A stretch of 64,000 nt of DNA from an uncultured delta proteobacterium. GTDB taxonomy: Bacteria; Desulfobacterota; Binatia; Binatales; Binataceae. The DNA is taken from contig CAWJET010000001.1 of the NCBI GenBank assembly GCA_963842085.1, positions 1,664,001 to 1,728,000 on the forward strand. The letters are read 5' to 3'. The stretch's first letter is position 1. Every line of letters starts with the position of its first letter. Made by a program: the position numbers and the translations under genes. The notes beneath the pieces are model-generated. The model saw nothing but the letters and a program-made list of their open reading frames with translations. It searched no databases and was not told where the DNA came from. Positions 1 to 64,000 of the stretch are shown piece after piece.

Positions 1-1695
1 GTTGCTAAGTTCACGCTGCTTGCCGACGCCGGCCAATCCGGGAACCACGATGGCCTGCGCATCAGTCGGACGATCCGGCAGCCAAGTGGTGGTTTCCTGA
101 GCCGTCAGGAACGTGTGCTGCTTCGATAGCCACGGGATGTAGGTCGGACGGTCACCCGCAATGATCCAGCGGGTCAGCTCGGTCCAGGCCGTTCCCCCCG
201 GATAGCGGGTGGGGACGCCATTAATGGCCGCGGGCGTGGAGACCGCGTGATCCGGCTGGTACAGAAAGTCGTATCGGTACACGATGTCGGTCAAGTCTTT
301 ATCGTAATAGGTTCCCGTCAAGCCGAAGAACTTGTTGCGGACGATGTCATTCGAGCTGACGATATTAACCGATCCGGCCTTGGCCACACCCGCGCGAGGG
401 TTGCCATGCGTATAGTGGCCAGGAGTGACGAAGACTCCGGGGGCAGCGGTGAACGAGCCCGGCAATCCCGTGACGGCCGGTCCGCACCAGAAGCACGTCT
501 GACTGCGCGCATCGCGGTATTCGTACAGAAAGATGAAGCTGGCCTGGAGCCCGTTTCCAATTGGCAGCAGGCTCGAATAACGCATGCCAAATTCGCTGTT
601 TTCTATCGAGTTTGACGGGGTCTTGCTGATACTCTGCAGGATAACGTCGTAGAATTGACCATACTGGTGCTTGCCAATTTTGGGCCCGACAGGCAGGAAG
701 ATCATTGCCTTGTCGTCGGCGTTGGGCAGCTCATTGACGTTGAGTTGCTGGCCGTTCTGGTTGATGCTCAGCGGAAACGGAGTGTCACCCGGGCCGCATG
801 CCCCTGCCGGTAAATTGCAGCCACCGCCCAAGGCGGCCGGAACCACCCACGGATTGCGCGGGTCGGTTTGAGCTTCAAGCCCGGCGGCCTGGAAGTCGCC
901 GGGGATCCAGAAGCCTTCAAACTCGTTGTTGGCAGTCTTTTCGAAATCGGGCAGGATGTAGTTGAGCTTGACCATCCGGACGTTTGTGCGCACGTCCTCG
1001 GCCGACTCCGCGCCGTAAACTCCGTGCCATCTGGCGTTAACCGGGTTGGTGACTTCGGTTCCGGACAGCGCATCGGCTTCCGACCAGATGACCTGCTGCT
1101 TGCCGATGCGAGCAGAGAGGTTGTCGGTAAAGTTCAACTGCGCATAATACTCGCGCAGATCGTTCTTGAAATATTCGTCCTGCAGCGCGCGGCCCCCTTG
1201 CGCCGAGTACGGGATCACGTCGGTGTTCGGCCGCTGCCGGCCACTGTTTTTGATCGAGCCGAACGAGTCGTACCACGGCCGGTAGTAGGCGAAGAAATCC
1301 GCATCCTTGATCAGCAGCGTGTCGAAGCGGCCCAGCAGTTTGTAGTTCTTGATCATGTGGTAATCGGGACGCACGTCTGCCAGGTTGCGCTGCTCAACCA
1401 GATCCCAATGGTTGAAATCGAAACTGCCGCCGTTCATCCCGAACGACTTGCCGGGCGATTGGAACGTCGTAGTGGGTGTTGGATGTGTGGTCAACGTCGG
1501 CGTCGAGTTTCTGCTGGAGCTGCCTTCGCCCCAGCGACCCGCCTCGCGGGTTTCAAAATAGCCGAAGACCGAAAAGTCGCCCTGCGTGATCGTCGCCATT
1601 GCGACCGAGGTCCATAGCGTCCCGACCGTTGCCACGGCAGCCACCAACAAACTCCGCCACCGCGTTCCTCCGAAACCCTTGTTCCCGTTCTGCAT
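1..1695 (-). CDS. DUF1302-family secreted/outer-membrane protein, 3' end runs off the window (absent from ORF track)
   Basis: ATG at 1695 after a G-rich RBS. Translates MQNGNKGFGGTRWRSLLVAAVATVGTLWTSVAMA (signal peptide), then KQQVIWSEADALSGTEVTNPVNARWH and DRPTYIPWL, motifs typical of DUF1302. No stops in the segments I read. Confidence 0.75.
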   Translation of the reverse strand, partial: MQNGNKGFGGTRWRSLLVAAVATVGTLWTSVAMATITQGDFSVFGYFETREAGRWGEGSSSRNSTPTLTTHPTPTTTFQSPGKSFGMNGGSFDFNHWDLVEQRNLADVRPDYHMIKNYKLLGRFDTLLIKDADFFAYYRPWYDSFGSIKNSGRQRPNTDVIPYSAQGGRALQDEYFKNDLREYYAQLNFTDNLSARIGKQQVIWSEADALSGTEVTNPVNARWHGVYGAESAEDVRTNVRMVKLNYILPDFEKTANNEFEGFWIPGDFQAAGLEAQTDPRNPWVVPAALGGGCNLPAGACGPGDTPFPLSINQNGQQLNVNELPNADDKAMIFLPVGPKIGKHQYGQFYDVILQSISKTPSNSIENSEFGMRYSSLLPIGNGLQASFIFLYEYRDARSQTCFWCGPAVTGLPGSFTAAPGVFVTPGHYTHGNPRAGVAKAGSVNIVSSNDIVRNKFFGLTGTYYDKDLTDIVYRYDFLYQPDHAVSTPAAINGVPTRYPGGTAWTELTRWIIAGDRPTYIPWLSKQHTFLTAQETTTWLPDRPTDAQAIVVPGLAGVGKQRELSN

Positions 1696-2280
1696 AGTCA
1701 CCCCCAAGCTGGAGCCCTCGTGGTTACGTCGAACTCCTCGCCCGGCCCACCGGGCAAGCGTCAGACACTCGTTCCCCGTTCGTGCGTAAGGAACCTACGA
1801 ACGCGGCTTAGCTACCATTCCCCGGCGTACCTTGTCAAGAAGGGAGCACGAGCCGGTCACACGTTTGCAACATTCCGTTAAGCGCCGAGTGATATCGACG
1901 ATTCCGGATTTCGGGCAACGCGCAGGGGTGCGTTCTTCCGGTTTTGGTGCTACCCAGAGTGCCGGACGACCCCATTCCCAAGGCACTAGCACTCTTTCTA
2001 CGCAAATGATTAAAGTCCCGTGTCAATCAGATGCCCACGATCGAGCGCGGGGCCGATCGTGAAGCGGATCATGAACAAAGAATTACGTCGCACTTGAATT
2101 TATCATCCGATCAGTGTAGGTACGACCACCGGATGCGCGTCCGGGGGGATTTCCGGACCTTGGCGGGGCTTCAGTTTGGCCTTGCGGAGAGAGGAAGAAC
2201 CGAATGGCCGCATGGGCTTTTCTAGGCTGATTGGGTCAGCAGACGGGACACCGATTCGACTCGGCGGGGGTTAGACACTA

Positions 2281-3654
2281 ATGATGCATGGAAGGATGCA
2301 GACGATGACTGAGGGCAACGATGGGATCTCGTTGGCGCATGGAGTGGCGCCGAAGTTGAGGGCGGTCGCTCCTCAGCTTTCGCTCGTGGCCGCGATGTTG
2401 TTGTTCGCTGCGTTCGTCGGGGGAACAACCGGCACCAGCTACGCGAAAAAGCCACCGAAGAGGGCTCTGCTTGACACGGTCGTCGTCTCAAATTACGGGA
2501 GTGCGTTCGCCGGCAGCATCGAGACATTTAGCGCGGGTGCACCCCGCAACTCGAAGCCTTTCTTGCGCATCACGGGCACGAACACGCTCTTGGGTATTGG
2601 TACTGGGCCGACTGGCGACGCGCAGAGCTCACTCGACGGCGACATAGTGGTGGGGGTGCCTCTCGTCCTTCTCCCCATCGGTTTCCCCAACGGGTTCGTT
2701 GAGGTCTTCTCCCCCGGCTCGAACGGTAATTCAGAACCAAAAAGCCTGATTGGCGATCCGACAGGATTCGACGTTACGGGCGTCAACCTTCCCCAGGGCG
2801 TTGGATTTGAAAACCCCTTCGACGGGGTTCATCCGTTCGGGGTCGATATATTAGCGGTCGCGAACACCCTTCCACTGGTGACTGCGCCAGATCTCCACAT
2901 CCCGGAACTTGGGTTATGCGCTCCGAATGCGCCCGGCTTCAGCTTGGGCACGATTACCGAGTATGACCACGAGACGTTGGCTCCGGGCCTCAATGTCATT
3001 CCCCCTTTCAACGACAGCCCGGTGAATGGCGGCGCGAACCCGGCCACGATCGGCGGATGCGACACTTATCTTGCCGGTCCGGTGGGCCTTGCGTTCGACG
3101 CCAAAGGCTTTCTGTATGCCGTGAACGAGGGTTTCGTGCCGACCACCTCGTACGTTACCGTGTATGAGCCTGGCGCGCATGGCAACGCGATACCAATAGC
3201 CATCGTAGGTACGGGTGCTCTCGTCAATCCGTTGTATGTCGCAGTCGCCTCAGGTCCAATAATGTTAGTGGACGGTGTCCCGCTCCCGCAGGACACTATC
3301 TACGTGACCGACGTGGGCGACAACAGCATCAAAATCTTCGCTCCTTTCGACCCGGCAACTTGCTTTACGCCGGCGCTTCCATTTGGCTGTTTCGGCACCC
3401 AGACCGGCACGATCAGCGGCGGCAGCACGAAACTCAAGCGGCCCGAAGGAATTGCGCTCAGCGCCGACGGCAATCTGTACGTGGTAAACAACAATGGAAA
3501 TTCGCTGGCGGAGTTTGCAGATATCGCAGCAGATCTCGGAGGCGGCGACATCGCGCCGACGTTTATGCTCCCCGGGGTCATCGGCGGGAAGGCCCCGGCA
3601 ATGAACTTCCCGGTCGGCGTTGCCCTGCCGGCGTTCCCGCCGCCGCCGCTTTGA
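2281..3654 (+). CDS. Secreted NHL-repeat/beta-propeller protein (start may lie slightly downstream)
   Basis: Hydrophobic signal segment and repeated units LAGPVGLAFDAKGFLYAVN, LKRPEGIALSADGNLYVVN, MNFPVGVAL. Confidence 0.75.
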   Translation: MMHGRMQTMTEGNDGISLAHGVAPKLRAVAPQLSLVAAMLLFAAFVGGTTGTSYAKKPPKRALLDTVVVSNYGSAFAGSIETFSAGAPRNSKPFLRITGTNTLLGIGTGPTGDAQSSLDGDIVVGVPLVLLPIGFPNGFVEVFSPGSNGNSEPKSLIGDPTGFDVTGVNLPQGVGFENPFDGVHPFGVDILAVANTLPLVTAPDLHIPELGLCAPNAPGFSLGTITEYDHETLAPGLNVIPPFNDSPVNGGANPATIGGCDTYLAGPVGLAFDAKGFLYAVNEGFVPTTSYVTVYEPGAHGNAIPIAIVGTGALVNPLYVAVASGPIMLVDGVPLPQDTIYVTDVGDNSIKIFAPFDPATCFTPALPFGCFGTQTGTISGGSTKLKRPEGIALSADGNLYVVNNNGNSLAEFADIAADLGGGDIAPTFMLPGVIGGKAPAMNFPVGVALPAFPPPPL

Positions 3655-3694
3655 GAAAATCAGCGGAACTATTCACTAGCTGACGAACTAAACG

Positions 3695-3732
3695 GCGAGC
3701 GCCGAATCCGGAAGACCGGATTCGGCGTTCGC
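3695..3732. terminator. 17-bp hairpin between convergent genes, likely bidirectional terminator
   Basis: GCGAGCGCCGAATCCGG-AAGA-CCGGATTCGGCGTTCGC. Confidence 0.6.
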
Positions 3733-3759
3733 GCTTGTGCACCAAACCGGCGCAATCGC

Positions 3760-4310
3760 CAGGCAGATTCTCCGCGAGCGACGCCGCGAGCAATCCGCCG
3801 ATCGCGCCACGAGCCGCCAGGCTCGGGTGATCCGCCTCGACCGCCACCTCGCGCTTGGCGGCGAGTTCGAGAACCAGCGCCGCGTCCACGCCTTCGACAC
3901 TGAACCTGACGAATTGGACCGCGCTGATGCTCTCGTCTGACATCTGACGATCGTCGAATCGCGCCGCTATTCTCTGCGGGCCAATCTTCAGCCACAGATG
4001 GCGCTCCAGTCCGACCAGCCGCACCAGCACGGCGTCGCGTTCGCGCGGCTCGGCGTACTCGATCAGCACGGTCGCAGCTAGTTCGCCCGCGGCTGGAATC
4101 AACTCGTTGTACGTGTCGATTTCGTGCTGGATCGCGTCGCGCTGCGTCATTTTCTCGGCCCGAATCATCTCTTCGACCTGGCACCACGCAGTCTGCGCAT
4201 TCTCGAAAATGAACGTGAGATGCGGGCCGACGTGGAGCGGCGCCGTTCCTTACATGAATGAATAAAGGGCGCAGCCTGTCGCGCACGCGTTCGTAATCGG
4301 CCAGCGAAAG
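3760..4310 (-). pseudogene. DUF3501-family gene remnant: 5'-truncated, frameshifted, stop codon apparently lost
   Basis: LSLADYERVRDRLRPLFIH in one frame, then K-E-R-R in a second, then LHVGPHLTFIFENAQTAWCQVEEMIRAEK...EIDTYNELIP...SAVQFVRF in a third. Two 1-nt losses near 4238-4252; no start codon upstream. Confidence 0.75.
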
Positions 4311-4386
4311 TGTTCTGTTGCAACGACTTAAGAAAATCGTCCAGCCAGGTTCGAGTCCTGACGCGACTTGCGGATCATGAGCGTGT

Positions 4387-4420
4387 GAGCGGCGTTTCAA
4401 AACGACTTGAAACGCCGCTC
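4387..4420 (-). terminator. Perfect 14-bp hairpin just downstream of katG
   Basis: GAGCGGCGTTTCAA-AACGAC-TTGAAACGCCGCTC. Confidence 0.65.
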
Positions 4421-4428
4421 CGCTGAGA

Positions 4429-7165
<2,737 letters not shown>

Positions 7166-7168
7166 AAC

Positions 7169-7209
7169 CTAGGTGATAATTACTATCATCTAGTTTTTGC
7201 TGTTGTCAA
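7169..7209 (-). promoter_or_regulatory. Fur/Per box overlapping a putative sigma70 promoter
   Basis: TGATAAT-T-ACTATCA at 7174-7188 is one mismatch from the 7-1-7 Fur box TGATAATnATTATCA and is flanked by CTAG...CTAG. TTGACA on the minus strand at 7209-7204. Confidence 0.75.
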
Positions 7210-7222
7210 GCTACTGCACGTT

Positions 7223-7260
7223 TGTCATTCTGAGCGGAGTTTGCGGAGCGAAGAATGACA
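7223..7260. repeat. REP-like palindrome, family C (GTCATTCTGAGC...GCGAAGAAT)
   Basis: TGTCATTCT...AGAATGACA; related copy at 27284-27314. Confidence 0.6.
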
Positions 7261-7266
7261 CGGTGG

Positions 7267-8553
7267 CTACAGTTGCGGCAGAAGCGGGGCGCGGCGGGAT
7301 TCGGGCTTGGTCAGCAGCATCTGCACGTCGCCGATATAACGCTCGCGGAAGCCGCCCTCGCAGTAGCAGAGGTAGAACTCCCACATCCGGATGAATTCTT
7401 CGGGATAGCCGAGCGCGCGCACGCGCTCGATGTTCTTGAACATCCTAAGCCGCCAGTTCTTCAAGGTCTCGGCGTAGTTGGGCGTGAGGTCTTCGAGATG
7501 AAACAGGCGCAGGTCGCTCGCGCGCGCGATCGAATCGCACAGCGCCGTGACCGACGGGATGAAGCTGCCCGGGAAGATGTACTTCTTGATGAAATCGACG
7601 CGCTTGAGCGCGCCCTCGTATTCGCGGTCGGTAATCGTGATCGCCTGCAACAGCATCATGCCGTCGGGCTTCAGCAGCTCGCCGCATTTACGGAAATATG
7701 AATCGACGAAGTGATGCCCGACCGCTTCGATCATCTCGATCGAGACGGCCTTGTCGAACTGGCCGGTCAGGTCGCGGTAGTCCTTGAACAGCACGGTGAT
7801 GCGCTCGGACAGGCCCTCAGCGGCGATCCGCTTGACGGCGTAGTCGTGCTGCGCGCGCGAAATGGTGGTGGTCGTGACGCGGCAGCCGTAGTTTTTGGCC
7901 GCGTGAATCGCAAACCCGCCCCATCCGGTACCGATCTCGACCAGGTGGTCGTGCGCGCGCAGATCTAGCTTGCGGCAGATGCGATCGACCTTGGCTGCCG
8001 CCGCTTCCTCGAGGGTGGCGTCGGGGCGCTCGAAGATCGCGCACGAGTACATCATCAGCGTGCGATCGAGAATCAGCTCGAAGAAATCGTTGCCGAGGTC
8101 GTAATGCGCCGCGATGTTGCGCTGGCTGCCGGTCCTGGTGTTGCGATTGAGGTAATGGATGAAGCGGCGGACGGGATTGGCGAGCCGCGCGAGGCCGCTG
8201 TCGATGCCCTCCATCACATCGCGGTTGCGAATCATGATTTGCACGAGCGCGGTCAGGTCGTCGGTCGTCCACGAGCCGGCCATGTACGCCTCGCCGGCGC
8301 CCACGCTGCCCGCGAGCGCGAGGTCGGAATAAAAGCGGCGGCCGTGAACGCGGATGGTGGCGCGCAAATCGGAGTCTGCAAGATCCTGGCCGAATGGGAT
8401 GCGTTCATCGCCGTCTTCGACTACGATACGGCCATTTTTGATTCCCGCCAGACGGTTCAGAACTGCGCCGCGCGCGAAACGGTCGATGACGGCCGGACGA
8501 CGCGCCCGGGCCGCATCGACACCCGACACGACAATGGAATCCGACTTGGCCAT
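7267..8553 (-). CDS. cfa: Cyclopropane-fatty-acyl-phospholipid synthase family SAM-dependent methyltransferase
   Basis: NIAAHYDLGNDFF, MYSCA, EIGTGWGG, SIEMIEAVG, FIKKYIFPG, RMWEFYLCYCEGGF. Confidence 0.9.
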   Translation of the reverse strand: MAKSDSIVVSGVDAARARRPAVIDRFARGAVLNRLAGIKNGRIVVEDGDERIPFGQDLADSDLRATIRVHGRRFYSDLALAGSVGAGEAYMAGSWTTDDLTALVQIMIRNRDVMEGIDSGLARLANPVRRFIHYLNRNTRTGSQRNIAAHYDLGNDFFELILDRTLMMYSCAIFERPDATLEEAAAAKVDRICRKLDLRAHDHLVEIGTGWGGFAIHAAKNYGCRVTTTTISRAQHDYAVKRIAAEGLSERITVLFKDYRDLTGQFDKAVSIEMIEAVGHHFVDSYFRKCGELLKPDGMMLLQAITITDREYEGALKRVDFIKKYIFPGSFIPSVTALCDSIARASDLRLFHLEDLTPNYAETLKNWRLRMFKNIERVRALGYPEEFIRMWEFYLCYCEGGFRERYIGDVQMLLTKPESRRAPLLPQL

Positions 8554-8622
8554 CTCGACGCATCGAATACACGCGACCGCATCGCGGCGCAAGCGCGGCG
8601 GACGGTAGAAGGGAAGAACTTA

Positions 8623-8692
8623 ATTGAATGTGAAACCCATCGTGGGTTTCACACTTCCCTGGGCAGGGGTGCCCCCTGCACCCAGCACTAAG
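8623..8692. repeat. Bipartite palindromic repeat, family A
   Basis: ATTGAA-TGTGAAACCCA-TCG-TGGGTTTCACA-CTTCCCT-GGGCAGGGGTGCCCCCTGCACCCAG; related copies at 24602, 53571, 60505 and 61960. Confidence 0.75.
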
Positions 8693-8789
8693 AGAAGATG
8701 CGGGACTTCGTCCCTGTCAGAGCGAGTTAGTGAGAGGGTGGCGAGGGTGAGTGCCCGCTTTCAAGGGAGAAGTAATTTCAGCCGAAGTT

Positions 8790-9908
8790 TCACGGGGCGG
8801 GCTCGGGCTCGGTGACGGCGACACCTGCACTGCGCGGTGCGATCTCGGAGAGCTGCGGGATGATTCGACTGCCGTCGCCGGCGTCGCGGCACGCCTCCGC
8901 AGCTGACGGCGTCGCAGCGGCTGGAATAGCGCGATTCTTTGCGACGACTGCGGCGCGGCGCTCATCGAGCAGGTCTTCTTCGAGGAGTTCGGGCGGTACC
9001 TGGCGGAGGTCCCAGATTATCCCGCACGCCTCGAGCAGCTTGAGTGCGTAGTATGTGATGTCGATTTCCCACCAGAAAAAACCGTTGCGGGCGGCTGCCG
9101 GGTAATGGTGGTGGTTGTTGTGCCATCCTTCGCCCAGCGTGACCATCGCGAGCGTGAAACTGTTGCGGCTGTCGTCGTTAGTCTCGTAGCGGCGCCGCCC
9201 GAACACATGCGCGAGCGAATTGATCGTAAAGGTGCCGTGCGCGAGCGCCACCGTCGAAATGAAAAATCCCCAGATGAGCATTTGTGCGCCGGTCGTGTGC
9301 AGGCCCGGCGCGTGGCGTTGGAGGAACGCACCAAGACCAAACAGTGCGAAGCCGAGAATGGTCGGGACCAGCACATCGAAGCGATCGAGAAACATCAGCT
9401 CGGGAAATTTGGCGAGGTCGCGCACGACGCGCAGCTCGGAGCGGAAGTTCGCCTCCGACGTGATCCATCCGATGTGGCTCCAGATGAAACCATGCTGGCG
9501 CGGCGAATGAACGTCGGCCGGCTCGTCAGAGCGCTGATGGTGCAATCGATGATGCGACGCCCACCACAGCGCACCGCGCTGCACGGCGGTCGCGCCAATA
9601 GCGGCGAAGATGAACTGGCCGGCGCGCGAAGTCTTGAACGAGCGATGCGAAAAATAGCGATGATAAAAACCGGTGATCGCGAACATCCGGATGAAATACA
9701 GCGCGACGGCGACGCCGGCCGCGACGGGGCTCCATCCGACCCAGATGACGCCGAGGCACATCAGGTGGACAACCACGTACGGGATGCATCGGAACCAATC
9801 GGTCTTCTGCGGCAGGTCGGCAGCGGGAGCGCCGCCGGCCGATGTGTCGAACCATCGCGCGACGGCGATCAAAAATCTTCGGGACTTACCCTCTGTCCAT
9901 GACGTCAT
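8790..9908 (-). CDS. Acyl-CoA (delta-9) fatty acid desaturase
   Basis: His boxes HRYFSH, HRLHH and EGWHNNHH; start MTSWTEG with GGGGAG RBS. Confidence 0.93.
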   Translation of the reverse strand: MTSWTEGKSRRFLIAVARWFDTSAGGAPAADLPQKTDWFRCIPYVVVHLMCLGVIWVGWSPVAAGVAVALYFIRMFAITGFYHRYFSHRSFKTSRAGQFIFAAIGATAVQRGALWWASHHRLHHQRSDEPADVHSPRQHGFIWSHIGWITSEANFRSELRVVRDLAKFPELMFLDRFDVLVPTILGFALFGLGAFLQRHAPGLHTTGAQMLIWGFFISTVALAHGTFTINSLAHVFGRRRYETNDDSRNSFTLAMVTLGEGWHNNHHHYPAAARNGFFWWEIDITYYALKLLEACGIIWDLRQVPPELLEEDLLDERRAAVVAKNRAIPAAATPSAAEACRDAGDGSRIIPQLSEIAPRSAGVAVTEPEPAP

Positions 9909-9993
9909 CCTGTCTCCCCGTTCCGTAGCGGAATTCCTAACCGCCCGGTGCCCGCTGATAATGCCCAGATTTGCGTATCTAAGTGAACAGGCG

Positions 9994-10866
9994 TCATTTG
10001 ACAACTGTAAGCTTCTCGATGTCGTCGAACCGCGTGTAATCGACGCTTCTGCTGCCGTCGGGATGGAGCACGAGCACATCGGCGAAGCGGGCGCCCCATA
10101 TGATCTCATGGAGCTCGAAGGTATGCCGCGCGTGGATGGTCTGCGAGAAGCTCTCGTCGAGGCCGGTGATCGACACGATGATTTCGGGCGCGGAACTGGC
10201 GAGCGATTCGCGCGTCTCGCCGAACAGCGGACTGCTCTCGACGATGCGATGGACCGCGGTCCACGACAATACGAACATCGCGCTGCGGTCGCGGGTGGTG
10301 GGAAGATCGTAGAAGCGGCGAATCGATTCACCCTCGGCAGTAATTTCCTGGCGGGCGAATACGACGTGGATATTCGCCTCGACGATTCGGTTCGCGCGCA
10401 TGTTAGCCATCCGGATCATCAGGCTGTTCACGCCGTCGCGCGGTCCGACAACCACATAGCGGCTGAACCTGACGCGCGCGGTGGGGCGCGAGAACTTTGA
10501 GAAAACCAGGCCGGTCATCAGCGCCAGCGCGAGCAACCCGGTGAGCGCCTCGATCGAAACCAAGATGTTCGAGAACAGTGTGACCGGCACCATCTGGCCG
10601 TAACCGATCGTCGCCATGGTCTGGACGCTGAAAAAAAACATGTCGGCGAACGAGCCGGAATGAGTGTTCTCGATACCCTGGTCGAGGTAGTAGCCGACCG
10701 CGAACAGCAGGTTGGCGACGGTGAACGCAATCGCGATCAAGGCGATGAGCAGCGGCCATGAAGCCGTCACCAGGTGATGGTAGAGGTCGTCGAGCGCGCG
10801 GGTCGGTGCGCCGCGAATCGGGCGGTCGCCCTTGATGCTGCCGGGTTGAGTTGGTCGCTTCGCCAT
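9994..10866 (-). CDS. KirBac-type inward rectifier potassium channel
   Basis: FFFSVQTMATIGYG selectivity filter; FSRPTARVRFS; SWTAVHRI. Confidence 0.93.
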   Translation of the reverse strand: MAKRPTQPGSIKGDRPIRGAPTRALDDLYHHLVTASWPLLIALIAIAFTVANLLFAVGYYLDQGIENTHSGSFADMFFFSVQTMATIGYGQMVPVTLFSNILVSIEALTGLLALALMTGLVFSKFSRPTARVRFSRYVVVGPRDGVNSLMIRMANMRANRIVEANIHVVFARQEITAEGESIRRFYDLPTTRDRSAMFVLSWTAVHRIVESSPLFGETRESLASSAPEIIVSITGLDESFSQTIHARHTFELHEIIWGARFADVLVLHPDGSRSVDYTRFDDIEKLTVVK

Positions 10867-10928
10867 CGCGGAGGAATACTAGCGGAGGGCGCTGCGCGCA
10901 GTCAGCAGGGGGATCGGGGCGAGTTGAG

Positions 10929-11873
10929 CTACCGCGCGAAGGCTGCTTTCAGGGCGTCTGCCGCCTGGCGCTGGCCTTCTTTGCCTTTGTCGAGGCCGTC
11001 GGCGAAGCTGACGAAGCCGTGGGTGACGCCTTCATAGCGGGTGCAGGTGGTTTTGACGCCGGCCGCGATCAGGCGCTCGGCGAATCGCTCGCCCTCGTCG
11101 CGCAGCGGGTCGTGACTGGCAGTCAGCACCAGCGCGGGAGGCAGGCTGGTCAAGTCTTTCGCGCGCAGCGGGCAGGCGTAGGGATTATTTTTTTCGGCGC
11201 CGGGGTCGGTGTAATTTTTCCAGAACCATTCCATATCGAGGCGCGACAGCACGTAGCCGTCGGCGGCGAATTCCTTCTGCGAAGGTGTGTCGAGCGCGCA
11301 ATCGGTGACAGGATAAAGCAGCAACTGGAAGTTGATCGCCGGAGCGCCGCGATCGCGCGCCATCATCGAGACCACCGCGGCCAGGTTTCCGCCCGCGCTG
11401 TCGCCGCCGACCGCCAGCCGTGACGAGTCCGCGCCGAGCGCAGCCGCGTTTTCGGCCACCCATTTCGTCGCGGCGTAGCAATCCTCGGCGCCGGCCGGAA
11501 AAACGTGCTCCGGCGCGAGGCGGTAGTCGACCGACACGACCACGCATCCGGCGCCGTTGGCGAGCGCGCGGCATACGCGGTCGTGACTCTCGAGATCGCC
11601 GAGCACCCATCCGCCGCCGTGGAAATACACCAGCACGCCCATCGGCGAATTTCCCTCGGGTGTATAAACGCGTGCCGCGATGTTGCCGGCGGCGCCGGGA
11701 ATGTGGCGATCCTCGACGCAATAGATGGGCGGCGGCGGAATCGGATTCGCCTCGAGTAGCGCGCGCATCTTGGCTCGCGCCTGCTCGGCAGTCTCCGCGC
11801 GCAGGAACAACGGACCGGCCGCGTTGAACGTGTCGAGCAGCAGCTTCATCTGGGGATCGAGAGCGCTTGTCAT
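10929..11873 (-). CDS. Alpha/beta hydrolase (HSL family esterase/lipase)
   Basis: YFHGGGW, GDSAGG, DPLRDEG, HGF. Confidence 0.95.
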   Translation of the reverse strand: MTSALDPQMKLLLDTFNAAGPLFLRAETAEQARAKMRALLEANPIPPPPIYCVEDRHIPGAAGNIAARVYTPEGNSPMGVLVYFHGGGWVLGDLESHDRVCRALANGAGCVVVSVDYRLAPEHVFPAGAEDCYAATKWVAENAAALGADSSRLAVGGDSAGGNLAAVVSMMARDRGAPAINFQLLLYPVTDCALDTPSQKEFAADGYVLSRLDMEWFWKNYTDPGAEKNNPYACPLRAKDLTSLPPALVLTASHDPLRDEGERFAERLIAAGVKTTCTRYEGVTHGFVSFADGLDKGKEGQRQAADALKAAFAR

Positions 11874-11970
11874 GCGAGATACTTAGGTTAGGCGGCACCG
11901 AGAGGCAAGCGCCGGAGTGTGCAGAGCGCTCTGCGAAACCATGAAAGTTCGCGCGCCAATGTGCGCGCGG

Positions 11971-12714
11971 CTAATTCTCGAAGCGGTGGAAGTCGGCGCG
12001 CCAGTGCGCGCGGAACCAGGGCTCGCCGTCGCGCGTGCCGAACACATCGGCGCTGACCACCATGTCGGCGCCGGCGATGCGGCAGTCGAGGTTGGTGGTT
12101 TCGTCAACCGCAAACGTCGGTGAGAAGGCATCGGCGCGGGTTCTGTACTCGTCGAAGTGTAAGCGCGAGCGCATCGTGGCGTAGGCGCGGCCGTCGGTCG
12201 CGATGGGCACCACGCTGCCGTGAGGATTGATAATTTTCTCACTCGGCGCGACGCCAATTTCGGTAAACGTGAGCATGAAGGGCTGACTGCCGACCTGTTT
12301 GTAGCAGAGCTGGTAGGTCTTCGGCGTCCAGAAGCCGATCTTGTGCGCGCCCGGTTCGCGCTGGATCCAATCGAGTTGATTGACCTGTCCATCCCAGCAT
12401 CCGCGGAAAACGGCCGGCAGGGCAGGAGCCGCCTGCGCCGTCATCGGTGCGGCGTTCACGGGCGGCGGCGGTGGCGGAACGGGTTGCGGCTGCGCAGGCG
12501 CGGGCCTCGATAATTGCGGCAGCAGTTGAATCGTATCGCCATTGTCGGGCTCATACGGCGCTGATGGCGGCGGTGCCTGGCGCGGCGGAACATACGGCTG
12601 ATACTGGTTCGCAGGTCCGGGGACCTCGAGGGTTGTCTGCGCGCGCGCGGATCGATTGGCAATCGAAGTCAGGACGCAGGCGAGAGCGCACACAATGAAA
12701 AAACGGATTCGCAT
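11971..12714 (-). CDS. Secreted Pro-rich hypothetical protein
   Basis: Signal peptide, Pro/Gln linker and Cys-containing C-terminal domain. Confidence 0.65.
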   Translation of the reverse strand: MRIRFFIVCALACVLTSIANRSARAQTTLEVPGPANQYQPYVPPRQAPPPSAPYEPDNGDTIQLLPQLSRPAPAQPQPVPPPPPPVNAAPMTAQAAPALPAVFRGCWDGQVNQLDWIQREPGAHKIGFWTPKTYQLCYKQVGSQPFMLTFTEIGVAPSEKIINPHGSVVPIATDGRAYATMRSRLHFDEYRTRADAFSPTFAVDETTNLDCRIAGADMVVSADVFGTRDGEPWFRAHWRADFHRFEN

Positions 12715-12857
12715 GGAGCAACTCGTCCCCACTTCATTATATACGAATTATTTCGAGTGCCGTTGCTTTTGGCGACCGCGCCATAGATTGACCCCCAAAC
12801 GACGGCTACCATCGAAAAAAGTTCGCAGCGCTTTCACGTAAGAAGTTGCCGAGGAAG

Positions 12858-13565
12858 ATGAGCGATCAAAATGTAAATTTTGAAGCGGCGTGGGCGGTCA
12901 GCCAGGCGCCTGCCACCGGGCGGCGCGCCCAGGCGCATCGATTAGCCAACGCGATGCGGCGCGTGATCGACCATTTGGTGCAGGTCGCCGCGCCTGAAGA
13001 AGACTTGTCGGCGGCCGCCGACGCGCTGGAGCGCTACGCCAGGCGCTTGTCGAAGTATCCTGTTTCGCGCAGCTACGAGGGGTTTGCCGAGAGCGCCAAC
13101 GCCGGCGATCCGCACGCGTTTTTCGATCACAGCCCGCTGATCGGAATCGCAAATCCGCTCGCGCCGCCGATTCGACTGGCCGTGCTCGGCGACAAGGTCG
13201 AGGGGCGCGGAACGTTCGGCGTCGCGTATGAAGGACCGCCGGGTCATGTGCACGGCGGATTTCTCGCGGCGGCGTTCGACGAGGTGCTGGGGATGGCGCA
13301 GTCGCTGACCGGCAATCCCGGCATGACGGGGACGCTCACGATTCGCTACCGGCGGCCGACGCCGCTGCTGACCGAGCTGGTCTTCGAGGCGCGTGTAGAT
13401 CGCGTCGACGGACGGAAGATCTTCACGCACGGGACTTTGTCGGCGAACGGCGTGCTGACCGCGGAAGCCGAGGGATTGTTCATCGCAGTCGGTCAGGAGC
13501 GCTTCGCCGCGATGGCCGCGATGGTGTCGGAGAAATCCGCAGAGAAGAGATCGCACAAGAAGTAA
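12858..13565 (+). CDS. PaaI-family thioesterase
   Basis: YEGPPGHVHGGFLAAAFDEVLG hot-dog fold motif. Confidence 0.9.
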   Translation: MSDQNVNFEAAWAVSQAPATGRRAQAHRLANAMRRVIDHLVQVAAPEEDLSAAADALERYARRLSKYPVSRSYEGFAESANAGDPHAFFDHSPLIGIANPLAPPIRLAVLGDKVEGRGTFGVAYEGPPGHVHGGFLAAAFDEVLGMAQSLTGNPGMTGTLTIRYRRPTPLLTELVFEARVDRVDGRKIFTHGTLSANGVLTAEAEGLFIAVGQERFAAMAAMVSEKSAEKRSHKK

Positions 13566-13580
13566 GCTTGCTTTCCACAA

Positions 13581-13617
13581 ACCTAACGCCTTACCCCTTC
13601 CCGCAGTGGGAAGGGGG
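13581..13617. repeat. REP-like palindrome, family B
   Basis: ACCTAACGCCTTA-CCCCTTCCC-GCAGT-GGGAAGGGG between convergent genes. Confidence 0.65.
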
Positions 13618-13632
13618 ACCAATCGCATCGAG

Positions 13633-15270
13633 TTAGTCGGGGCGGACCAGGCCCGACAGGCCGGCGAACAGTAGTGGCGTGATTGTCCATCCGGCGAGGA
13701 TGTGCACCCACAGGTAGCATCGCAGCAGGCGGCTTGGGACCGAGCTTGGATCGCGCATCTCGCCGCTGCGCGTCGTTCTGCCCGCCACTCGATGGCGCGG
13801 ATTGGGGCGCCAGTATTTGTCCTGGTGCAACTCCACCACCGGCAGGAAGTTTTCCAGCGAGTAAACCAGCGGATTGAAGACCGGATAGTGCGGCGGTGCT
13901 TCTCCACTGGCGACGAACTCGCGGTAGGCGGGTTCCTCGGTGGGGGTGATGATGCGCATCCGATAACCCCATCCGAAGAGAATCGTGCCGAGACCGACGA
14001 AGCCCGCAATCCACCAGAGCGCTCGCAGCGGCTGGTAGCCGAAGCCGATCGTGTATTGCAGCATCAGGCTCCACGCGCGCTGCGGGAGGCTCTCATGGCC
14101 GAAGCGGCGCTGCGCGATTTCCTTGGCGATGCGCACGCGGGTCGCGCCGTCGTCGCGTCCCATCTCGTTCAAGGCCTTTGCCAATTGGCGAAACGGCTGC
14201 GGATGGTATTCCGGCGGCTGCAACGCGAGCCATCGCAGGCGCGACGGGCCGTCGCTGGGACCGCCGGCGATGTCGCCGTAGACGAAGCCGTTGATGACGA
14301 GGTTGCCGGGGGCAGGCCAGCTCGCCTCGTCGTCCCAGATTGCGCCGGCGTGCGCGTCCTCGAGGTCGAGCACGGTCTTCGCCGTATGCTTTATGTCGAC
14401 CCAGTAGAAGGTGCCGTCGATGGTCGCGCGCTCGGCGTCGAATTCGCCATCGCCCCTGAACTCCGCGCCGTGGAAGCTGAGATCGTGCGCGATCTTCGCC
14501 AGCCGCGCGTACACGATGCTGTCGGTCGTGAAACCGTCATGAAACAGCACGTCGCCGGCGACGTTCGCCTCGACCAGGTTGACCGCGTCCTCGTCCGCGT
14601 TGAGGATTCGCGCGCCGGTCAAGTCGAGAGTTCCGTCGATTCGTGCGCGCATGAAACTCACAGGGCCGTAGTCGCCGTTCAGGAACGACGCGTCGCCGTG
14701 GATGTTCGCGAGGTTGCCAAACACCGGGCCGGTGCGAGAACGACGCACGGTTATCTCCTGCAAGTGGGCGGAGAGCAGGTTGATTCCGTCGGGGACGTAG
14801 CAACGGATCAGGGTCAGCGGCTTGCTGACGGTGGCGTAGGAGAGATCCAGGCTTCCGGCGATGCGCGCGCCGGCCAGCGCGACCCCGCTCGGATCGATGA
14901 ATTGGGACGGCCGCGGGTCGCTGACCAGCCATTCGACGAATTCCGCGCGCACGGTGCGCTCGGCGCCCCAATTCTCGCCCTGCGCGGTGTCGTTGGCGGC
15001 GTTGTCCGGGTCGTCGCTGGGGCCGAACCACGGCACTGCACGCAATGGCGCGGCGTGCAGGAGCTTTTGCTCAGCCGCGTTCAGCGAAACGCCGAACTTT
15101 TGCTGCGCCATCGCCTCGAGCGCGGCATCGGGAGTCGCAGAGGCGTTGAACGCCCCGGAATCAGGCTCGTTCGCTCGGGCCGCGAACGACGGCGATGCAG
15201 CGAAGGTCAGCGCAGCGATCGCGATCGCGGCGGCGACTTTTTTTCGCTCGATGAAAATTGCGGGGACCAA
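13633..15270 (-). CDS. Beta-helix repeat protein with C-terminal membrane segments ('membrane-associated oxidoreductase' type hypothetical)
   Basis: Repeats GARIAGSLDLS and RARIDGTLDLTGARI; QPFRQLAKAL; IGFGYQPLRA; YSLENFLPVV; C-terminal TM helix. Confidence 0.75.
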   Translation of the reverse strand: MVPAIFIERKKVAAAIAIAALTFAASPSFAARANEPDSGAFNASATPDAALEAMAQQKFGVSLNAAEQKLLHAAPLRAVPWFGPSDDPDNAANDTAQGENWGAERTVRAEFVEWLVSDPRPSQFIDPSGVALAGARIAGSLDLSYATVSKPLTLIRCYVPDGINLLSAHLQEITVRRSRTGPVFGNLANIHGDASFLNGDYGPVSFMRARIDGTLDLTGARILNADEDAVNLVEANVAGDVLFHDGFTTDSIVYARLAKIAHDLSFHGAEFRGDGEFDAERATIDGTFYWVDIKHTAKTVLDLEDAHAGAIWDDEASWPAPGNLVINGFVYGDIAGGPSDGPSRLRWLALQPPEYHPQPFRQLAKALNEMGRDDGATRVRIAKEIAQRRFGHESLPQRAWSLMLQYTIGFGYQPLRALWWIAGFVGLGTILFGWGYRMRIITPTEEPAYREFVASGEAPPHYPVFNPLVYSLENFLPVVELHQDKYWRPNPRHRVAGRTTRSGEMRDPSSVPSRLLRCYLWVHILAGWTITPLLFAGLSGLVRPD

Positions 15271-15278
15271 CGCCCGAG

Positions 15279-16430
15279 CTAGATCGATTCGGCCCAGCGG
15301 CGCTCGAGCGCGGTTTCCGGCCGGTCTGCGATATGTTGGTTGAGTGCGGCCCGTGCCTCGTCCGTGCGCCCGGCTCTGATCAGCGACACCAAATGAGACT
15401 CGGCAAATACGCCGCGCTGCTCGTCACTTCCGCCAACGCAGGGCACATCGGCCAGGATTGGCTGCAGGAGCGCGCTCGCGCGATCGTAGTCGCCGGCCGC
15501 GAACGCGGCGCACCCCCGCGCGAGCGGCACCCCGACGTCGTTCCATACATGCGCCAGACCGCCGGTTTGCTTTTCGGCGTGCCGCTCCATGCCGGCGAGT
15601 GCGCCGGCCGCCTGTTTGGTCTCGCCGGCGCGGGTCAGCGCGTACAAGTAGATGCAGTTCAGGAAAGGGAAAAGATGGTCGTGCGCGTTGGCGCGAATAT
15701 GCGGCGCGATCGCGCGCCATTCGGCGTCGACTTTTCCGCCGGCCAGCTCGAGATACCATAGCAACAATATGGAATCTGTGTGTTCAACTACAGCTTCGGG
15801 TGAGTATCCCCAAATATACTTTCTATATGCATTGCGGGCGTCGTCGAACCTCAGTTCGCTCAAATACAGAGTAGCCAGATGGAACCAATTGTGCGCGACT
15901 GTGTAATGGCTGAACTTATTCCATGACGGCGCGTATTGCTCCATCGCGACAATTCCCTCGTGGCTCACGTCGGGACTTGCCGCAGCCGCCTTGCGCATCA
16001 ATTCGAGTTGCCGGCCTGCGAGGCCAGTCTCGAAAAAGTGGAACTCGGCCAGCTTGGCGGCGACTATATCGCGCGGCCAGCGGTCGGCAATTTGTTCGTA
16101 GAGAGCGAGCGCACGTTCGAAATCGCCGGCGCATCCGGCCTTCACCGCGTTGATGAATACCTGCTCGCGCTCGCTCAGATCGCCGAGCCGAGTCTCCGCG
16201 CGAGCGAGATAGGGCGCCGCCTGTTTGGCGCCTGCCGTAGTCTGGGAATAGAGAAAGGTCGACGCGCAGCACGCCTGAAGCACCGCACAGTCCGGATATG
16301 CGTCGACGGCGGCCTGCACCGCGGCAGTATCAGTGCCCAGCGCGAGCAGTTCGTGCGCGTAATGGTCGATCGCGTGGATGGCGCCTTCGGATTCGGTGCA
16401 GACTGCGAGACCCCGGCTGTCGAATCTCAT
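15279..16430 (-). CDS. TTC38-like tetratricopeptide repeat protein with apparent internal in-frame deletion
   Basis: LSEREQ, WPRD, HNWFHLA, GGSDEQR motifs of the TTC38 family; central WAxHxxAH segment absent. Confidence 0.75.
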   Translation of the reverse strand: MRFDSRGLAVCTESEGAIHAIDHYAHELLALGTDTAAVQAAVDAYPDCAVLQACCASTFLYSQTTAGAKQAAPYLARAETRLGDLSEREQVFINAVKAGCAGDFERALALYEQIADRWPRDIVAAKLAEFHFFETGLAGRQLELMRKAAAASPDVSHEGIVAMEQYAPSWNKFSHYTVAHNWFHLATLYLSELRFDDARNAYRKYIWGYSPEAVVEHTDSILLLWYLELAGGKVDAEWRAIAPHIRANAHDHLFPFLNCIYLYALTRAGETKQAAGALAGMERHAEKQTGGLAHVWNDVGVPLARGCAAFAAGDYDRASALLQPILADVPCVGGSDEQRGVFAESHLVSLIRAGRTDEARAALNQHIADRPETALERRWAESI

Positions 16431-16583
16431 CGGGACACTCCCGGATGACCGTGCCATGCCAATTCGCGGAGTGTCAATCGCGCCGACGCGATGCATTGCG
16501 GATTTGCTTCGATCCCGGCGACGATGCTTAGAGTTTTCTGTCACACCCGACGTTGCGGCGCTCAATTCGCAGAGGAGTGATAA

Positions 16584-17027
16584 GTGGAAACTGCACAGGA
16601 GGAGAGATTGGCCGCGCTGCTGGCCGAGGTCCAGGTCGCAATTCTCGTAACGCAGGGCGAGCAGTGGCCGACGGCGACGATGCAGGCGTTCGCCGAGACG
16701 CCGGAGTTCGATCTGTTGTTCATCATGAACGATGCATCGGAGAAGTTTCAGAACCTGCGCAAGTATCCGTACGTCACGGTCTACCTGGACGCGCGCGAAA
16801 AGGGCAAAGTCGAGACGTTCGAGATCTCGCGCGTGCTGATCCAAGGCGTCGCCAGCGAAATCGAGCGCGACGGCGCCGAATGGGAACCGATGAAGGAAAT
16901 ATTCCTGAAGAAGAGCCCCTTCGAAGCGCCCTTCTTCAAGTACCCGACGCTGCGCATGATGCGCGTGCGGCCCAAGCGGTTGTCATACGCAGGCGCCGAC
17001 CGCGTCGCGTTCAAGGCGGAGTTCTGA
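16584..17027 (+). CDS. Pyridoxamine 5'-phosphate oxidase-like FMN-binding protein
   Basis: SEKFQNLRKYPYVTVYLD split-barrel motif. Confidence 0.8.
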   Translation: METAQEERLAALLAEVQVAILVTQGEQWPTATMQAFAETPEFDLLFIMNDASEKFQNLRKYPYVTVYLDAREKGKVETFEISRVLIQGVASEIERDGAEWEPMKEIFLKKSPFEAPFFKYPTLRMMRVRPKRLSYAGADRVAFKAEF

Positions 17028-17083
17028 GAATTGCGGGCGCATATCGCGTGCTGTAAGAAGAGAGCTGCGCCAAGGATTTCCGG

Positions 17084-17974
17084 GTGACGACGCTCGCCGA
17101 CAAAGTCGCACCATACGCCGCCGCATTCCGGCGCGACGGCTTCGTCATGGTGCCCGATTTGCTCGACGCGGACGAACTCGAACGCTACGGCCGCGCAGTC
17201 GATGAAGCAGTGGCGCGGCGCAAGCGCTTCGACAATCGCAAGCTCGGCGAAAAGACGCCCTACGAACAGTCATTCATCCAATGCATCAATCTGTGGGAAG
17301 ACACGCCGGCGGTTCGGCCGCTCACGTTTCATCCGACGGTGTGCGAGACGGCGTCGCGCTTGCTCGGCGTCGAGAAGCTCCGGCTGTGGCATGACCAGGC
17401 GCTGTACAAGGAAGCAGGCGGGCGGCTGACCGACCCGCATCAGGATCAACCGTACTGGCCTATGGTGGAGAGCGACACGATCACGGCGTGGATTCCGTTC
17501 GACGGCTCGTCGCACGCGACCGGGTGCATGGGCTATGTGCCGGGCTCGCATGCGGTGGGGCTGCGGGTGTTCGTGAACATCTTCAAGCCCGAGGACGCGC
17601 TCGAAATTCTGAAGATGCCGGAGATCAAAGACACTCCGCCGGTTTGGGTCGAGGTGCCGCGCGGCGGAGTCGCGTTCCATCACGGATTGACGGTGCACAT
17701 GGCGAAACCGAACCTCGGGTCGCGGACGCGGCGCGTGCACACGATGATTTTTTTCCGCGACGGATCGACGCGCAAGAATAATTTTCCGCACGACTCGGTC
17801 GAGCGCTACCACATCAAGATCGGTGATCCGATCGACAGCCCCGTGACACCGATCGCATGGCCGCGAGCAGCGGGCGACCTGCCGGAGCCGCCGGACGCGC
17901 CGATCTCGGAGATCTTCGCGAAGGCCGTCGAGCTGGGCGCATTTCCGGACAAGGCCAATCGCGCCGATCGTTAG
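17084..17974 (+). CDS. Phytanoyl-CoA dioxygenase (PhyH) family Fe/2OG enzyme
   Basis: FRRDGF, PHQDQPYW, GCMGYVPGSH, FHHGLTVH...N...RR. Confidence 0.92.
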   Translation: MTTLADKVAPYAAAFRRDGFVMVPDLLDADELERYGRAVDEAVARRKRFDNRKLGEKTPYEQSFIQCINLWEDTPAVRPLTFHPTVCETASRLLGVEKLRLWHDQALYKEAGGRLTDPHQDQPYWPMVESDTITAWIPFDGSSHATGCMGYVPGSHAVGLRVFVNIFKPEDALEILKMPEIKDTPPVWVEVPRGGVAFHHGLTVHMAKPNLGSRTRRVHTMIFFRDGSTRKNNFPHDSVERYHIKIGDPIDSPVTPIAWPRAAGDLPEPPDAPISEIFAKAVELGAFPDKANRADR

Positions 17975-17982
17975 AACTTTTT

Positions 17983-18414
17983 CTACTTGCAGTTCACGCT
18001 CTTGACTACATTGCCGCCGCTGCCGAAGCGAAGGTTGTGATCGTAAACAACGTCGCATCGCGTGACGCTCGCCGGCAATCGACGCGAGATCTGCGCCGTG
18101 GTGTTCGCATAGTTGCACTGTAGCCAGTAGCCGCGATCGCTTTTGGCTAATTGCCAGGTCTGGATGATGTTGTCGCCGATCGTCTTCTCATCGTCGGGCA
18201 CGAGCGACGCCTGCGCGGAGGGTGGACCATCGAAAATAGTGACGCCCGCGACTGCGGTCTGGTAGCCGGAGTAGGTGACAGCCCAGTCCGAAGCCGGCGC
18301 AGCCGCTTTCTGCTCGACTGTGAGCTCGGGAGGACAAGCCGACTCGGCGCGCGCGAGCTGCGGCGCCGCAATCGCGCACGCGAATGCAATCAGGCCAAGT
18401 GTGATTCGCTTCAT
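17983..18414 (-). CDS. Secreted STY0301-family protein
   Basis: Signal peptide; CP...IFDGPP..ASLVPD...WLQCNYANT...LP..VTRC pattern. Confidence 0.7.
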   Translation of the reverse strand: MKRITLGLIAFACAIAAPQLARAESACPPELTVEQKAAAPASDWAVTYSGYQTAVAGVTIFDGPPSAQASLVPDDEKTIGDNIIQTWQLAKSDRGYWLQCNYANTTAQISRRLPASVTRCDVVYDHNLRFGSGGNVVKSVNCK

Positions 18415-18561
18415 CTGGAACCTCCCCGGGCGAGGCGGAAGTCTAGAATGCGGCGCGAGGAAAAACGAGTGCGGGGCGGAGTCGCGATAATGATTCGCGC
18501 TTCCGCCCCGCAGATGGGGTTAGGCGTCCGCGGCTTGGGCGCTGCAGGCACGGGCGAGCGT

Positions 18562-18666
18562 TCAGCGCTCGGGCTTTGGTCTCTTGTAGAACGGCTTGGC
18601 CGGCCCGGCGATTATCACAATCGCAATAGCCAGTCCCGCCAACAACGATAATCCTTCCATCATCAT
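18562..18666 (-). CDS. Putative 34-aa single-pass membrane protein
   Basis: MMMEGLSLLAGLAIAIVIIAGPAKPFYKRPKPER*: hydrophobic helix followed by a basic tail. Confidence 0.35.
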   Translation of the reverse strand: MMMEGLSLLAGLAIAIVIIAGPAKPFYKRPKPER

Positions 18667-18890
18667 ACTAACTCACTTACGCGCGTGCGGACCTTGCGGC
18701 CGATTCCAGTAACGCGCTATTTCAGATCGATTGTCCTTTGGCTCGCCGCGCCGCACTTGCGAATCGCTTCGCGTTCGTGCCGCAACGCGTCGCATCTATC
18801 GGTGAAGTAACTTCAGAACGCCCCGGGAAGCCGATCGAAGTTGTTTCGCTCGACCGGGTTCTTCCCGTGCGTGATATGCGATGCGTCTTC

Positions 18891-19064
18891 TTACAGGCTC
18901 ACGAACGAGAGAACGATGTAAGCCAGGGTGAGGAATGCGAACGCGACACCGGGCAGTTCGCTCAGCAGACTGTTCTGCGCGATGCGATCCGCGGCCGCAG
19001 TCTCGGTCTGCTCCCGCACCTGCTGAAAGCCTGCGAGTCTCTGATTAATTGTGGTAGCAGCCAT
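18891..19064 (-). CDS. Small tail-anchored hypothetical protein (57 aa)
   Basis: GGGAGG RBS before ATG 19064; C-terminal TM helix VAFAFLTLAYIVLSFVSL. Confidence 0.55.
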   Translation of the reverse strand: MAATTINQRLAGFQQVREQTETAAADRIAQNSLLSELPGVAFAFLTLAYIVLSFVSL

Positions 19065-19307
19065 TTTCTTTGCCTCCCGTAAAAGTTCGTCGTCAGCAGA
19101 GGGTAGAGCAAGGCCGGTGCCAATGACCGAATCGTTTATTTCATTCAACTATTTTCGACAGATGCAGTCATTATTGTTTGCGATTCGCAAAACGTTGGCC
19201 TTTTCTCGCGAAAACTCCGCTCTTTGCACACAGTCCGTCGATAGCAGCCGCGCGACTGCATGCAGCGGATTCACGTCGTCGGGATTGCGCCCATTGTTAC
19301 GAAACCG

Positions 19308-20807
19308 TTACGGGCGAGGCGGTATCTCGATCGCTCCCACGGCATAAGCGACGGCGGCAGATGACGTAAGCAGGTCCGCGCGGCTCTGAACGATCGTGTA
19401 GCGCGCATTCGCAAGGTCGCGATCGGCAGTCAGCAACTCGACGATTGTGCTGAGCCCCTGCCGATACGTGTCGAGATTCGCGTCGTAGGACTCCTGCGAC
19501 GCCGCCAGCAGCGCCTTGGCATAGTCGTAGCGGCTGACCGCGGTCTGGAATTCGTAGTACGCGCGCCATACGGAACTGATCGCATCGACCTCGAGCGACT
19601 TGAGCTGCGCAGTGGCAGCGTCGCGATCGGCCTCGGCCTGACGCACGTCGTTGAGACGCCTGAAACCCGTGAAGAGGTCCCAGTTGATCGTCAACAGCGC
19701 GGTGTATTGCGGCTGGTTGGCGTCGACGTTCCGCGTGCCATCGTATTTGTAGTCCCAGTTCTGAGTACCGTAGCTGCCCATGAGTCCGACAGTTGGATAG
19801 AAGGCAGCCTTCTTTTGTTCGACGGCGGCGCGGCGCGCATCGAGGGTTGCGACCTGGGCCGCGAGATCGGGACGACTGCGCACGGCAGTTTCGATCAATT
19901 GATCCACTTCGCTGCCCAGTCCCGCTGGAATCGGCAGGCTGTCGAGACTCGGCACGTCGAGCGGAGTATTGGCTGCCACTCCCAGCGCCACGGCCATGCT
20001 GGCCTGCGCTTCGCGCACCAGCAGATGCGCGCTCGCCAGATCGTACTGCGATTGCGCGACGCGCTCGCGCGAGAGCAGCAGTTCGGGCTCGGTAGCCAGT
20101 CCGAGGTCGACGCGGCGGCTGACGGCCTCGTCGTCGGTCCTCGCGAGCGCGACGTTTTGTTCCGCGGCCTCCACGGCAGCCTTCGCTGCGCCGATTGCAT
20201 AGAACGAGCGCTGGGTTGCGAACACGACGTCCTGCAGCTTGCGGTTGAACGAGAAGTTGGCGGCGGCCAACTGATCACGCGCGGCGGCGGCTCCGGCGCT
20301 GCGGCGGCCGAAGTCGAGCAGCGTGTAGGTGAACTCGAGCATCGGGGTTATCTGCCACTGCCTGAGCACGGCATTTTGCCCGGGCAACTGAAATATCTCG
20401 CGTTCATATCCACCTGGGACCTGCGTGCTCACGACCGGATAGAACGGCGCGCGCGAGACGCCGTAAGCGGCGGCCGCGGCCCGAGCCTGGTCCCATGTCT
20501 GCCGGGTGTCAGGATTGTTGCTGAGTGCAATGTCGATGAGCGCGGGCAGGTCGTACTTGATGCCCGCATTCATGGCGCGCGGCTCGGGCAGGGTACTTGG
20601 CGGCCGCGCTTGCATCGGTATCACGTATTCGTTCGCCGTTCCGGACCTGGGTGTCCAGGCGCGATCGGATTCCGGGGGCGCGAATTTCTCGGGATACACT
20701 TCGGGCTGCTCGGCAAAATATGTGCATCCTCCCGCGCATACCACGAGACCGAGTGTGGCGAAGACTAACTTCCGCGTTACGCGACGCATTTCAAAATCAA
20801 ATTTCAT
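19308..20807 (-). CDS. TolC-family outer membrane efflux lipoprotein
   Basis: Lipobox AGGC, LSNNPD, YTLLDFGRR, SRPDL, YRQGLSTIVELL. Confidence 0.9.
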   Translation of the reverse strand: MKFDFEMRRVTRKLVFATLGLVVCAGGCTYFAEQPEVYPEKFAPPESDRAWTPRSGTANEYVIPMQARPPSTLPEPRAMNAGIKYDLPALIDIALSNNPDTRQTWDQARAAAAAYGVSRAPFYPVVSTQVPGGYEREIFQLPGQNAVLRQWQITPMLEFTYTLLDFGRRSAGAAAARDQLAAANFSFNRKLQDVVFATQRSFYAIGAAKAAVEAAEQNVALARTDDEAVSRRVDLGLATEPELLLSRERVAQSQYDLASAHLLVREAQASMAVALGVAANTPLDVPSLDSLPIPAGLGSEVDQLIETAVRSRPDLAAQVATLDARRAAVEQKKAAFYPTVGLMGSYGTQNWDYKYDGTRNVDANQPQYTALLTINWDLFTGFRRLNDVRQAEADRDAATAQLKSLEVDAISSVWRAYYEFQTAVSRYDYAKALLAASQESYDANLDTYRQGLSTIVELLTADRDLANARYTIVQSRADLLTSSAAVAYAVGAIEIPPRP

Positions 20808-20894
20808 AGATCGTCACCCACCATTGGCTACGCTTGCGGACATTGAATCCCGCAACGTGCGTTTGCACAATCCGGCGCGTACAATCTTCCCCGC

Positions 20895-21170
20895 ATGCGA
20901 TTCCCCCACGCGATCAGAGGCAGGTTCGCGCTGCCGCTCTGCGCGGCGTTGCTGCTGGCCGGATGCGATCCGGTCGTCAATATCGCGGGCGCGAATTTCC
21001 CAAGCTGGCTGTTTTGCGCAATCTGCGGCGCGATATTGACCGTCGCGATTCGGCCAATCTTCGTCCTGACGCGCGTCGAGTCCTACCTGTGGCCGCTGCC
21101 GATTGTGTATTCGAGCCTCACGATCCTGATGGGATGCATCGTGTGGCTCATCTTCTTCAATCGAATCTGA
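20895..21170 (+). CDS. YtcA-family lipoprotein
   Basis: LLAGCDPVVNIAGANFPSWLFC; typical position upstream of MdtN/MdtO. Confidence 0.85.
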   Translation: MRFPHAIRGRFALPLCAALLLAGCDPVVNIAGANFPSWLFCAICGAILTVAIRPIFVLTRVESYLWPLPIVYSSLTILMGCIVWLIFFNRI

Positions 21171-22252
21171 TGAACACCGCGACTACGATCGAAACCGAAT
21201 CATCGCTGACCTTGCGATTTGGCGGCCACGTTCTCAGCGCCGCGATTGTGGCCGCCACCGTCATCGTCGGGCTTTACGTCGCGCGCCTCTACTACATATA
21301 TCCGCGCACCGACGACGCCTACGTTCGCGCCAACTCGGTCGGAATCGCGCCGCACGTGAGCGGACCGATAACAGAACTGCCGATTGTCGATAATCAGTAC
21401 ATCAAGCAAGGCGACCTGCTATTCGTGGTCGATCCGCGCCCCTATCAAGCGGCGCTGGACGCCGCAGTCGCCAAGCTTCAATTGACGGAGCTGAATATCA
21501 AGGCGCTCGAAGATTCGATTCGGACGGCGCAATCCGATCAAATCCGGCTCGAAGCCGATGCCGCCTATGCCAAGCAGTATCTCGCTCGCATCGAGCCGCT
21601 GCTCGCGAAGCACTTCGTCACCGCCAACGACGTCTTCAACGCGCGCTCGCGTGTCAACGCCGCCGAGGCCGCGGTCGAGGCTGCGGGCTCCGACGTGCGC
21701 AAGGCGCAAAACCAGCTCGGCCAGTACGGCGACATCAACGCGCTGCGCAAAGCCGCCGAGGCCGCCGTTTACGACGCAAAGCTCAACGTCGGTTACTGCT
21801 ACATTCGCGCGCCGTACAACGGCTACGTCACCAACCTCAACATCGCGGTCGGCCAGTACGCCAACGAAGGCCGGCAGGTCGTCAGCCTGATCGACGATCG
21901 CAAGTGGTACGTGATCGCGAATTTCCGCGAGACGTTTCTCTCGCACATCAAGCCCGGCATGACCGCCGAGGTTTTCATCCTCGCCTATCCCAACAAGCGC
22001 TTTCGCGGGCGCGTGCAAGGCGTGGGATGGGCGCTGTATCAGCAGAACGGCGCAAGCATCGAGGGCCTGCCGCAGGTCGAGGCGACGCTCAACTGGGTGC
22101 GGCTGGCGCAGCGCTTCCCGGTGCGCATCGTGCTCGAGGACCGCGACCCGAAATTCCCGTTCAGGATGGGCAACACGGCAGTAGTGACGATCCAGGGCTA
22201 TCGCGATCAAGACGATCGCGATCAGAATTCCCGAGAACAGAGCAGCCACTGA
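21170..22252 (+). CDS. HlyD/MdtN-like membrane fusion protein
   Basis: PRTDDAYV, IRAPYNGYVTN, VIANFRET, NWVRLAQRFPVRI; TGATG overlap with ytcA. Confidence 0.93.
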   Translation: MNTATTIETESSLTLRFGGHVLSAAIVAATVIVGLYVARLYYIYPRTDDAYVRANSVGIAPHVSGPITELPIVDNQYIKQGDLLFVVDPRPYQAALDAAVAKLQLTELNIKALEDSIRTAQSDQIRLEADAAYAKQYLARIEPLLAKHFVTANDVFNARSRVNAAEAAVEAAGSDVRKAQNQLGQYGDINALRKAAEAAVYDAKLNVGYCYIRAPYNGYVTNLNIAVGQYANEGRQVVSLIDDRKWYVIANFRETFLSHIKPGMTAEVFILAYPNKRFRGRVQGVGWALYQQNGASIEGLPQVEATLNWVRLAQRFPVRIVLEDRDPKFPFRMGNTAVVTIQGYRDQDDRDQNSREQSSH

Positions 22253-22254
22253 TC

Positions 22255-24567
22255 GTGTCAGCCGCGACGCCACCGCGCATGGGGATCGATCGCCGCCTCA
22301 CGGCGCTGGGAGCGGCGCTGCGCCGCAGATCGGCAGGCCGTCGGAACCAACTGATCCGTCTGCTCGGTGAGGAGCTCTCGCCCAACCCGCGGCGCATCCG
22401 GATAGCGGCCAGAATCGGCCTCGAATGCGCACTCGGGATGGGCCTGATGGCCGCGATGCAAATCGACAGCATCCTCGGCGCATACGTGCTCTACAACCTC
22501 GCGTCGGCGGGCGCGCCGATGCTCCGGCCGCTGACATGCGCTCTCCTTATACTGGTCGAAGGCGCCGCGCTGGCGCTGTCGCATCCGCTCGCCGGCATCC
22601 TCGTGGAAGCGCCTTGGCTGATGCTCGCCTTCTTCGCGCTCGAGACCGCGACGTATGGGTACCTGGTCAGCCGTCTCCAGCTTGGAGCGGTGTGGCTGAT
22701 GGTGCAGGTCACTTTCCTCGGCACATTTTACGTCGTGGTGTTCGCCCCCAACGACTTCGGCTGGGGGCTAGCCTACACCTTCGGCGGGGTCACGGTCGCC
22801 TTCCTTGTTATGACCGTGTTCGACACCGTGTTTTGGCCCGAGCCGGCCGAGGCCGCCCTGCTGGAATCGTTGCACGCATGTCTCGAACACACCCGCGAAC
22901 AATTGCGAAATGTAGTTGAGGCCTTTCTCGCGCCCGACGGGGCAAACACCGTCCCGCCCGTGCCGCTGATTTCCCACCTGCCTGCTCATCTGAATTTGCT
23001 CAACCGCGCCGCGTCGGAACGTTCCGACCCCCATCGCGACGCGGTCCTCCTTGCGTTCATTACAACTGTCGAGCGCCTCTACGTCGAACTCGCGCGTCTG
23101 ACCTATGTCGTCGGCGAACATACGCCGCGAGTCTTCCGCGATCTGTTCAAGCCGCAGATCGAAGACGTCGCTGACGCGCTCGATCGTTCGATGGCTCGCC
23201 TCGCAGAATACATCGTCGGTGGTATCGTCCACGGTCCGGCCTCGCCGATGGCCGAATCCGGCGCTAAAGTCGCGGCCGCATTCAAGGCGTTGGACGCCCG
23301 GCGCGACGAGCTCGCAATTTTGAATCGTCCGGAAGTGCAAGCGGCCGAGGTAAACGTAATGGGCTCGTTCATGCTCGCACTGCGAGGGCTCGCGCGCCTG
23401 CTCGAGCTGAGCCCCGACGACACGCCGACCCCGGTCAGCAAGGCGCCGCCGCAAACGGTCGCCTCGAAGCTGTTCCCGCTCGATCCCGGCGCCACAAAAT
23501 ATGCGACCAAACTCGGCGTCGCGATCGCGCTCGCCTACGTGGTCGGGCTGACGACTCAGCGCGGCGATCTCACCGTCATATTGTGGACCGTTGTCATCGC
23601 CGGATTGCCGACCTACGGCGCGACCTACCGCAAGATGTGGCTGCGGCTGATCGGCGGTGTCATTGGCGGCGCAATCGGTCTTGCGATGATCATCGTCATC
23701 ACGCCCAACTTCGAAACTGTGCTGACCTACATGATCGTGTGTTTCGCCGCTCTTGGTTTAGCGGGATACGCCGCGCAAAGCAGCGATCGGATCAACTACG
23801 CCGCGCGTCAGGCCGGGACTTCGTTCGTCCTGGTGTGGGCGGGCCTCAGTCCGAGCGAAGACGTCTATGCCCCGCTGTGGCGCGTCTGGGGGATGCTGCT
23901 CGGAATCGCAATCGTATCTCTGGTCTTCCTGATTCTATGGCCCGAGTACGCGGCCGACTCGCAGTTGCCGCGGATCAAGAAACTCCTGCGTACATGCCTC
24001 GACCTGATGCCCGGTGGCGCCGCGTCTTCATCCGATGGACAGATTCAATCGGCGGAGCGCGAGGTAATGAAGACGGCGAACGAATTGTTGACCATCGCCG
24101 ACGACGCCCGCCTCGAGGGTCGCGCGTCGGCGATCGATCCGGACCGCGTCGTCGATGCGGCCGGGACGCTCCGGCGAATCGCGTATCGCGCTGGCAGTAT
24201 CTCGGAGGCTCGCTTGCAGACGCCGATGCCGCCGCTCGCGCCCGAAACGCAGGCCGCACGCGACGCGTTCGAGGCCGAAATGCGCGCGCGTCTACAGTCG
24301 TGGCTCGATTACATCGAGACGCACCGTCCGCCGACCAGCCGCAGCACCCTCGCATGGGCTGCGCAACACGATCAGGCGAGGCTGGGCGACTTGCTCACGC
24401 GATACACCGACAGAATTTCGGCGGCGGCGTACGCCGAGGTAGCGCGCTGGCCGGCCGACGCCCGAATCGTGCTGTTAGCAGAGCTCGAGTCCTTCCACCG
24501 CTTTGTCGTGCTCGCAGGCGAACTCGACGACAACCTCGCGCGCGTCCCGGTACCGCGCAAATACTAG
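22255..24567 (+). CDS. FUSC/MdtO-like inner membrane efflux protein
   Basis: Two multi-TM blocks each ending in WP (FWPEPA, LWPEYA); operon context. Confidence 0.85.
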   Translation: MSAATPPRMGIDRRLTALGAALRRRSAGRRNQLIRLLGEELSPNPRRIRIAARIGLECALGMGLMAAMQIDSILGAYVLYNLASAGAPMLRPLTCALLILVEGAALALSHPLAGILVEAPWLMLAFFALETATYGYLVSRLQLGAVWLMVQVTFLGTFYVVVFAPNDFGWGLAYTFGGVTVAFLVMTVFDTVFWPEPAEAALLESLHACLEHTREQLRNVVEAFLAPDGANTVPPVPLISHLPAHLNLLNRAASERSDPHRDAVLLAFITTVERLYVELARLTYVVGEHTPRVFRDLFKPQIEDVADALDRSMARLAEYIVGGIVHGPASPMAESGAKVAAAFKALDARRDELAILNRPEVQAAEVNVMGSFMLALRGLARLLELSPDDTPTPVSKAPPQTVASKLFPLDPGATKYATKLGVAIALAYVVGLTTQRGDLTVILWTVVIAGLPTYGATYRKMWLRLIGGVIGGAIGLAMIIVITPNFETVLTYMIVCFAALGLAGYAAQSSDRINYAARQAGTSFVLVWAGLSPSEDVYAPLWRVWGMLLGIAIVSLVFLILWPEYAADSQLPRIKKLLRTCLDLMPGGAASSSDGQIQSAEREVMKTANELLTIADDARLEGRASAIDPDRVVDAAGTLRRIAYRAGSISEARLQTPMPPLAPETQAARDAFEAEMRARLQSWLDYIETHRPPTSRSTLAWAAQHDQARLGDLLTRYTDRISAAAYAEVARWPADARIVLLAELESFHRFVVLAGELDDNLARVPVPRKY

Positions 24568-24601
24568 TCCTCCTCCGCGCCGGCCCGATTCGTCTCAAGA
24601 T

Positions 24602-24622
24602 GGGGTGCAGGGGTCACCCTGC
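24602..24622. repeat. Family A repeat, single hairpin
   Basis: GGGGTGCAGGGGTCACCCTGC. Confidence 0.6.
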
Positions 24623-24665
24623 TTCCGTTTGACCGCGTCGGCAGAGTCGGCCTTTAATGCCGGTC

Positions 24666-26075
24666 ATGGCTGGAATTGTTTCTTACGGTTCATACGTTCC
24701 CTACCGGCGACTCAAGCGCTCTGCGATAGCCGCAGTCCTCGGCACGCCCGCCGGCAAGGGTGAGCGCGCAATCGCGAGCTTCGATGAAGACAGCGTGTCG
24801 ATGGCGGTCGAGGCGGCGCGCGACGCGCTGAAAGCCGCGCCGCCCGGCGATGTGCAGGCGCTCATCTTCGCGACTACGACGCCGCCATACGCGGAGAAGC
24901 TGAGCGCCGCCGTTATAGGGGCAGCAACCCAGCTCCGCGCGGAGATTCGTGCGTCGGATATGACCGGCTCGGTCCGCGCCGGCATGTCGGCCCTCCTGCA
25001 AGGCGCCGACGCGGTCAGCGGCGGCGCGAAGCGCGCGCTCGTCGCGATCGGCGATTGCCGCCTCGCAGCGCCCGAGGGCAAGGCCGAGCAGACCACCGGC
25101 GACGGCGCGGTCGCCTTCGTGCTCGGCTCGGAGGGCGTGATCGCCGAAATCGAGGCGAGCGCCTCGCTCACGCGCGAATTGCTCGACAGCTGGCGCGCGC
25201 AGGGCGAGCGTTTTTCGCATTCGTGGGAAGAGCGCTTCACGCTGACGCAGGCGCATTCGCCGCTGCTCGGCACCGTTATCAAGAACGTGCTCGCGAAGGC
25301 GAAAGTGGCGCCGGGCGATCTGTCGAAGGTGATCCTCGACGCGCCCAACGTCCGCGCGGCCGACGAAATCGCGCGCGCGCTCAAGATCGATCCCGCCAAA
25401 TTCTCAGATTCGTTTGCGTTGACCGTGGGACAAACCGGCGCCGCGCATGCGGGCCTGATGCTCTCCGCCGCGCTGCCAGCCGCCAAGCCGGGAGACCGGA
25501 TTCTAGTGGCGACGGTCGCCGACGGCGCCGATGCGATTTTGTTCCGCGTCACTCCGGCCAGCGCCGGCTTCAAGCCGGTGCATTCTGTCGGCCGCATGAT
25601 CGAGTCCAAAGGCGACGTGTCCTACGCCAACTATCTCAAGTGGCGCGAGATTCTACCGACCGAGCCGCCGCGCCGTCCGGATCCCGACCGGCCCGCGGGA
25701 CCGCCGATGATGCGCTCGGAGAAGTGGAAGTTCGGCTTCGTCGGCTCGCGATGCACCAATTGCGGGACGCCGCAGCTCCCGCCACAACTGGTCTGCGTGA
25801 AATGTCATAAGCGCGGCTTCATGGAGCCGTATCAGTTCGCCGACCGCACCGCTAAAATCGCGACCTACGCAATCGATCGTCTCGCCTATTCTCTCAATCC
25901 GCCGACTGTTAACGTCGTATTGGATTTCGACGGCGGCGGCCGCTTCCTTGCCGAGATGACTGACTGCGAGCCCGACAAGGTCGCGATTGGCGACGAAGTC
26001 GAAATGACGTTTCGCCGGCTCTTTACCGCCGGCGGCGTTAACAACTATTTTTGGAAAGCACGCCCGAGGCGTTAA
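24666..26075 (+). CDS. HMG-CoA synthase/FabH-like domain fused to DUF35 zinc-ribbon/OB-fold domain
   Basis: GIVSYGSYVPYRRL, DEDSVSMAVEAA, GDGAVA; C-terminal CTNC...CVKC and IGDEVEMTFRR...YFWKARP. Confidence 0.9.
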   Translation: MAGIVSYGSYVPYRRLKRSAIAAVLGTPAGKGERAIASFDEDSVSMAVEAARDALKAAPPGDVQALIFATTTPPYAEKLSAAVIGAATQLRAEIRASDMTGSVRAGMSALLQGADAVSGGAKRALVAIGDCRLAAPEGKAEQTTGDGAVAFVLGSEGVIAEIEASASLTRELLDSWRAQGERFSHSWEERFTLTQAHSPLLGTVIKNVLAKAKVAPGDLSKVILDAPNVRAADEIARALKIDPAKFSDSFALTVGQTGAAHAGLMLSAALPAAKPGDRILVATVADGADAILFRVTPASAGFKPVHSVGRMIESKGDVSYANYLKWREILPTEPPRRPDPDRPAGPPMMRSEKWKFGFVGSRCTNCGTPQLPPQLVCVKCHKRGFMEPYQFADRTAKIATYAIDRLAYSLNPPTVNVVLDFDGGGRFLAEMTDCEPDKVAIGDEVEMTFRRLFTAGGVNNYFWKARPRR

Positions 26076-26091
26076 GGCCGAGGAGAAAATT

Positions 26092-27276
26092 ATGGCAAGC
26101 AGAGGAATCAAGGACCGCGTCGCGATCATCGGGATGGGATGCACCAAGTTCGGCGAGCATTGGGACAAGGGGCCGGACGACCTGCTGGTCGATGCCGCGT
26201 ACCAGGCCTACGAATCGGCCGGCATGGAGCCGAATGATGTCGACGCGTACTGGCTCGGCACGATGGGCTCGGGCGTTTCGGGCTTGACCCTCAGCGAACC
26301 GCTTAAGATTCAGTACAAGCCGGTGACCCGCGTCGAGAACATGTGCGCGACGGGCTCCGAGGCGCTGCGGCAGGCATGCTACGCGGTCGCGTCGGGCGCG
26401 TTCGATGTCGCGATGGCGATAGGAGTCGAGAAGCTCAAGGACTCGGGCTACTCGGGATTGGTCGGCAATGCGCCGCCCAACGACGGCACCGAGGGCAGCA
26501 TGACGGCGCCCGCCTCGTTCTCGCTGCTGGCGCCCGCCTACTTCAAGAAATACGGACTCGACCCCGACAAGGGCAAGGACGTGCTCACGCGTATCGCGTG
26601 GAAAAATCACCGCAACGGCGCCAAGAATCCCAAGGCGCAATTCCAGAAAGAAGTGTCGCTCGAGACCATCAAGAACTCGCCCAAGATTGCGGACCCGCTC
26701 GGAATCATGGATTGCTCGGGTGTGTCGGACGGCTCGGCGGCGGCGATCGTCGTTCGCGCCGAGGACGCGCACAAGTACTGCAAGAATCCCATCTACATAA
26801 AGGCGCTCTCGTTCATCGCAGGGCCGGCGGAAGGGCCGCTGTCGCAGGACTACGATTTCACGACCTTCCGCGAAGTCGTCGCCACCGCCAAGGACGCGTA
26901 CGCGCAGGCGGGCATCACGAATCCGCGCGAGCAGATCAGCATGGCCGAGGTTCACGACTGCTTCACGCCCACCGAGCTGGTGCTCTACGAGGACCTCGGC
27001 TTCAGTCCGCGCGGGACCGCATGGCAGGACGTGATGGACGGGTTCTTCGACCTCGAAGGCAAGCTGCCGGTGAATCCGGACGGCGGTCTCAAGTCGTTCG
27101 GGCATCCGATCGGCGCGTCGGGCCTGCGCATGATGTACGAGATGTGGCTGCAGATGCGCGGCGAGGCGGGACCGCGTCAGATCAAGAATCCGAAAGTAGG
27201 ACTGACGCACAACCTCGGCGGCGCACCCGGCCGATGCGTCAGCTTCGTCTCGGTAGTCGGCAGCCAGGTCGGCTAG
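26092..27276 (+). CDS. SCP-x/archaeal-type thiolase (acetyl-CoA acetyltransferase family)
   Basis: ENMCATGS, SDGSAA, EVHDCF, GHPIGASG, THNLGG. Confidence 0.93.
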   Translation: MASRGIKDRVAIIGMGCTKFGEHWDKGPDDLLVDAAYQAYESAGMEPNDVDAYWLGTMGSGVSGLTLSEPLKIQYKPVTRVENMCATGSEALRQACYAVASGAFDVAMAIGVEKLKDSGYSGLVGNAPPNDGTEGSMTAPASFSLLAPAYFKKYGLDPDKGKDVLTRIAWKNHRNGAKNPKAQFQKEVSLETIKNSPKIADPLGIMDCSGVSDGSAAAIVVRAEDAHKYCKNPIYIKALSFIAGPAEGPLSQDYDFTTFREVVATAKDAYAQAGITNPREQISMAEVHDCFTPTELVLYEDLGFSPRGTAWQDVMDGFFDLEGKLPVNPDGGLKSFGHPIGASGLRMMYEMWLQMRGEAGPRQIKNPKVGLTHNLGGAPGRCVSFVSVVGSQVG

Positions 27277-27283
27277 CGCCGTT

Positions 27284-27314
27284 TGTCATTCAGAGCCGCT
27301 GCGGCGAAGAATCC
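27284..27314. repeat. REP-like element, family C
   Basis: TGTCATTCAGAGCCGCTGCGGCGAAGAATCC. Confidence 0.55.
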
Positions 27315-27338
27315 CGACTTCTTTTTTGAAGCACGCGC

Positions 27339-27371
27339 ACGGCCGGCATTGTAAGGTGCCGGCCGTTTTTC
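27339..27371 (+). terminator. Intrinsic terminator after the thiolase
   Basis: ACGGCCGGCAT...GTGCCGGCCGT followed by TTTT. Confidence 0.7.
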
Positions 27372-27384
27372 ATTTCACAACTCG

Positions 27385-27666
27385 ATGCTCGACATCGCCC
27401 CACTACTGAAACGGATGGCCGCTGCGATCGTGGTGCTAGTAGTCGTCCTATACTTCGGCGACTATGTCGTCGTGAGGTTGAGAAACGATCCAACGGGATC
27501 CGTACAGATCAACAAGTTCTACGCAGTGCCTCAGAAGGACGGCAAGACCTCGTTCGAACCGGGCGAGCCGGAAACGCAGACCTGCGTCAATTCGATGTTC
27601 CCGCATATGGGTTACAATCCATGCTGGTACGTCAAGCGTCACAGGAATCAGCAGATAAATCTCTGA
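27385..27666 (+). CDS. Small membrane-anchored hypothetical protein
   Basis: N-terminal TM helix; CVNSMFPHMGYNPCWY. Confidence 0.7.
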   Translation: MLDIAPLLKRMAAAIVVLVVVLYFGDYVVVRLRNDPTGSVQINKFYAVPQKDGKTSFEPGEPETQTCVNSMFPHMGYNPCWYVKRHRNQQINL

Positions 27667-27715
27667 GGTAATGAAGGCGGCTGTTCGCGCAAGTTCAAGC
27701 AGCTATCGACAGCCG

Positions 27716-28303
27716 CTACCGTGTGACTCCTTGCGAGCCGGTGGAACCGGCGTCCGCATGATGGTGGATCAGCTTCCATTTGCCGTCTTCGAGCCGGAAG
27801 ACATTGGTCGCGCGCTGATTGAACTTGACCATCGGACCATCGGCCGAACGTAATTGGCCGGTTTCGGTGCAGACCGAAAAACCCATCTCCCCGTCCGCGA
27901 CGATCAGGATGTCCTGCGGGGCGATCCGGCCACCTGGGTAGAGCCGGACCATGGTTTGAAAGTCTGCGTGAACTTCGTTCCATCCTGTTGCGCGGCCGCC
28001 GCCCGCGTCCAAGTTTGAGACGTCCGGGCGATGGGACCATACGGCGCTCAGCGGGCCGAGGTCGCCGTGCAGCGCGCTGTTGAACGCGTCGTAGAAAAGC
28101 ATCGTCGCGCTGCGGATCTCACCCGCAGCAGCCGCCGAAGCTCCGGGAGCCTGCGACTGTGCGCATGCAATCCGCGCGAGTGGCGGCGCGAGGCCAAGCA
28201 AGGCGATTACGGCAATCACCGAACCTAAATTTCGCCAACACCGTGATAGTTCCACTGCTGCCTCCGGGGCGTTCGCGCCGCGGTCGAATCTGCCGCGGGT
28301 CAC
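27716..28303 (-). CDS. Secreted SnoaL/NTF2-like protein
   Basis: AAGGAG RBS before GTG; FYDAFN, RATNVFRLEDGKWKLIHHH. Confidence 0.8.
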   Translation of the reverse strand: MTRGRFDRGANAPEAAVELSRCWRNLGSVIAVIALLGLAPPLARIACAQSQAPGASAAAAGEIRSATMLFYDAFNSALHGDLGPLSAVWSHRPDVSNLDAGGGRATGWNEVHADFQTMVRLYPGGRIAPQDILIVADGEMGFSVCTETGQLRSADGPMVKFNQRATNVFRLEDGKWKLIHHHADAGSTGSQGVTR

Positions 28304-28395
28304 TCCTTTGCCATTCGAACGGTAGCATACGGTGAGTGCCGGGCGGGCGTCATCAGATTTGAACCACGAGGTAAACCTGGACGTATTGCGCAGTT

Positions 28396-29556
28396 CTACT
28401 TGCGGGTCTCGAGGCCGAGGCGGCGGGCTATTATCACCTTCATGATTTCGTTGGTGCCTGCGTAGATTGATTGGACTGCGGCGTCTGCATAGTCGGTTGA
28501 TACCGGGTATTCCGTCATGAAGCCGTAGCCGCCGTGTAGTTGCAGGCATTGGCTCGTCAGGCGCTTCTGTAAGTCTGTGGTCCACCATTTTGCCATGCTC
28601 ACTTCGGCTACGATCTCGTCGCCGCGGACGTGCGCGACCAAGAGCTTGTCGACGAAGGCCTGCCCGACTTCCACTTCGGTCGTCATTTCGGCGAGCTTGA
28701 ACTGGGTGTTTTGAAATTCCGCGATCGGCTGGCCGAACGCGCGCCGATTCTTGCAGTAGGCGATGGTGTCCTCGAGCGTGCGCCGGCAGCTCGCTATCGA
28801 GGCGACTCCGATGCACAGGCGCTCCTGCTGGAGTTTCTCCATCAGCATCTTGAAGCCCGCCCCTTCCGTCCCGAGCAGGTTGCCCGCCGGGACGCGGCAG
28901 TCCTCGAAGAACAACTCGCTGGTGTCCTGGCCGCGCAGCCCGAGCTTGTCGAGCTTGCGCCCGCGGACGAAGCCGGGAGCGGTCGCGTCGACGAGCATCA
29001 GGCTGACGCCCTTGTGCGGAGGGTTGGCCTTGGGGTCGGTCTTGCAGACGACGATTACGAGATCGGCGATCTGCCCGTTGGAGATGAAAATCTTCGAGCC
29101 GTTGATCACGTAATGGTCGCCGTCGCGGCGCGCGGTGGTCTGCACGGCGGCGAGATCGGAGCCGGTGCCCGGCTCGGTCATCGCGATCGCGAGGATTGTC
29201 TCGCCGCCGATCGCGCCGGGGATGTAGCGGCGCTTCTGCTCCGCGTTGCCGAAGCTCGTGATGTAGGGCATGCAGATGTCCGAATGCAGCGACATCATGA
29301 GGCCGTGCGCGCGCACGCGTGCGAGCTCTTCCATCACGATGGCGTCGTAGATGAAATCCACGCCGCCGCCGCCGTATTCGGCCGGCGCGTTGGCGCCGAG
29401 GAAGCCGGCCGTGCCCATTTTGCGCCAGCTCGCGCGATCGCTCATCCCGGAGCGGTTCCATTCGGCGACCTTGGGCTCGATCTCGGTATCGACGAAGCGG
29501 CGCACCTGCGCGCGGAACATCTCATGCTCGGGGGTGAAGATATCTCGTCGCATCAT
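28396..29556 (-). CDS. Acyl-CoA dehydrogenase (long-chain type)
   Basis: IAMTEPGTGSDL, NGSKIFISN, QLHGGYG, IYAGTNEIMK. Confidence 0.96.
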   Translation of the reverse strand: MMRRDIFTPEHEMFRAQVRRFVDTEIEPKVAEWNRSGMSDRASWRKMGTAGFLGANAPAEYGGGGVDFIYDAIVMEELARVRAHGLMMSLHSDICMPYITSFGNAEQKRRYIPGAIGGETILAIAMTEPGTGSDLAAVQTTARRDGDHYVINGSKIFISNGQIADLVIVVCKTDPKANPPHKGVSLMLVDATAPGFVRGRKLDKLGLRGQDTSELFFEDCRVPAGNLLGTEGAGFKMLMEKLQQERLCIGVASIASCRRTLEDTIAYCKNRRAFGQPIAEFQNTQFKLAEMTTEVEVGQAFVDKLLVAHVRGDEIVAEVSMAKWWTTDLQKRLTSQCLQLHGGYGFMTEYPVSTDYADAAVQSIYAGTNEIMKVIIARRLGLETRK

Positions 29557-29661
29557 GCTGGCATCTTCGTGTTGCCGCGCAGTCTGATCAAGCCCGGCAG
29601 CCTGGCTTTGCAATCTTACTAAACGATTGGTATGTGAATGAGAATCACGGAGGATCCTCGA

Positions 29662-30744
29662 ATGAAAGTTGGTGGCGCTGTTATTTTTCAGAATCCGCTC
29701 AATGCCCGTTCGGACCGCGACGTTTATCTCGAAGACCTGCGAATCGGGGACCTCTACGAGCCGCTTGGATTCGACTCGATCTGGAGCGTCGAGCATCACT
29801 TTGACGACTACACGATGTGCCCCGACGTGCTCCAGTTCCTGACCTACTACGCGGGGCGGACGAAGACGATACAGCTTGGCTCGATGGTGGTCGTGATGCC
29901 CTGGCATGACCCGATGCGGGTGGCGGAGCAGGTGTCGGTGGTCGATCACATGTCGAACGGGCGCATGATTCTGGGTCTGGGGCGCGGGCTTGCGCGGATC
30001 GAGTTCGAGGGCTTCCGCGTTCCGCTCGGTGAATCGCGTGAGCGCTTCATCGAATCGGCCGAGATGCTGCTCGAGGGACTCGAGAAGGGCTACTGCGAAT
30101 ACGACGGCAAGTACATCAAGCAGCCGCGCCGCGACATCAGGCCCAAGCCGTTCAAGTCGTTCAAGGGACGCACTTACGCGGCCGCGGTCTCGCCCGAGTC
30201 GGCGCGGATCATGGCGAAGCTCGGCATCGGCATCCTGATTATCCCGCAGAAGCCGTGGGAGGCGGTCGCGCAGGAACTCGGCGAGTATCGCACCATCTAC
30301 AGGCAGGTGAACGGCGGAGAGCCGCTACCGACGATCGCGGCGGGCTGGACGTTCTGCGACAAGAGCGCCGATCGCGCGCGCGAGATGGCGGTCAAGTATA
30401 TCGGCGGCTACTGGAACACCGCGCTGCGGCATTACGAGATGGCGAGCGAACATTTCGGCAAGGCCAAGGGCTACGAATATTACGAGATGATGGCGAAGAA
30501 CCTGAAGGGCAACACCGATGCGTCGATCGAGTACTTCCTGAGCCTGCAGGTGTGGGGCACGCCCGAGATGTGCGTCAGCAAGATCGACGAGATTCGCCAG
30601 AAGGTCGGCGCCGACCATTTCACCGGCGTGTTCAGCTATGCGGGGATGCCGATCGAGGACGCGGAGAAGAGCCTGCGGCTGTTCGCCGCCGAGGTGATGC
30701 CCGAGGTGAAAAAACTCAACGGGGTGAAGGCCGAGGCGGCATAG
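29662..30744 (+). CDS. Luciferase-like (LLM) flavin-dependent oxidoreductase
   Basis: GFDSIWSVEHHF, DHMSNGRMILGLGRG, RLFAAEVMP; GGAGG RBS. Confidence 0.93.
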   Translation: MKVGGAVIFQNPLNARSDRDVYLEDLRIGDLYEPLGFDSIWSVEHHFDDYTMCPDVLQFLTYYAGRTKTIQLGSMVVVMPWHDPMRVAEQVSVVDHMSNGRMILGLGRGLARIEFEGFRVPLGESRERFIESAEMLLEGLEKGYCEYDGKYIKQPRRDIRPKPFKSFKGRTYAAAVSPESARIMAKLGIGILIIPQKPWEAVAQELGEYRTIYRQVNGGEPLPTIAAGWTFCDKSADRAREMAVKYIGGYWNTALRHYEMASEHFGKAKGYEYYEMMAKNLKGNTDASIEYFLSLQVWGTPEMCVSKIDEIRQKVGADHFTGVFSYAGMPIEDAEKSLRLFAAEVMPEVKKLNGVKAEAA

Positions 30745-30768
30745 ACGCTTCCAGACAATCGAGTTTCG

Positions 30769-30800
30769 AGGGCAGTCGGCAGACCGGCTGCCCTTTCGAT
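30769..30800 (+). terminator. Intrinsic terminator
   Basis: AGGGCAGTCGG-CAGA-CCGGCTGCCCT followed by a T-rich tail. Confidence 0.65.
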
Positions 30801-30850
30801 TTTGTGCTCGCGAGAGGAACCTAACCCCTAACCCCCTTCGACTTCGCTCA

Positions 30851-31073
30851 GAGTTTGTGAGCGAATTGAACAATGGCAGAAGCGGAGTCGCGCGCAGCGC
30901 TCGAACCAGAAGACCGGAACCGGCTTCGCGTGGCGCGAAGCTGTCCGAGGTCCCTCCTCCCGGCGCTAACGCTCCCGTCGTCGGGATGACAGACGGTGGC
31001 GCGTCGCTCGCTTGGTAAGAGCCATGACTTGGAGCAGGGCGCTCCGATAACCAACCAATTTCCTCACAAACTC
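30851..31073. mobile_element. 223-bp MITE nested inside REP-like repeats
   Basis: 18-bp TIRs GAGTTTGTGAGCGAATTG / CAATTTCCTCACAAACTC (16/18 match), flanked by a 3-bp TCA direct repeat (30848-30850 and 31074-31076). Confidence 0.8.
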
Positions 31074-31158
31074 TCAGGACAGGCTCTTACCTAGCGGGAA
31101 GGGTAACAAGAATGCGAGGATTCCCGCGCGGGTAGGAGAACCAGAACTAATACTCCAT

Positions 31159-31947
31159 TCACTTACCGATGAACTTGCCGGAGCGGCGTTCGCTGACCGC
31201 CTTGACGCCTTCGCGATGATCCTGGGTGCGGAACAGCCGCGACTGCTCCTTGAACTCATGATCGGTCTGCGCCTTGACGGCGTCGGCGAGGCCCTGGCGC
31301 ATCGTCGCTCGCGTCGATAACAGCGCCAGCGGCGCGCCTTCGCCGATTTCCGCCGCCAGCGCGAGCGCGGAATCGCGGAGATCATCCGGCTTCGCGATTG
31401 AATCGCACAGTCCCCACGCGAGCGCCTCTTCGCCGGTCACGCGGCGTCCCGTGTAGAACATCAGGCTGGCCTTTTGCGCGCCGATCAAACGCGGGAGCGT
31501 GTAGGTGAGGCCGAAGCCCGGGTGGATGCCGAGCTTGACGAAGTTCGCGGCGAAGCGAGCATCGGCGGTCGCCACGCGGAAGTCCGCGACCAGCGCGAGT
31601 CCCAGGCCTCCGCCAATCGCAGCACCCTGAATCGCGGCGACGACCGGCTTGCGGCATCGGAACAGCCGCACGCCCTCGACGTAGAGCGGATTTTCGCCAG
31701 CGCGGGCTGTAGTTTCGCCGCTTTGCGCATCGCGATTGGCAAAGTTAAAGCCGGCGCAGAACGACTTGCCCTCGGAACAGAGCATGAGGGCACGGCAGTC
31801 GGACTCGCCGTCGAGCGCCTCGAACACATTGGCGAGATCGCGAATCAGATTGAAGTCGAAGAAATTGTGCGGCGGCCGATGAATCTCGAGTTGGGCTACA
31901 TTGCCATCGAGCATCACGGACACGTCGCCATATTTTGGTTCCAACAT
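31159..31947 (-). CDS. Enoyl-CoA hydratase/isomerase family protein
   Basis: SFCAG, GAAIGGGLGLALVADFR, GIHPGFG, DHREGVKA. Confidence 0.94.
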   Translation of the reverse strand: MLEPKYGDVSVMLDGNVAQLEIHRPPHNFFDFNLIRDLANVFEALDGESDCRALMLCSEGKSFCAGFNFANRDAQSGETTARAGENPLYVEGVRLFRCRKPVVAAIQGAAIGGGLGLALVADFRVATADARFAANFVKLGIHPGFGLTYTLPRLIGAQKASLMFYTGRRVTGEEALAWGLCDSIAKPDDLRDSALALAAEIGEGAPLALLSTRATMRQGLADAVKAQTDHEFKEQSRLFRTQDHREGVKAVSERRSGKFIGK

Positions 31948-31970
31948 TAGAAGCTCCTTATCCGGCTATA

Positions 31971-32131
31971 GCCTGAACGCGCGCAAGCTGCTACAAAGTT
32001 ATAGTTCGAACGTCAGGGGAAGGCACGCTCAGTATGAATCCAAACGCCGAAAGGAACCGGGAGAGAATCCCGTGGGAGTGTGTCTGCGACGTTTGAGTAA
32101 TCACTGAATCAATACTTGGAACGCGTCAGGC
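31971..32131 (+). ncRNA. Candidate structured ncRNA with 6S-like rod and central bubble
   Basis: Nested stems 31971-81/32122-31, 31984-87/32115-18, 32005-14/32088-97 and 32021-30/32076-85. G-U pairs favour the + strand; followed by a terminator. Confidence 0.4.
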
Positions 32132-32171
32132 GGCCACGGGTTTTGAAAAATCCGTGGCCGCTTTGTTTTTT
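32130..32171 (+). terminator. Strong intrinsic terminator upstream of the ABC exporter
   Basis: GCGGCCACGGG-TTTTGAAAAA-TCCGTGGCCGC-TTTGTTTTTT. Confidence 0.8.
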
Positions 32172-32210
32172 CCGGATAACAACGCGCACGCGTTGAAGGC
32201 AGGCAATCCG

Positions 32211-32951
32211 ATGCTGGTAGAAGTGGAAAACTTGAGCAAGACGTTCGGCGAGTTTCTCGCCGTCGATAACGTGAGCTTCGCGATCGAGCGCGGCGAGATT
32301 ATCGGGATGCTCGGGCCGAACGGGGCCGGCAAGACGACGACGATTCACATGATCCTGGGGCTGATCACGCCGACCTCGGGGCGCATCAGCATTTTCGGGA
32401 AGTCGATGGGGACGCATCGCGGGGAAATCCTCGAGCAGGTGAACTTCACATCGCCGTACGTGGCGTTTCCGTTCCGGCTGACGGTGCTCGAGAACCTGAT
32501 GGTGTTCGCGCGCATCTACAACCTGAAAAAGCCGCGCGCGCGAATCGACGAGCTGCTCGAGCTGTTCGGGATCACCAAGCTGCGCGACAAGGCGATCTCG
32601 GGGTTGTCGTCGGGCGAGAACACGCGCGTCGGGCTGTGCAAGGCGTTCATGAACGATCCGCAACTGCTGCTGCTCGACGAGCCGACCGCGTACCTCGATC
32701 CCGAGATCGCGTGGCAGGTGAAGAACGCGCTGCTCGAGGCGCAGCGCGAAAAAGGGACGACGATTCTGTACACCTCGCACAACATGGAAGAGGTGGAGCG
32801 GATGTGTAAGCGGATAATTTTTCTGCATCACGGGAAAGTGATCGCGGCGGGCAGTCCGATAGAAATCACGCAATCGATCCTCGAAGAGGAACGCGAGGAA
32901 CCGGCGCTGGAAGAGGTTTTCCTGCGCGTGGTCAAGGGCAAAGCAGCATGA
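32211..32951 (+). CDS. ABC-2 type exporter ATP-binding protein
   Basis: GPNGAGKTT, LSSGE, LLLDEPT, SH switch. Confidence 0.95.
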   Translation: MLVEVENLSKTFGEFLAVDNVSFAIERGEIIGMLGPNGAGKTTTIHMILGLITPTSGRISIFGKSMGTHRGEILEQVNFTSPYVAFPFRLTVLENLMVFARIYNLKKPRARIDELLELFGITKLRDKAISGLSSGENTRVGLCKAFMNDPQLLLLDEPTAYLDPEIAWQVKNALLEAQREKGTTILYTSHNMEEVERMCKRIIFLHHGKVIAAGSPIEITQSILEEEREEPALEEVFLRVVKGKAA

Positions 32952-33736
32952 AGGTACATCGCATCAACGCCGTGATCGTGCGGCATGTGTATGAGTCGCG
33001 GCGCAACTTCGATCGCGTCATCGACATGGTCTGGTGGCCGGTGCTCGACATCATCATGTGGGGCTTTTTCACGGTTTACCTGTCGCACAGCAACCGGCTG
33101 CAGCCGACCGTAGTTAGCTGCCTGCTCGGCGCGGTAATTCTGTGGGGAACCTTTTACAGCTTTCAGCGCGACATGGCGGTCGGTTTCATCGACGACCTGT
33201 GGTGCCGCAACCTGATCAACCTGTTCTCGACGCCGTTGACGCTGGCGGAATACACGGCCGGACTTATCACGGTGTGCATTCTGAAGGTGATGGTCGGCCT
33301 GCTCGCGGCGTCGGCGATCGCGTGGGCGGCGTACTCGTTCGACATCTTTCCGTGGCTGCCGAAATTCATTCCCTACATGGCGAACCTGTTGTTCTTCGCG
33401 CTCGCGCTGGGAATAGCGATCACGGGAATGATCTTTCGCTACACGACAAAAATCCAGGCGCTGGCGTGGAGCTTCGCAGGGCTGCTGATGCCGGTGTCGT
33501 GCGTGATGTATCCGATGTCGTCGCTGCCGAAGTGGTTGCAGGACATCGCGTGGATGCTGCCGACAACGCATTCGTTCGAAGGGATGCGCGCCGTTCTGGC
33601 CGGCAAGGGATTTTCGCCGATGCATTTCTGGTGGGGCGCCGGCTTGAACGTTATATACTTCGCACTGGCGATCGTGTTCTTCGGCTGGATCTTCGAGAAA
33701 GCGCGCACCCGGGGATTGTTGGTCAAGCAGGAATAG
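32948..33736 (+). CDS. ABC-2 type permease
   Basis: Six TM segments; YPMSSLPKWLQ..AWMLPTT; ATGA overlap. Confidence 0.92.
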   Translation: MKVHRINAVIVRHVYESRRNFDRVIDMVWWPVLDIIMWGFFTVYLSHSNRLQPTVVSCLLGAVILWGTFYSFQRDMAVGFIDDLWCRNLINLFSTPLTLAEYTAGLITVCILKVMVGLLAASAIAWAAYSFDIFPWLPKFIPYMANLLFFALALGIAITGMIFRYTTKIQALAWSFAGLLMPVSCVMYPMSSLPKWLQDIAWMLPTTHSFEGMRAVLAGKGFSPMHFWWGAGLNVIYFALAIVFFGWIFEKARTRGLLVKQE

Positions 33737-33905
33737 GCGGCGATGCGGGGCGCGATGGTTTTCGCTTTTGCTCTTGTGTGGCGGCGTTTTATCTTCCGCG
33801 GTCCGTTTCAGATTTGGATTGGACGCTAATTTTGCGCCGCACGGACTTCAACTGGCGTCGACTGTGTTTCGTCGCTTAAAAGAGCACCGACGCCACATTT
33901 TTTTC

Positions 33906-33953
33906 TTGCGATTTCGATGAAATTTGCACTTATGAGCACGTTGCAATTTGAAA
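33906..33953 (+). promoter_or_regulatory. Putative enhancer (UAS) sites for a sigma54 activator
   Basis: Related imperfect palindromes TTGCGATTTCGAT, ATGAAATTTGCAC and TTGCAATTTGAAA, about 55-100 bp upstream of the -24 element. Confidence 0.45.
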
Positions 33954-34004
33954 GGTCCCGCGGCCAGTGAACTGGAAACCGCTTGTGTAACAGACATTTC
34001 TGCA

Positions 34005-34021
34005 TTGGCACGCACGATGCT
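34005..34021 (+). promoter_or_regulatory. Sigma54 (-24/-12) promoter of the kdp operon
   Basis: TTGGCACGCACGATGCT with exact GG-N10-GC spacing (GG 34007-8, GC 34019-20). Confidence 0.8.
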
Positions 34022-34064
34022 GTTAGCACCGTCGGAAGAGATGGGACGGAGGCCAGCAGTTCAA

Positions 34065-34412
34065 ATGTATCAACCCGTGGCAGCAGCGACGATGCGCCAT
34101 TCGTTTGCAATAAAGTTGCTCGACAGACTCCCCGGGCTGTTCGGGGCCCGTCGATACCTGTATCACTGCGCGCGCTGCAAGTGGTCCTTCATCGTCAACG
34201 ACGGCCGCCGCGGTGTGCTGACTCCGATTGACGAACATGGCCAGCCACTCGCGCACGACGAGGCCGCCGCACGTGCCGCGACCTTTGCGCTTGGCCCCTG
34301 CCCGGCGATGCGCAGGTTGGCGGGGGCGCACTCACACATGAGCGGCTCGAACGGCGCCGCTCTCCGGTTACCTGAAGAGCACCCAGCTCAAGCCGAACCG
34401 CGTCCGCGCTGA
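34065..34412 (+). CDS. Hypothetical Cys-motif protein, first gene after the sigma54 promoter
   Basis: GGAGG at 34048-52; YHCARCKWSF and GPCP. Alternative in-frame ATG at 34041. Confidence 0.6.
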   Translation: MYQPVAAATMRHSFAIKLLDRLPGLFGARRYLYHCARCKWSFIVNDGRRGVLTPIDEHGQPLAHDEAAARAATFALGPCPAMRRLAGAHSHMSGSNGAALRLPEEHPAQAEPRPR

Positions 34413-34449
34413 AAATTCGCACTAAACTCAATTAGCTCTGGACACTGCT

Positions 34450-34533
34450 ATGTGGGATTTGATTACGATTCTCGGCAGCGTCGCATTTTTTGCGATCGCG
34501 ATCGCCTACGTTTGGGGGTGCGAAAAGTTATGA
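34450..34533 (+). CDS. 27-aa hydrophobic kdp-associated micropeptide
   Basis: MWDLITILGSVAFFAIAIAYVWGCEKL*; ATGA overlap with kdpF. Confidence 0.75.
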   Translation: MWDLITILGSVAFFAIAIAYVWGCEKL

Positions 34534-34622
34534 GCCCGGTCGAAACCGTTCTCGGAGGGGTGTGCGCCGTCCTGCTGGGCGCTTACTTGATTTACGCGTT
34601 GCTCCGCCCGGAACGATTCTGA
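34530..34622 (+). CDS. kdpF: K+-transporting ATPase subunit F
   Basis: MSPVETVLGGVCAVLLGAYLIYALLRPERF*, with the canonical YLxYALLRPERF end. Confidence 0.92.
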   Translation: MSPVETVLGGVCAVLLGAYLIYALLRPERF

Positions 34623-34646
34623 GTCGCGCCAGCCGGTACTATTTGC

Positions 34647-36374
34647 ATGCTATCCAATTCGGTGATCCAGCTTGTTGCTTTCTTTCTGCTCTTCACTGCC
34701 ATCAGCGTGCCGCTCGGTCTCTACATGGCGCGCGTGTTCTCGCATGAGCACACTTTTCTCGACCCGGTGCTGACGCCAATCGAGCGATCGATTTACAAGC
34801 TCTGTGGGATAACCCCCACCGTCGAGACGGGCTGGGCGGGCTACACGATTTCGATGCTCGCGTTCAGCCTGATCTCGATGGTCTTCCTGTACGCGTTGCA
34901 GCGGCTGCAGTACTATCTGCCGCTGAATCCGCAGGGGATGGCCGGGGTGCCGCCGGGACTGGCCTTCAACACTGCCGCGAGCTTCACGACCAACACCAAC
35001 TGGCAGGCATACTCGGGCGAGCAGACGCTGAGTTACCTGACGCAGATGATCGGGCTGACGTCGCACAACTTTCTCTCGGCGGCGGCCGGAATCGCGATGG
35101 CGGCGGCGGTGATTCGCGGGTTCGCGCGGCGCAGCGCAAAGACGATCGGCAACTTCTGGGTCGATCTTACGCGCACGACGTTGTGGGTGCTGATGCCACT
35201 CTCGATCATCTTCGCCCTCGTCCTGGTTTGGCAGGGCGTGCCGGACAACTTCAGTCCGTACGTGAATGCGAAGACGCTCGAGGGCGCCACGCAAACGATC
35301 GCCGAAGGGCCGGTGGCGTCGCAGGAAATAATCAAGGAGCTCGGCACCAACGGCGGCGGCTTCATGAATGCCAACTCCGCGCATCCGTACGAGAATCCAA
35401 CCCCGCTGACGAACCTGCTCGAGATGCTCGCGATCTTCTCGATTGGCGCGGCTCTGACTCATACCTTCGGCAAGATGGTGGGCGACCGCCGCCAGGGATG
35501 GGCGCTGTTCGCGGTGATGGCGATCCTGTTTCTCGCCGGTGCGGCGCCCGCGATGTGGGCCGAGCAACACGGCAATCCGCAACTCAGCAAGTTGGGGATC
35601 GATCAGCATGCCTCCGCGACGCAAAGCGGCGGCAACATGGAGGGCAAGGAAGTCCGCAACGGAATCGTCGAGTCAGCGATGTGGGCGACCGTCACCACCG
35701 ACACCTCATGCGGCGCCGTCAACTCGATGCACGACAGCTACACGCCGCTCGGCGGGCTGGTGCCGCTGGTCAACATGCAGCTTGGCGAGGTGATCTTCGG
35801 CGGCGTCGGTTCGGGCCTGTACGGGATGATCGTGATGGCCGTGCTGGCGGTGTTTATCGCGGGCCTGATGGTCGGGCGGACGCCCGAGTACCTGGGCAAG
35901 AAAATCGAGGCACGGGAAATGAAGCTCGCGATGCTCTACGTGCTGATCTTCCCCTCAGTCATTCTGATACCGACCGCTATCGGGGCCGTCATACCGGCCG
36001 GCCTGTCGAGCATTTCCAATCCCGGCCCGCACGGCTTGTCGCAAATCCTCTACGCGTTCACGGAAGCAAGCGCAAACAACGGCTCTGCCTTCGCGGGCCT
36101 CAATGCGAACGTGCCCTTCTACAACGTGACCATGGCGTTCGTGATGCTGCTGGGCAGGTTCATGATGGCAATCCCGGCGCTCGCGATCGCCGGCTCGGTC
36201 GCGGCCAAAAAAACCACCGCCGCCAGCGCCGGGACCTTCCCGACCGACGGCGTCCCGTTCGTGTTCCTGCTGATTGGCGTAATCCTGATCGTCGGCGCCT
36301 TGACATTTTTCTGCGCCGACGCACTCGGACCGATCGTCGAGCAACTGCTGATGATGTCCGGGAAACTCTTCTAG
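34647..36374 (+). CDS. kdpA: K+-transporting ATPase subunit A
   Basis: [39 protein letters not shown]. Confidence 0.98.
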
Positions 36375-36390
36375 GTCTGGTGCTTCAAAC

Positions 36391-38433
<2,043 letters not shown>

Positions 38434-38443
38434 GGTCAATTCA

Positions 38444-39043
38444 GTGCGAACATTCATAACGGCACTCTTTGCGACCATCGTGCTCACCGTCCTCACCGGC
38501 ATCGTTTATCCGCTGGCAATCTGGGCCCTTGCGCAAACGATCTTCCCGGCCCAGGCAGGCGGCAGCCTGGTCGTTGCGGGCGACAAGGTGGTCGGCTCGA
38601 GCCTGATCGGGCAGAATTTCTCGTCGCCCCGCTATTTTCAGGGCCGTCCTTCCGCCGCCGGCGACAAGGGCTACGACGCCGCCAACTCGGGCGGCTCGAA
38701 TCTCGGGCCGACCAACAAGGCGCTGATCGACGCGGTCAAGTTGCGGCTGAAGAGCGTCATCGAAAGCAATCCAGGCACCGATCCGCACCAGGTTCCGATC
38801 GACCTGGTGACGGCTTCGGGCAGTGGCCTCGATCCCGAGATAAGCCCGGCGGCCGCCGACCTGCAGGTAGAACGTGTTGCCCACGCGCGCGGCATAAGCG
38901 AAGATCAGGTCCGGCGCTTGATTGCTGAAAACACGCGGCCGCGAGTGGCCGGAATCTTCGGCGAGCCCGGCGTAAATGTGCTGCTGCTGAACCTGGCACT
39001 CGATCGCGCCACCGGAGGTCATGGCGGAACTCCCGGGACTTGA
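38444..39043 (+). CDS. kdpC: K+-transporting ATPase subunit C
   Basis: GSSLIGQ, YFQGRPS, LVTASGSGLDPEIS, VNVLLLNLALD. Confidence 0.97.
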   Translation: MRTFITALFATIVLTVLTGIVYPLAIWALAQTIFPAQAGGSLVVAGDKVVGSSLIGQNFSSPRYFQGRPSAAGDKGYDAANSGGSNLGPTNKALIDAVKLRLKSVIESNPGTDPHQVPIDLVTASGSGLDPEISPAAADLQVERVAHARGISEDQVRRLIAENTRPRVAGIFGEPGVNVLLLNLALDRATGGHGGTPGT

Positions 39044-40204
39044 ATGAACGATGACAAACGACTTGAGCCCGAAGATTTTCTCGACCTGGCGCCCCAGCCT
39101 CAACGGGGACGGCTCAAAGTCTACATCGGCGCCGCCGCGGGCGTAGGCAAAACATACCGAATGCTCGAGGAGGCGCACCAACTCCGCGATCGGGGAGTGG
39201 ATGTCGTGCTCGGCTTCATTGAAACCCATCGCCGCCGCGAGACCGAGGAGCGGATTGGCGATCTCGAGATAGTTCCGCGCCGCAAGATTTCGTACAAGGA
39301 AGTTACCCTGGAAGAGATGGACGTCGAGGCAATCATCGCGCGCAAGCCCGACGTGGTGGTCGTCGACGAGCTCGCGCATAGCAACGCCCCCGGCTCGCGC
39401 CACCCAAAACGCTACCAGGACGTCGAGGAGCTCATCGGCACCGGCATCAACGTGATTACCGCCATCAACATCCAGCACGTCGAGAGCCTCAACGCGTTGA
39501 TGAAGCGCGTAACCGGCATCGAGGTGCGCGAGACGGTGCCGGATTCGTTCCTCGCGCGCGCCGATCAAATCGTCAACATCGACGTCGCGGTGGAGGCGCT
39601 GCGCGAACGGTTGCGCGAGGGCAAGATTTACCCGCAAGAGCAGATCGAAAACGCGCTCAAGAATTTTTTCAAGCCGAGCAATCTCGCTTCGCTGCGGGAA
39701 CTGGCGCTGCGCGAGGTCGCGCGCAGTCTCGACCGCCAGCGGATGGATCGCGAGTCGCTCAAGCGCGAAGGCGGCCACCGCGCCAACGTGATCGAGCGCA
39801 TCATGGTCGGACTTTCGTCCAACGCCGCCGACACCGGACAGCTGCTGCGCAAGGCTTCGCGCATCGCCGGGCAGCTCAACGCCGAATGGTTCGCCGTGCA
39901 CATCGAGACGCCCGCCGAGTCGGTGAGAAATATCGGCACCAGCGACTTCGTCGCGCTGCTCAACAACATCAACGTCGCCAGCGACCTCGGCGCCGAAACG
40001 GTGTGGCTCAAGTCCGACGATGTGGTCAAGGCGTTGATCGACTTCGCGCACGACAAGGGCGTGTCGAAGCTAATCGTCGGCCGGACCCATCAGCCGCGAT
40101 GGCGGCGGTGGCTCAAGGGCGACGTGGTGGCGCGGCTGGTTGCCGACGCGACCGACCTCGACGTGGAAATCGTCGCGACCGACGAACGGGAGGAATCGCG
40201 ATGA
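39044..40204 (+). CDS. Stand-alone KdpD N-terminal sensor plus USP domain (no TM or kinase part)
   Basis: RGRLKVYIGAAAGVGKTYRML, VDELAHSN, LRELALR; USP domain at the C-terminus. Confidence 0.92.
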   Translation: MNDDKRLEPEDFLDLAPQPQRGRLKVYIGAAAGVGKTYRMLEEAHQLRDRGVDVVLGFIETHRRRETEERIGDLEIVPRRKISYKEVTLEEMDVEAIIARKPDVVVVDELAHSNAPGSRHPKRYQDVEELIGTGINVITAINIQHVESLNALMKRVTGIEVRETVPDSFLARADQIVNIDVAVEALRERLREGKIYPQEQIENALKNFFKPSNLASLRELALREVARSLDRQRMDRESLKREGGHRANVIERIMVGLSSNAADTGQLLRKASRIAGQLNAEWFAVHIETPAESVRNIGTSDFVALLNNINVASDLGAETVWLKSDDVVKALIDFAHDKGVSKLIVGRTHQPRWRRWLKGDVVARLVADATDLDVEIVATDEREESR

Positions 40205-41988
40205 ACGCACCCTCGCTGCAACGCCGTATCCGCAACGGCACGTTGCTGATGCTGGCGTTGGTCGTTCTGCTGGGCCTCTACACCCTGCCGCGAGTGTACG
40301 CGCTGGGCGGCGCAATCCGCGCGACCCTCTATCGCAACTACGTCAGCATCGAGGCCGCGCAGAACATGCACGCCGCGCTCAACACGCTGCAAGTGGCGGA
40401 GCACGACGGCCGCGCCAGGGACGTTCTGCCCAGCGCGCGGGACAATTTTTTGCAGTGGAACGACGTCGAGGATCACAACTTTACTGAAGTTGGCGAGCCC
40501 GAACTCGCCGCCGATATCACGCGGCGCGCCAACCAGTTGTTCGCCGACGTCGCCGCGGCCCCGCCCGGCACTTATCACGATCGCGAATTCGCCGAGTTGC
40601 ACGGGCGCCTCGACGATCTGATCGCCATGAACAAGGCGGCCATGTTCCGCGCGGACAGCCGCTCGGTAATGCTGGGCAAGCACCTTGCGTACGAATTCGC
40701 CGGCGGCCTGGTGCTGGTGCTGTTGGTGGGCGCCGCGGTTTCGTGGGGTCTCGGATGGCGCCTCTCCCAGCCGCTGACAGAGCTCGCGGAGCGCCTGCGC
40801 GGAATCAGCCAGCGCAAGTCGCAGGTGCGCCTGGGACCGCAGCCGCTCGCCGAGCTCGAGGCGGTCGCACGCGAATTCAATCAGATGGCCGAGCGCCTGG
40901 AACAGTACGACAAGCTCAACGTCGAGCGGCTGGTTTACGAAAAGAGCAAGACCGAGGCGATCATCGAGAGTCTTGAAGACGGCGTCGTGCTAATCGACGC
41001 GGACGGAATAGTCGCGCACATCAATGAGATCGCGTCGCTGATCCTGGGTGTCGATCCCCAGGACGCGCTCGGCAGTCCGTTCGACGATCTCAGCAGCAAC
41101 CATCCGCACTACCTGCGCGTGCGCGACGCGCTGCGCACGCTTCAGCGGGCCGGCCCGGACGGCCACCGCACTGAAATCGACCTTCACGTTCGCGGCCGCG
41201 AGCACTCTTACGTGCTGAAGCCGGTCCCGCTTCATCATACCGTCGGCAAGTCGCTCGGCACGCTGCTGATTCTGCAGGACGTGACCTACATCCGCGATCA
41301 GGATCGCGCGCGCACCAACCTGGTCGCCACCTTGTCGCACGAGCTCAGGACACCGCTCACCTCGCTCGCGCTGTCGGCGGAACTGCTGAGCCGCGATATG
41401 CCGGAGTCAAATCCCAAGAACCGCGAACTGCTGCAGGTAATCCTCGAAGAGTGTGTGCGGATGCGTCAACTTACCGACAACCTGCTCAACCTCGCGCGGG
41501 GCGAAGTGCCCGCGATCGCCGTCCAGCAGAAGCGTCTGGATCTTGCCCGGCTGGCTTCCGAGGTGACCAGGCGCTTCGCAATCCAGGCGCGCGAGAAGCA
41601 CGTCGAGCTCGAGGAGCACATCGGCCCGGTGCCCGAGATCATCGGCGACCCGGTCAAGCTCTCGTGGGTGATTTCAAACCTGCTCGGCAACGCGCTGCGC
41701 TACACTCCCGCCGGCGGGATCATCAAGGTGTCGGCGCTCGGCACCGAGCAGGCCACGCGGCTGGAAGTCACCGACTCGGGGCCGGGCATTCCAGCCGATA
41801 TGAAAGACTATATTTTCGAGCGCTTCGTGCAGTATGGTTCCGACGGCTTCGAAAAAGGATCGGCCGGCCTGGGTTTGTCGATCGTCAAGGAAATCGTCGA
41901 GGCCCACGGCGGCAGGATTTTCGTCGAGAGCGCCAACTCTCACGGCGCCCGCTTCATCGTCGAAATCCCGGCCGCGCAGGAGGCTTGA
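40201..41988 (+). CDS. Sensor histidine kinase (TM-HAMP-PAS-HisKA), KinB-like
   Basis: LSHELRTPLTS, NLLGNALRY, DSGPGI, GLGLSI. Confidence 0.93.
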   Translation: MNAPSLQRRIRNGTLLMLALVVLLGLYTLPRVYALGGAIRATLYRNYVSIEAAQNMHAALNTLQVAEHDGRARDVLPSARDNFLQWNDVEDHNFTEVGEPELAADITRRANQLFADVAAAPPGTYHDREFAELHGRLDDLIAMNKAAMFRADSRSVMLGKHLAYEFAGGLVLVLLVGAAVSWGLGWRLSQPLTELAERLRGISQRKSQVRLGPQPLAELEAVAREFNQMAERLEQYDKLNVERLVYEKSKTEAIIESLEDGVVLIDADGIVAHINEIASLILGVDPQDALGSPFDDLSSNHPHYLRVRDALRTLQRAGPDGHRTEIDLHVRGREHSYVLKPVPLHHTVGKSLGTLLILQDVTYIRDQDRARTNLVATLSHELRTPLTSLALSAELLSRDMPESNPKNRELLQVILEECVRMRQLTDNLLNLARGEVPAIAVQQKRLDLARLASEVTRRFAIQAREKHVELEEHIGPVPEIIGDPVKLSWVISNLLGNALRYTPAGGIIKVSALGTEQATRLEVTDSGPGIPADMKDYIFERFVQYGSDGFEKGSAGLGLSIVKEIVEAHGGRIFVESANSHGARFIVEIPAAQEA

Positions 41989-43319
41989 TGGCCAGGCTGC
42001 TCATCGTCGATGACGAGCGCAACATCCGCCGCAGCCTCACCGCGTTTTTCGAGTCGCTCGGCCACGAGGTTCGCGCCGCCGAGAACGGCGCGCAGGCGGT
42101 GGCGCTCCTGGTCGAGACGCAGTTCGAGCTGGTTCTGACCGACTACAAGATGGCCGAGATGAGTGGCCTCGAACTGCTGCGCGAAATCAAGCGGCGCCAG
42201 CCCGATTGCCTGGTGATCCTGATGACGGCGTTTGCGACCGTTGAAAATGCCGTCGAGGCGATGAAGTCCGGCGCCTACGACTATGTCACCAAGCCGTTCT
42301 CGCTCGAACAGATTAAGCACACCATCGATCGCGCTCTCCAGGTTCGCGTCCTGCAGGCGGAAAATCGCGCGCTCCGCAGCGCCATCGACGAGGAGCCGCT
42401 GCTCGAGTCCAGGAGCCCCGCGATGCAGCGCCTGCTCGAGACTGCCCGCCAGGCCGCCGCCAGCGATGCGACCATCCTGCTCACGGGCGAGAGCGGCACC
42501 GGCAAGAACGTTATCGCCCGGCAGATCCATCGATGGAGCCCCCGCCAAAACAAGCCGTTCATCGTCGTCAATTGCACCACGCTCTCCGAAGAACTGCTCG
42601 AGAGTGAGCTGTTCGGGCACGTGCGCGGCGCGTTCACCGGCGCGGTCAAGGACAAGCCGGGCAGGCTCGAGGCGGCCAACGGCGGCACCGTTTTCCTCGA
42701 CGAGATCGCCGACCTGACGCCGACCCTGCAGACCAAGTTCCTGCGCTTTCTGCAGGATCAGAACTTCGAGCGCGTCGGCGGCGAGGCAACCATTCACGTC
42801 GACGCGCGAATAATCGCCGCGTCCAATCGCGACCTCGACGCCGAAGTCGCCGCCCATCACTTCCGCGAGGATCTGTACTACCGCCTCAACGTCATCACCC
42901 TGCGCGTCCCTCCGCTGCGCGAACGCCGCGAGGATATTCTGCCGCTCGCGCAATGGCTGCTGAACGTCGCCGCCATACGCAATTCGCATCCCGGCCTCGC
43001 ATTTTCGCCTGGCGCGACCGCCGCGCTGATGCGTTACCGATGGCCCGGAAATGTGCGCGAGCTCCGCAACGCGATCGAACGCGGCACCGTCCTGATGCGC
43101 GGCCAGACCATCGCCCCCGACGACCTGCCCGATTCGCTGTTTCACGAATCGACCGAGGCCCTCGCCGGTATTCCCAACGCCGCCAGCCTCGATGAAGTCG
43201 AGCGCGAGCACATCGCGCGCGTCCTCGCCGGCAGCGCCACGCTGGAAGAAGCCGCCGACACACTAGGCATCAACGTAACAACCTTATGGCGCAAACGCCG
43301 CCGCTACGGAATCGAATAG
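41988..43319 (+). CDS. NtrC/AlgB-like sigma54-dependent response regulator
   Basis: Receiver domain, GESGTGK, GAFTGA, WPGNVREL, Fis-type HTH TLWRKRRRYGI. Confidence 0.95.
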   Translation: MARLLIVDDERNIRRSLTAFFESLGHEVRAAENGAQAVALLVETQFELVLTDYKMAEMSGLELLREIKRRQPDCLVILMTAFATVENAVEAMKSGAYDYVTKPFSLEQIKHTIDRALQVRVLQAENRALRSAIDEEPLLESRSPAMQRLLETARQAAASDATILLTGESGTGKNVIARQIHRWSPRQNKPFIVVNCTTLSEELLESELFGHVRGAFTGAVKDKPGRLEAANGGTVFLDEIADLTPTLQTKFLRFLQDQNFERVGGEATIHVDARIIAASNRDLDAEVAAHHFREDLYYRLNVITLRVPPLRERREDILPLAQWLLNVAAIRNSHPGLAFSPGATAALMRYRWPGNVRELRNAIERGTVLMRGQTIAPDDLPDSLFHESTEALAGIPNAASLDEVEREHIARVLAGSATLEEAADTLGINVTTLWRKRRRYGIE

Positions 43320-43420
43320 TCACTTCAATAGCCACTCGTGAATCTTCGAATAGCTAGACGGTTGCTCAACTAATAGGTAGTCGTCCGGCGACTGAACGAA
43401 TTTCCGCTGCCGCGCTCGGG

Positions 43421-43459
43421 TCCCTCGCCCGTTATTTCACGGGAGAGGTTAGATGAGGG
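43421..43459. repeat. REP-like palindrome, family B
   Basis: TCCCTCGCCCGT-TATTTC-ACGGGAGAGGTTAGATGAGGG. Confidence 0.55.
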
Positions 43460-43501
43460 TTCCGCGACCCGCAGAACGCCGAAAGAGAGCGCGCAATTGT
43501 A

Positions 43502-44017
43502 TCAATCCAGCTCAGCAAATTCGCGCAACCGTTCAAACCAAATCAACTTATCCCTAAATCCCGGAAAGCTCGCATTCAGTCCGCTCGGATTCGGCAGCAC
43601 AAACACCCGCGCGCCGAATATCCGCTCCTCCTTCGGACCCACACCAAAGCCCTGCGCGATTCCAAAAAATCTTCGGTAAATACTCACGCCCACGAATGCG
43701 ACCACCCTTGGCTGCACTCGTCGAATCTTTCGCGCGAGCACTTGTTGTCCTGCGCGCATTTCAGCCGTGCTCAGCTCGGCCGCGGCCCGCGTCGCCCGCG
43801 CGCACAGGTTAGTCATCGCCAGGTCGAATTCCACCAGCCGCGCATCGTCCTCGCACTTGAGTTGCTCGGGCACGAGCCGCGCCGCATGGAGCAGCCGCCA
43901 GAACGGATTGCCCGGGCTGGCGAAATGATGCCCCATCTGCGCCGACCGCAGACTCGGATTGATCCCGACGAACAAAATTCGCGGCCGCGGTTTCAGGATG
44001 TCGCGCAGTTTTGCCAT
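43502..44017 (-). CDS. mug: G/U mismatch-specific DNA glycosylase
   Basis: FVGINPS, GHHFASPGNPFW, LPNPSGLN. Confidence 0.9.
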   Translation of the reverse strand: MAKLRDILKPRPRILFVGINPSLRSAQMGHHFASPGNPFWRLLHAARLVPEQLKCEDDARLVEFDLAMTNLCARATRAAAELSTAEMRAGQQVLARKIRRVQPRVVAFVGVSIYRRFFGIAQGFGVGPKEERIFGARVFVLPNPSGLNASFPGFRDKLIWFERLREFAELD

Positions 44018-44112
44018 CTGCCGGATATTGGCACCTTCATCGCACTCGCGCTCGCTTGACCCGCCGCACGCGCTGCCGTAGCACAGTGAAAGAACCCAGG
44101 AGTACCGCCCCG

Positions 44113-44958
44113 ATGACGACACCGCACAGCGCCATTAGTCCCGATCACGTTGACGGCGCGCTCAACTACCTCGCCGGCAAGGATCAGCATCCTGTAACCT
44201 ATACCTATCAACCGCCGCCGGGCGTTCCCGCGCGCTCCGGCGCATACACTAAGATCACCGTGCCGATTCACAGCGCCCGCGCGATTATGAGCGAGCTCTC
44301 TCTCGACCGGCAGGGGTTCGCGGTCACGCGTCAGAACACTGCCGTCGCGAATTTTTTCGATCCCGAAGAAGTTCGCCGGGTCTATTATCCCGAAGTCGAA
44401 CGGCTGGTACGGGAATTTACCGGCGCGGTCAAAGTGCACGTGTTCGACCATAACGTCCGGTCGCGCCCGATGGCCAAGCGCCGCGAGAATGGCGCGCAGG
44501 AGCCGGTCAAGGTCGCCCACAATGACTACACGCTCAGGTCCGGGCCGCAGCGCGTTCGCGATCTCCTGCCCGGCCAGGCCGACGCACTGCTCAAGAACCG
44601 TTTCGCGATAATCAACGTCTGGCGCCCGATTCGCGGACCCGTGCAGGAGTCGCCGCTGGCCGTGTGCGACGCTCAAAGCATGGTGCAAGACGACTTCGTC
44701 AAGCACGTGCTCAAGTACCGCGATCGCGACGGCGAGGTTTACTCCGTCGCATTCAGCCCGAATCATCGATGGTACTACATTCCGAATCAGCAAAAGGAAG
44801 AAGTACTATTGCTCAAGTGCTACGACTCCGACGGTCGCCGCGCACGCTTCACCGCGCACTCCGCCTTCGAGGATCCCACCAGCCCGCCTGACGCGGCGCC
44901 GCGCGAAAGTGTCGAGGTGCGGACTCTGGTCTTCTTCGCGCCCGAAGCCGCCGCCTGA
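44113..44958 (+). CDS. CmcJ/NvfI/AsaB-family oxidoreductase
   Basis: YYPEVE, HNDYT, INVWRPI, PLAVCD, HSAF, RESVEVR. Confidence 0.88.
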   Translation: MTTPHSAISPDHVDGALNYLAGKDQHPVTYTYQPPPGVPARSGAYTKITVPIHSARAIMSELSLDRQGFAVTRQNTAVANFFDPEEVRRVYYPEVERLVREFTGAVKVHVFDHNVRSRPMAKRRENGAQEPVKVAHNDYTLRSGPQRVRDLLPGQADALLKNRFAIINVWRPIRGPVQESPLAVCDAQSMVQDDFVKHVLKYRDRDGEVYSVAFSPNHRWYYIPNQQKEEVLLLKCYDSDGRRARFTAHSAFEDPTSPPDAAPRESVEVRTLVFFAPEAAA

Positions 44959-44980
44959 AGGCGCGTCGAAAGGAACGATC

Positions 44981-45922
44981 ATGGAATACCGCAAGCTTGG
45001 CAACTCGGGACTCAAGGTTTCAGCCGTCGGCCTCGGATGCAACAACTTCGGCATGCGATGCGACGCGGAACAGACGCGCGTCGTGGTACATAAGGCGCTC
45101 GACGAGGGCATCACGCTGTTCGACACGGCCGACATCTACGGCAATCGCGGCGGCTCCGAAGAGCTGCTCGGCAGGGCGCTCGGAGATCGCCGCCCCGAGG
45201 TTATCGTCGCCACCAAATTCGGCATGGCGATGGGCGACGGTCCCTACCTGCGCGGAGCGTCGCATCGCTACATCATGGCGGCCGCCGAGGCGAGCCTTAA
45301 ACGGCTGGGCACCGACTATATCGACCTGTATCAGATTCACCAGCCCGATCCCGAGACGCCTCAGCATGAAACGCTCGAAGCACTCAACGATCTCGTTCGC
45401 GCCGGCAAGGTCCGCTACATCGGACATAGCAACTTCGCCGCGTGGCAGGCTGTCGATGCGCACTGGATATCGCGCAGCCGCGGACTTGCCTCGTACGTCT
45501 CCGCGCAAAACCTGTACAACCTGCTCGACCGCCGCATCGAACGTGAGCTGATCCCCGCATGCCGCGAGTTCGGAGTAGGTATCCTGCCTTACTTTCCACT
45601 GGCTAGTGGATTTCTGACCGGCAAGTACAAGCGTGGCGCCGAGCCGCCAAAAGGCACGCGGCTCTCGCTGGTGCAGCGGATGGCGCAACAGGCGCTCACC
45701 GACGAAAACTTCGCGACGCTCGAACGGCTCGAGAAGTTCGCCAGCAGCCGCGAGCACACGATTCTCGAGCTGGCCGTCGGATGGCTCGCATCGCAGCCGC
45801 AAGTCTCAAGCGTAATCTCCGGCGCAACCAGTCCCGACCAGGTAACCCAGAACGTAAAAGCCGGCAATTGGAAGCTATCCGCCGAAGATCTCGCCGAAGT
45901 GGACAAACTAACCCGCCGCTAA
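44981..45922 (+). CDS. Aldo/keto reductase
   Basis: GLKVSAVGLG, DTADIYG, DYIDLYQIH, GKVRYIG, PLASGFLTGKY. Confidence 0.95.
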   Translation: MEYRKLGNSGLKVSAVGLGCNNFGMRCDAEQTRVVVHKALDEGITLFDTADIYGNRGGSEELLGRALGDRRPEVIVATKFGMAMGDGPYLRGASHRYIMAAAEASLKRLGTDYIDLYQIHQPDPETPQHETLEALNDLVRAGKVRYIGHSNFAAWQAVDAHWISRSRGLASYVSAQNLYNLLDRRIERELIPACREFGVGILPYFPLASGFLTGKYKRGAEPPKGTRLSLVQRMAQQALTDENFATLERLEKFASSREHTILELAVGWLASQPQVSSVISGATSPDQVTQNVKAGNWKLSAEDLAEVDKLTRR

Positions 45923-45991
45923 GCGCTCGGGGTAGCATGCCTTGGTCGGTGCACACCGCTCGCCGGATGCGACCTCCGGTGAAAGACAGTC

Positions 45992-46366
45992 CTAGGACAT
46001 CTGCTTGGTGTACATCGCCATGTCGAAGTAGTCGCGCCATGCGCTGATCTTCGAGCCGCTTACCTCGAACACGCCTGCCACCGGCAATGAGATCGTTTTG
46101 CCGTTGCCCAGATCGAAGACGTCGACACGCTCGTTGAAGACCACGTTGCCGGCACCGGCGCTTCTCAGCACTTTGAACTGAATCGACTTGGCCATCGGCA
46201 GAAACATGTTGATGACGGCGCGGATGGCCTCTTTGCCTTTGGCCGGCTCGAGCGGGATGTTGTGATAGACGGCGTCATCGGTGAAGAAGCCGAGCAGCTC
46301 GTCGATATTCTTGCGCGGCCATGCGTTGCAGAATTCGGTCACGATTTTTTCAGCATCGGTAGCCAT
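45992..46366 (-). CDS. Limonene-1,2-epoxide hydrolase family protein
   Basis: YHNIP, NERVD, WRDYFD. Confidence 0.9.
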   Translation of the reverse strand: MATDAEKIVTEFCNAWPRKNIDELLGFFTDDAVYHNIPLEPAKGKEAIRAVINMFLPMAKSIQFKVLRSAGAGNVVFNERVDVFDLGNGKTISLPVAGVFEVSGSKISAWRDYFDMAMYTKQMS

Positions 46367-46392
46367 GGCGATTTCTCCTGTGGCGCGAGCGC

Positions 46393-46881
46393 CTATTCAT
46401 TGTCGAGATAGAAACGGTCCTCGTCCTTGTTATAGCCGAACAGCTCGGCGTAACGCCCCCAGTTTACCAGCGTCTGAAATTGGCGCTCGGGCTTTTCGCT
46501 CGGCAGGAGCATCGCGAGGTGTTCGAGCACGATTTCCTTGTTGAGAGATTTGTCCTCGGCGCCGCGAAGCAGGCGGATGAAATAGCTGAAAAGGCCGTGT
46601 TTCCTCAATTGCTCGCGCAACATCAGCTTGCGTTCGTTGATCTTCGCGGCGAGAAATTGTTTTCCGAGCGGCTCGATCACCACGTCGCCGACCGGAGTTG
46701 AAACGAAGCCGAGGATTTCCCCGGCCTTCATCACCTTGAGCAGATCGCCGAATTTGAAATTGAGATCGCGCGCAATTTTGTAGCCGTCCTCGCGCCCGCC
46801 GCGGTCCTCGAGCAATTCGAGCAGGCCGAAGACCAGAGTCAGGCCGATATCGGGCAGCGGAGTGATGGACGCAGGAGGCAT
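46393..46881 (-). CDS. Stand-alone AAA-associated C-terminal domain of NitT/TauT ATPases
   Basis: GLLELL..RGGRED, VNWGRYAELFGY. Confidence 0.8.
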   Translation of the reverse strand: MPPASITPLPDIGLTLVFGLLELLEDRGGREDGYKIARDLNFKFGDLLKVMKAGEILGFVSTPVGDVVIEPLGKQFLAAKINERKLMLREQLRKHGLFSYFIRLLRGAEDKSLNKEIVLEHLAMLLPSEKPERQFQTLVNWGRYAELFGYNKDEDRFYLDNE

Positions 46882-47639
46882 CAGCCGCGCTCCTCGATCA
46901 GCGAAAAGACCTGGTCGGTGAGGGCGTTGAAAGTTTCACTGCGGCGGTCGCGCGGTCTTGGCAATTCGACCTTGAGATCCTTGACGACGCGTCCGGGACT
47001 CGAAGCCATCACGATGATCCGATCGGCCAGCTCGATAGCCTCCTCGATTATGTGAGTGACCAGCACGATATTCTTCACCGGCATGTCGGGCGACTGCCAG
47101 ATGTCGAGCATTTCTTCGCGCAGCGTGATCGCGGTCAGGGCGTCGAGCGCCGAGAACGGCTCGTCCATCAGGAGCACCTTGGGTTCGACGGCGAGCGCGC
47201 GCGCGAAACCGACGCGCTGCTTCATTCCGCCGGAGAGCTCGCGCGGGTACGCCTCTTCGAAGCCGTCGAGGCCGACCTTGTCGATGTAGATTCCGGCGCG
47301 CTTTTCGCGCTCAGCCACCGGCAATCCCTGCGCTTCGAGGCCGAGCTCGACGTTGGCCTTGACCGACAGCCACGGCAGCAGCGCGAACGACTGAAACACG
47401 AGCGCGCACTCGAGATTGATCCCATCGACCTGGCGGCCGCGGTACAGCACCTGTCCGGACGTCATCGGCACGATGCCGTTGATGATGCGCAGGAGGGTCG
47501 ACTTGCCGCATCCCGAGGGTCCGACGATCGCCACGAACTCGCCCTCCTCGACGTCGAAGGTGATGTCGTCGAGCACCTGCAGTGTGCCCTTGGCATGCGC
47601 GAAACTTTTCGAGATGTGCTTGAGCTCGAGGAAGGCCAT
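46881..47639 (-). CDS. NitT/TauT-family ABC ATP-binding protein
   Basis: GPSGCGKS, LSGGMKQR, LMDEPFSALD. Confidence 0.95.
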   Translation of the reverse strand: MAFLELKHISKSFAHAKGTLQVLDDITFDVEEGEFVAIVGPSGCGKSTLLRIINGIVPMTSGQVLYRGRQVDGINLECALVFQSFALLPWLSVKANVELGLEAQGLPVAEREKRAGIYIDKVGLDGFEEAYPRELSGGMKQRVGFARALAVEPKVLLMDEPFSALDALTAITLREEMLDIWQSPDMPVKNIVLVTHIIEEAIELADRIIVMASSPGRVVKDLKVELPRPRDRRSETFNALTDQVFSLIEERG

Positions 47640-47677
47640 GGGTCAGGTGAGTCCGAATCGCACATAGTAAGGACGCG

Positions 47678-49405
47678 TCAGTAGTCCAGCCTGTAGCGCT
47701 CCGTGGCCAGGTTGTACAAGGGCCGCCACATAAGCCGGTTCAACAGTAGCACCACCGCTATCATTGATAGGAGGCTCAGCAGGATCATCACGCCGTTGCC
47801 GGATTTGTAGGTGGCGGCGTCCAGCAGCGAGCCGATTCCGAGCACCTGGTAGGTCTGGTTTTTGTACACGAAATACTCCGACAGGATTAGGGCGTTCCAT
47901 CCTCCGCCCCAGGCCGTGATGCTGCCGGTGATCAGCGACGGCGTCACGGCCGGGAGAATCAGCTTGCGCCATCGCGCGAAGCGCGAGAGCCCGAACGCAC
48001 GCGCGGCTTCCTTCAAGTCCTCGGGCACCTGGTTGATTCCGGCGAGCAGGTTGAACAACAGATACCATTGCATGCCGGTGAGGATGAGCAGAATCGACGC
48101 AAGATTCATCCCGCCGGTAACCTCGATCACGAAGATTACGATGATCGGAAACAGCGCCGTCGCCGGCATCGAGCCGACAATTTCAGCGATCGGCGAGAGG
48201 ATTCGGTTGAAGCGGCCGTTCTCGCTGGCCGCCAGCGCGCACGGCACCGTCCATGCCAGCGAGATCACGTAGGCGATTGTCATGCGAATCGTGGAGAGGA
48301 CGATCGCCTCGGGAATTTGTCTCACGTCGGACGGCCACGGCTCCGATAGCGTTTTTGTCAACGCGACGAATCCCCTGAGCAATGCCCAAGCGGCGAAGAT
48401 CACGATCGCGCAGATCACCAGCGTCCGCACAACTTGGCCGACGCGCCGGCTTTGTTCGGGCGAGAGCTGTGGACCACGCGGTATCGCCTCCAGCGCGCTG
48501 GCGATCAGCCTCATGGGAGGCAACATGATCGAGCGTAGTGCGTGCGTGACGGCGGGTCCGACGCCCGCGAGTGCGTCGAACATCCCCAGCGATTGCGCCG
48601 CGCCGGAGGATGCCGCAAATTCGTACTTGAACTTTTCCGCCCAGGTCGAGAGCGGCTGCCACACGATCATGTCCATCGCCACGATGATCGCAAGCAGGGT
48701 CAGAAGGCCGGCGCCGAGATCGAAGGTGCGTCCGTTCTCGGCGGCCTCCCACAAAAAACTGCCCAGCCCCGGCAGCCGGTAGCTGGCGGGACCGACCGTG
48801 ATGATTTCGCATGCGATGAGGAAGTACCAGCCCGCGACCCACGACAGGATCGAGTTGTACACCAGCTTCGGCACGCTGGCCGGCAGCAGCAGGCGCTTGA
48901 ACCTGAGCCATCCGCGCCCGCCGAACGACTCGAGCGCATCCCTGGAGTCGTCCGGAATCGTCTTGACCGCTTCGTAAACGCCGAGCGCCATGTTCCACGC
49001 CTGGCTGGTGAAGATGAGAAAGACTGCCGCCATCTCGACGCCGAGGCGGCTGCCGTGCGCCAGCGCGACGAAGAAATAAACTGCGGCGGGAAAAAAGCCA
49101 ACCACCGGTACCGACTGCGCGATGTCGATGGCGGGAATCAGGATGCGCTCGTAGAGCCCGCCGCGCGCCGCCGCCATGCCGTAGATGATCGAAAAAATCA
49201 GCGCGATGACATACGCGGCGAGCATCCGGTAAAACGAGCAGAACGCGTAATATGGAAGATGCCGGGTCGAGACGGGGACGTAGTGCGGAATCAGATGCTC
49301 GGCATGGCTGCGATACGCGAAGAACAGCGCGATTATCGCCGCCAGCGCGAGAAACGAGAGCGAGCCGCTGATCAGACGGCGGGTGTTTATTTCGAACTTG
49401 AACAT
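47678..49405 (-). CDS. NitT/TauT-family ABC permease with duplicated TM domain
   Basis: QSVPVVGF, TSQAWNM, EAARAFG, AWGGGWNA. Confidence 0.9.
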   Translation of the reverse strand: MFKFEINTRRLISGSLSFLALAAIIALFFAYRSHAEHLIPHYVPVSTRHLPYYAFCSFYRMLAAYVIALIFSIIYGMAAARGGLYERILIPAIDIAQSVPVVGFFPAAVYFFVALAHGSRLGVEMAAVFLIFTSQAWNMALGVYEAVKTIPDDSRDALESFGGRGWLRFKRLLLPASVPKLVYNSILSWVAGWYFLIACEIITVGPASYRLPGLGSFLWEAAENGRTFDLGAGLLTLLAIIVAMDMIVWQPLSTWAEKFKYEFAASSGAAQSLGMFDALAGVGPAVTHALRSIMLPPMRLIASALEAIPRGPQLSPEQSRRVGQVVRTLVICAIVIFAAWALLRGFVALTKTLSEPWPSDVRQIPEAIVLSTIRMTIAYVISLAWTVPCALAASENGRFNRILSPIAEIVGSMPATALFPIIVIFVIEVTGGMNLASILLILTGMQWYLLFNLLAGINQVPEDLKEAARAFGLSRFARWRKLILPAVTPSLITGSITAWGGGWNALILSEYFVYKNQTYQVLGIGSLLDAATYKSGNGVMILLSLLSMIAVVLLLNRLMWRPLYNLATERYRLDY

Positions 49406-49551
49406 ATTCGCGTGATCCGAAACCCTCAGCATAGCCGCGCCCGCGCTTCGCTCAAGGGCAAATTGCATTTCGGACAAATTAATTTTCGGCGCGCCGGCGT
49501 TGACAACGCGCGCTCCCCGCAATAGCGAAAGCGCAAGAGCGAAAAACGATC

Positions 49552-51216
49552 ATGGCGGGCGCGGGAAAAATACCGGACGGCGAGTGGCGGCTCGACGATG
49601 AATCGAGCGAGCGCGCCGGGCAGCCGCGATTCACGCCGCCACCGCCGCAGCTCGCCGCCAACCTGAGCCACCAACGGCTGACGCGAGCGGTTTACGTCGT
49701 CACGGCGGAGCATCTCGCCTGGTACCTGGTCGCGGCGTATGCGCTCGTCACGCGCACGATAGCTCTGGGAGCGCGTCCGCTCGATGCGGCGCAGGGAACG
49801 GATGCGCTCGCGGCGTTGGTCATTGCGGCCCATGGCCGCCGCGCTTTCGCCTTGGCGGACGCCTCGTGGGTGACGATGCTCCAGGGCTGGATCTTCGCCG
49901 CGGCCGGCGCGACCGATGCCAACTCGCGGATCGTCGTGACGCTGTGCGGCCTGCTGATGCTCGCGACCGGCCTTGCGATGCGCCCGGCGCTGGGGCGCGC
50001 GGGCGCGATCGCCTTTGCCGCTTTGCTCGCGATTTCGCCGAGCGTGACTTATTTTTCGCGCGGCGGTTCGACGGTGATCGCCTCGCTGGCGTTCATGATG
50101 ATCGCGATCGCAATCGCAGAGAGCATGCGCCGGCGGCCGGGCGCGATGCGCGCGGCGTCGTTGGGTGTCGCGATCGCGCTGTGGCTCACGGCGGATCCGA
50201 TTGGCTACGTGACCGGCGTGGCGACGCTCGTGTCGCTGATTCTCGTCGGCGCGGCCGACGCTGTGCGGATCGATAATCGGCGCTTGCGCGTGCGCGTCTG
50301 GTGGGCGCGGCGCCGCGCGCTCGTGATGGTCTGCGCAATCGTCGCAAGCGGCCTTTGGCTCGTTCTGACGACGGCTTTTTTTCACCGTTCTCTGGTGGCA
50401 GCCGTCGAATACTATTTACAAGCTGCATTCGCTTCGCCGTCGATCGCCTTTCACCGCGCCGTTCACAGATTGATTCCGATGCTGGTGTTTTACGAATTCA
50501 CTATAGTAGCTCTCGCGATCGCCGGCACCGCGACGATCGTTTCGCGGCGTATCGGCGACCGCTTTGCGGTGTGGTCGGTGGTGTGGGCAATCGTCAGCAT
50601 CGCGATGCCGGCGTCGCTGAGCGCGAATCGACCCGAGGCGGTCGTCGCAATCGTTCTGCCGCTGGCCCTCGTCGGCTCTTACGCGATCGATTGGATGCAT
50701 CAGTCGGAACGATGGAACTCGATTCGTTACGCGGTCGCGGCGGCTGCCGTGCTCACGCTCTACCTTCAGCTTGCCACCAATTTTGTTCATCAAGCGCCCG
50801 ACACGAGTGAGGCGGCGTGGCGCAGGCATGCGTTGCTGTTCTGGTCCGAGCCGGCGACATCGATTCAGACGGTCAGGGAATGTGCTCGCGTACTAAGTGC
50901 GATTTCTCCGGCGGGCGCGAGCGCGGTGATTCCCGACGATGCGCCGCAGGTGCAATGGTACCTTCGCGACTTTGCGCTGACTGATTCGCCCGCGTCAGCG
51001 AGCGTCATCGTGACCCTCGGCAAGACCCAAAGCGGCGCGCTCGCGGGCAACCCTGACGCGCCGCAGTTTGGATTCGAGGAATGGTGGACGCCGGATTTCG
51101 GCGAGCTGACGATGGCACGCGCACTCCGCTATTTTTTCACGCAACGCGCGTGGAACGACGTCGAGATCCGCGACCTCGAGATCTCAATCCCGCGGTCTGA
51201 GAAACCGCCTTCGTGA
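49552..51216 (+). CDS. Polytopic membrane protein, GT-C/TIGR03663-like
   Basis: Many TM helices; LAISPSVTYFSR; QWYLRDF. The usual DE motif is not seen. Confidence 0.55.
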   Translation: MAGAGKIPDGEWRLDDESSERAGQPRFTPPPPQLAANLSHQRLTRAVYVVTAEHLAWYLVAAYALVTRTIALGARPLDAAQGTDALAALVIAAHGRRAFALADASWVTMLQGWIFAAAGATDANSRIVVTLCGLLMLATGLAMRPALGRAGAIAFAALLAISPSVTYFSRGGSTVIASLAFMMIAIAIAESMRRRPGAMRAASLGVAIALWLTADPIGYVTGVATLVSLILVGAADAVRIDNRRLRVRVWWARRRALVMVCAIVASGLWLVLTTAFFHRSLVAAVEYYLQAAFASPSIAFHRAVHRLIPMLVFYEFTIVALAIAGTATIVSRRIGDRFAVWSVVWAIVSIAMPASLSANRPEAVVAIVLPLALVGSYAIDWMHQSERWNSIRYAVAAAAVLTLYLQLATNFVHQAPDTSEAAWRRHALLFWSEPATSIQTVRECARVLSAISPAGASAVIPDDAPQVQWYLRDFALTDSPASASVIVTLGKTQSGALAGNPDAPQFGFEEWWTPDFGELTMARALRYFFTQRAWNDVEIRDLEISIPRSEKPPS

Positions 51217-51334
51217 ATTCTTGCGCGCCGACCGTGGCTTTGCGATAAACTGCACAGACCGCGCATCGCGCAACCCTTTTTCCCGTGTTCGTTGCCCGCG
51301 CGTACTCTGATCCCGTTCAATTCAAGGAGCGCCG

Positions 51335-52018
51335 ATGGACTCAGTGGTGAAATTCCTGCAACCCCTTGACCTGCATCCGGTCGCCGATCACTTCACGGTC
51401 GCGCTGCTGATCGTCGCGGTGCTGATCGATCTGGTCGCGAGCGCCGCCCCCAATCGCCTCTGGCTTCGCTACACCGCCCTGACGCTGATGGTTCTCGGGG
51501 CGCTCGCCGCGGGAGCTTCGTACGCGACGGGCGATATGGAAGCCGACCGCATCTGGAACGCGCTGGGACAGCCGGCCAAGGATGTTCTGAAGAGGCACGC
51601 GGAGCTGGGCGAGTACCTCGCGATTACGTTCGGCATCCTCGCGGTGTGGCGAATCCTGATTCAGTCGTTCGGCTTCATGGCGGGCTCGCGCGCGATCTAC
51701 CTGATCGTCGCGGTCGTCGCGGTTGTGACGCTGGGTTACTCGGCGCATCTCGGCGGTGAACTCGTGTACGATTACGGCGCCGGCACGGCGCTGATGGCGT
51801 CCGCTCCGGTTCCGTCGGAAGTCGCCAGCCCTGCGGCGGCGCCCAGTACCTCGGGACCGCTACCGACGGTGTCGGTGCCGACTCCCGAGGCAACGTCCAG
51901 CGCGCCGCCGGCGGTTCCCGCAGCGCCGGCATCGCCGATGGAATCGCCAAAGTCGGGCAGCATGCCGACTGCGATTCCTACCGCTCAGCCGTCAGCCATG
52001 TCGAGCGCAAGCATGTGA
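51335..52018 (+). CDS. DUF2231 membrane protein with Pro/Ser-rich tail
   Basis: HPVADHF, AHLGGELVYDYG; AAGGAG RBS. Confidence 0.85.
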   Translation: MDSVVKFLQPLDLHPVADHFTVALLIVAVLIDLVASAAPNRLWLRYTALTLMVLGALAAGASYATGDMEADRIWNALGQPAKDVLKRHAELGEYLAITFGILAVWRILIQSFGFMAGSRAIYLIVAVVAVVTLGYSAHLGGELVYDYGAGTALMASAPVPSEVASPAAAPSTSGPLPTVSVPTPEATSSAPPAVPAAPASPMESPKSGSMPTAIPTAQPSAMSSASM

Positions 52019-52316
52019 AGCGATCGAAGTTGGACGCACTCCTGAAAGCAATCCGCGACTTCAACGAGGTGCACTCAAAACAGAAGTAGGTGTCGAGTGC
52101 TGGACAGAACAGCAGCAGCCATCGAAAACGGAATCAAGGCTCGCCTGCACCTGGGCGCGCAGGTCTAGAGGGCGTCGCGATGCGCCCCGACACGCTGATG
52201 CTGTGGATGCCGTCGATCAAGCCGTTGAGCCGCGATTTTGCGATGTTGCACAGCCCTGTCGCGCTGCGGTAACTGTCGTTCAGAACGGAACACTCGTTTC
52301 CGCAATGGAGGCCGTC

Positions 52317-53549
52317 GTGGACAACAGGCTCGGTTTTGGCGTCTTTCTCGCTCCTCATCATCCGATCGGCGAACATCCGATGCTCCAGTTGGAGCGCGAT
52401 CTCGAACTCGCCACCCTGCTCGACGGCCTCGGTTACGACGAGTTCTGGGTCGGCGAGCATCATTCGGGCGGATGGGAAACTATCGCGTCGCCCGAAATGT
52501 TCCTGGCGGCGGCCGCACAGCGCACCCAGCGGATCAAGCTCGGCACCGGCGTGGTCTCGATCCCGTACCATCACCCGTTCACCGTCGCCCAGCGAATGGT
52601 GATGCTCGATATGCTGAGTCGTGGGCGCGCGATGCTCGGCGTCGGACCCGGAGCGCTGCCGTCGGACGCGTTCATGCTCGGCATCGATCCGATGACCCAG
52701 CGCGACCAGATGGACGAAGGGCTCGGCGTGATCATCCGGCTGCTGAACGAGCGCGAACCGATCACCGTCGATGGCTCGTGGTATCGCTTGCGCGATGCGG
52801 CGTTGCATCTGCGGCCGCTGCAGAAGCAGCTGCCGATAGCGGTCGCGTCGATGATCTCGCCGGCTGGGATGAAGGCCGCGGGCAAGTACGGCGTCGGCGT
52901 GCTGTCGGTCGCGTCGTACATGCAGGAGGGGCTGACCGCGCTCAAAACGCAGTGGAGCTTCGCCGAAAGTTCCGCCAAGGAACACGGCAAGCAGGTCGAT
53001 CGCGCAAACTGGCGCATCGTCATGCCGTTTCATCTGGCGGATTCGAAGGAGCAAGCCTGGCGCGAGGTCGCCGACGGGCTCAAGCGCTGGAACAACGAGT
53101 ACGTCGTCGGAATTCTCGGACGTCCCGACGGAAAAGATTTCGAAGACGGCTACCAGGCGGCCAAGTTCATGGACGAGTTCGGCGGCGGAATCTTCGGCAC
53201 GCCTGAAGACGCGCTCGAGAAGCTCGCCAAGTTGCAGGAGCTGTCGGGCGGCTTCGGCACAATCCTGAGTTTCGCGCACGACTGGGCGCCGCGCGAAAAA
53301 ATGTGGCGCAGCTACGAGCTGCTCGCGCGCTACGTGATGCCGCGATGCCAGGGCTTGCTCGATTCTATCGACGCGAGCGCCGCCCGCGTCACCGCCAAGA
53401 AGCAGACGCTGATGGCGGCCGCGACTGGCGCGATCATGAAAGCGATCAGCTCGGATAAGAACGCGGCCGAGGCGATGGCGAATACTGTGGCCGGCCCCTT
53501 CAAGATCGCGCCCGCACAAAGCGTCGAGACCGCTCGCCCCGGCAAGTGA
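52317..53549 (+). CDS. LLM flavin monooxygenase, limonene 1,2-monooxygenase (LimB)-like
   Basis: FGVFLAPHH, FWVGEHHSGGWETIASPE, GPGALPSDA, SYELLARYVMP. Confidence 0.9.
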   Translation: MDNRLGFGVFLAPHHPIGEHPMLQLERDLELATLLDGLGYDEFWVGEHHSGGWETIASPEMFLAAAAQRTQRIKLGTGVVSIPYHHPFTVAQRMVMLDMLSRGRAMLGVGPGALPSDAFMLGIDPMTQRDQMDEGLGVIIRLLNEREPITVDGSWYRLRDAALHLRPLQKQLPIAVASMISPAGMKAAGKYGVGVLSVASYMQEGLTALKTQWSFAESSAKEHGKQVDRANWRIVMPFHLADSKEQAWREVADGLKRWNNEYVVGILGRPDGKDFEDGYQAAKFMDEFGGGIFGTPEDALEKLAKLQELSGGFGTILSFAHDWAPREKMWRSYELLARYVMPRCQGLLDSIDASAARVTAKKQTLMAAATGAIMKAISSDKNAAEAMANTVAGPFKIAPAQSVETARPGK

Positions 53550-53570
53550 AAATCGCACTGATAAAAGAGA

Positions 53571-53649
53571 GCGTGTAACCCACGGCGGGTTTCACACCAC
53601 TCCGGGCGCATCGTTTCTTAATACTGAGTGCAGGGGGTCACCCCTGCCA
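53571..53649. repeat. Family A bipartite repeat (second hairpin inverted)
   Basis: GTGTAACCCACGGCGGGTTTCAC ... CTTAATACTGAGTGCAGGGGGTCACCCCTGCC. Confidence 0.7.
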
Positions 53650-53752
53650 ACCGTTGTCGCGTTGTGGAAACAACGCCGCGCGGCCTCTTGCGGGACCCGA
53701 TCCTCGCGGCAGACGATAGTGATGTGGCGCAGCATCGAGCCGCGCCGCGCCG

Positions 53753-56700
53753 ATGTCAGCTTCTCGTGAAATCATAATCTCCGAGCGCGCCACCGAGCGC
53801 ATCGCCGCCGCCCGCACTTGGCTGGAGTCGCAGCCGTCTGCGACCGAGCTCCTCGTGATCGCGTCGGTCAAGGAGGCTGCCGACGACCTGGTGCGCGCGT
53901 TCGCAGTTTCGCGCGGCGCGATGCTCGGCGTGCATCGCTTGACGCTCAACCGGCTGGTCGGTTTGCTCGCCGCCGAGGAGCTCGCCGATGCCGGCCTCGC
54001 GCCTGCGGACGGACTCGCCGCCGAGGCGGTCGCCGCGCGCGCGGTCTTTCGCCTGGCGCCGTCGGGAGCGCTCGCGCATTTCGAGCCCGTGTTGAATCGT
54101 CCCGGCTTCTCACGCGCGCTGGCACGCACTCTGATCGAGCTTCGATGGAACAACGTCGGCGTTGACGAGTTGCGTGCGCTCGGCGGCGCGGGTGAGGCGA
54201 TTGCCGCGACGCTGGCGCAATTCGACGCCGAGCTGACGGACGCCAAACTGATCGATCGCGCCGCGATGCTGAAAGTCGCGACGCGCGCCGTGCTCGCGAG
54301 CGATCCGCCGCGCTTCGTCGGACTGCCGGTTCTGCTGCTCGATGTTTCCGTGGACAGCGCGCTCGACCGCGACTTCATTGCGGCACTGGCCGCGCGCTCG
54401 CCCTCGATTCTCGCGACCATTCCCGCCGCCGACTCGCCCGTGCAGACGATCCTTGAAGATGCGCTCGGCGTACGGGCAACTTCGGTGTCGACGATCACCG
54501 ACCAAAACGTCGCGCCCTCGCTCGAGCGTCTGCAGGCGCATCTGTTCGCCGACACCGCCCCGCCCGAGCGCGGCGTGGACGAAACCGTGACGGTGCTTTC
54601 GGCGCCGGGCGAGATGCACGAATGCGTCGAGATCGCGCGGCGAATCGCAGCCGAGGCGAGGCGCGGCGTGCCCTTCGATCGAATCGCCGTGCTGCTGCAT
54701 GACCCCGTTCGCTACGCGCCGTACCTGCAGGAGGCGCTCGCCCGCGCGGACATCCCCGCGTACTTCGCGCGCGGCACGCGGCGGCCCGAGCCGGGCGGTC
54801 GCGCGATGCTCGCGCTGCTTGCCTGCGCCGCGGAAAATCTGTCGGCGCGCCGCTTCGCGGAATATCTGTCGCTGGCTCAGGTGCCGGACCCCGATCGCCC
54901 GCGTGAAGACGAGCCGGCCGTCACTTCGGACACTGAACTCGCGCCGGCGCCGCTCGAGTCGGATCTCAAAGTCGAGAGCAACGCCGCAGACGACAGTCCC
55001 GGCGACGCAGTCGTATCGGATCCCGTTCCGGTCATCGAAGGAACGGCGCGGGCGCCGTGGCGATGGGAACGATTGCTCGTCGATGCGGCGGTGATCGGCA
55101 GCGCTGAGCGATGGCGCAAGCGGCTGGCGGGATTGGCCAACGAGCTGGTGGCGCGGCGCGCGGAAATTGCCGACGACGACGCGCGCGCAGCGGGCCTGGA
55201 GCGGCGAATTCTCGACCTCGCGCATCTCGGCGAAGTCGCGATGCCGATCCTCTCAATGCTCGAAACGGCGCCGCACGATGCGACCTGGGGCGACTGGCTG
55301 AAATTTCTTCGCTCGCTGGTTGAGCTGGCAATTCGCGACCGTGAGCCGGTTCTCGCCGCGCTGGCGGAGCTCGAGCCGATGGCGCCGGTCGGGCCGGTCG
55401 GACTCGACGAGGTTCGCCTGGTGCTGAACGATCGGCTCGGGCGGCTGGAAGCTCCGCGCCGCGTTCGCCGCTACGGCGCGGTGTTCGTCGCGCCGCCGAA
55501 TCGCGCGCGCGGCATGGAGTTCGACGTCATAATTGTTCCCGGCCTTGCCGAGCGAATGTTTCCGCGCAAGCTGACCGAGGATCCGATCCTATCCGACGCG
55601 GCGCGCGCTCGCCTGAGCCCGTATCTCGCGCGGAATGAGCGGCGGGTTGGCGCGGAGCGGCTCGCGCTCAGAATTGCGGCGGGCGCGGCGCGCGAGCGTG
55701 CGATGTTTTCCTATCCGCGCGTCGATCTCGACCAGGGCCGGCCGCGAGTGCCTTCGTTCTACGCGCTTGAAGTTCTGCGCGCGGCGGAGGGCAAACTTCC
55801 CGGCTTCGATGAGCTGGCGAATCGCACGGCGACGCAGCCGACGACCCGCCTCTCATGGCCGGCGCCGGCGAATCCCGCCGACGCGATCGATGACGCGGAA
55901 TTCGATCTGGCGGTGCTGGACAAGCTGGTCGACGCCGATCCGCAGACCACGATTGGCGCGGCCCACTATCTGCTCGGTGCTAACGAGCATCTCGGGCGGG
56001 CGCTGCGCGCCCGGGCGCGGCGCTGGCTCCGGCGATGGACGCCGGCCGACGGGCTGGTCGATCCGGACGCGGCGGCGCTGGCGGCGTTGGGCAAGCATCA
56101 GTTGATCGCGCGTTCATACTCACCGACCGCGCTGCAGAATTTCGCCTCATGCCCTTACCGTTTTTTTCTGCAAGCGATCCATCGGCTGGAGCCGCGCGAG
56201 GAACCCGAGGCGATCGAAACGCTCGATCCGCTCACTCGCGGCGGCCTGTTCGCCGAGGTTCAGTACGAAATCCTGTCGGCGCTCAGAGAGCTCGACGTGC
56301 TGCCGGTCACGCCGGAAGATCTGGAGGACGCGTCTGCGCTGCTTGACGAACGGCTCGAGGAAGCTGCGAAACGATGGCAAGAGAATCTCGCGCCGGCAAT
56401 TGAGCGAGTATGGGACGATGGGATCGAAAGTATCCGCGCCGACTTGCGCGAATGGATGCGGCGCGCGGCCGACGATCCGGAGCACTGGCGGCCCGAATGG
56501 TTCGAGCTCGGCTTCGGGCTGAGCGATCGCACGCAGGCGGACCCGCATAGCTCGGCCGACCCGGTCGCAATCGACGGCGGGCTCAGCCTCCGCGGGTCAA
56601 TCGACCTGCTCGAACGCGATCCGGCCGGGCGAATTCGCGTGACAGATCACAAGACCGGGAAAGTGCGCGCCGCCAAGGACTTCGTGATCGGCGGCGGCAA

Positions 56701-57028
56701 GACGTTGCAGCCGGTCTTGTACGCGCTCGCGGCTGAACGTGTGCTTGGCGAGCCGATTTACGCCGGGCGGCTTTACTACTGCACCGCGACCGGCGGCTAT
56801 GAAGAGCGCGTGGTCGAAATCAACGATGAGGCGCGGCGCGCCGCCCGCGATTTCGTCGCGATAATCAAGGAGTCGCTGGAAGCGGGGTTTTTGCCGGCGG
56901 CGCCGGACGATCGCGAATGCGATTGGTGCGACTACAAGCGCGTCTGCGGCCCGTACGAGGAGCGGCGCTCCAAAATCAAACCGCAGGCGCGGCTCAAGTC
57001 GCTGACGCGGCTGCGCGAGATGCGCTGA
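53753..57028 (+). CDS. addB: AddB-like PD-(D/E)XK nuclease subunit with Fe-S staple
   Basis: SPTALQNFASCPYRFF, GSIDL...DHKTG, C-terminal CDWCDYKRVC (four Cys in total). Confidence 0.85.
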   Translation: MSASREIIISERATERIAAARTWLESQPSATELLVIASVKEAADDLVRAFAVSRGAMLGVHRLTLNRLVGLLAAEELADAGLAPADGLAAEAVAARAVFRLAPSGALAHFEPVLNRPGFSRALARTLIELRWNNVGVDELRALGGAGEAIAATLAQFDAELTDAKLIDRAAMLKVATRAVLASDPPRFVGLPVLLLDVSVDSALDRDFIAALAARSPSILATIPAADSPVQTILEDALGVRATSVSTITDQNVAPSLERLQAHLFADTAPPERGVDETVTVLSAPGEMHECVEIARRIAAEARRGVPFDRIAVLLHDPVRYAPYLQEALARADIPAYFARGTRRPEPGGRAMLALLACAAENLSARRFAEYLSLAQVPDPDRPREDEPAVTSDTELAPAPLESDLKVESNAADDSPGDAVVSDPVPVIEGTARAPWRWERLLVDAAVIGSAERWRKRLAGLANELVARRAEIADDDARAAGLERRILDLAHLGEVAMPILSMLETAPHDATWGDWLKFLRSLVELAIRDREPVLAALAELEPMAPVGPVGLDEVRLVLNDRLGRLEAPRRVRRYGAVFVAPPNRARGMEFDVIIVPGLAERMFPRKLTEDPILSDAARARLSPYLARNERRVGAERLALRIAAGAARERAMFSYPRVDLDQGRPRVPSFYALEVLRAAEGKLPGFDELANRTATQPTTRLSWPAPANPADAIDDAEFDLAVLDKLVDADPQTTIGAAHYLLGANEHLGRALRARARRWLRRWTPADGLVDPDAAALAALGKHQLIARSYSPTALQNFASCPYRFFLQAIHRLEPREEPEAIETLDPLTRGGLFAEVQYEILSALRELDVLPVTPEDLEDASALLDERLEEAAKRWQENLAPAIERVWDDGIESIRADLREWMRRAADDPEHWRPEWFELGFGLSDRTQADPHSSADPVAIDGGLSLRGSIDLLERDPAGRIRVTDHKTGKVRAAKDFVIGGGKTLQPVLYALAAERVLGEPIYAGRLYYCTATGGYEERVVEINDEARRAARDFVAIIKESLEAGFLPAAPDDRECDWCDYKRVCGPYEERRSKIKPQARLKSLTRLREMR

Positions 57029-57033
57029 CAACA

Positions 57034-60000
57034 GTGAGTGCGGCGATAATATCCGATCAGGCGGTGCGCGATCGCATTCGCGACGATCTCGGCGTCACGC
57101 TCGTAATCGAGGCCGCGGCCGGGACCGGCAAGACCACGGCGCTGGTGAATCGCATCGTGTCGGTGATTGGCTCGGGTCGCGGCGAACTCGCGCGGATCGT
57201 CGCGGTCACGTTCACCGAGAAGGCGGCCGGCGAGCTGAAGCTCAGGCTGCGCGCCGAAATCGAGCGGGCGCGCCAAAGCACGGAACCTTTGAGCGAAGGG
57301 CGCGCGCGCTTCGACCTGGCGCTCAAGCAACTGGAAGAAGCGCGGATCGGAACCATTCATTCGTTTTGCGCCGACCTGCTGCGCGAGCGGCCAGTGGAAG
57401 CGCAAGTCGATCCGATGTTCGAAGTGGCGCCCGAGGACGTTGCCGGAGAGATGTTCGACGCCGCGTTCGACCGATGGTTCGAGCGGCTGCTCGACAATCC
57501 CGGCGAGGGAATGCGCCGACTGCTGCGCCGGCGCGATCTGTCGGCGCGCACGGGGCCGCGCGAGATCGCGCGCCGCGCGGCGCTCGAGCTGATGAACTGG
57601 CGCGACTTCGATTCGCCGTGGGCGCATTCGCCGTTCGCGCGCGACGCCGAAATCGACGCGATAATCGCAGCGGTCGAAGCGCTTGGCAAACTTGCCGAGC
57701 TCGGCGAGACGGACGACTGGCTGGCTCGGAGCCTCGACGCGATCGCGAAGCCGGTCGCCGAGGCAACGCGGCTGGAGGCGGTGCGCGGGCGCGACTACGA
57801 CGCGCTCGAATCGGTGCTGGTCGCGCTGAGCACCGGGCGGCGCTGGGATTGGAAGGGATATGGCGGCGGCTTCGGCGAAGTCGAGCGCGAGGAAGTCTTT
57901 CGGCGCCGCGCCGAGTTGCACACTCGGTTGGAGAGGTTTCGCGACAATGCGGGCGCGAATCTCGCGCCTCTGCTGCGCGATGAACTGTGGCCGATCGTCG
58001 GTATCTACGAAGACCTGAAGCGCCGCGCGGGACGGCTCGACTTCCTCGACCTGCTGCTGGTCGCGCGCAACCTGGTCCGTGACAATCCGGCGGTGCGCGC
58101 CGAGCTGCAAAATCGCTTCACGCATATTTTCATCGATGAGTTCCAGGACACCGATCCGCTGCAGGCGGAAATCCTGCTGCTGCTTTCGTCCGCCGATCCC
58201 GGCGAGACCAACTGGCTGAAGGTCAAGCCGATCGCCGGTAAATTATTTATCGTCGGCGATCCGAAACAATCGATTTACCGTTTCCGCCGCGCCGACGTTT
58301 CGCTTTACCAGGGCGTGAAACAGTTGCTGTTGATGCACGGCGCACAGCTCCAGCATCTGACCGTAAGCTTTCGCGCCACGCCCGCGATTCAGACGATGGT
58401 CAACGCGGCGTTCGCCCCGCTGATGAGCGAGGAATCGGGCACCCAGCCGGCGTACGCGCCGTTGATGCCGTATCGACCTGAGCCGGGGACGCAGCCTCCG
58501 ATCGTCGTGCTGCCGGTGCCGGAGCCGTACGGCGAGTACGGCCGCGTCGTCAACTGGAAAATCGACGAGTCGATTCCCGACGCGATTGCCGCTTACGCGC
58601 GCTGGCTGGTGCATGAAAGCGGATGGACCGTGACCGAGCGCGAGGCGCCTGAGGTGCGCGTGCCGATTCGCCCGCGCCACATCTGTATCCTGTTTCGTCG
58701 CATGAATTCGTTCGGGCGCGACGTGACGCGGCCGTACCTGCGCGCGCTCGAAGCGCGGCATCTGCCGCACGTGCTGGTCAAGGGCGGATCGTTCAACGAG
58801 CGCGAAGAAGTGCTCGCGCTGCGCAACATCCTGGGCGCAATCGAGCGGCCCAACGACGAGTTGACGGTATTCGCCGCACTGCGCGGTCCCGTGTTCGCGC
58901 TGTCCGACGCGGCGCTGCTCGAATTCCGCATGACCGTCGGCAGCGTGCATCCGTTTCGCAAGCTGCCCGACAACCTGCCTGACGGTCTAAAGGAAGTGAA
59001 GGGCGCGCTCGACGTGATCAAGGGATTGCATCGCGGGCGGAATCGAAGGCCGATCGCGGAGACGATTGCGAAGCTGATGGCTGAAACTCGCGCGCATGCG
59101 GGGTTCGCCATTTGGCCGACCGGCGAGCAGGCGCTGGCAAATATCATGCGAATCATGGACCAGGCGCGGCGTTATGAAGCGCGCGGCGGCACCACCTCGT
59201 TCCGGGCGTTCGTCGACGAGCTCGAAGCGCGCGCCGAACGCGACGAAGCGAGCGAGACGCCGATCGTCGAGGAAGGAACCGAGGGCGTACGCATAATGAC
59301 GGTGCATCGCGCCAAGGGCCTCGAGTTTCCGGTCGTCATCCTGGCCGACATCACCTGCAACGAAACTCGCGCCGACGCGTCGCGGTATATCGAGCCGGCG
59401 TCGAAGCTGGCCGCGATGGAACTCGCGGGATGCGCGCCGCGCGAACTGCAGGAGCATGCGGCGAAGGAGCATGACCGCGACGTGGAAGAATCGATCCGGC
59501 TGCTGTACGTGGCCTCGACGCGCGCGCGAGACCTAATCGTCGTGCCGGCGGTTGGCGACGAAGAGAGTGGCGGCTGGCTCGCGCGGCTGAATCCCGTCGT
59601 CTGTCCGGCGAATACCGAGCGGCGCGCGCCGTCGTCATCGCATCCGGCAGGTTGCCCCGAATTCGGCGATGACAGCGTGCTGACGCGGCCGCCGAAAGCG
59701 CCGGGAAAAACAAAATCGGTGGCGCCGGGATTACATCGCGCGCAGCAGGGTGCGCATCAAGTAGTCTGGTGGGATCCGCGGCTGCTGATCCTGAACGTCG
59801 AGGAGAAGATGGGGCTGCGGCAGGACAAGCTGCTGCAGGCCGACGAAAGCAAGCTCGTATCGGACCGTGGCGAAAAAATGCGCGAACAGTGGAGCGCGAG
59901 CCGGACGGCGATGCTCGCGGCGGGAACGACGCCGAAGATACACGTTGCGACGGCGACCGAACTCGCGCTCGCAGCGCCAGCGGACGGACCGGCGTCTGCC

Positions 60001-60486
60001 GAGGCGATCGCGATCGAAGAGACGCGTCGCGAGCGCGGCCGGCCGCATGGCAAGCGCTTCGGCACGCTGGTGCATCTTACGATGCTGCGTGCGCCTTTTG
60101 CTGCGGACGCGCGCGAGGTCGGCAAGATCGCGGCCAGTGCGGCCAAGATGATCGGCGCGCCGGAGGAGGAAGTCGCCGCTGCGGTGACTGCTGTAAAGGC
60201 TGCCCTCAATTCTCCGCTGATGCGTCGGGCCGCGGCCGCGCAGACGGCGATGCGTGAATGTCCGCTGATGATTCGGCTTGAAGACGGCACCGCAGTCGAA
60301 GGAATCGCAGACCTCGCGTTCAAGGAGAGCACGAACGACGGCGCACTATGGACGGTGGTCGATTTCAAGACGGACATCGACGTCGCGGCGCGGCTCGACG
60401 AATATCGCGCGCAGATCAGGTTCTACGTGCGCGCGGTGAGGGAGAGTACGGGGCAGCCTGCCAGCGGCGCGATTTTGTGGATCTAG
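57034..60486 (+). CDS. addA: AddA-like UvrD helicase with C-terminal nuclease
   Basis: AAAGTGKT, TFTEKAA, IDEFQDT, VGDPKQSIYRFR, HRAKGLEF, GIADL...VDFKT. Confidence 0.88.
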   Translation: MSAAIISDQAVRDRIRDDLGVTLVIEAAAGTGKTTALVNRIVSVIGSGRGELARIVAVTFTEKAAGELKLRLRAEIERARQSTEPLSEGRARFDLALKQLEEARIGTIHSFCADLLRERPVEAQVDPMFEVAPEDVAGEMFDAAFDRWFERLLDNPGEGMRRLLRRRDLSARTGPREIARRAALELMNWRDFDSPWAHSPFARDAEIDAIIAAVEALGKLAELGETDDWLARSLDAIAKPVAEATRLEAVRGRDYDALESVLVALSTGRRWDWKGYGGGFGEVEREEVFRRRAELHTRLERFRDNAGANLAPLLRDELWPIVGIYEDLKRRAGRLDFLDLLLVARNLVRDNPAVRAELQNRFTHIFIDEFQDTDPLQAEILLLLSSADPGETNWLKVKPIAGKLFIVGDPKQSIYRFRRADVSLYQGVKQLLLMHGAQLQHLTVSFRATPAIQTMVNAAFAPLMSEESGTQPAYAPLMPYRPEPGTQPPIVVLPVPEPYGEYGRVVNWKIDESIPDAIAAYARWLVHESGWTVTEREAPEVRVPIRPRHICILFRRMNSFGRDVTRPYLRALEARHLPHVLVKGGSFNEREEVLALRNILGAIERPNDELTVFAALRGPVFALSDAALLEFRMTVGSVHPFRKLPDNLPDGLKEVKGALDVIKGLHRGRNRRPIAETIAKLMAETRAHAGFAIWPTGEQALANIMRIMDQARRYEARGGTTSFRAFVDELEARAERDEASETPIVEEGTEGVRIMTVHRAKGLEFPVVILADITCNETRADASRYIEPASKLAAMELAGCAPRELQEHAAKEHDRDVEESIRLLYVASTRARDLIVVPAVGDEESGGWLARLNPVVCPANTERRAPSSSHPAGCPEFGDDSVLTRPPKAPGKTKSVAPGLHRAQQGAHQVVWWDPRLLILNVEEKMGLRQDKLLQADESKLVSDRGEKMREQWSASRTAMLAAGTTPKIHVATATELALAAPADGPASAEAIAIEETRRERGRPHGKRFGTLVHLTMLRAPFAADAREVGKIAASAAKMIGAPEEEVAAAVTAVKAALNSPLMRRAAAAQTAMRECPLMIRLEDGTAVEGIADLAFKESTNDGALWTVVDFKTDIDVAARLDEYRAQIRFYVRAVRESTGQPASGAILWI

Positions 60487-60504
60487 GGAAGGGCAAATCA
60501 CTCT

Positions 60505-60566
60505 ATTGAATGCGAAACCCGCGGTGGGTTTCGCTCTTCCTTCGGCAGGGGTGACCCTGCACCCAA
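60505..60566. repeat. Family A bipartite repeat
   Basis: ATTGAATGCGAAACCCGCGGTGGGTTTCGCTCTTCCTTCGGCAGGGGTGACCCTGCACCC. Confidence 0.75.
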
Positions 60567-60619
60567 TTATTCAGAAGAGACGCAGTTCGCCCTGTTCCTA
60601 ACCTTCTCCCTATCCGAAA

Positions 60620-60769
60620 GAGGTTTGCACAACCTGGCTCGCAGTTCTTCCCCTCTCCCTGCATGGGAAAGGATGAAGGTGAGGGTCCTTATACAGCGCG
60701 CTCCTTTGCGCGCGATTCAAGATTCTGGTTCTGCATGAATCTGTCCACCGAGGTTATGCAAAAACGCTC
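60620..60769. mobile_element. Degenerate MITE splitting a family-B REP
   Basis: Inverted repeats TTTGCACAACCT (60624-35) and AGGTTATGCAAA (60751-62); the flanks CCTAACCTTCTCC and GGAGAGGTTGG are the two arms of one palindrome. Confidence 0.55.
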
Positions 60770-60861
60770 TCGCACAAGGAGAGGTTGGATTCGGACGCGA
60801 GAGGTTAAGCGCTTGGTGGATGTGGCGGGTTTGTGCTGAAATCTCGGTGCGAGGGAATTAG

Positions 60862-61959
60862 ATGGCTATCGACATTATATATGGCGAACGCGCGACGGTT
60901 GGAGTCGATGCTAAATCGACCGGTGGCGGGTTGTGGCTAAGTGCGCACGACCTCAAACGAGTCAGCGGATGGGAGTTCAAGCCGCAGGGATTCTGCAAGG
61001 GAGATGTCTGCGTGCCTGTGCACGGCGCGCGGATGACCGAGTTTGTCGATGGCGGCCGTTACAATCTCGCGGCGCTGGCGAGTCTGCTCGGACAGCCCGT
61101 CGCGACCGACGCCGAGCATCATGCGTGGTGCTTCGGCGAATCCGCGGCCGAGCGAAAGCGGATCCTGACTTCGCTCGAAGCGCCGGATTTCAGCCTGCCC
61201 GATCTCGACGGCAAGATGCATTCGCTGTCCGACTATCGTGGCAAGAAAGTCTTCGTCGTTTCATGGGCGTCGTGGTGAGGATGCCGCTTTGACCTGCCAG
61301 TCTGGCAGGCGCTTTACGAAGAACTCGGAGCGAAAGGATTCGTGCCCATCGCGATCGCATTCGACAGCGGCGGCAATGCCGCGACCGAGCCGTGGATCAA
61401 GGCGGCGAAGCCCACCTATCCATGCCTGATCGATCGGCGGCATCTCGTGGCCGAGCTTTACGACATGGTCAACGTGCCGACCGCGGTCTGGATCGACGAG
61501 CGCGGCAAGATAGTCAGGCCCAGCGAGCCGGCCGGCGTCTCGGACGCATTCAGAAAGATGAACCGCACGAACTTTTCCATTCCCGCCGACGCGATGAACG
61601 AGCTGCAGGCAAAGCGCAAGGCTTACCAGGATGCGCTCCGCGACTGGGTGGCGAAGGGATCGAAAAGCCGGTTCGCGCTCGGCGAGGCGGAAGTTCTCAG
61701 ACGGATGCATGCGCCGGACGACATGCAAGTGCGCGCGGCGGCGAATTTCAGGCTCGGCGAATTTCTGTTCGAGCACGGACACGCGGAGGCGGCAAAGAAA
61801 TATTTCGAGGAATCAAAACGGCTGCGCCCCGATAGCTGGAACTACAAGCGGCAGGCGTGGGCGCTTGAAGATCCGATGAAGGCGGGCGGTCCCGAGTTCT
61901 GGGCAGCGGTCGATTCGCTCGCCGATGGCAAGTACTACCCTGGCGCGGAGGATATATAG
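60862..61959 (+). CDS. Selenocysteine-containing TlpA/ResA-like redoxin (WAxxUGC motif), 365 aa
   Basis: ORFs 60862-61278 and 61342-61959 are in the same frame, separated only by TGA 61276-78 at the redox position: KKVFVVSWASW-U-GCRFDLPVWQ. Confidence 0.9.
61279..61312 (+). promoter_or_regulatory. Putative bacterial SECIS element
   Basis: Hairpin CCTGCCA-GTC-TGGCAGG at 61293-61309, with the loop G 22 nt after the UGA. Confidence 0.7.
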
Positions 61960-61990
61960 GGCAGGGGTGACGCCTGCACCCAGTGCTAAG
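61960..61990. repeat. Family A repeat, single hairpin
   Basis: GGCAGGGGTGACGCCTGCACCCAGTGCTAAG. Confidence 0.65.
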
Positions 61991-62075
61991 CGGGAGGTGT
62001 CACAGACACGCGGCCGACGCGTGTCCGCGCGCGGCGGGTGAGGGGCCAAATTTTCCGGGATTCTGAGAATCAGGT

Positions 62076-62972
62076 TTGTACAATCGGGAAATACTAGTCG
62101 TCGAATACGGATCGTTGCTTAGCGGCTATGGGTTGCTGGCTGAGCGGCGCGGTGGTGCGAGCCGGTTGCTGGCGCGCGACGTGGCTCCGGTCTCGATTCA
62201 CAATGCGCGGCGCGGACTGGCCAAGCCGTCCAGCCATGGCAGGTATCTCGCGATGGATATCGAACCGGTCGATTCCGCTACTCCAATCAGCGCTTCGACC
62301 ACGGCGGATGACGGGATAGGCGGGCTGCTGCTTACCTTCGATCGCGGATACGCGCCGATGATCGCGCGGCGCGAGGAATACGATCCCAATGCGTTCGAGC
62401 GGTTGATCTCGCTTGCGGATCGCGCGGGCAAAGCGCTGGGCGAGTACCTGATGGAAATCGCGAGTGACACGAATTTCGATTTGCTCGCATACCGGACCAG
62501 GCTGCGCAGGCTGCTCGACTACACCTCGCCCGGATACATTTTCCATCCGATTGAAATCGACGACGGCCGTGTCGCCATTATTGCGATCGGTTCGGGCTTC
62601 GAGGGCAGCGGAGATCCGAAGGTGGTCTCACGACGGCAGCAATTCGGGATGGACCGGCTGCTGTCGCTCGAGGAGTCGATCCGAACCGAGATTCCCGGTT
62701 TCGATCGTGCCGGGCAGATAGGATATTACGCGGAGTGTATTCTCGGCGGCTTGCACGGCGTTGAGGTAGGCGACCTGACGCCGCAATTCGATCCTGACGC
62801 TCGATGGGCGCGCGAACTCGCGACGCATCTCGGGCCGCTCGCCGTCGGCGAGCGCGAGCGGTTTATCGAGGCCACCTCGCTCGACGCGGCGCGCTACGGT
62901 GAGCGGTTCTCAAGCTCCTCGCGGCGAATCGCGAGCCTGGCGGCGCTGCTCGAGCTGGCGGGAGTTGTATAG
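62076..62972 (+). CDS. Hypothetical protein, possible gamma-glutamylcyclotransferase/ChaC-like fold
   Basis: N-terminal VVEYGSLL and later IARREEY resemble GGCT-fold motifs. Confidence 0.55.
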   Translation: MYNREILVVEYGSLLSGYGLLAERRGGASRLLARDVAPVSIHNARRGLAKPSSHGRYLAMDIEPVDSATPISASTTADDGIGGLLLTFDRGYAPMIARREEYDPNAFERLISLADRAGKALGEYLMEIASDTNFDLLAYRTRLRRLLDYTSPGYIFHPIEIDDGRVAIIAIGSGFEGSGDPKVVSRRQQFGMDRLLSLEESIRTEIPGFDRAGQIGYYAECILGGLHGVEVGDLTPQFDPDARWARELATHLGPLAVGERERFIEATSLDAARYGERFSSSSRRIASLAALLELAGVV

Positions 62973-62988
62973 TGACGGGAACGAGTCG

Positions 62989-63495
62989 ATGGCAACCAAA
63001 GCAGGTTTTTCGATCCGTGTCGCGAAAGAGAATCTGAAATTCTCGGCCGCCCATTTTATCGCCTACCCGGGGTTTCGCGAACCGCTGCACGGCCACAATT
63101 ACCAGGTCGGCGTGTACCTCGAAGGGCGGCTGGCGAAGACCGGCTACGTGATCGATTTCGGCCTGATCAAAAAACTCACCAAGGAGATCGTCGATCGGCT
63201 CGACGAGCGCACGATCGTTCCGCGCGACAGCGATTGCCTGACGATCGACGGACCCGCCAACGGGGTCGTGCGAATCCGCTACGAGCAAGACGAGTTCGTG
63301 CTGCCGGCCGCCGACGTGTGTATCGTGCCGATTGTGCACAGCTCGGCGGAAGAACTCGCGCGCTACATCTGGGAGGAGTTGGCGGCGGCGCTGGATGCGC
63401 GCGGCGCGCTGACCGAAGTGACGACGATGGAAGTCTCGGTGGCCGAGGGTCCGGGCCAGTCGGCGCACTATCGAAACTCGACCGGCAGCATCTAG
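62989..63495 (+). CDS. 6-pyruvoyl-tetrahydropterin synthase family, PTPS-III type
   Basis: FSAAHFIAYPGFREPLHGHNY, VIDF, SAEELA. Confidence 0.9.
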   Translation: MATKAGFSIRVAKENLKFSAAHFIAYPGFREPLHGHNYQVGVYLEGRLAKTGYVIDFGLIKKLTKEIVDRLDERTIVPRDSDCLTIDGPANGVVRIRYEQDEFVLPAADVCIVPIVHSSAEELARYIWEELAAALDARGALTEVTTMEVSVAEGPGQSAHYRNSTGSI

Positions 63496-63647
63496 TCGCG
63501 TTCTCTCGGTAACACTTACGGCGGGTTTATTTCGCCTAGTCTGCTAACTTGCAGTCTTCGTCCTGTCAACTGCGGGCGCGTCGTGAGAGGATGCGGCACG
63601 TAACGCCGAGGTTTACCATCGCCGGCGTTTACGGAGCGAACCCACGG

Positions 63648-64000
63648 GTGGCGCAACAACAGAAAACTTCGGAGCTGGAGACGCCCTTTGCGGTCGAGCG
63701 GGCGCTTATCGGCGAGCATCCCGCGATCGTGAAACTGCGCGCATTGATCGAGCGCGTCGCGCCGACCGAGGTCACCGTGCTGATCACCGGCGAGAGCGGC
63801 ACCGGCAAGGAAGTGGTGGCGCATGCGATTCATACGCTGTCGCCGCGATGCCATCAGCCGTTCGTGCCGGTGAACTGCGCGGCGATTCCGCACGACCTGC
63901 TCGAGTCCGAGATGTTCGGCCATGAGCGGGGCGCATTCACGGGCGCCGCCGGCTCGCGTCACGGGCTGCTGACCACGGCCGATCGCGGCACGATCTTCCT
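63648..64000 (+). CDS. Sigma54 enhancer-binding protein without N-terminal regulatory domain, truncated by the window end
   Basis: LIGEHPAI...[12 protein letters not shown]...[24 protein letters not shown]. Confidence 0.9.

Follow-up and report, generated by a model that had tools for sequence, protein, structure and literature searches.

The window, that is the whole stretch of 64,000 nucleotides that was analysed, contains a single reading frame from an ATG at position 60862 to a TAG at 61957-61959 on the forward (+) strand, on which all features described below are located. The only internal stop codon of this frame is the TGA at 61276-61278. With this TGA read as a codon for selenocysteine (Sec, U), the region 60862-61959 would represent a complete selenoprotein gene of 365 codons plus the TAG. 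Translation table 11 splits the frame into an ORF of 138 aa (60862-61278) and an ORF of 205 aa (61342-61959), which are in the same frame. The TGA is part of the sequence WASW-TGA-GGA-TGC (61264-61284), which yields the active-site motif W-A-S-W-U139-G-C141, and the TGC codon of C141 is located at 61282-61284. The sequence-only reading that preceded this analysis had joined the two ORFs in frame across one TGA, and the frame, the coordinates, and the motif WASW-U-G-C were all confirmed by direct reading of the DNA. A putative Shine-Dalgarno-like sequence, GAGGGA, was found at 60851-60856, 5 nt upstream of the ATG. A promoter scan of the region 60400-62150 did not reveal a sigma-70-like site, and a terminator scan of the same region yielded two terminator-like sites versus 1.5 expected, one of which (60512-60534) follows the helicase gene further upstream. 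These promoter and terminator signals are too weak for defining a transcription unit.

The gene had been suspected to be normally mis-called as two genes, and this turned out to be correct. C-terminal pieces of 205-231 aa accounted for 106 of the best 120 database proteins, showing that gene callers still split the gene in two. The window gene should be annotated as one selenoprotein. Contigs from four public runs were also compared with the gene, and none of the 40 listed differences (198 more exist) is located at 61276-61278 or in the region 61293-61309, which contains the hairpin described below. Contigs from RNA libraries span the TGA (X16 record 17, 61123-61385); such libraries can hold DNA and the contigs indicate presence only, and thus they are no more than compatible with read-through.

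The conservation of the TGA was analyzed with 100 loci, which comprised the window locus, 19 loci from a genome search, and the best 80 of 372 relatives. Some of these loci represent the same genome reached twice, and the set contained 84 distinct 90-mers and 73 distinct 60-mers. The sequence WASW-TGA-GC was present in 99 of the 100 loci, and the one exception (L104), which is cut off ahead of the TGA, starts at residue 138. Homologous loci were found in Candidatus Binatus / Binataceae, in Dehalococcoidia / Chloroflexota, and in Rokubacteria / Methylomirabilota. The TGA was thus seen repeatedly in assemblies that are independent of one another and represent several phyla, and therefore a sequencing error could be excluded. 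The family was frequent in the phylum of genome G434, where 77 of 151 sampled genomes were positive and one TGA was present in all 92 match rows. In the class of genome G435, 17 of 151 genomes were positive, and 16 of the 18 match rows contained one TGA. Matches at E<=1e-50 were rare in the phylum to which the window belongs, with 5 of 401 sampled genomes, all of which are members of the window's class. The family is widespread among soil lineages and almost always occurs in the Sec form.

A search in 41 relatives revealed one TGA in 34 of 40 rows. Of the six rows that lacked a TGA, five were C-terminal pieces that start past the motif, and the sixth (genome G032) was a true Cys form. This form (L128) is an uninterrupted homologue of 349 aa with the motif SSW-C-G-C, in which the first Cys is encoded by TGC. 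Two further Cys forms, L131 and L132 (genomes G731 and G655), have the motif WASW-C-S-C, again with TGC at the position of the TGA. In the Cys forms, the gene is one uninterrupted frame that encodes 349-392 aa. The pairing of TGA and Cys codons that was to be expected for a Sec position was therefore observed at the same column at the DNA level, and the one-residue C-x-C spacing is a trait of the family. The Sec column was also inspected in 14 full-length database proteins, which contained C in 11 cases, W in two cases, and S in one case; these are protein-level data, and the 11 proteins were not counted as Cys forms. The two entries with W suggest that the TGA had been read as Trp. The close homologues use Sec near-exclusively.

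Downstream of the TGA a perfect 7-bp hairpin is located at 61293-61309, which has the features of an in-frame bacterial SECIS element. It consists of the 5′-arm CCTGCCA (61293-61299), the loop GTC (61300-61302), and the 3′-arm TGGCAGG (61303-61309), and it encodes the peptide (D)LPVWQ(A). Counted from the first base behind the TGA, the loop G at 61300 has position 22, so that 21 nt lie between the UGA and the loop. The published bSECIS model (PMC13188914) describes a loop of 3-9 nt, a stem of 4-16 bp, an energy of -7.5 kcal/mol or lower, a G within the first two loop positions that is followed mostly by G or U, and a UGA-to-loop distance of 16-37 nt. The hairpin agrees with this model in all points, with a loop of 3 nt (5 nt if the seventh pair is open), a stem of 6-7 bp, the loop dinucleotide G-U, a distance of 21 nt, and an energy of -10.4 kcal/mol for the hairpin alone. 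The earlier description of a perfect hairpin with a loop G 22 nt downstream was thus found to be accurate. Minimum-energy folding of a 71-nt stretch also produced the hairpin, but the energy of this stretch as a whole is unexceptional (z -1.40; 13 of 200 shuffled sequences were at least as stable). A search of the region 61200-61400 against Rfam did not retrieve a SECIS family at E<=10. It gave only two matches, c-di-GMP-II-GAG (E 4.3) and a trypanosomatid snoRNA (E 6), which were both at chance level and were discarded.

The six outer pairs of the stem can form in all 73 distinct sequences, and the seventh pair can form in 31 of them. Double compensatory changes in the stem were found twice, in L107 (TTG..CAA) and in L114 (GAT..AGG). 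The shuffle controls gave a count of 3 of 500, which does not equal a probability since the sequences are related. However, the conservation of the hairpin is partly a protein-level effect via the overlap with the coding sequence. Because the hairpin also encodes the conserved peptide DLPVWQ, its conservation alone proves little, and therefore silent sites were examined. To this end, 112 conserved degenerate columns were compared in 82 distinct coding sequences with a length of 330 codons or more, which remained after short and duplicate sequences had been removed from 99. The stem codons of D144, L145, and Q149 were the most constrained, with normalised codon entropies of 0.17, 0.09, and 0.10, respectively. 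In contrast, other conserved columns had values of 0.84-0.98 (Asp), 0.39-0.80 (Leu), and 0.58 (Q331); again, this contrast cannot be converted into a probability because the sequences are related. The codon of Leu145 was CTG or TTG in every sequence. At residue 151, a conserved hydrophobic position six codons downstream, CTT, CTC, CTG, CTA, and TTG were all found among the 73 distinct 60-mers, as well as ATC or ATG (Ile or Met) in 12 of them.

The loop dinucleotide was G[U/G] in all 73 Sec forms (G-U in 72 and G-G in one), versus none of the three Cys forms, the loops of which read G-C or A-U. It should be noted that this comparison includes three Cys forms only, two of which are close kin. 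The stem is still present in the Cys form L128 and largely present in L131 and L132. The third positions of the codons for Pro146 (61299) and Val147 (61302) were found to be coupled, which might mark a closing pair that presents the G-U to SelB. If this is true, the coupling would be a detail of a SECIS element that is legible from one family. Taken together, the silent-site constraint, the two compensatory changes, and the tracking of the TGA by the loop G-U provide DNA-level evidence for the SECIS element, which is a modest addition to published knowledge.

The genome that contains the window (4.93 Mb in 2 contigs) was found to encode a complete Sec machinery. The genes selA (558 bits), selB (367 bits), and selD (380 bits) scored above the curated cut-offs. 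The selD gene is adjacent to selB and itself contains one in-frame TGA. A tRNA-Sec was detected with the Rfam tRNA-Sec model (70.9 bits), and ARAGORN also identified it as tRNA-SeC with the anticodon tca. Two further matches to the Rfam model, which were barely over the cut-off, turned out to be a tRNA-Ser and a tRNA-Leu.

One rival explanation is that the TGA is a true stop codon, and that the locus is a pseudogene or contains two separate genes, for proteins of 138 aa and of 205 aa. Translation with table 11 indeed yields the two ORFs, most gene callers split the frame likewise, and TGA is by no means a rare stop codon in the window, as 29 out of 60 stop-to-stop frames with a length of at least 300 codons end with it. 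However, a split at this site would disrupt a thioredoxin fold directly at the active site, and the 63-base interval from the TGA to the GTG of the second ORF maintains the frame and codes for conserved residues in every locus. Furthermore, the TGA column has been kept across phyla together with the SECIS element and the Sec machinery, and the Cys forms are not interrupted at all. A true stop is thus regarded as extremely improbable.

The read-through protein, with U written as C, scored 347 bits with the NCBIfam model NF041054, which has a cut-off of 300, and the genome frame scored 340.3 bits. NF041054 is an equivalog model with the name 'WAxxUGC_long' and the description 'ResA-like WAxxUGC motif-containing protein'. 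The label 'ResA-like WAxxUGC', which had been mentioned in the sequence-only reading, is thus real, and the window gene encodes a member of this family. The match covers positions 9-328 of the 354 profile positions, while relatives reach positions 350-354. Apart from this earlier end of the match, none of the tested features differs, and both the WAxxUGC motif and the three-part architecture are shared.

The family had already been predicted in 2008 as 'Prx-like (UGC-containing)', which was assigned to pfam00578, comprised 46 Sec sequences, and was commoner in non-marine samples (PMC2398784). Supplementary file 1 of that study contains 'WASWUGC' five times. The reads in the supplement have the form ...TWASWUGCRLDVPVWQ..., with ...KPEGACFRELCIPL... 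upstream and ...FRLG...DP.SWNY.RQ...YYAPLE downstream, and thus the motif, the N-terminal Cx4C domain, and the tail are the same as in the window protein (PMC2398784). The 855 'Cys homologs' in the table of that study presumably represent the wider pfam00578 family (PMC2398784). A table in a 2026 review re-labels the family as 'TlpA disulfide reductase family', and the example accession of the review is MDE0950781.1. The string 'UGC' is absent from the main text of a 2016 survey, and both 'UGC' and 'NF041054' are absent from the main text of the BSepDB paper. The term 'WAxxUGC' was absent from the papers that were searched, and experimental work on the family was not found in the papers that were consulted. 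The published family entries consist of names in tables, and in the passages that were consulted neither the N-terminal Cx4C domain nor the SECIS element nor the near-absence of Cys forms among close relatives was described. Hence, the existence of the family is already known, and the novelty that the earlier reading had implied was over-rated, because a curated model and the prediction of 2008 exist.

A structural model of the full-length protein was generated from 43 sequences and had a mean pLDDT of 94.2 and a pTM of 0.89. It predicts with confidence three domains, the first of which would have no recognised fold among the results of the Pfam, Foldseek, and VIA-align searches. This N-terminal domain (residues 1-100, 60862-61161) is predicted to be beta-rich with a pLDDT of 89. 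It contains the proposed CxxxxC stretch, GFCKGDVCVP, with C45 (60994-60996) and C50 (61009-61011) forming a C-x4-C motif, and both Cys residues are invariant in all 43 aligned sequences. A Pfam search with the domain did not yield a match at E<=10, and a Foldseek search did not yield a match at E<=0.001. The likeness of residues 1-100 to usher N-domains was too weak for an assignment (best Foldseek E 0.41; VIA-align Z 4.2-5.2, which is under the meaningful level), and the same is true for 5h3k_A, the best VIA-align hit, with a Z of 6.1 that is also under the level that the tool calls meaningful. In the ESM Atlas the clusters nearest to residues 1-100 contained proteins that lack an annotation and are 85-111 aa long (score 0.95), which is a lead only. 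A profile search with the domain retrieved 1169 matches at E<=0.001, and most of the 150 that were listed were 90-210 aa long, mostly pieces of about 130-145 aa. The short matches P0122, P0131, P0137, P0139, and P0144 were evaluated as candidates for a free-standing version of the domain. They seem to be fragments of members of the same family that were cut or that end at the TGA, and therefore these matches gave no evidence for a free-standing N-terminal domain.

The second domain (about residues 105-232, 61174-61557) is a redoxin domain with a thioredoxin fold that has the ResA/TlpA insertions, and it was found to be ResA/TlpA-like by PDB profile searches and by Foldseek. In the PDB profile search the E values ranged from 6e-23 to 1e-16, and the matches included 3kcm (E 6e-23), ResA (about 1e-19), TlpA, and StoA. 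Foldseek superimposed ResA (2f9s_A) with an rmsd of 1.4 over 115 columns and 30% identity, and the ResA chains had a probability of 1.00 and TM scores (target) of 0.74-0.78. The HMMER alignment, 'Wc.GC' versus 'WCpPC', placed U139 at the position of the nucleophilic Cys and C141 at the position of the second Cys, with a gap of one residue. The Sec codon at 61276-61278 is thus aligned to the first Cys of the ResA/TlpA-type WCxxC motif ('WATWCpPC' in 3kcm), exactly as had been claimed before, including the UxC spacing. C141 is invariant in all 43 aligned sequences and is encoded by TGC in 81 of 82 coding sequences; by analogy, it is probably the resolving Cys of the U-G-C centre. The residues N204-V205-P206, which include the cis-Pro position, are invariant or nearly so.

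The third domain (about residues 242-351, 61585-61914) is all-helical in the model. It includes one TPR-like repeat (residues 292-324, 61735-61833), as indicated by a match to TPR_2 and by matches to consensus TPR structures at the profile positions 289-325. With the tail alone, TPR_2 had an E value of 0.00036 and a score of 20.9 bits, which is below the Pfam gathering threshold of 27, and only one repeat-like unit was found. Of the TPR-like C-terminus that had been proposed, the resemblance to consensus TPR structures was retained, while the signal turned out to be weak. A membrane segment was not found by hydropathy analysis, in which the highest Kyte-Doolittle mean over 19 residues was 0.98, and the N-terminus is polar. 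Because of the missing hydrophobic segment and the polar N-terminus, the protein is probably cytoplasmic.

The best Pfam match of the redoxin domain (residues 106-219) was AhpC-TSA (PF00578; E 4.2e-20, 72.4 bits versus a gathering threshold of 26), followed by Redoxin (E 3.5e-15). PF00578 also covers TlpA-like proteins, and thus this match does not decide the chemistry of the enzyme. It could be that Sec139 is peroxidatic, as in peroxiredoxin or glutathione peroxidase, and that it reacts with peroxide to a selenenic acid, which is then resolved by C141. The AhpC-TSA match, which is not specific for reductases, is compatible with this chemistry, as are weak matches to GSHPx and Gpx7 and the filing as 'Prx-like (UGC-containing)' under pfam00578 in 2008 (PMC2398784). 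However, the closest solved relatives, by profile as well as by fold, are reductases of the ResA, TlpA, StoA, and Etrx type and not peroxiredoxins, the W-A-x-W lead-in is of the ResA/TlpA type, and both the NCBIfam name (ResA-like) and the label in the table of the 2026 review point in the same direction. Therefore, a peroxidatic function, although it is the main rival reading, is considered to be unlikely.

The gene neighbourhood was analyzed as a possible source of information about the substrate. The upstream genes encode a PD-(D/E)XK nuclease and a UvrD-type helicase, and downstream an ORF of 298 aa that has no Pfam match, a gene for a 6-pyruvoyl-tetrahydropterin-synthase-like protein, and a gene for a sigma-54 activator are located. 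Four flanking genes were kept in 58, 47, 42, and 37 of 80 loci, which were close relatives only. None of the flanking genes was found in the 18 loci with the greatest distance (L105, L106, L109, L112-L114, and L116-L127), and a clustering of the ORFs around 16 distant loci did not reveal a common neighbour beyond the two halves of the gene itself and antisense frames. Because the neighbours are conserved only in close relatives, no information about the substrate could be derived from them.

The neighbourhood is also of relevance for a possible role in metal or metalloid handling. The U-G-C motif and the Cx4C motif might bind Cu, Hg, As, or similar elements, or the protein might reduce a metallochaperone, as TlpA does for ScoI/CoxB. 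Structures of TlpA bound to ScoI or to cytochrome oxidase subunit II (4txo, 4txv) were indeed among the fold matches, and two invariant Cys pairs are present in one protein. However, a conserved neighbour involved in metal transport or oxidase assembly was not found, the NCBIfam and Pfam matches did not include a metal-binding family, and the hydropathy analysis gave no indication of an export signal, unlike the extracytoplasmic TlpA. Metal handling is thus judged to be quite improbable, clearly more so than a peroxidatic function.

The explanation that is very probably correct is that the locus contains one gene for a 365-residue, probably cytoplasmic selenoprotein of the family NF041054, which is decoded with the help of the SECIS element and has a thiol-disulfide chemistry of the ResA/TlpA type at its U-G-C centre. 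The selenoenzyme of 365 aa that had been postulated is thus supported by the family score, the Sec machinery, the pairing of TGA and Cys, and the features of the SECIS element. The hairpin, which starts 15 nt and ends 31 nt after the UGA, would present its loop G-U and thereby recruit SelB and the Sec-tRNA(Sec), so that the UGA would be read as Sec and not as a stop. Sec139 would then be located where the first helix begins in a thioredoxin fold of the ResA/TlpA type, in place of the nucleophilic Cys. Its selenolate may attack a disulfide of a partner or another oxidised sulfur or selenium centre, and C141 would resolve the mixed intermediate, leading to an intramolecular selenenylsulfide. The U-G-C centre could be re-reduced by the thioredoxin system of the cell or by the invariant C45-x4-C50 pair, and the TPR-like tail may hold a partner protein. 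It is tempting to speculate that Sec is near-obligatory because the short U-G-C motif needs selenium, and that the Cx4C motif is a built-in second redox centre of a self-contained two-centre selenoenzyme, but this extension is doubtful. In any case, the family is a reasonable target for first biochemistry in view of its one-residue U-G-C spacing, its TPR-like tail, and its invariant Cx4C domain, for which a fold was not recognised.

A one-residue spacing between Sec and Cys is shared with other selenoproteins in the table of the review, namely DUF1573 (OS_HP2) with 'UGC', the thioredoxin-like Sec.2 with 'UxC', and the SO_0444 transporter with 'UxC', and OS_HP2 reads are also present in the supplement of the 2008 study. 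To judge from their names, these are unrelated folds and families. ResA of Bacillus subtilis and TlpA of Bradyrhizobium japonicum have in common with the window protein the thioredoxin fold, the W-x-x-W lead-in, and the Pro at the cis-Pro position. In contrast, their active site is C-x-x-C, while the U-G-C of the window protein is one residue shorter and has Sec at the first position, and also the Cys forms of the family have C-G-C or C-S-C instead of the C-x-x-C of the TlpA/ResA family. The scores with the respective NCBIfam models were far below the cut-offs for ResA (75.7 versus 170), StoA (47.9 versus 210), and TlpA (45.5 versus 230). ResA and TlpA have a membrane anchor or an export signal and act outside of the cytoplasm, whereas neither a membrane anchor nor a signal peptide was detected by hydropathy analysis in the window protein. 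Furthermore, the window protein has additional domains at the N-terminus (100 aa) and at the C-terminus (about 130 aa). If the N-terminal Cx4C motif indeed acted as a second redox centre, the window protein would be a two-centre selenoenzyme, unlike the single-centre ResA and TlpA proteins.

Two silent positions at the loop of the SECIS hairpin (61293-61309) were found to be mutually coupled. Window positions 61299 and 61302 (columns 30 and 33 of alignment A2) are the third codon positions of Pro146 and Val147, and their combinations in 73 distinct Sec-form sequences, i.e., homologous sequences with TGA at the active-site column, were C:G (42), G:C (9), A:U (2), and A:C (20). Just G-U, in one sequence G-G, lies between them, which is shorter than a normal loop allows. 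Judging from these sequences, both positions may form a closing pair that presents the G-U to SelB, while lineage structure may be an alternative source of the coupling. In contigs of four soil runs, the summed depth was maximal in the bin 61269-61305 (61.9, 26.3, and 34.5 in three of the runs), and short contigs of other organisms matched solely in this bin. The depth peak fits a cross-species conservation of the TGA-plus-hairpin segment at the nucleotide level.

Among the database proteins P0022, P0040, and P0024, two full-length entries contain W in place of Sec, which suggests that the gene caller took the TGA as Trp. In one entry of the same group S-E-C replaces U-G-C, together with DLALWQ.

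The genome encodes further Sec genes outside the window. The selD gene (L010, G000:C1:2099530-2100456) is directly adjoined by selB (L002, 2100611-2102506), and the gene for tRNA-SeC (C1:2126878-2126969) is situated about 24 kb away. Because selD contains one in-frame TGA, it probably encodes a selenoprotein itself. Several genomes of the same genus contain two to four matches, compared with a single match at this level in the genome of the window. A genome of this genus, G007, contains a second paralogue (L130, 612-1784, plus strand, 390 codons) with the motif WASW-TGA-GC-SLDLPGWQ, and its N-domain (Cx4C) and tail are the same as in the gene under study.

Upstream, on the plus strand, an AddB-like PD-(D/E)XK nuclease (53753-57028, 1091 aa) and a UvrD/AddA-like helicase (56917-60486, 1189 aa) are encoded in frames that, as listed, overlap by 112 nt; a terminator-like hairpin (60512-60534) follows the helicase gene. 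Directly downstream, also on the plus strand, is an ORF of 298 aa (62076-62972), for which a Pfam search yielded no match and which was retained at this place in 47 of 80 related loci. The next gene is 6-pyruvoyl-tetrahydropterin-synthase-like (62899-63495, plus strand). The latter two frames, as listed, overlap by 74 nt, and therefore the true start of one of them is probably further downstream.

A profile search with the N-domain revealed that, among the matches listed, giant repeat proteins repeatedly matched profile positions of about 25-72, namely P0134 (2822 aa, 15 stretches), P0180 (1649 aa, 12), P0256 (1881 aa, 11), and P0235 (811 aa, 7). In P0235 Pfam detected a PKD domain, and each repeat (...SPDGSCxGATCTA...) contains a G-x-C-x4-C hairpin that resembles PEGFCKGDVCVP, a hint that the Cx4C unit might be a disulfide-stapled beta-hairpin within an Ig-like domain.
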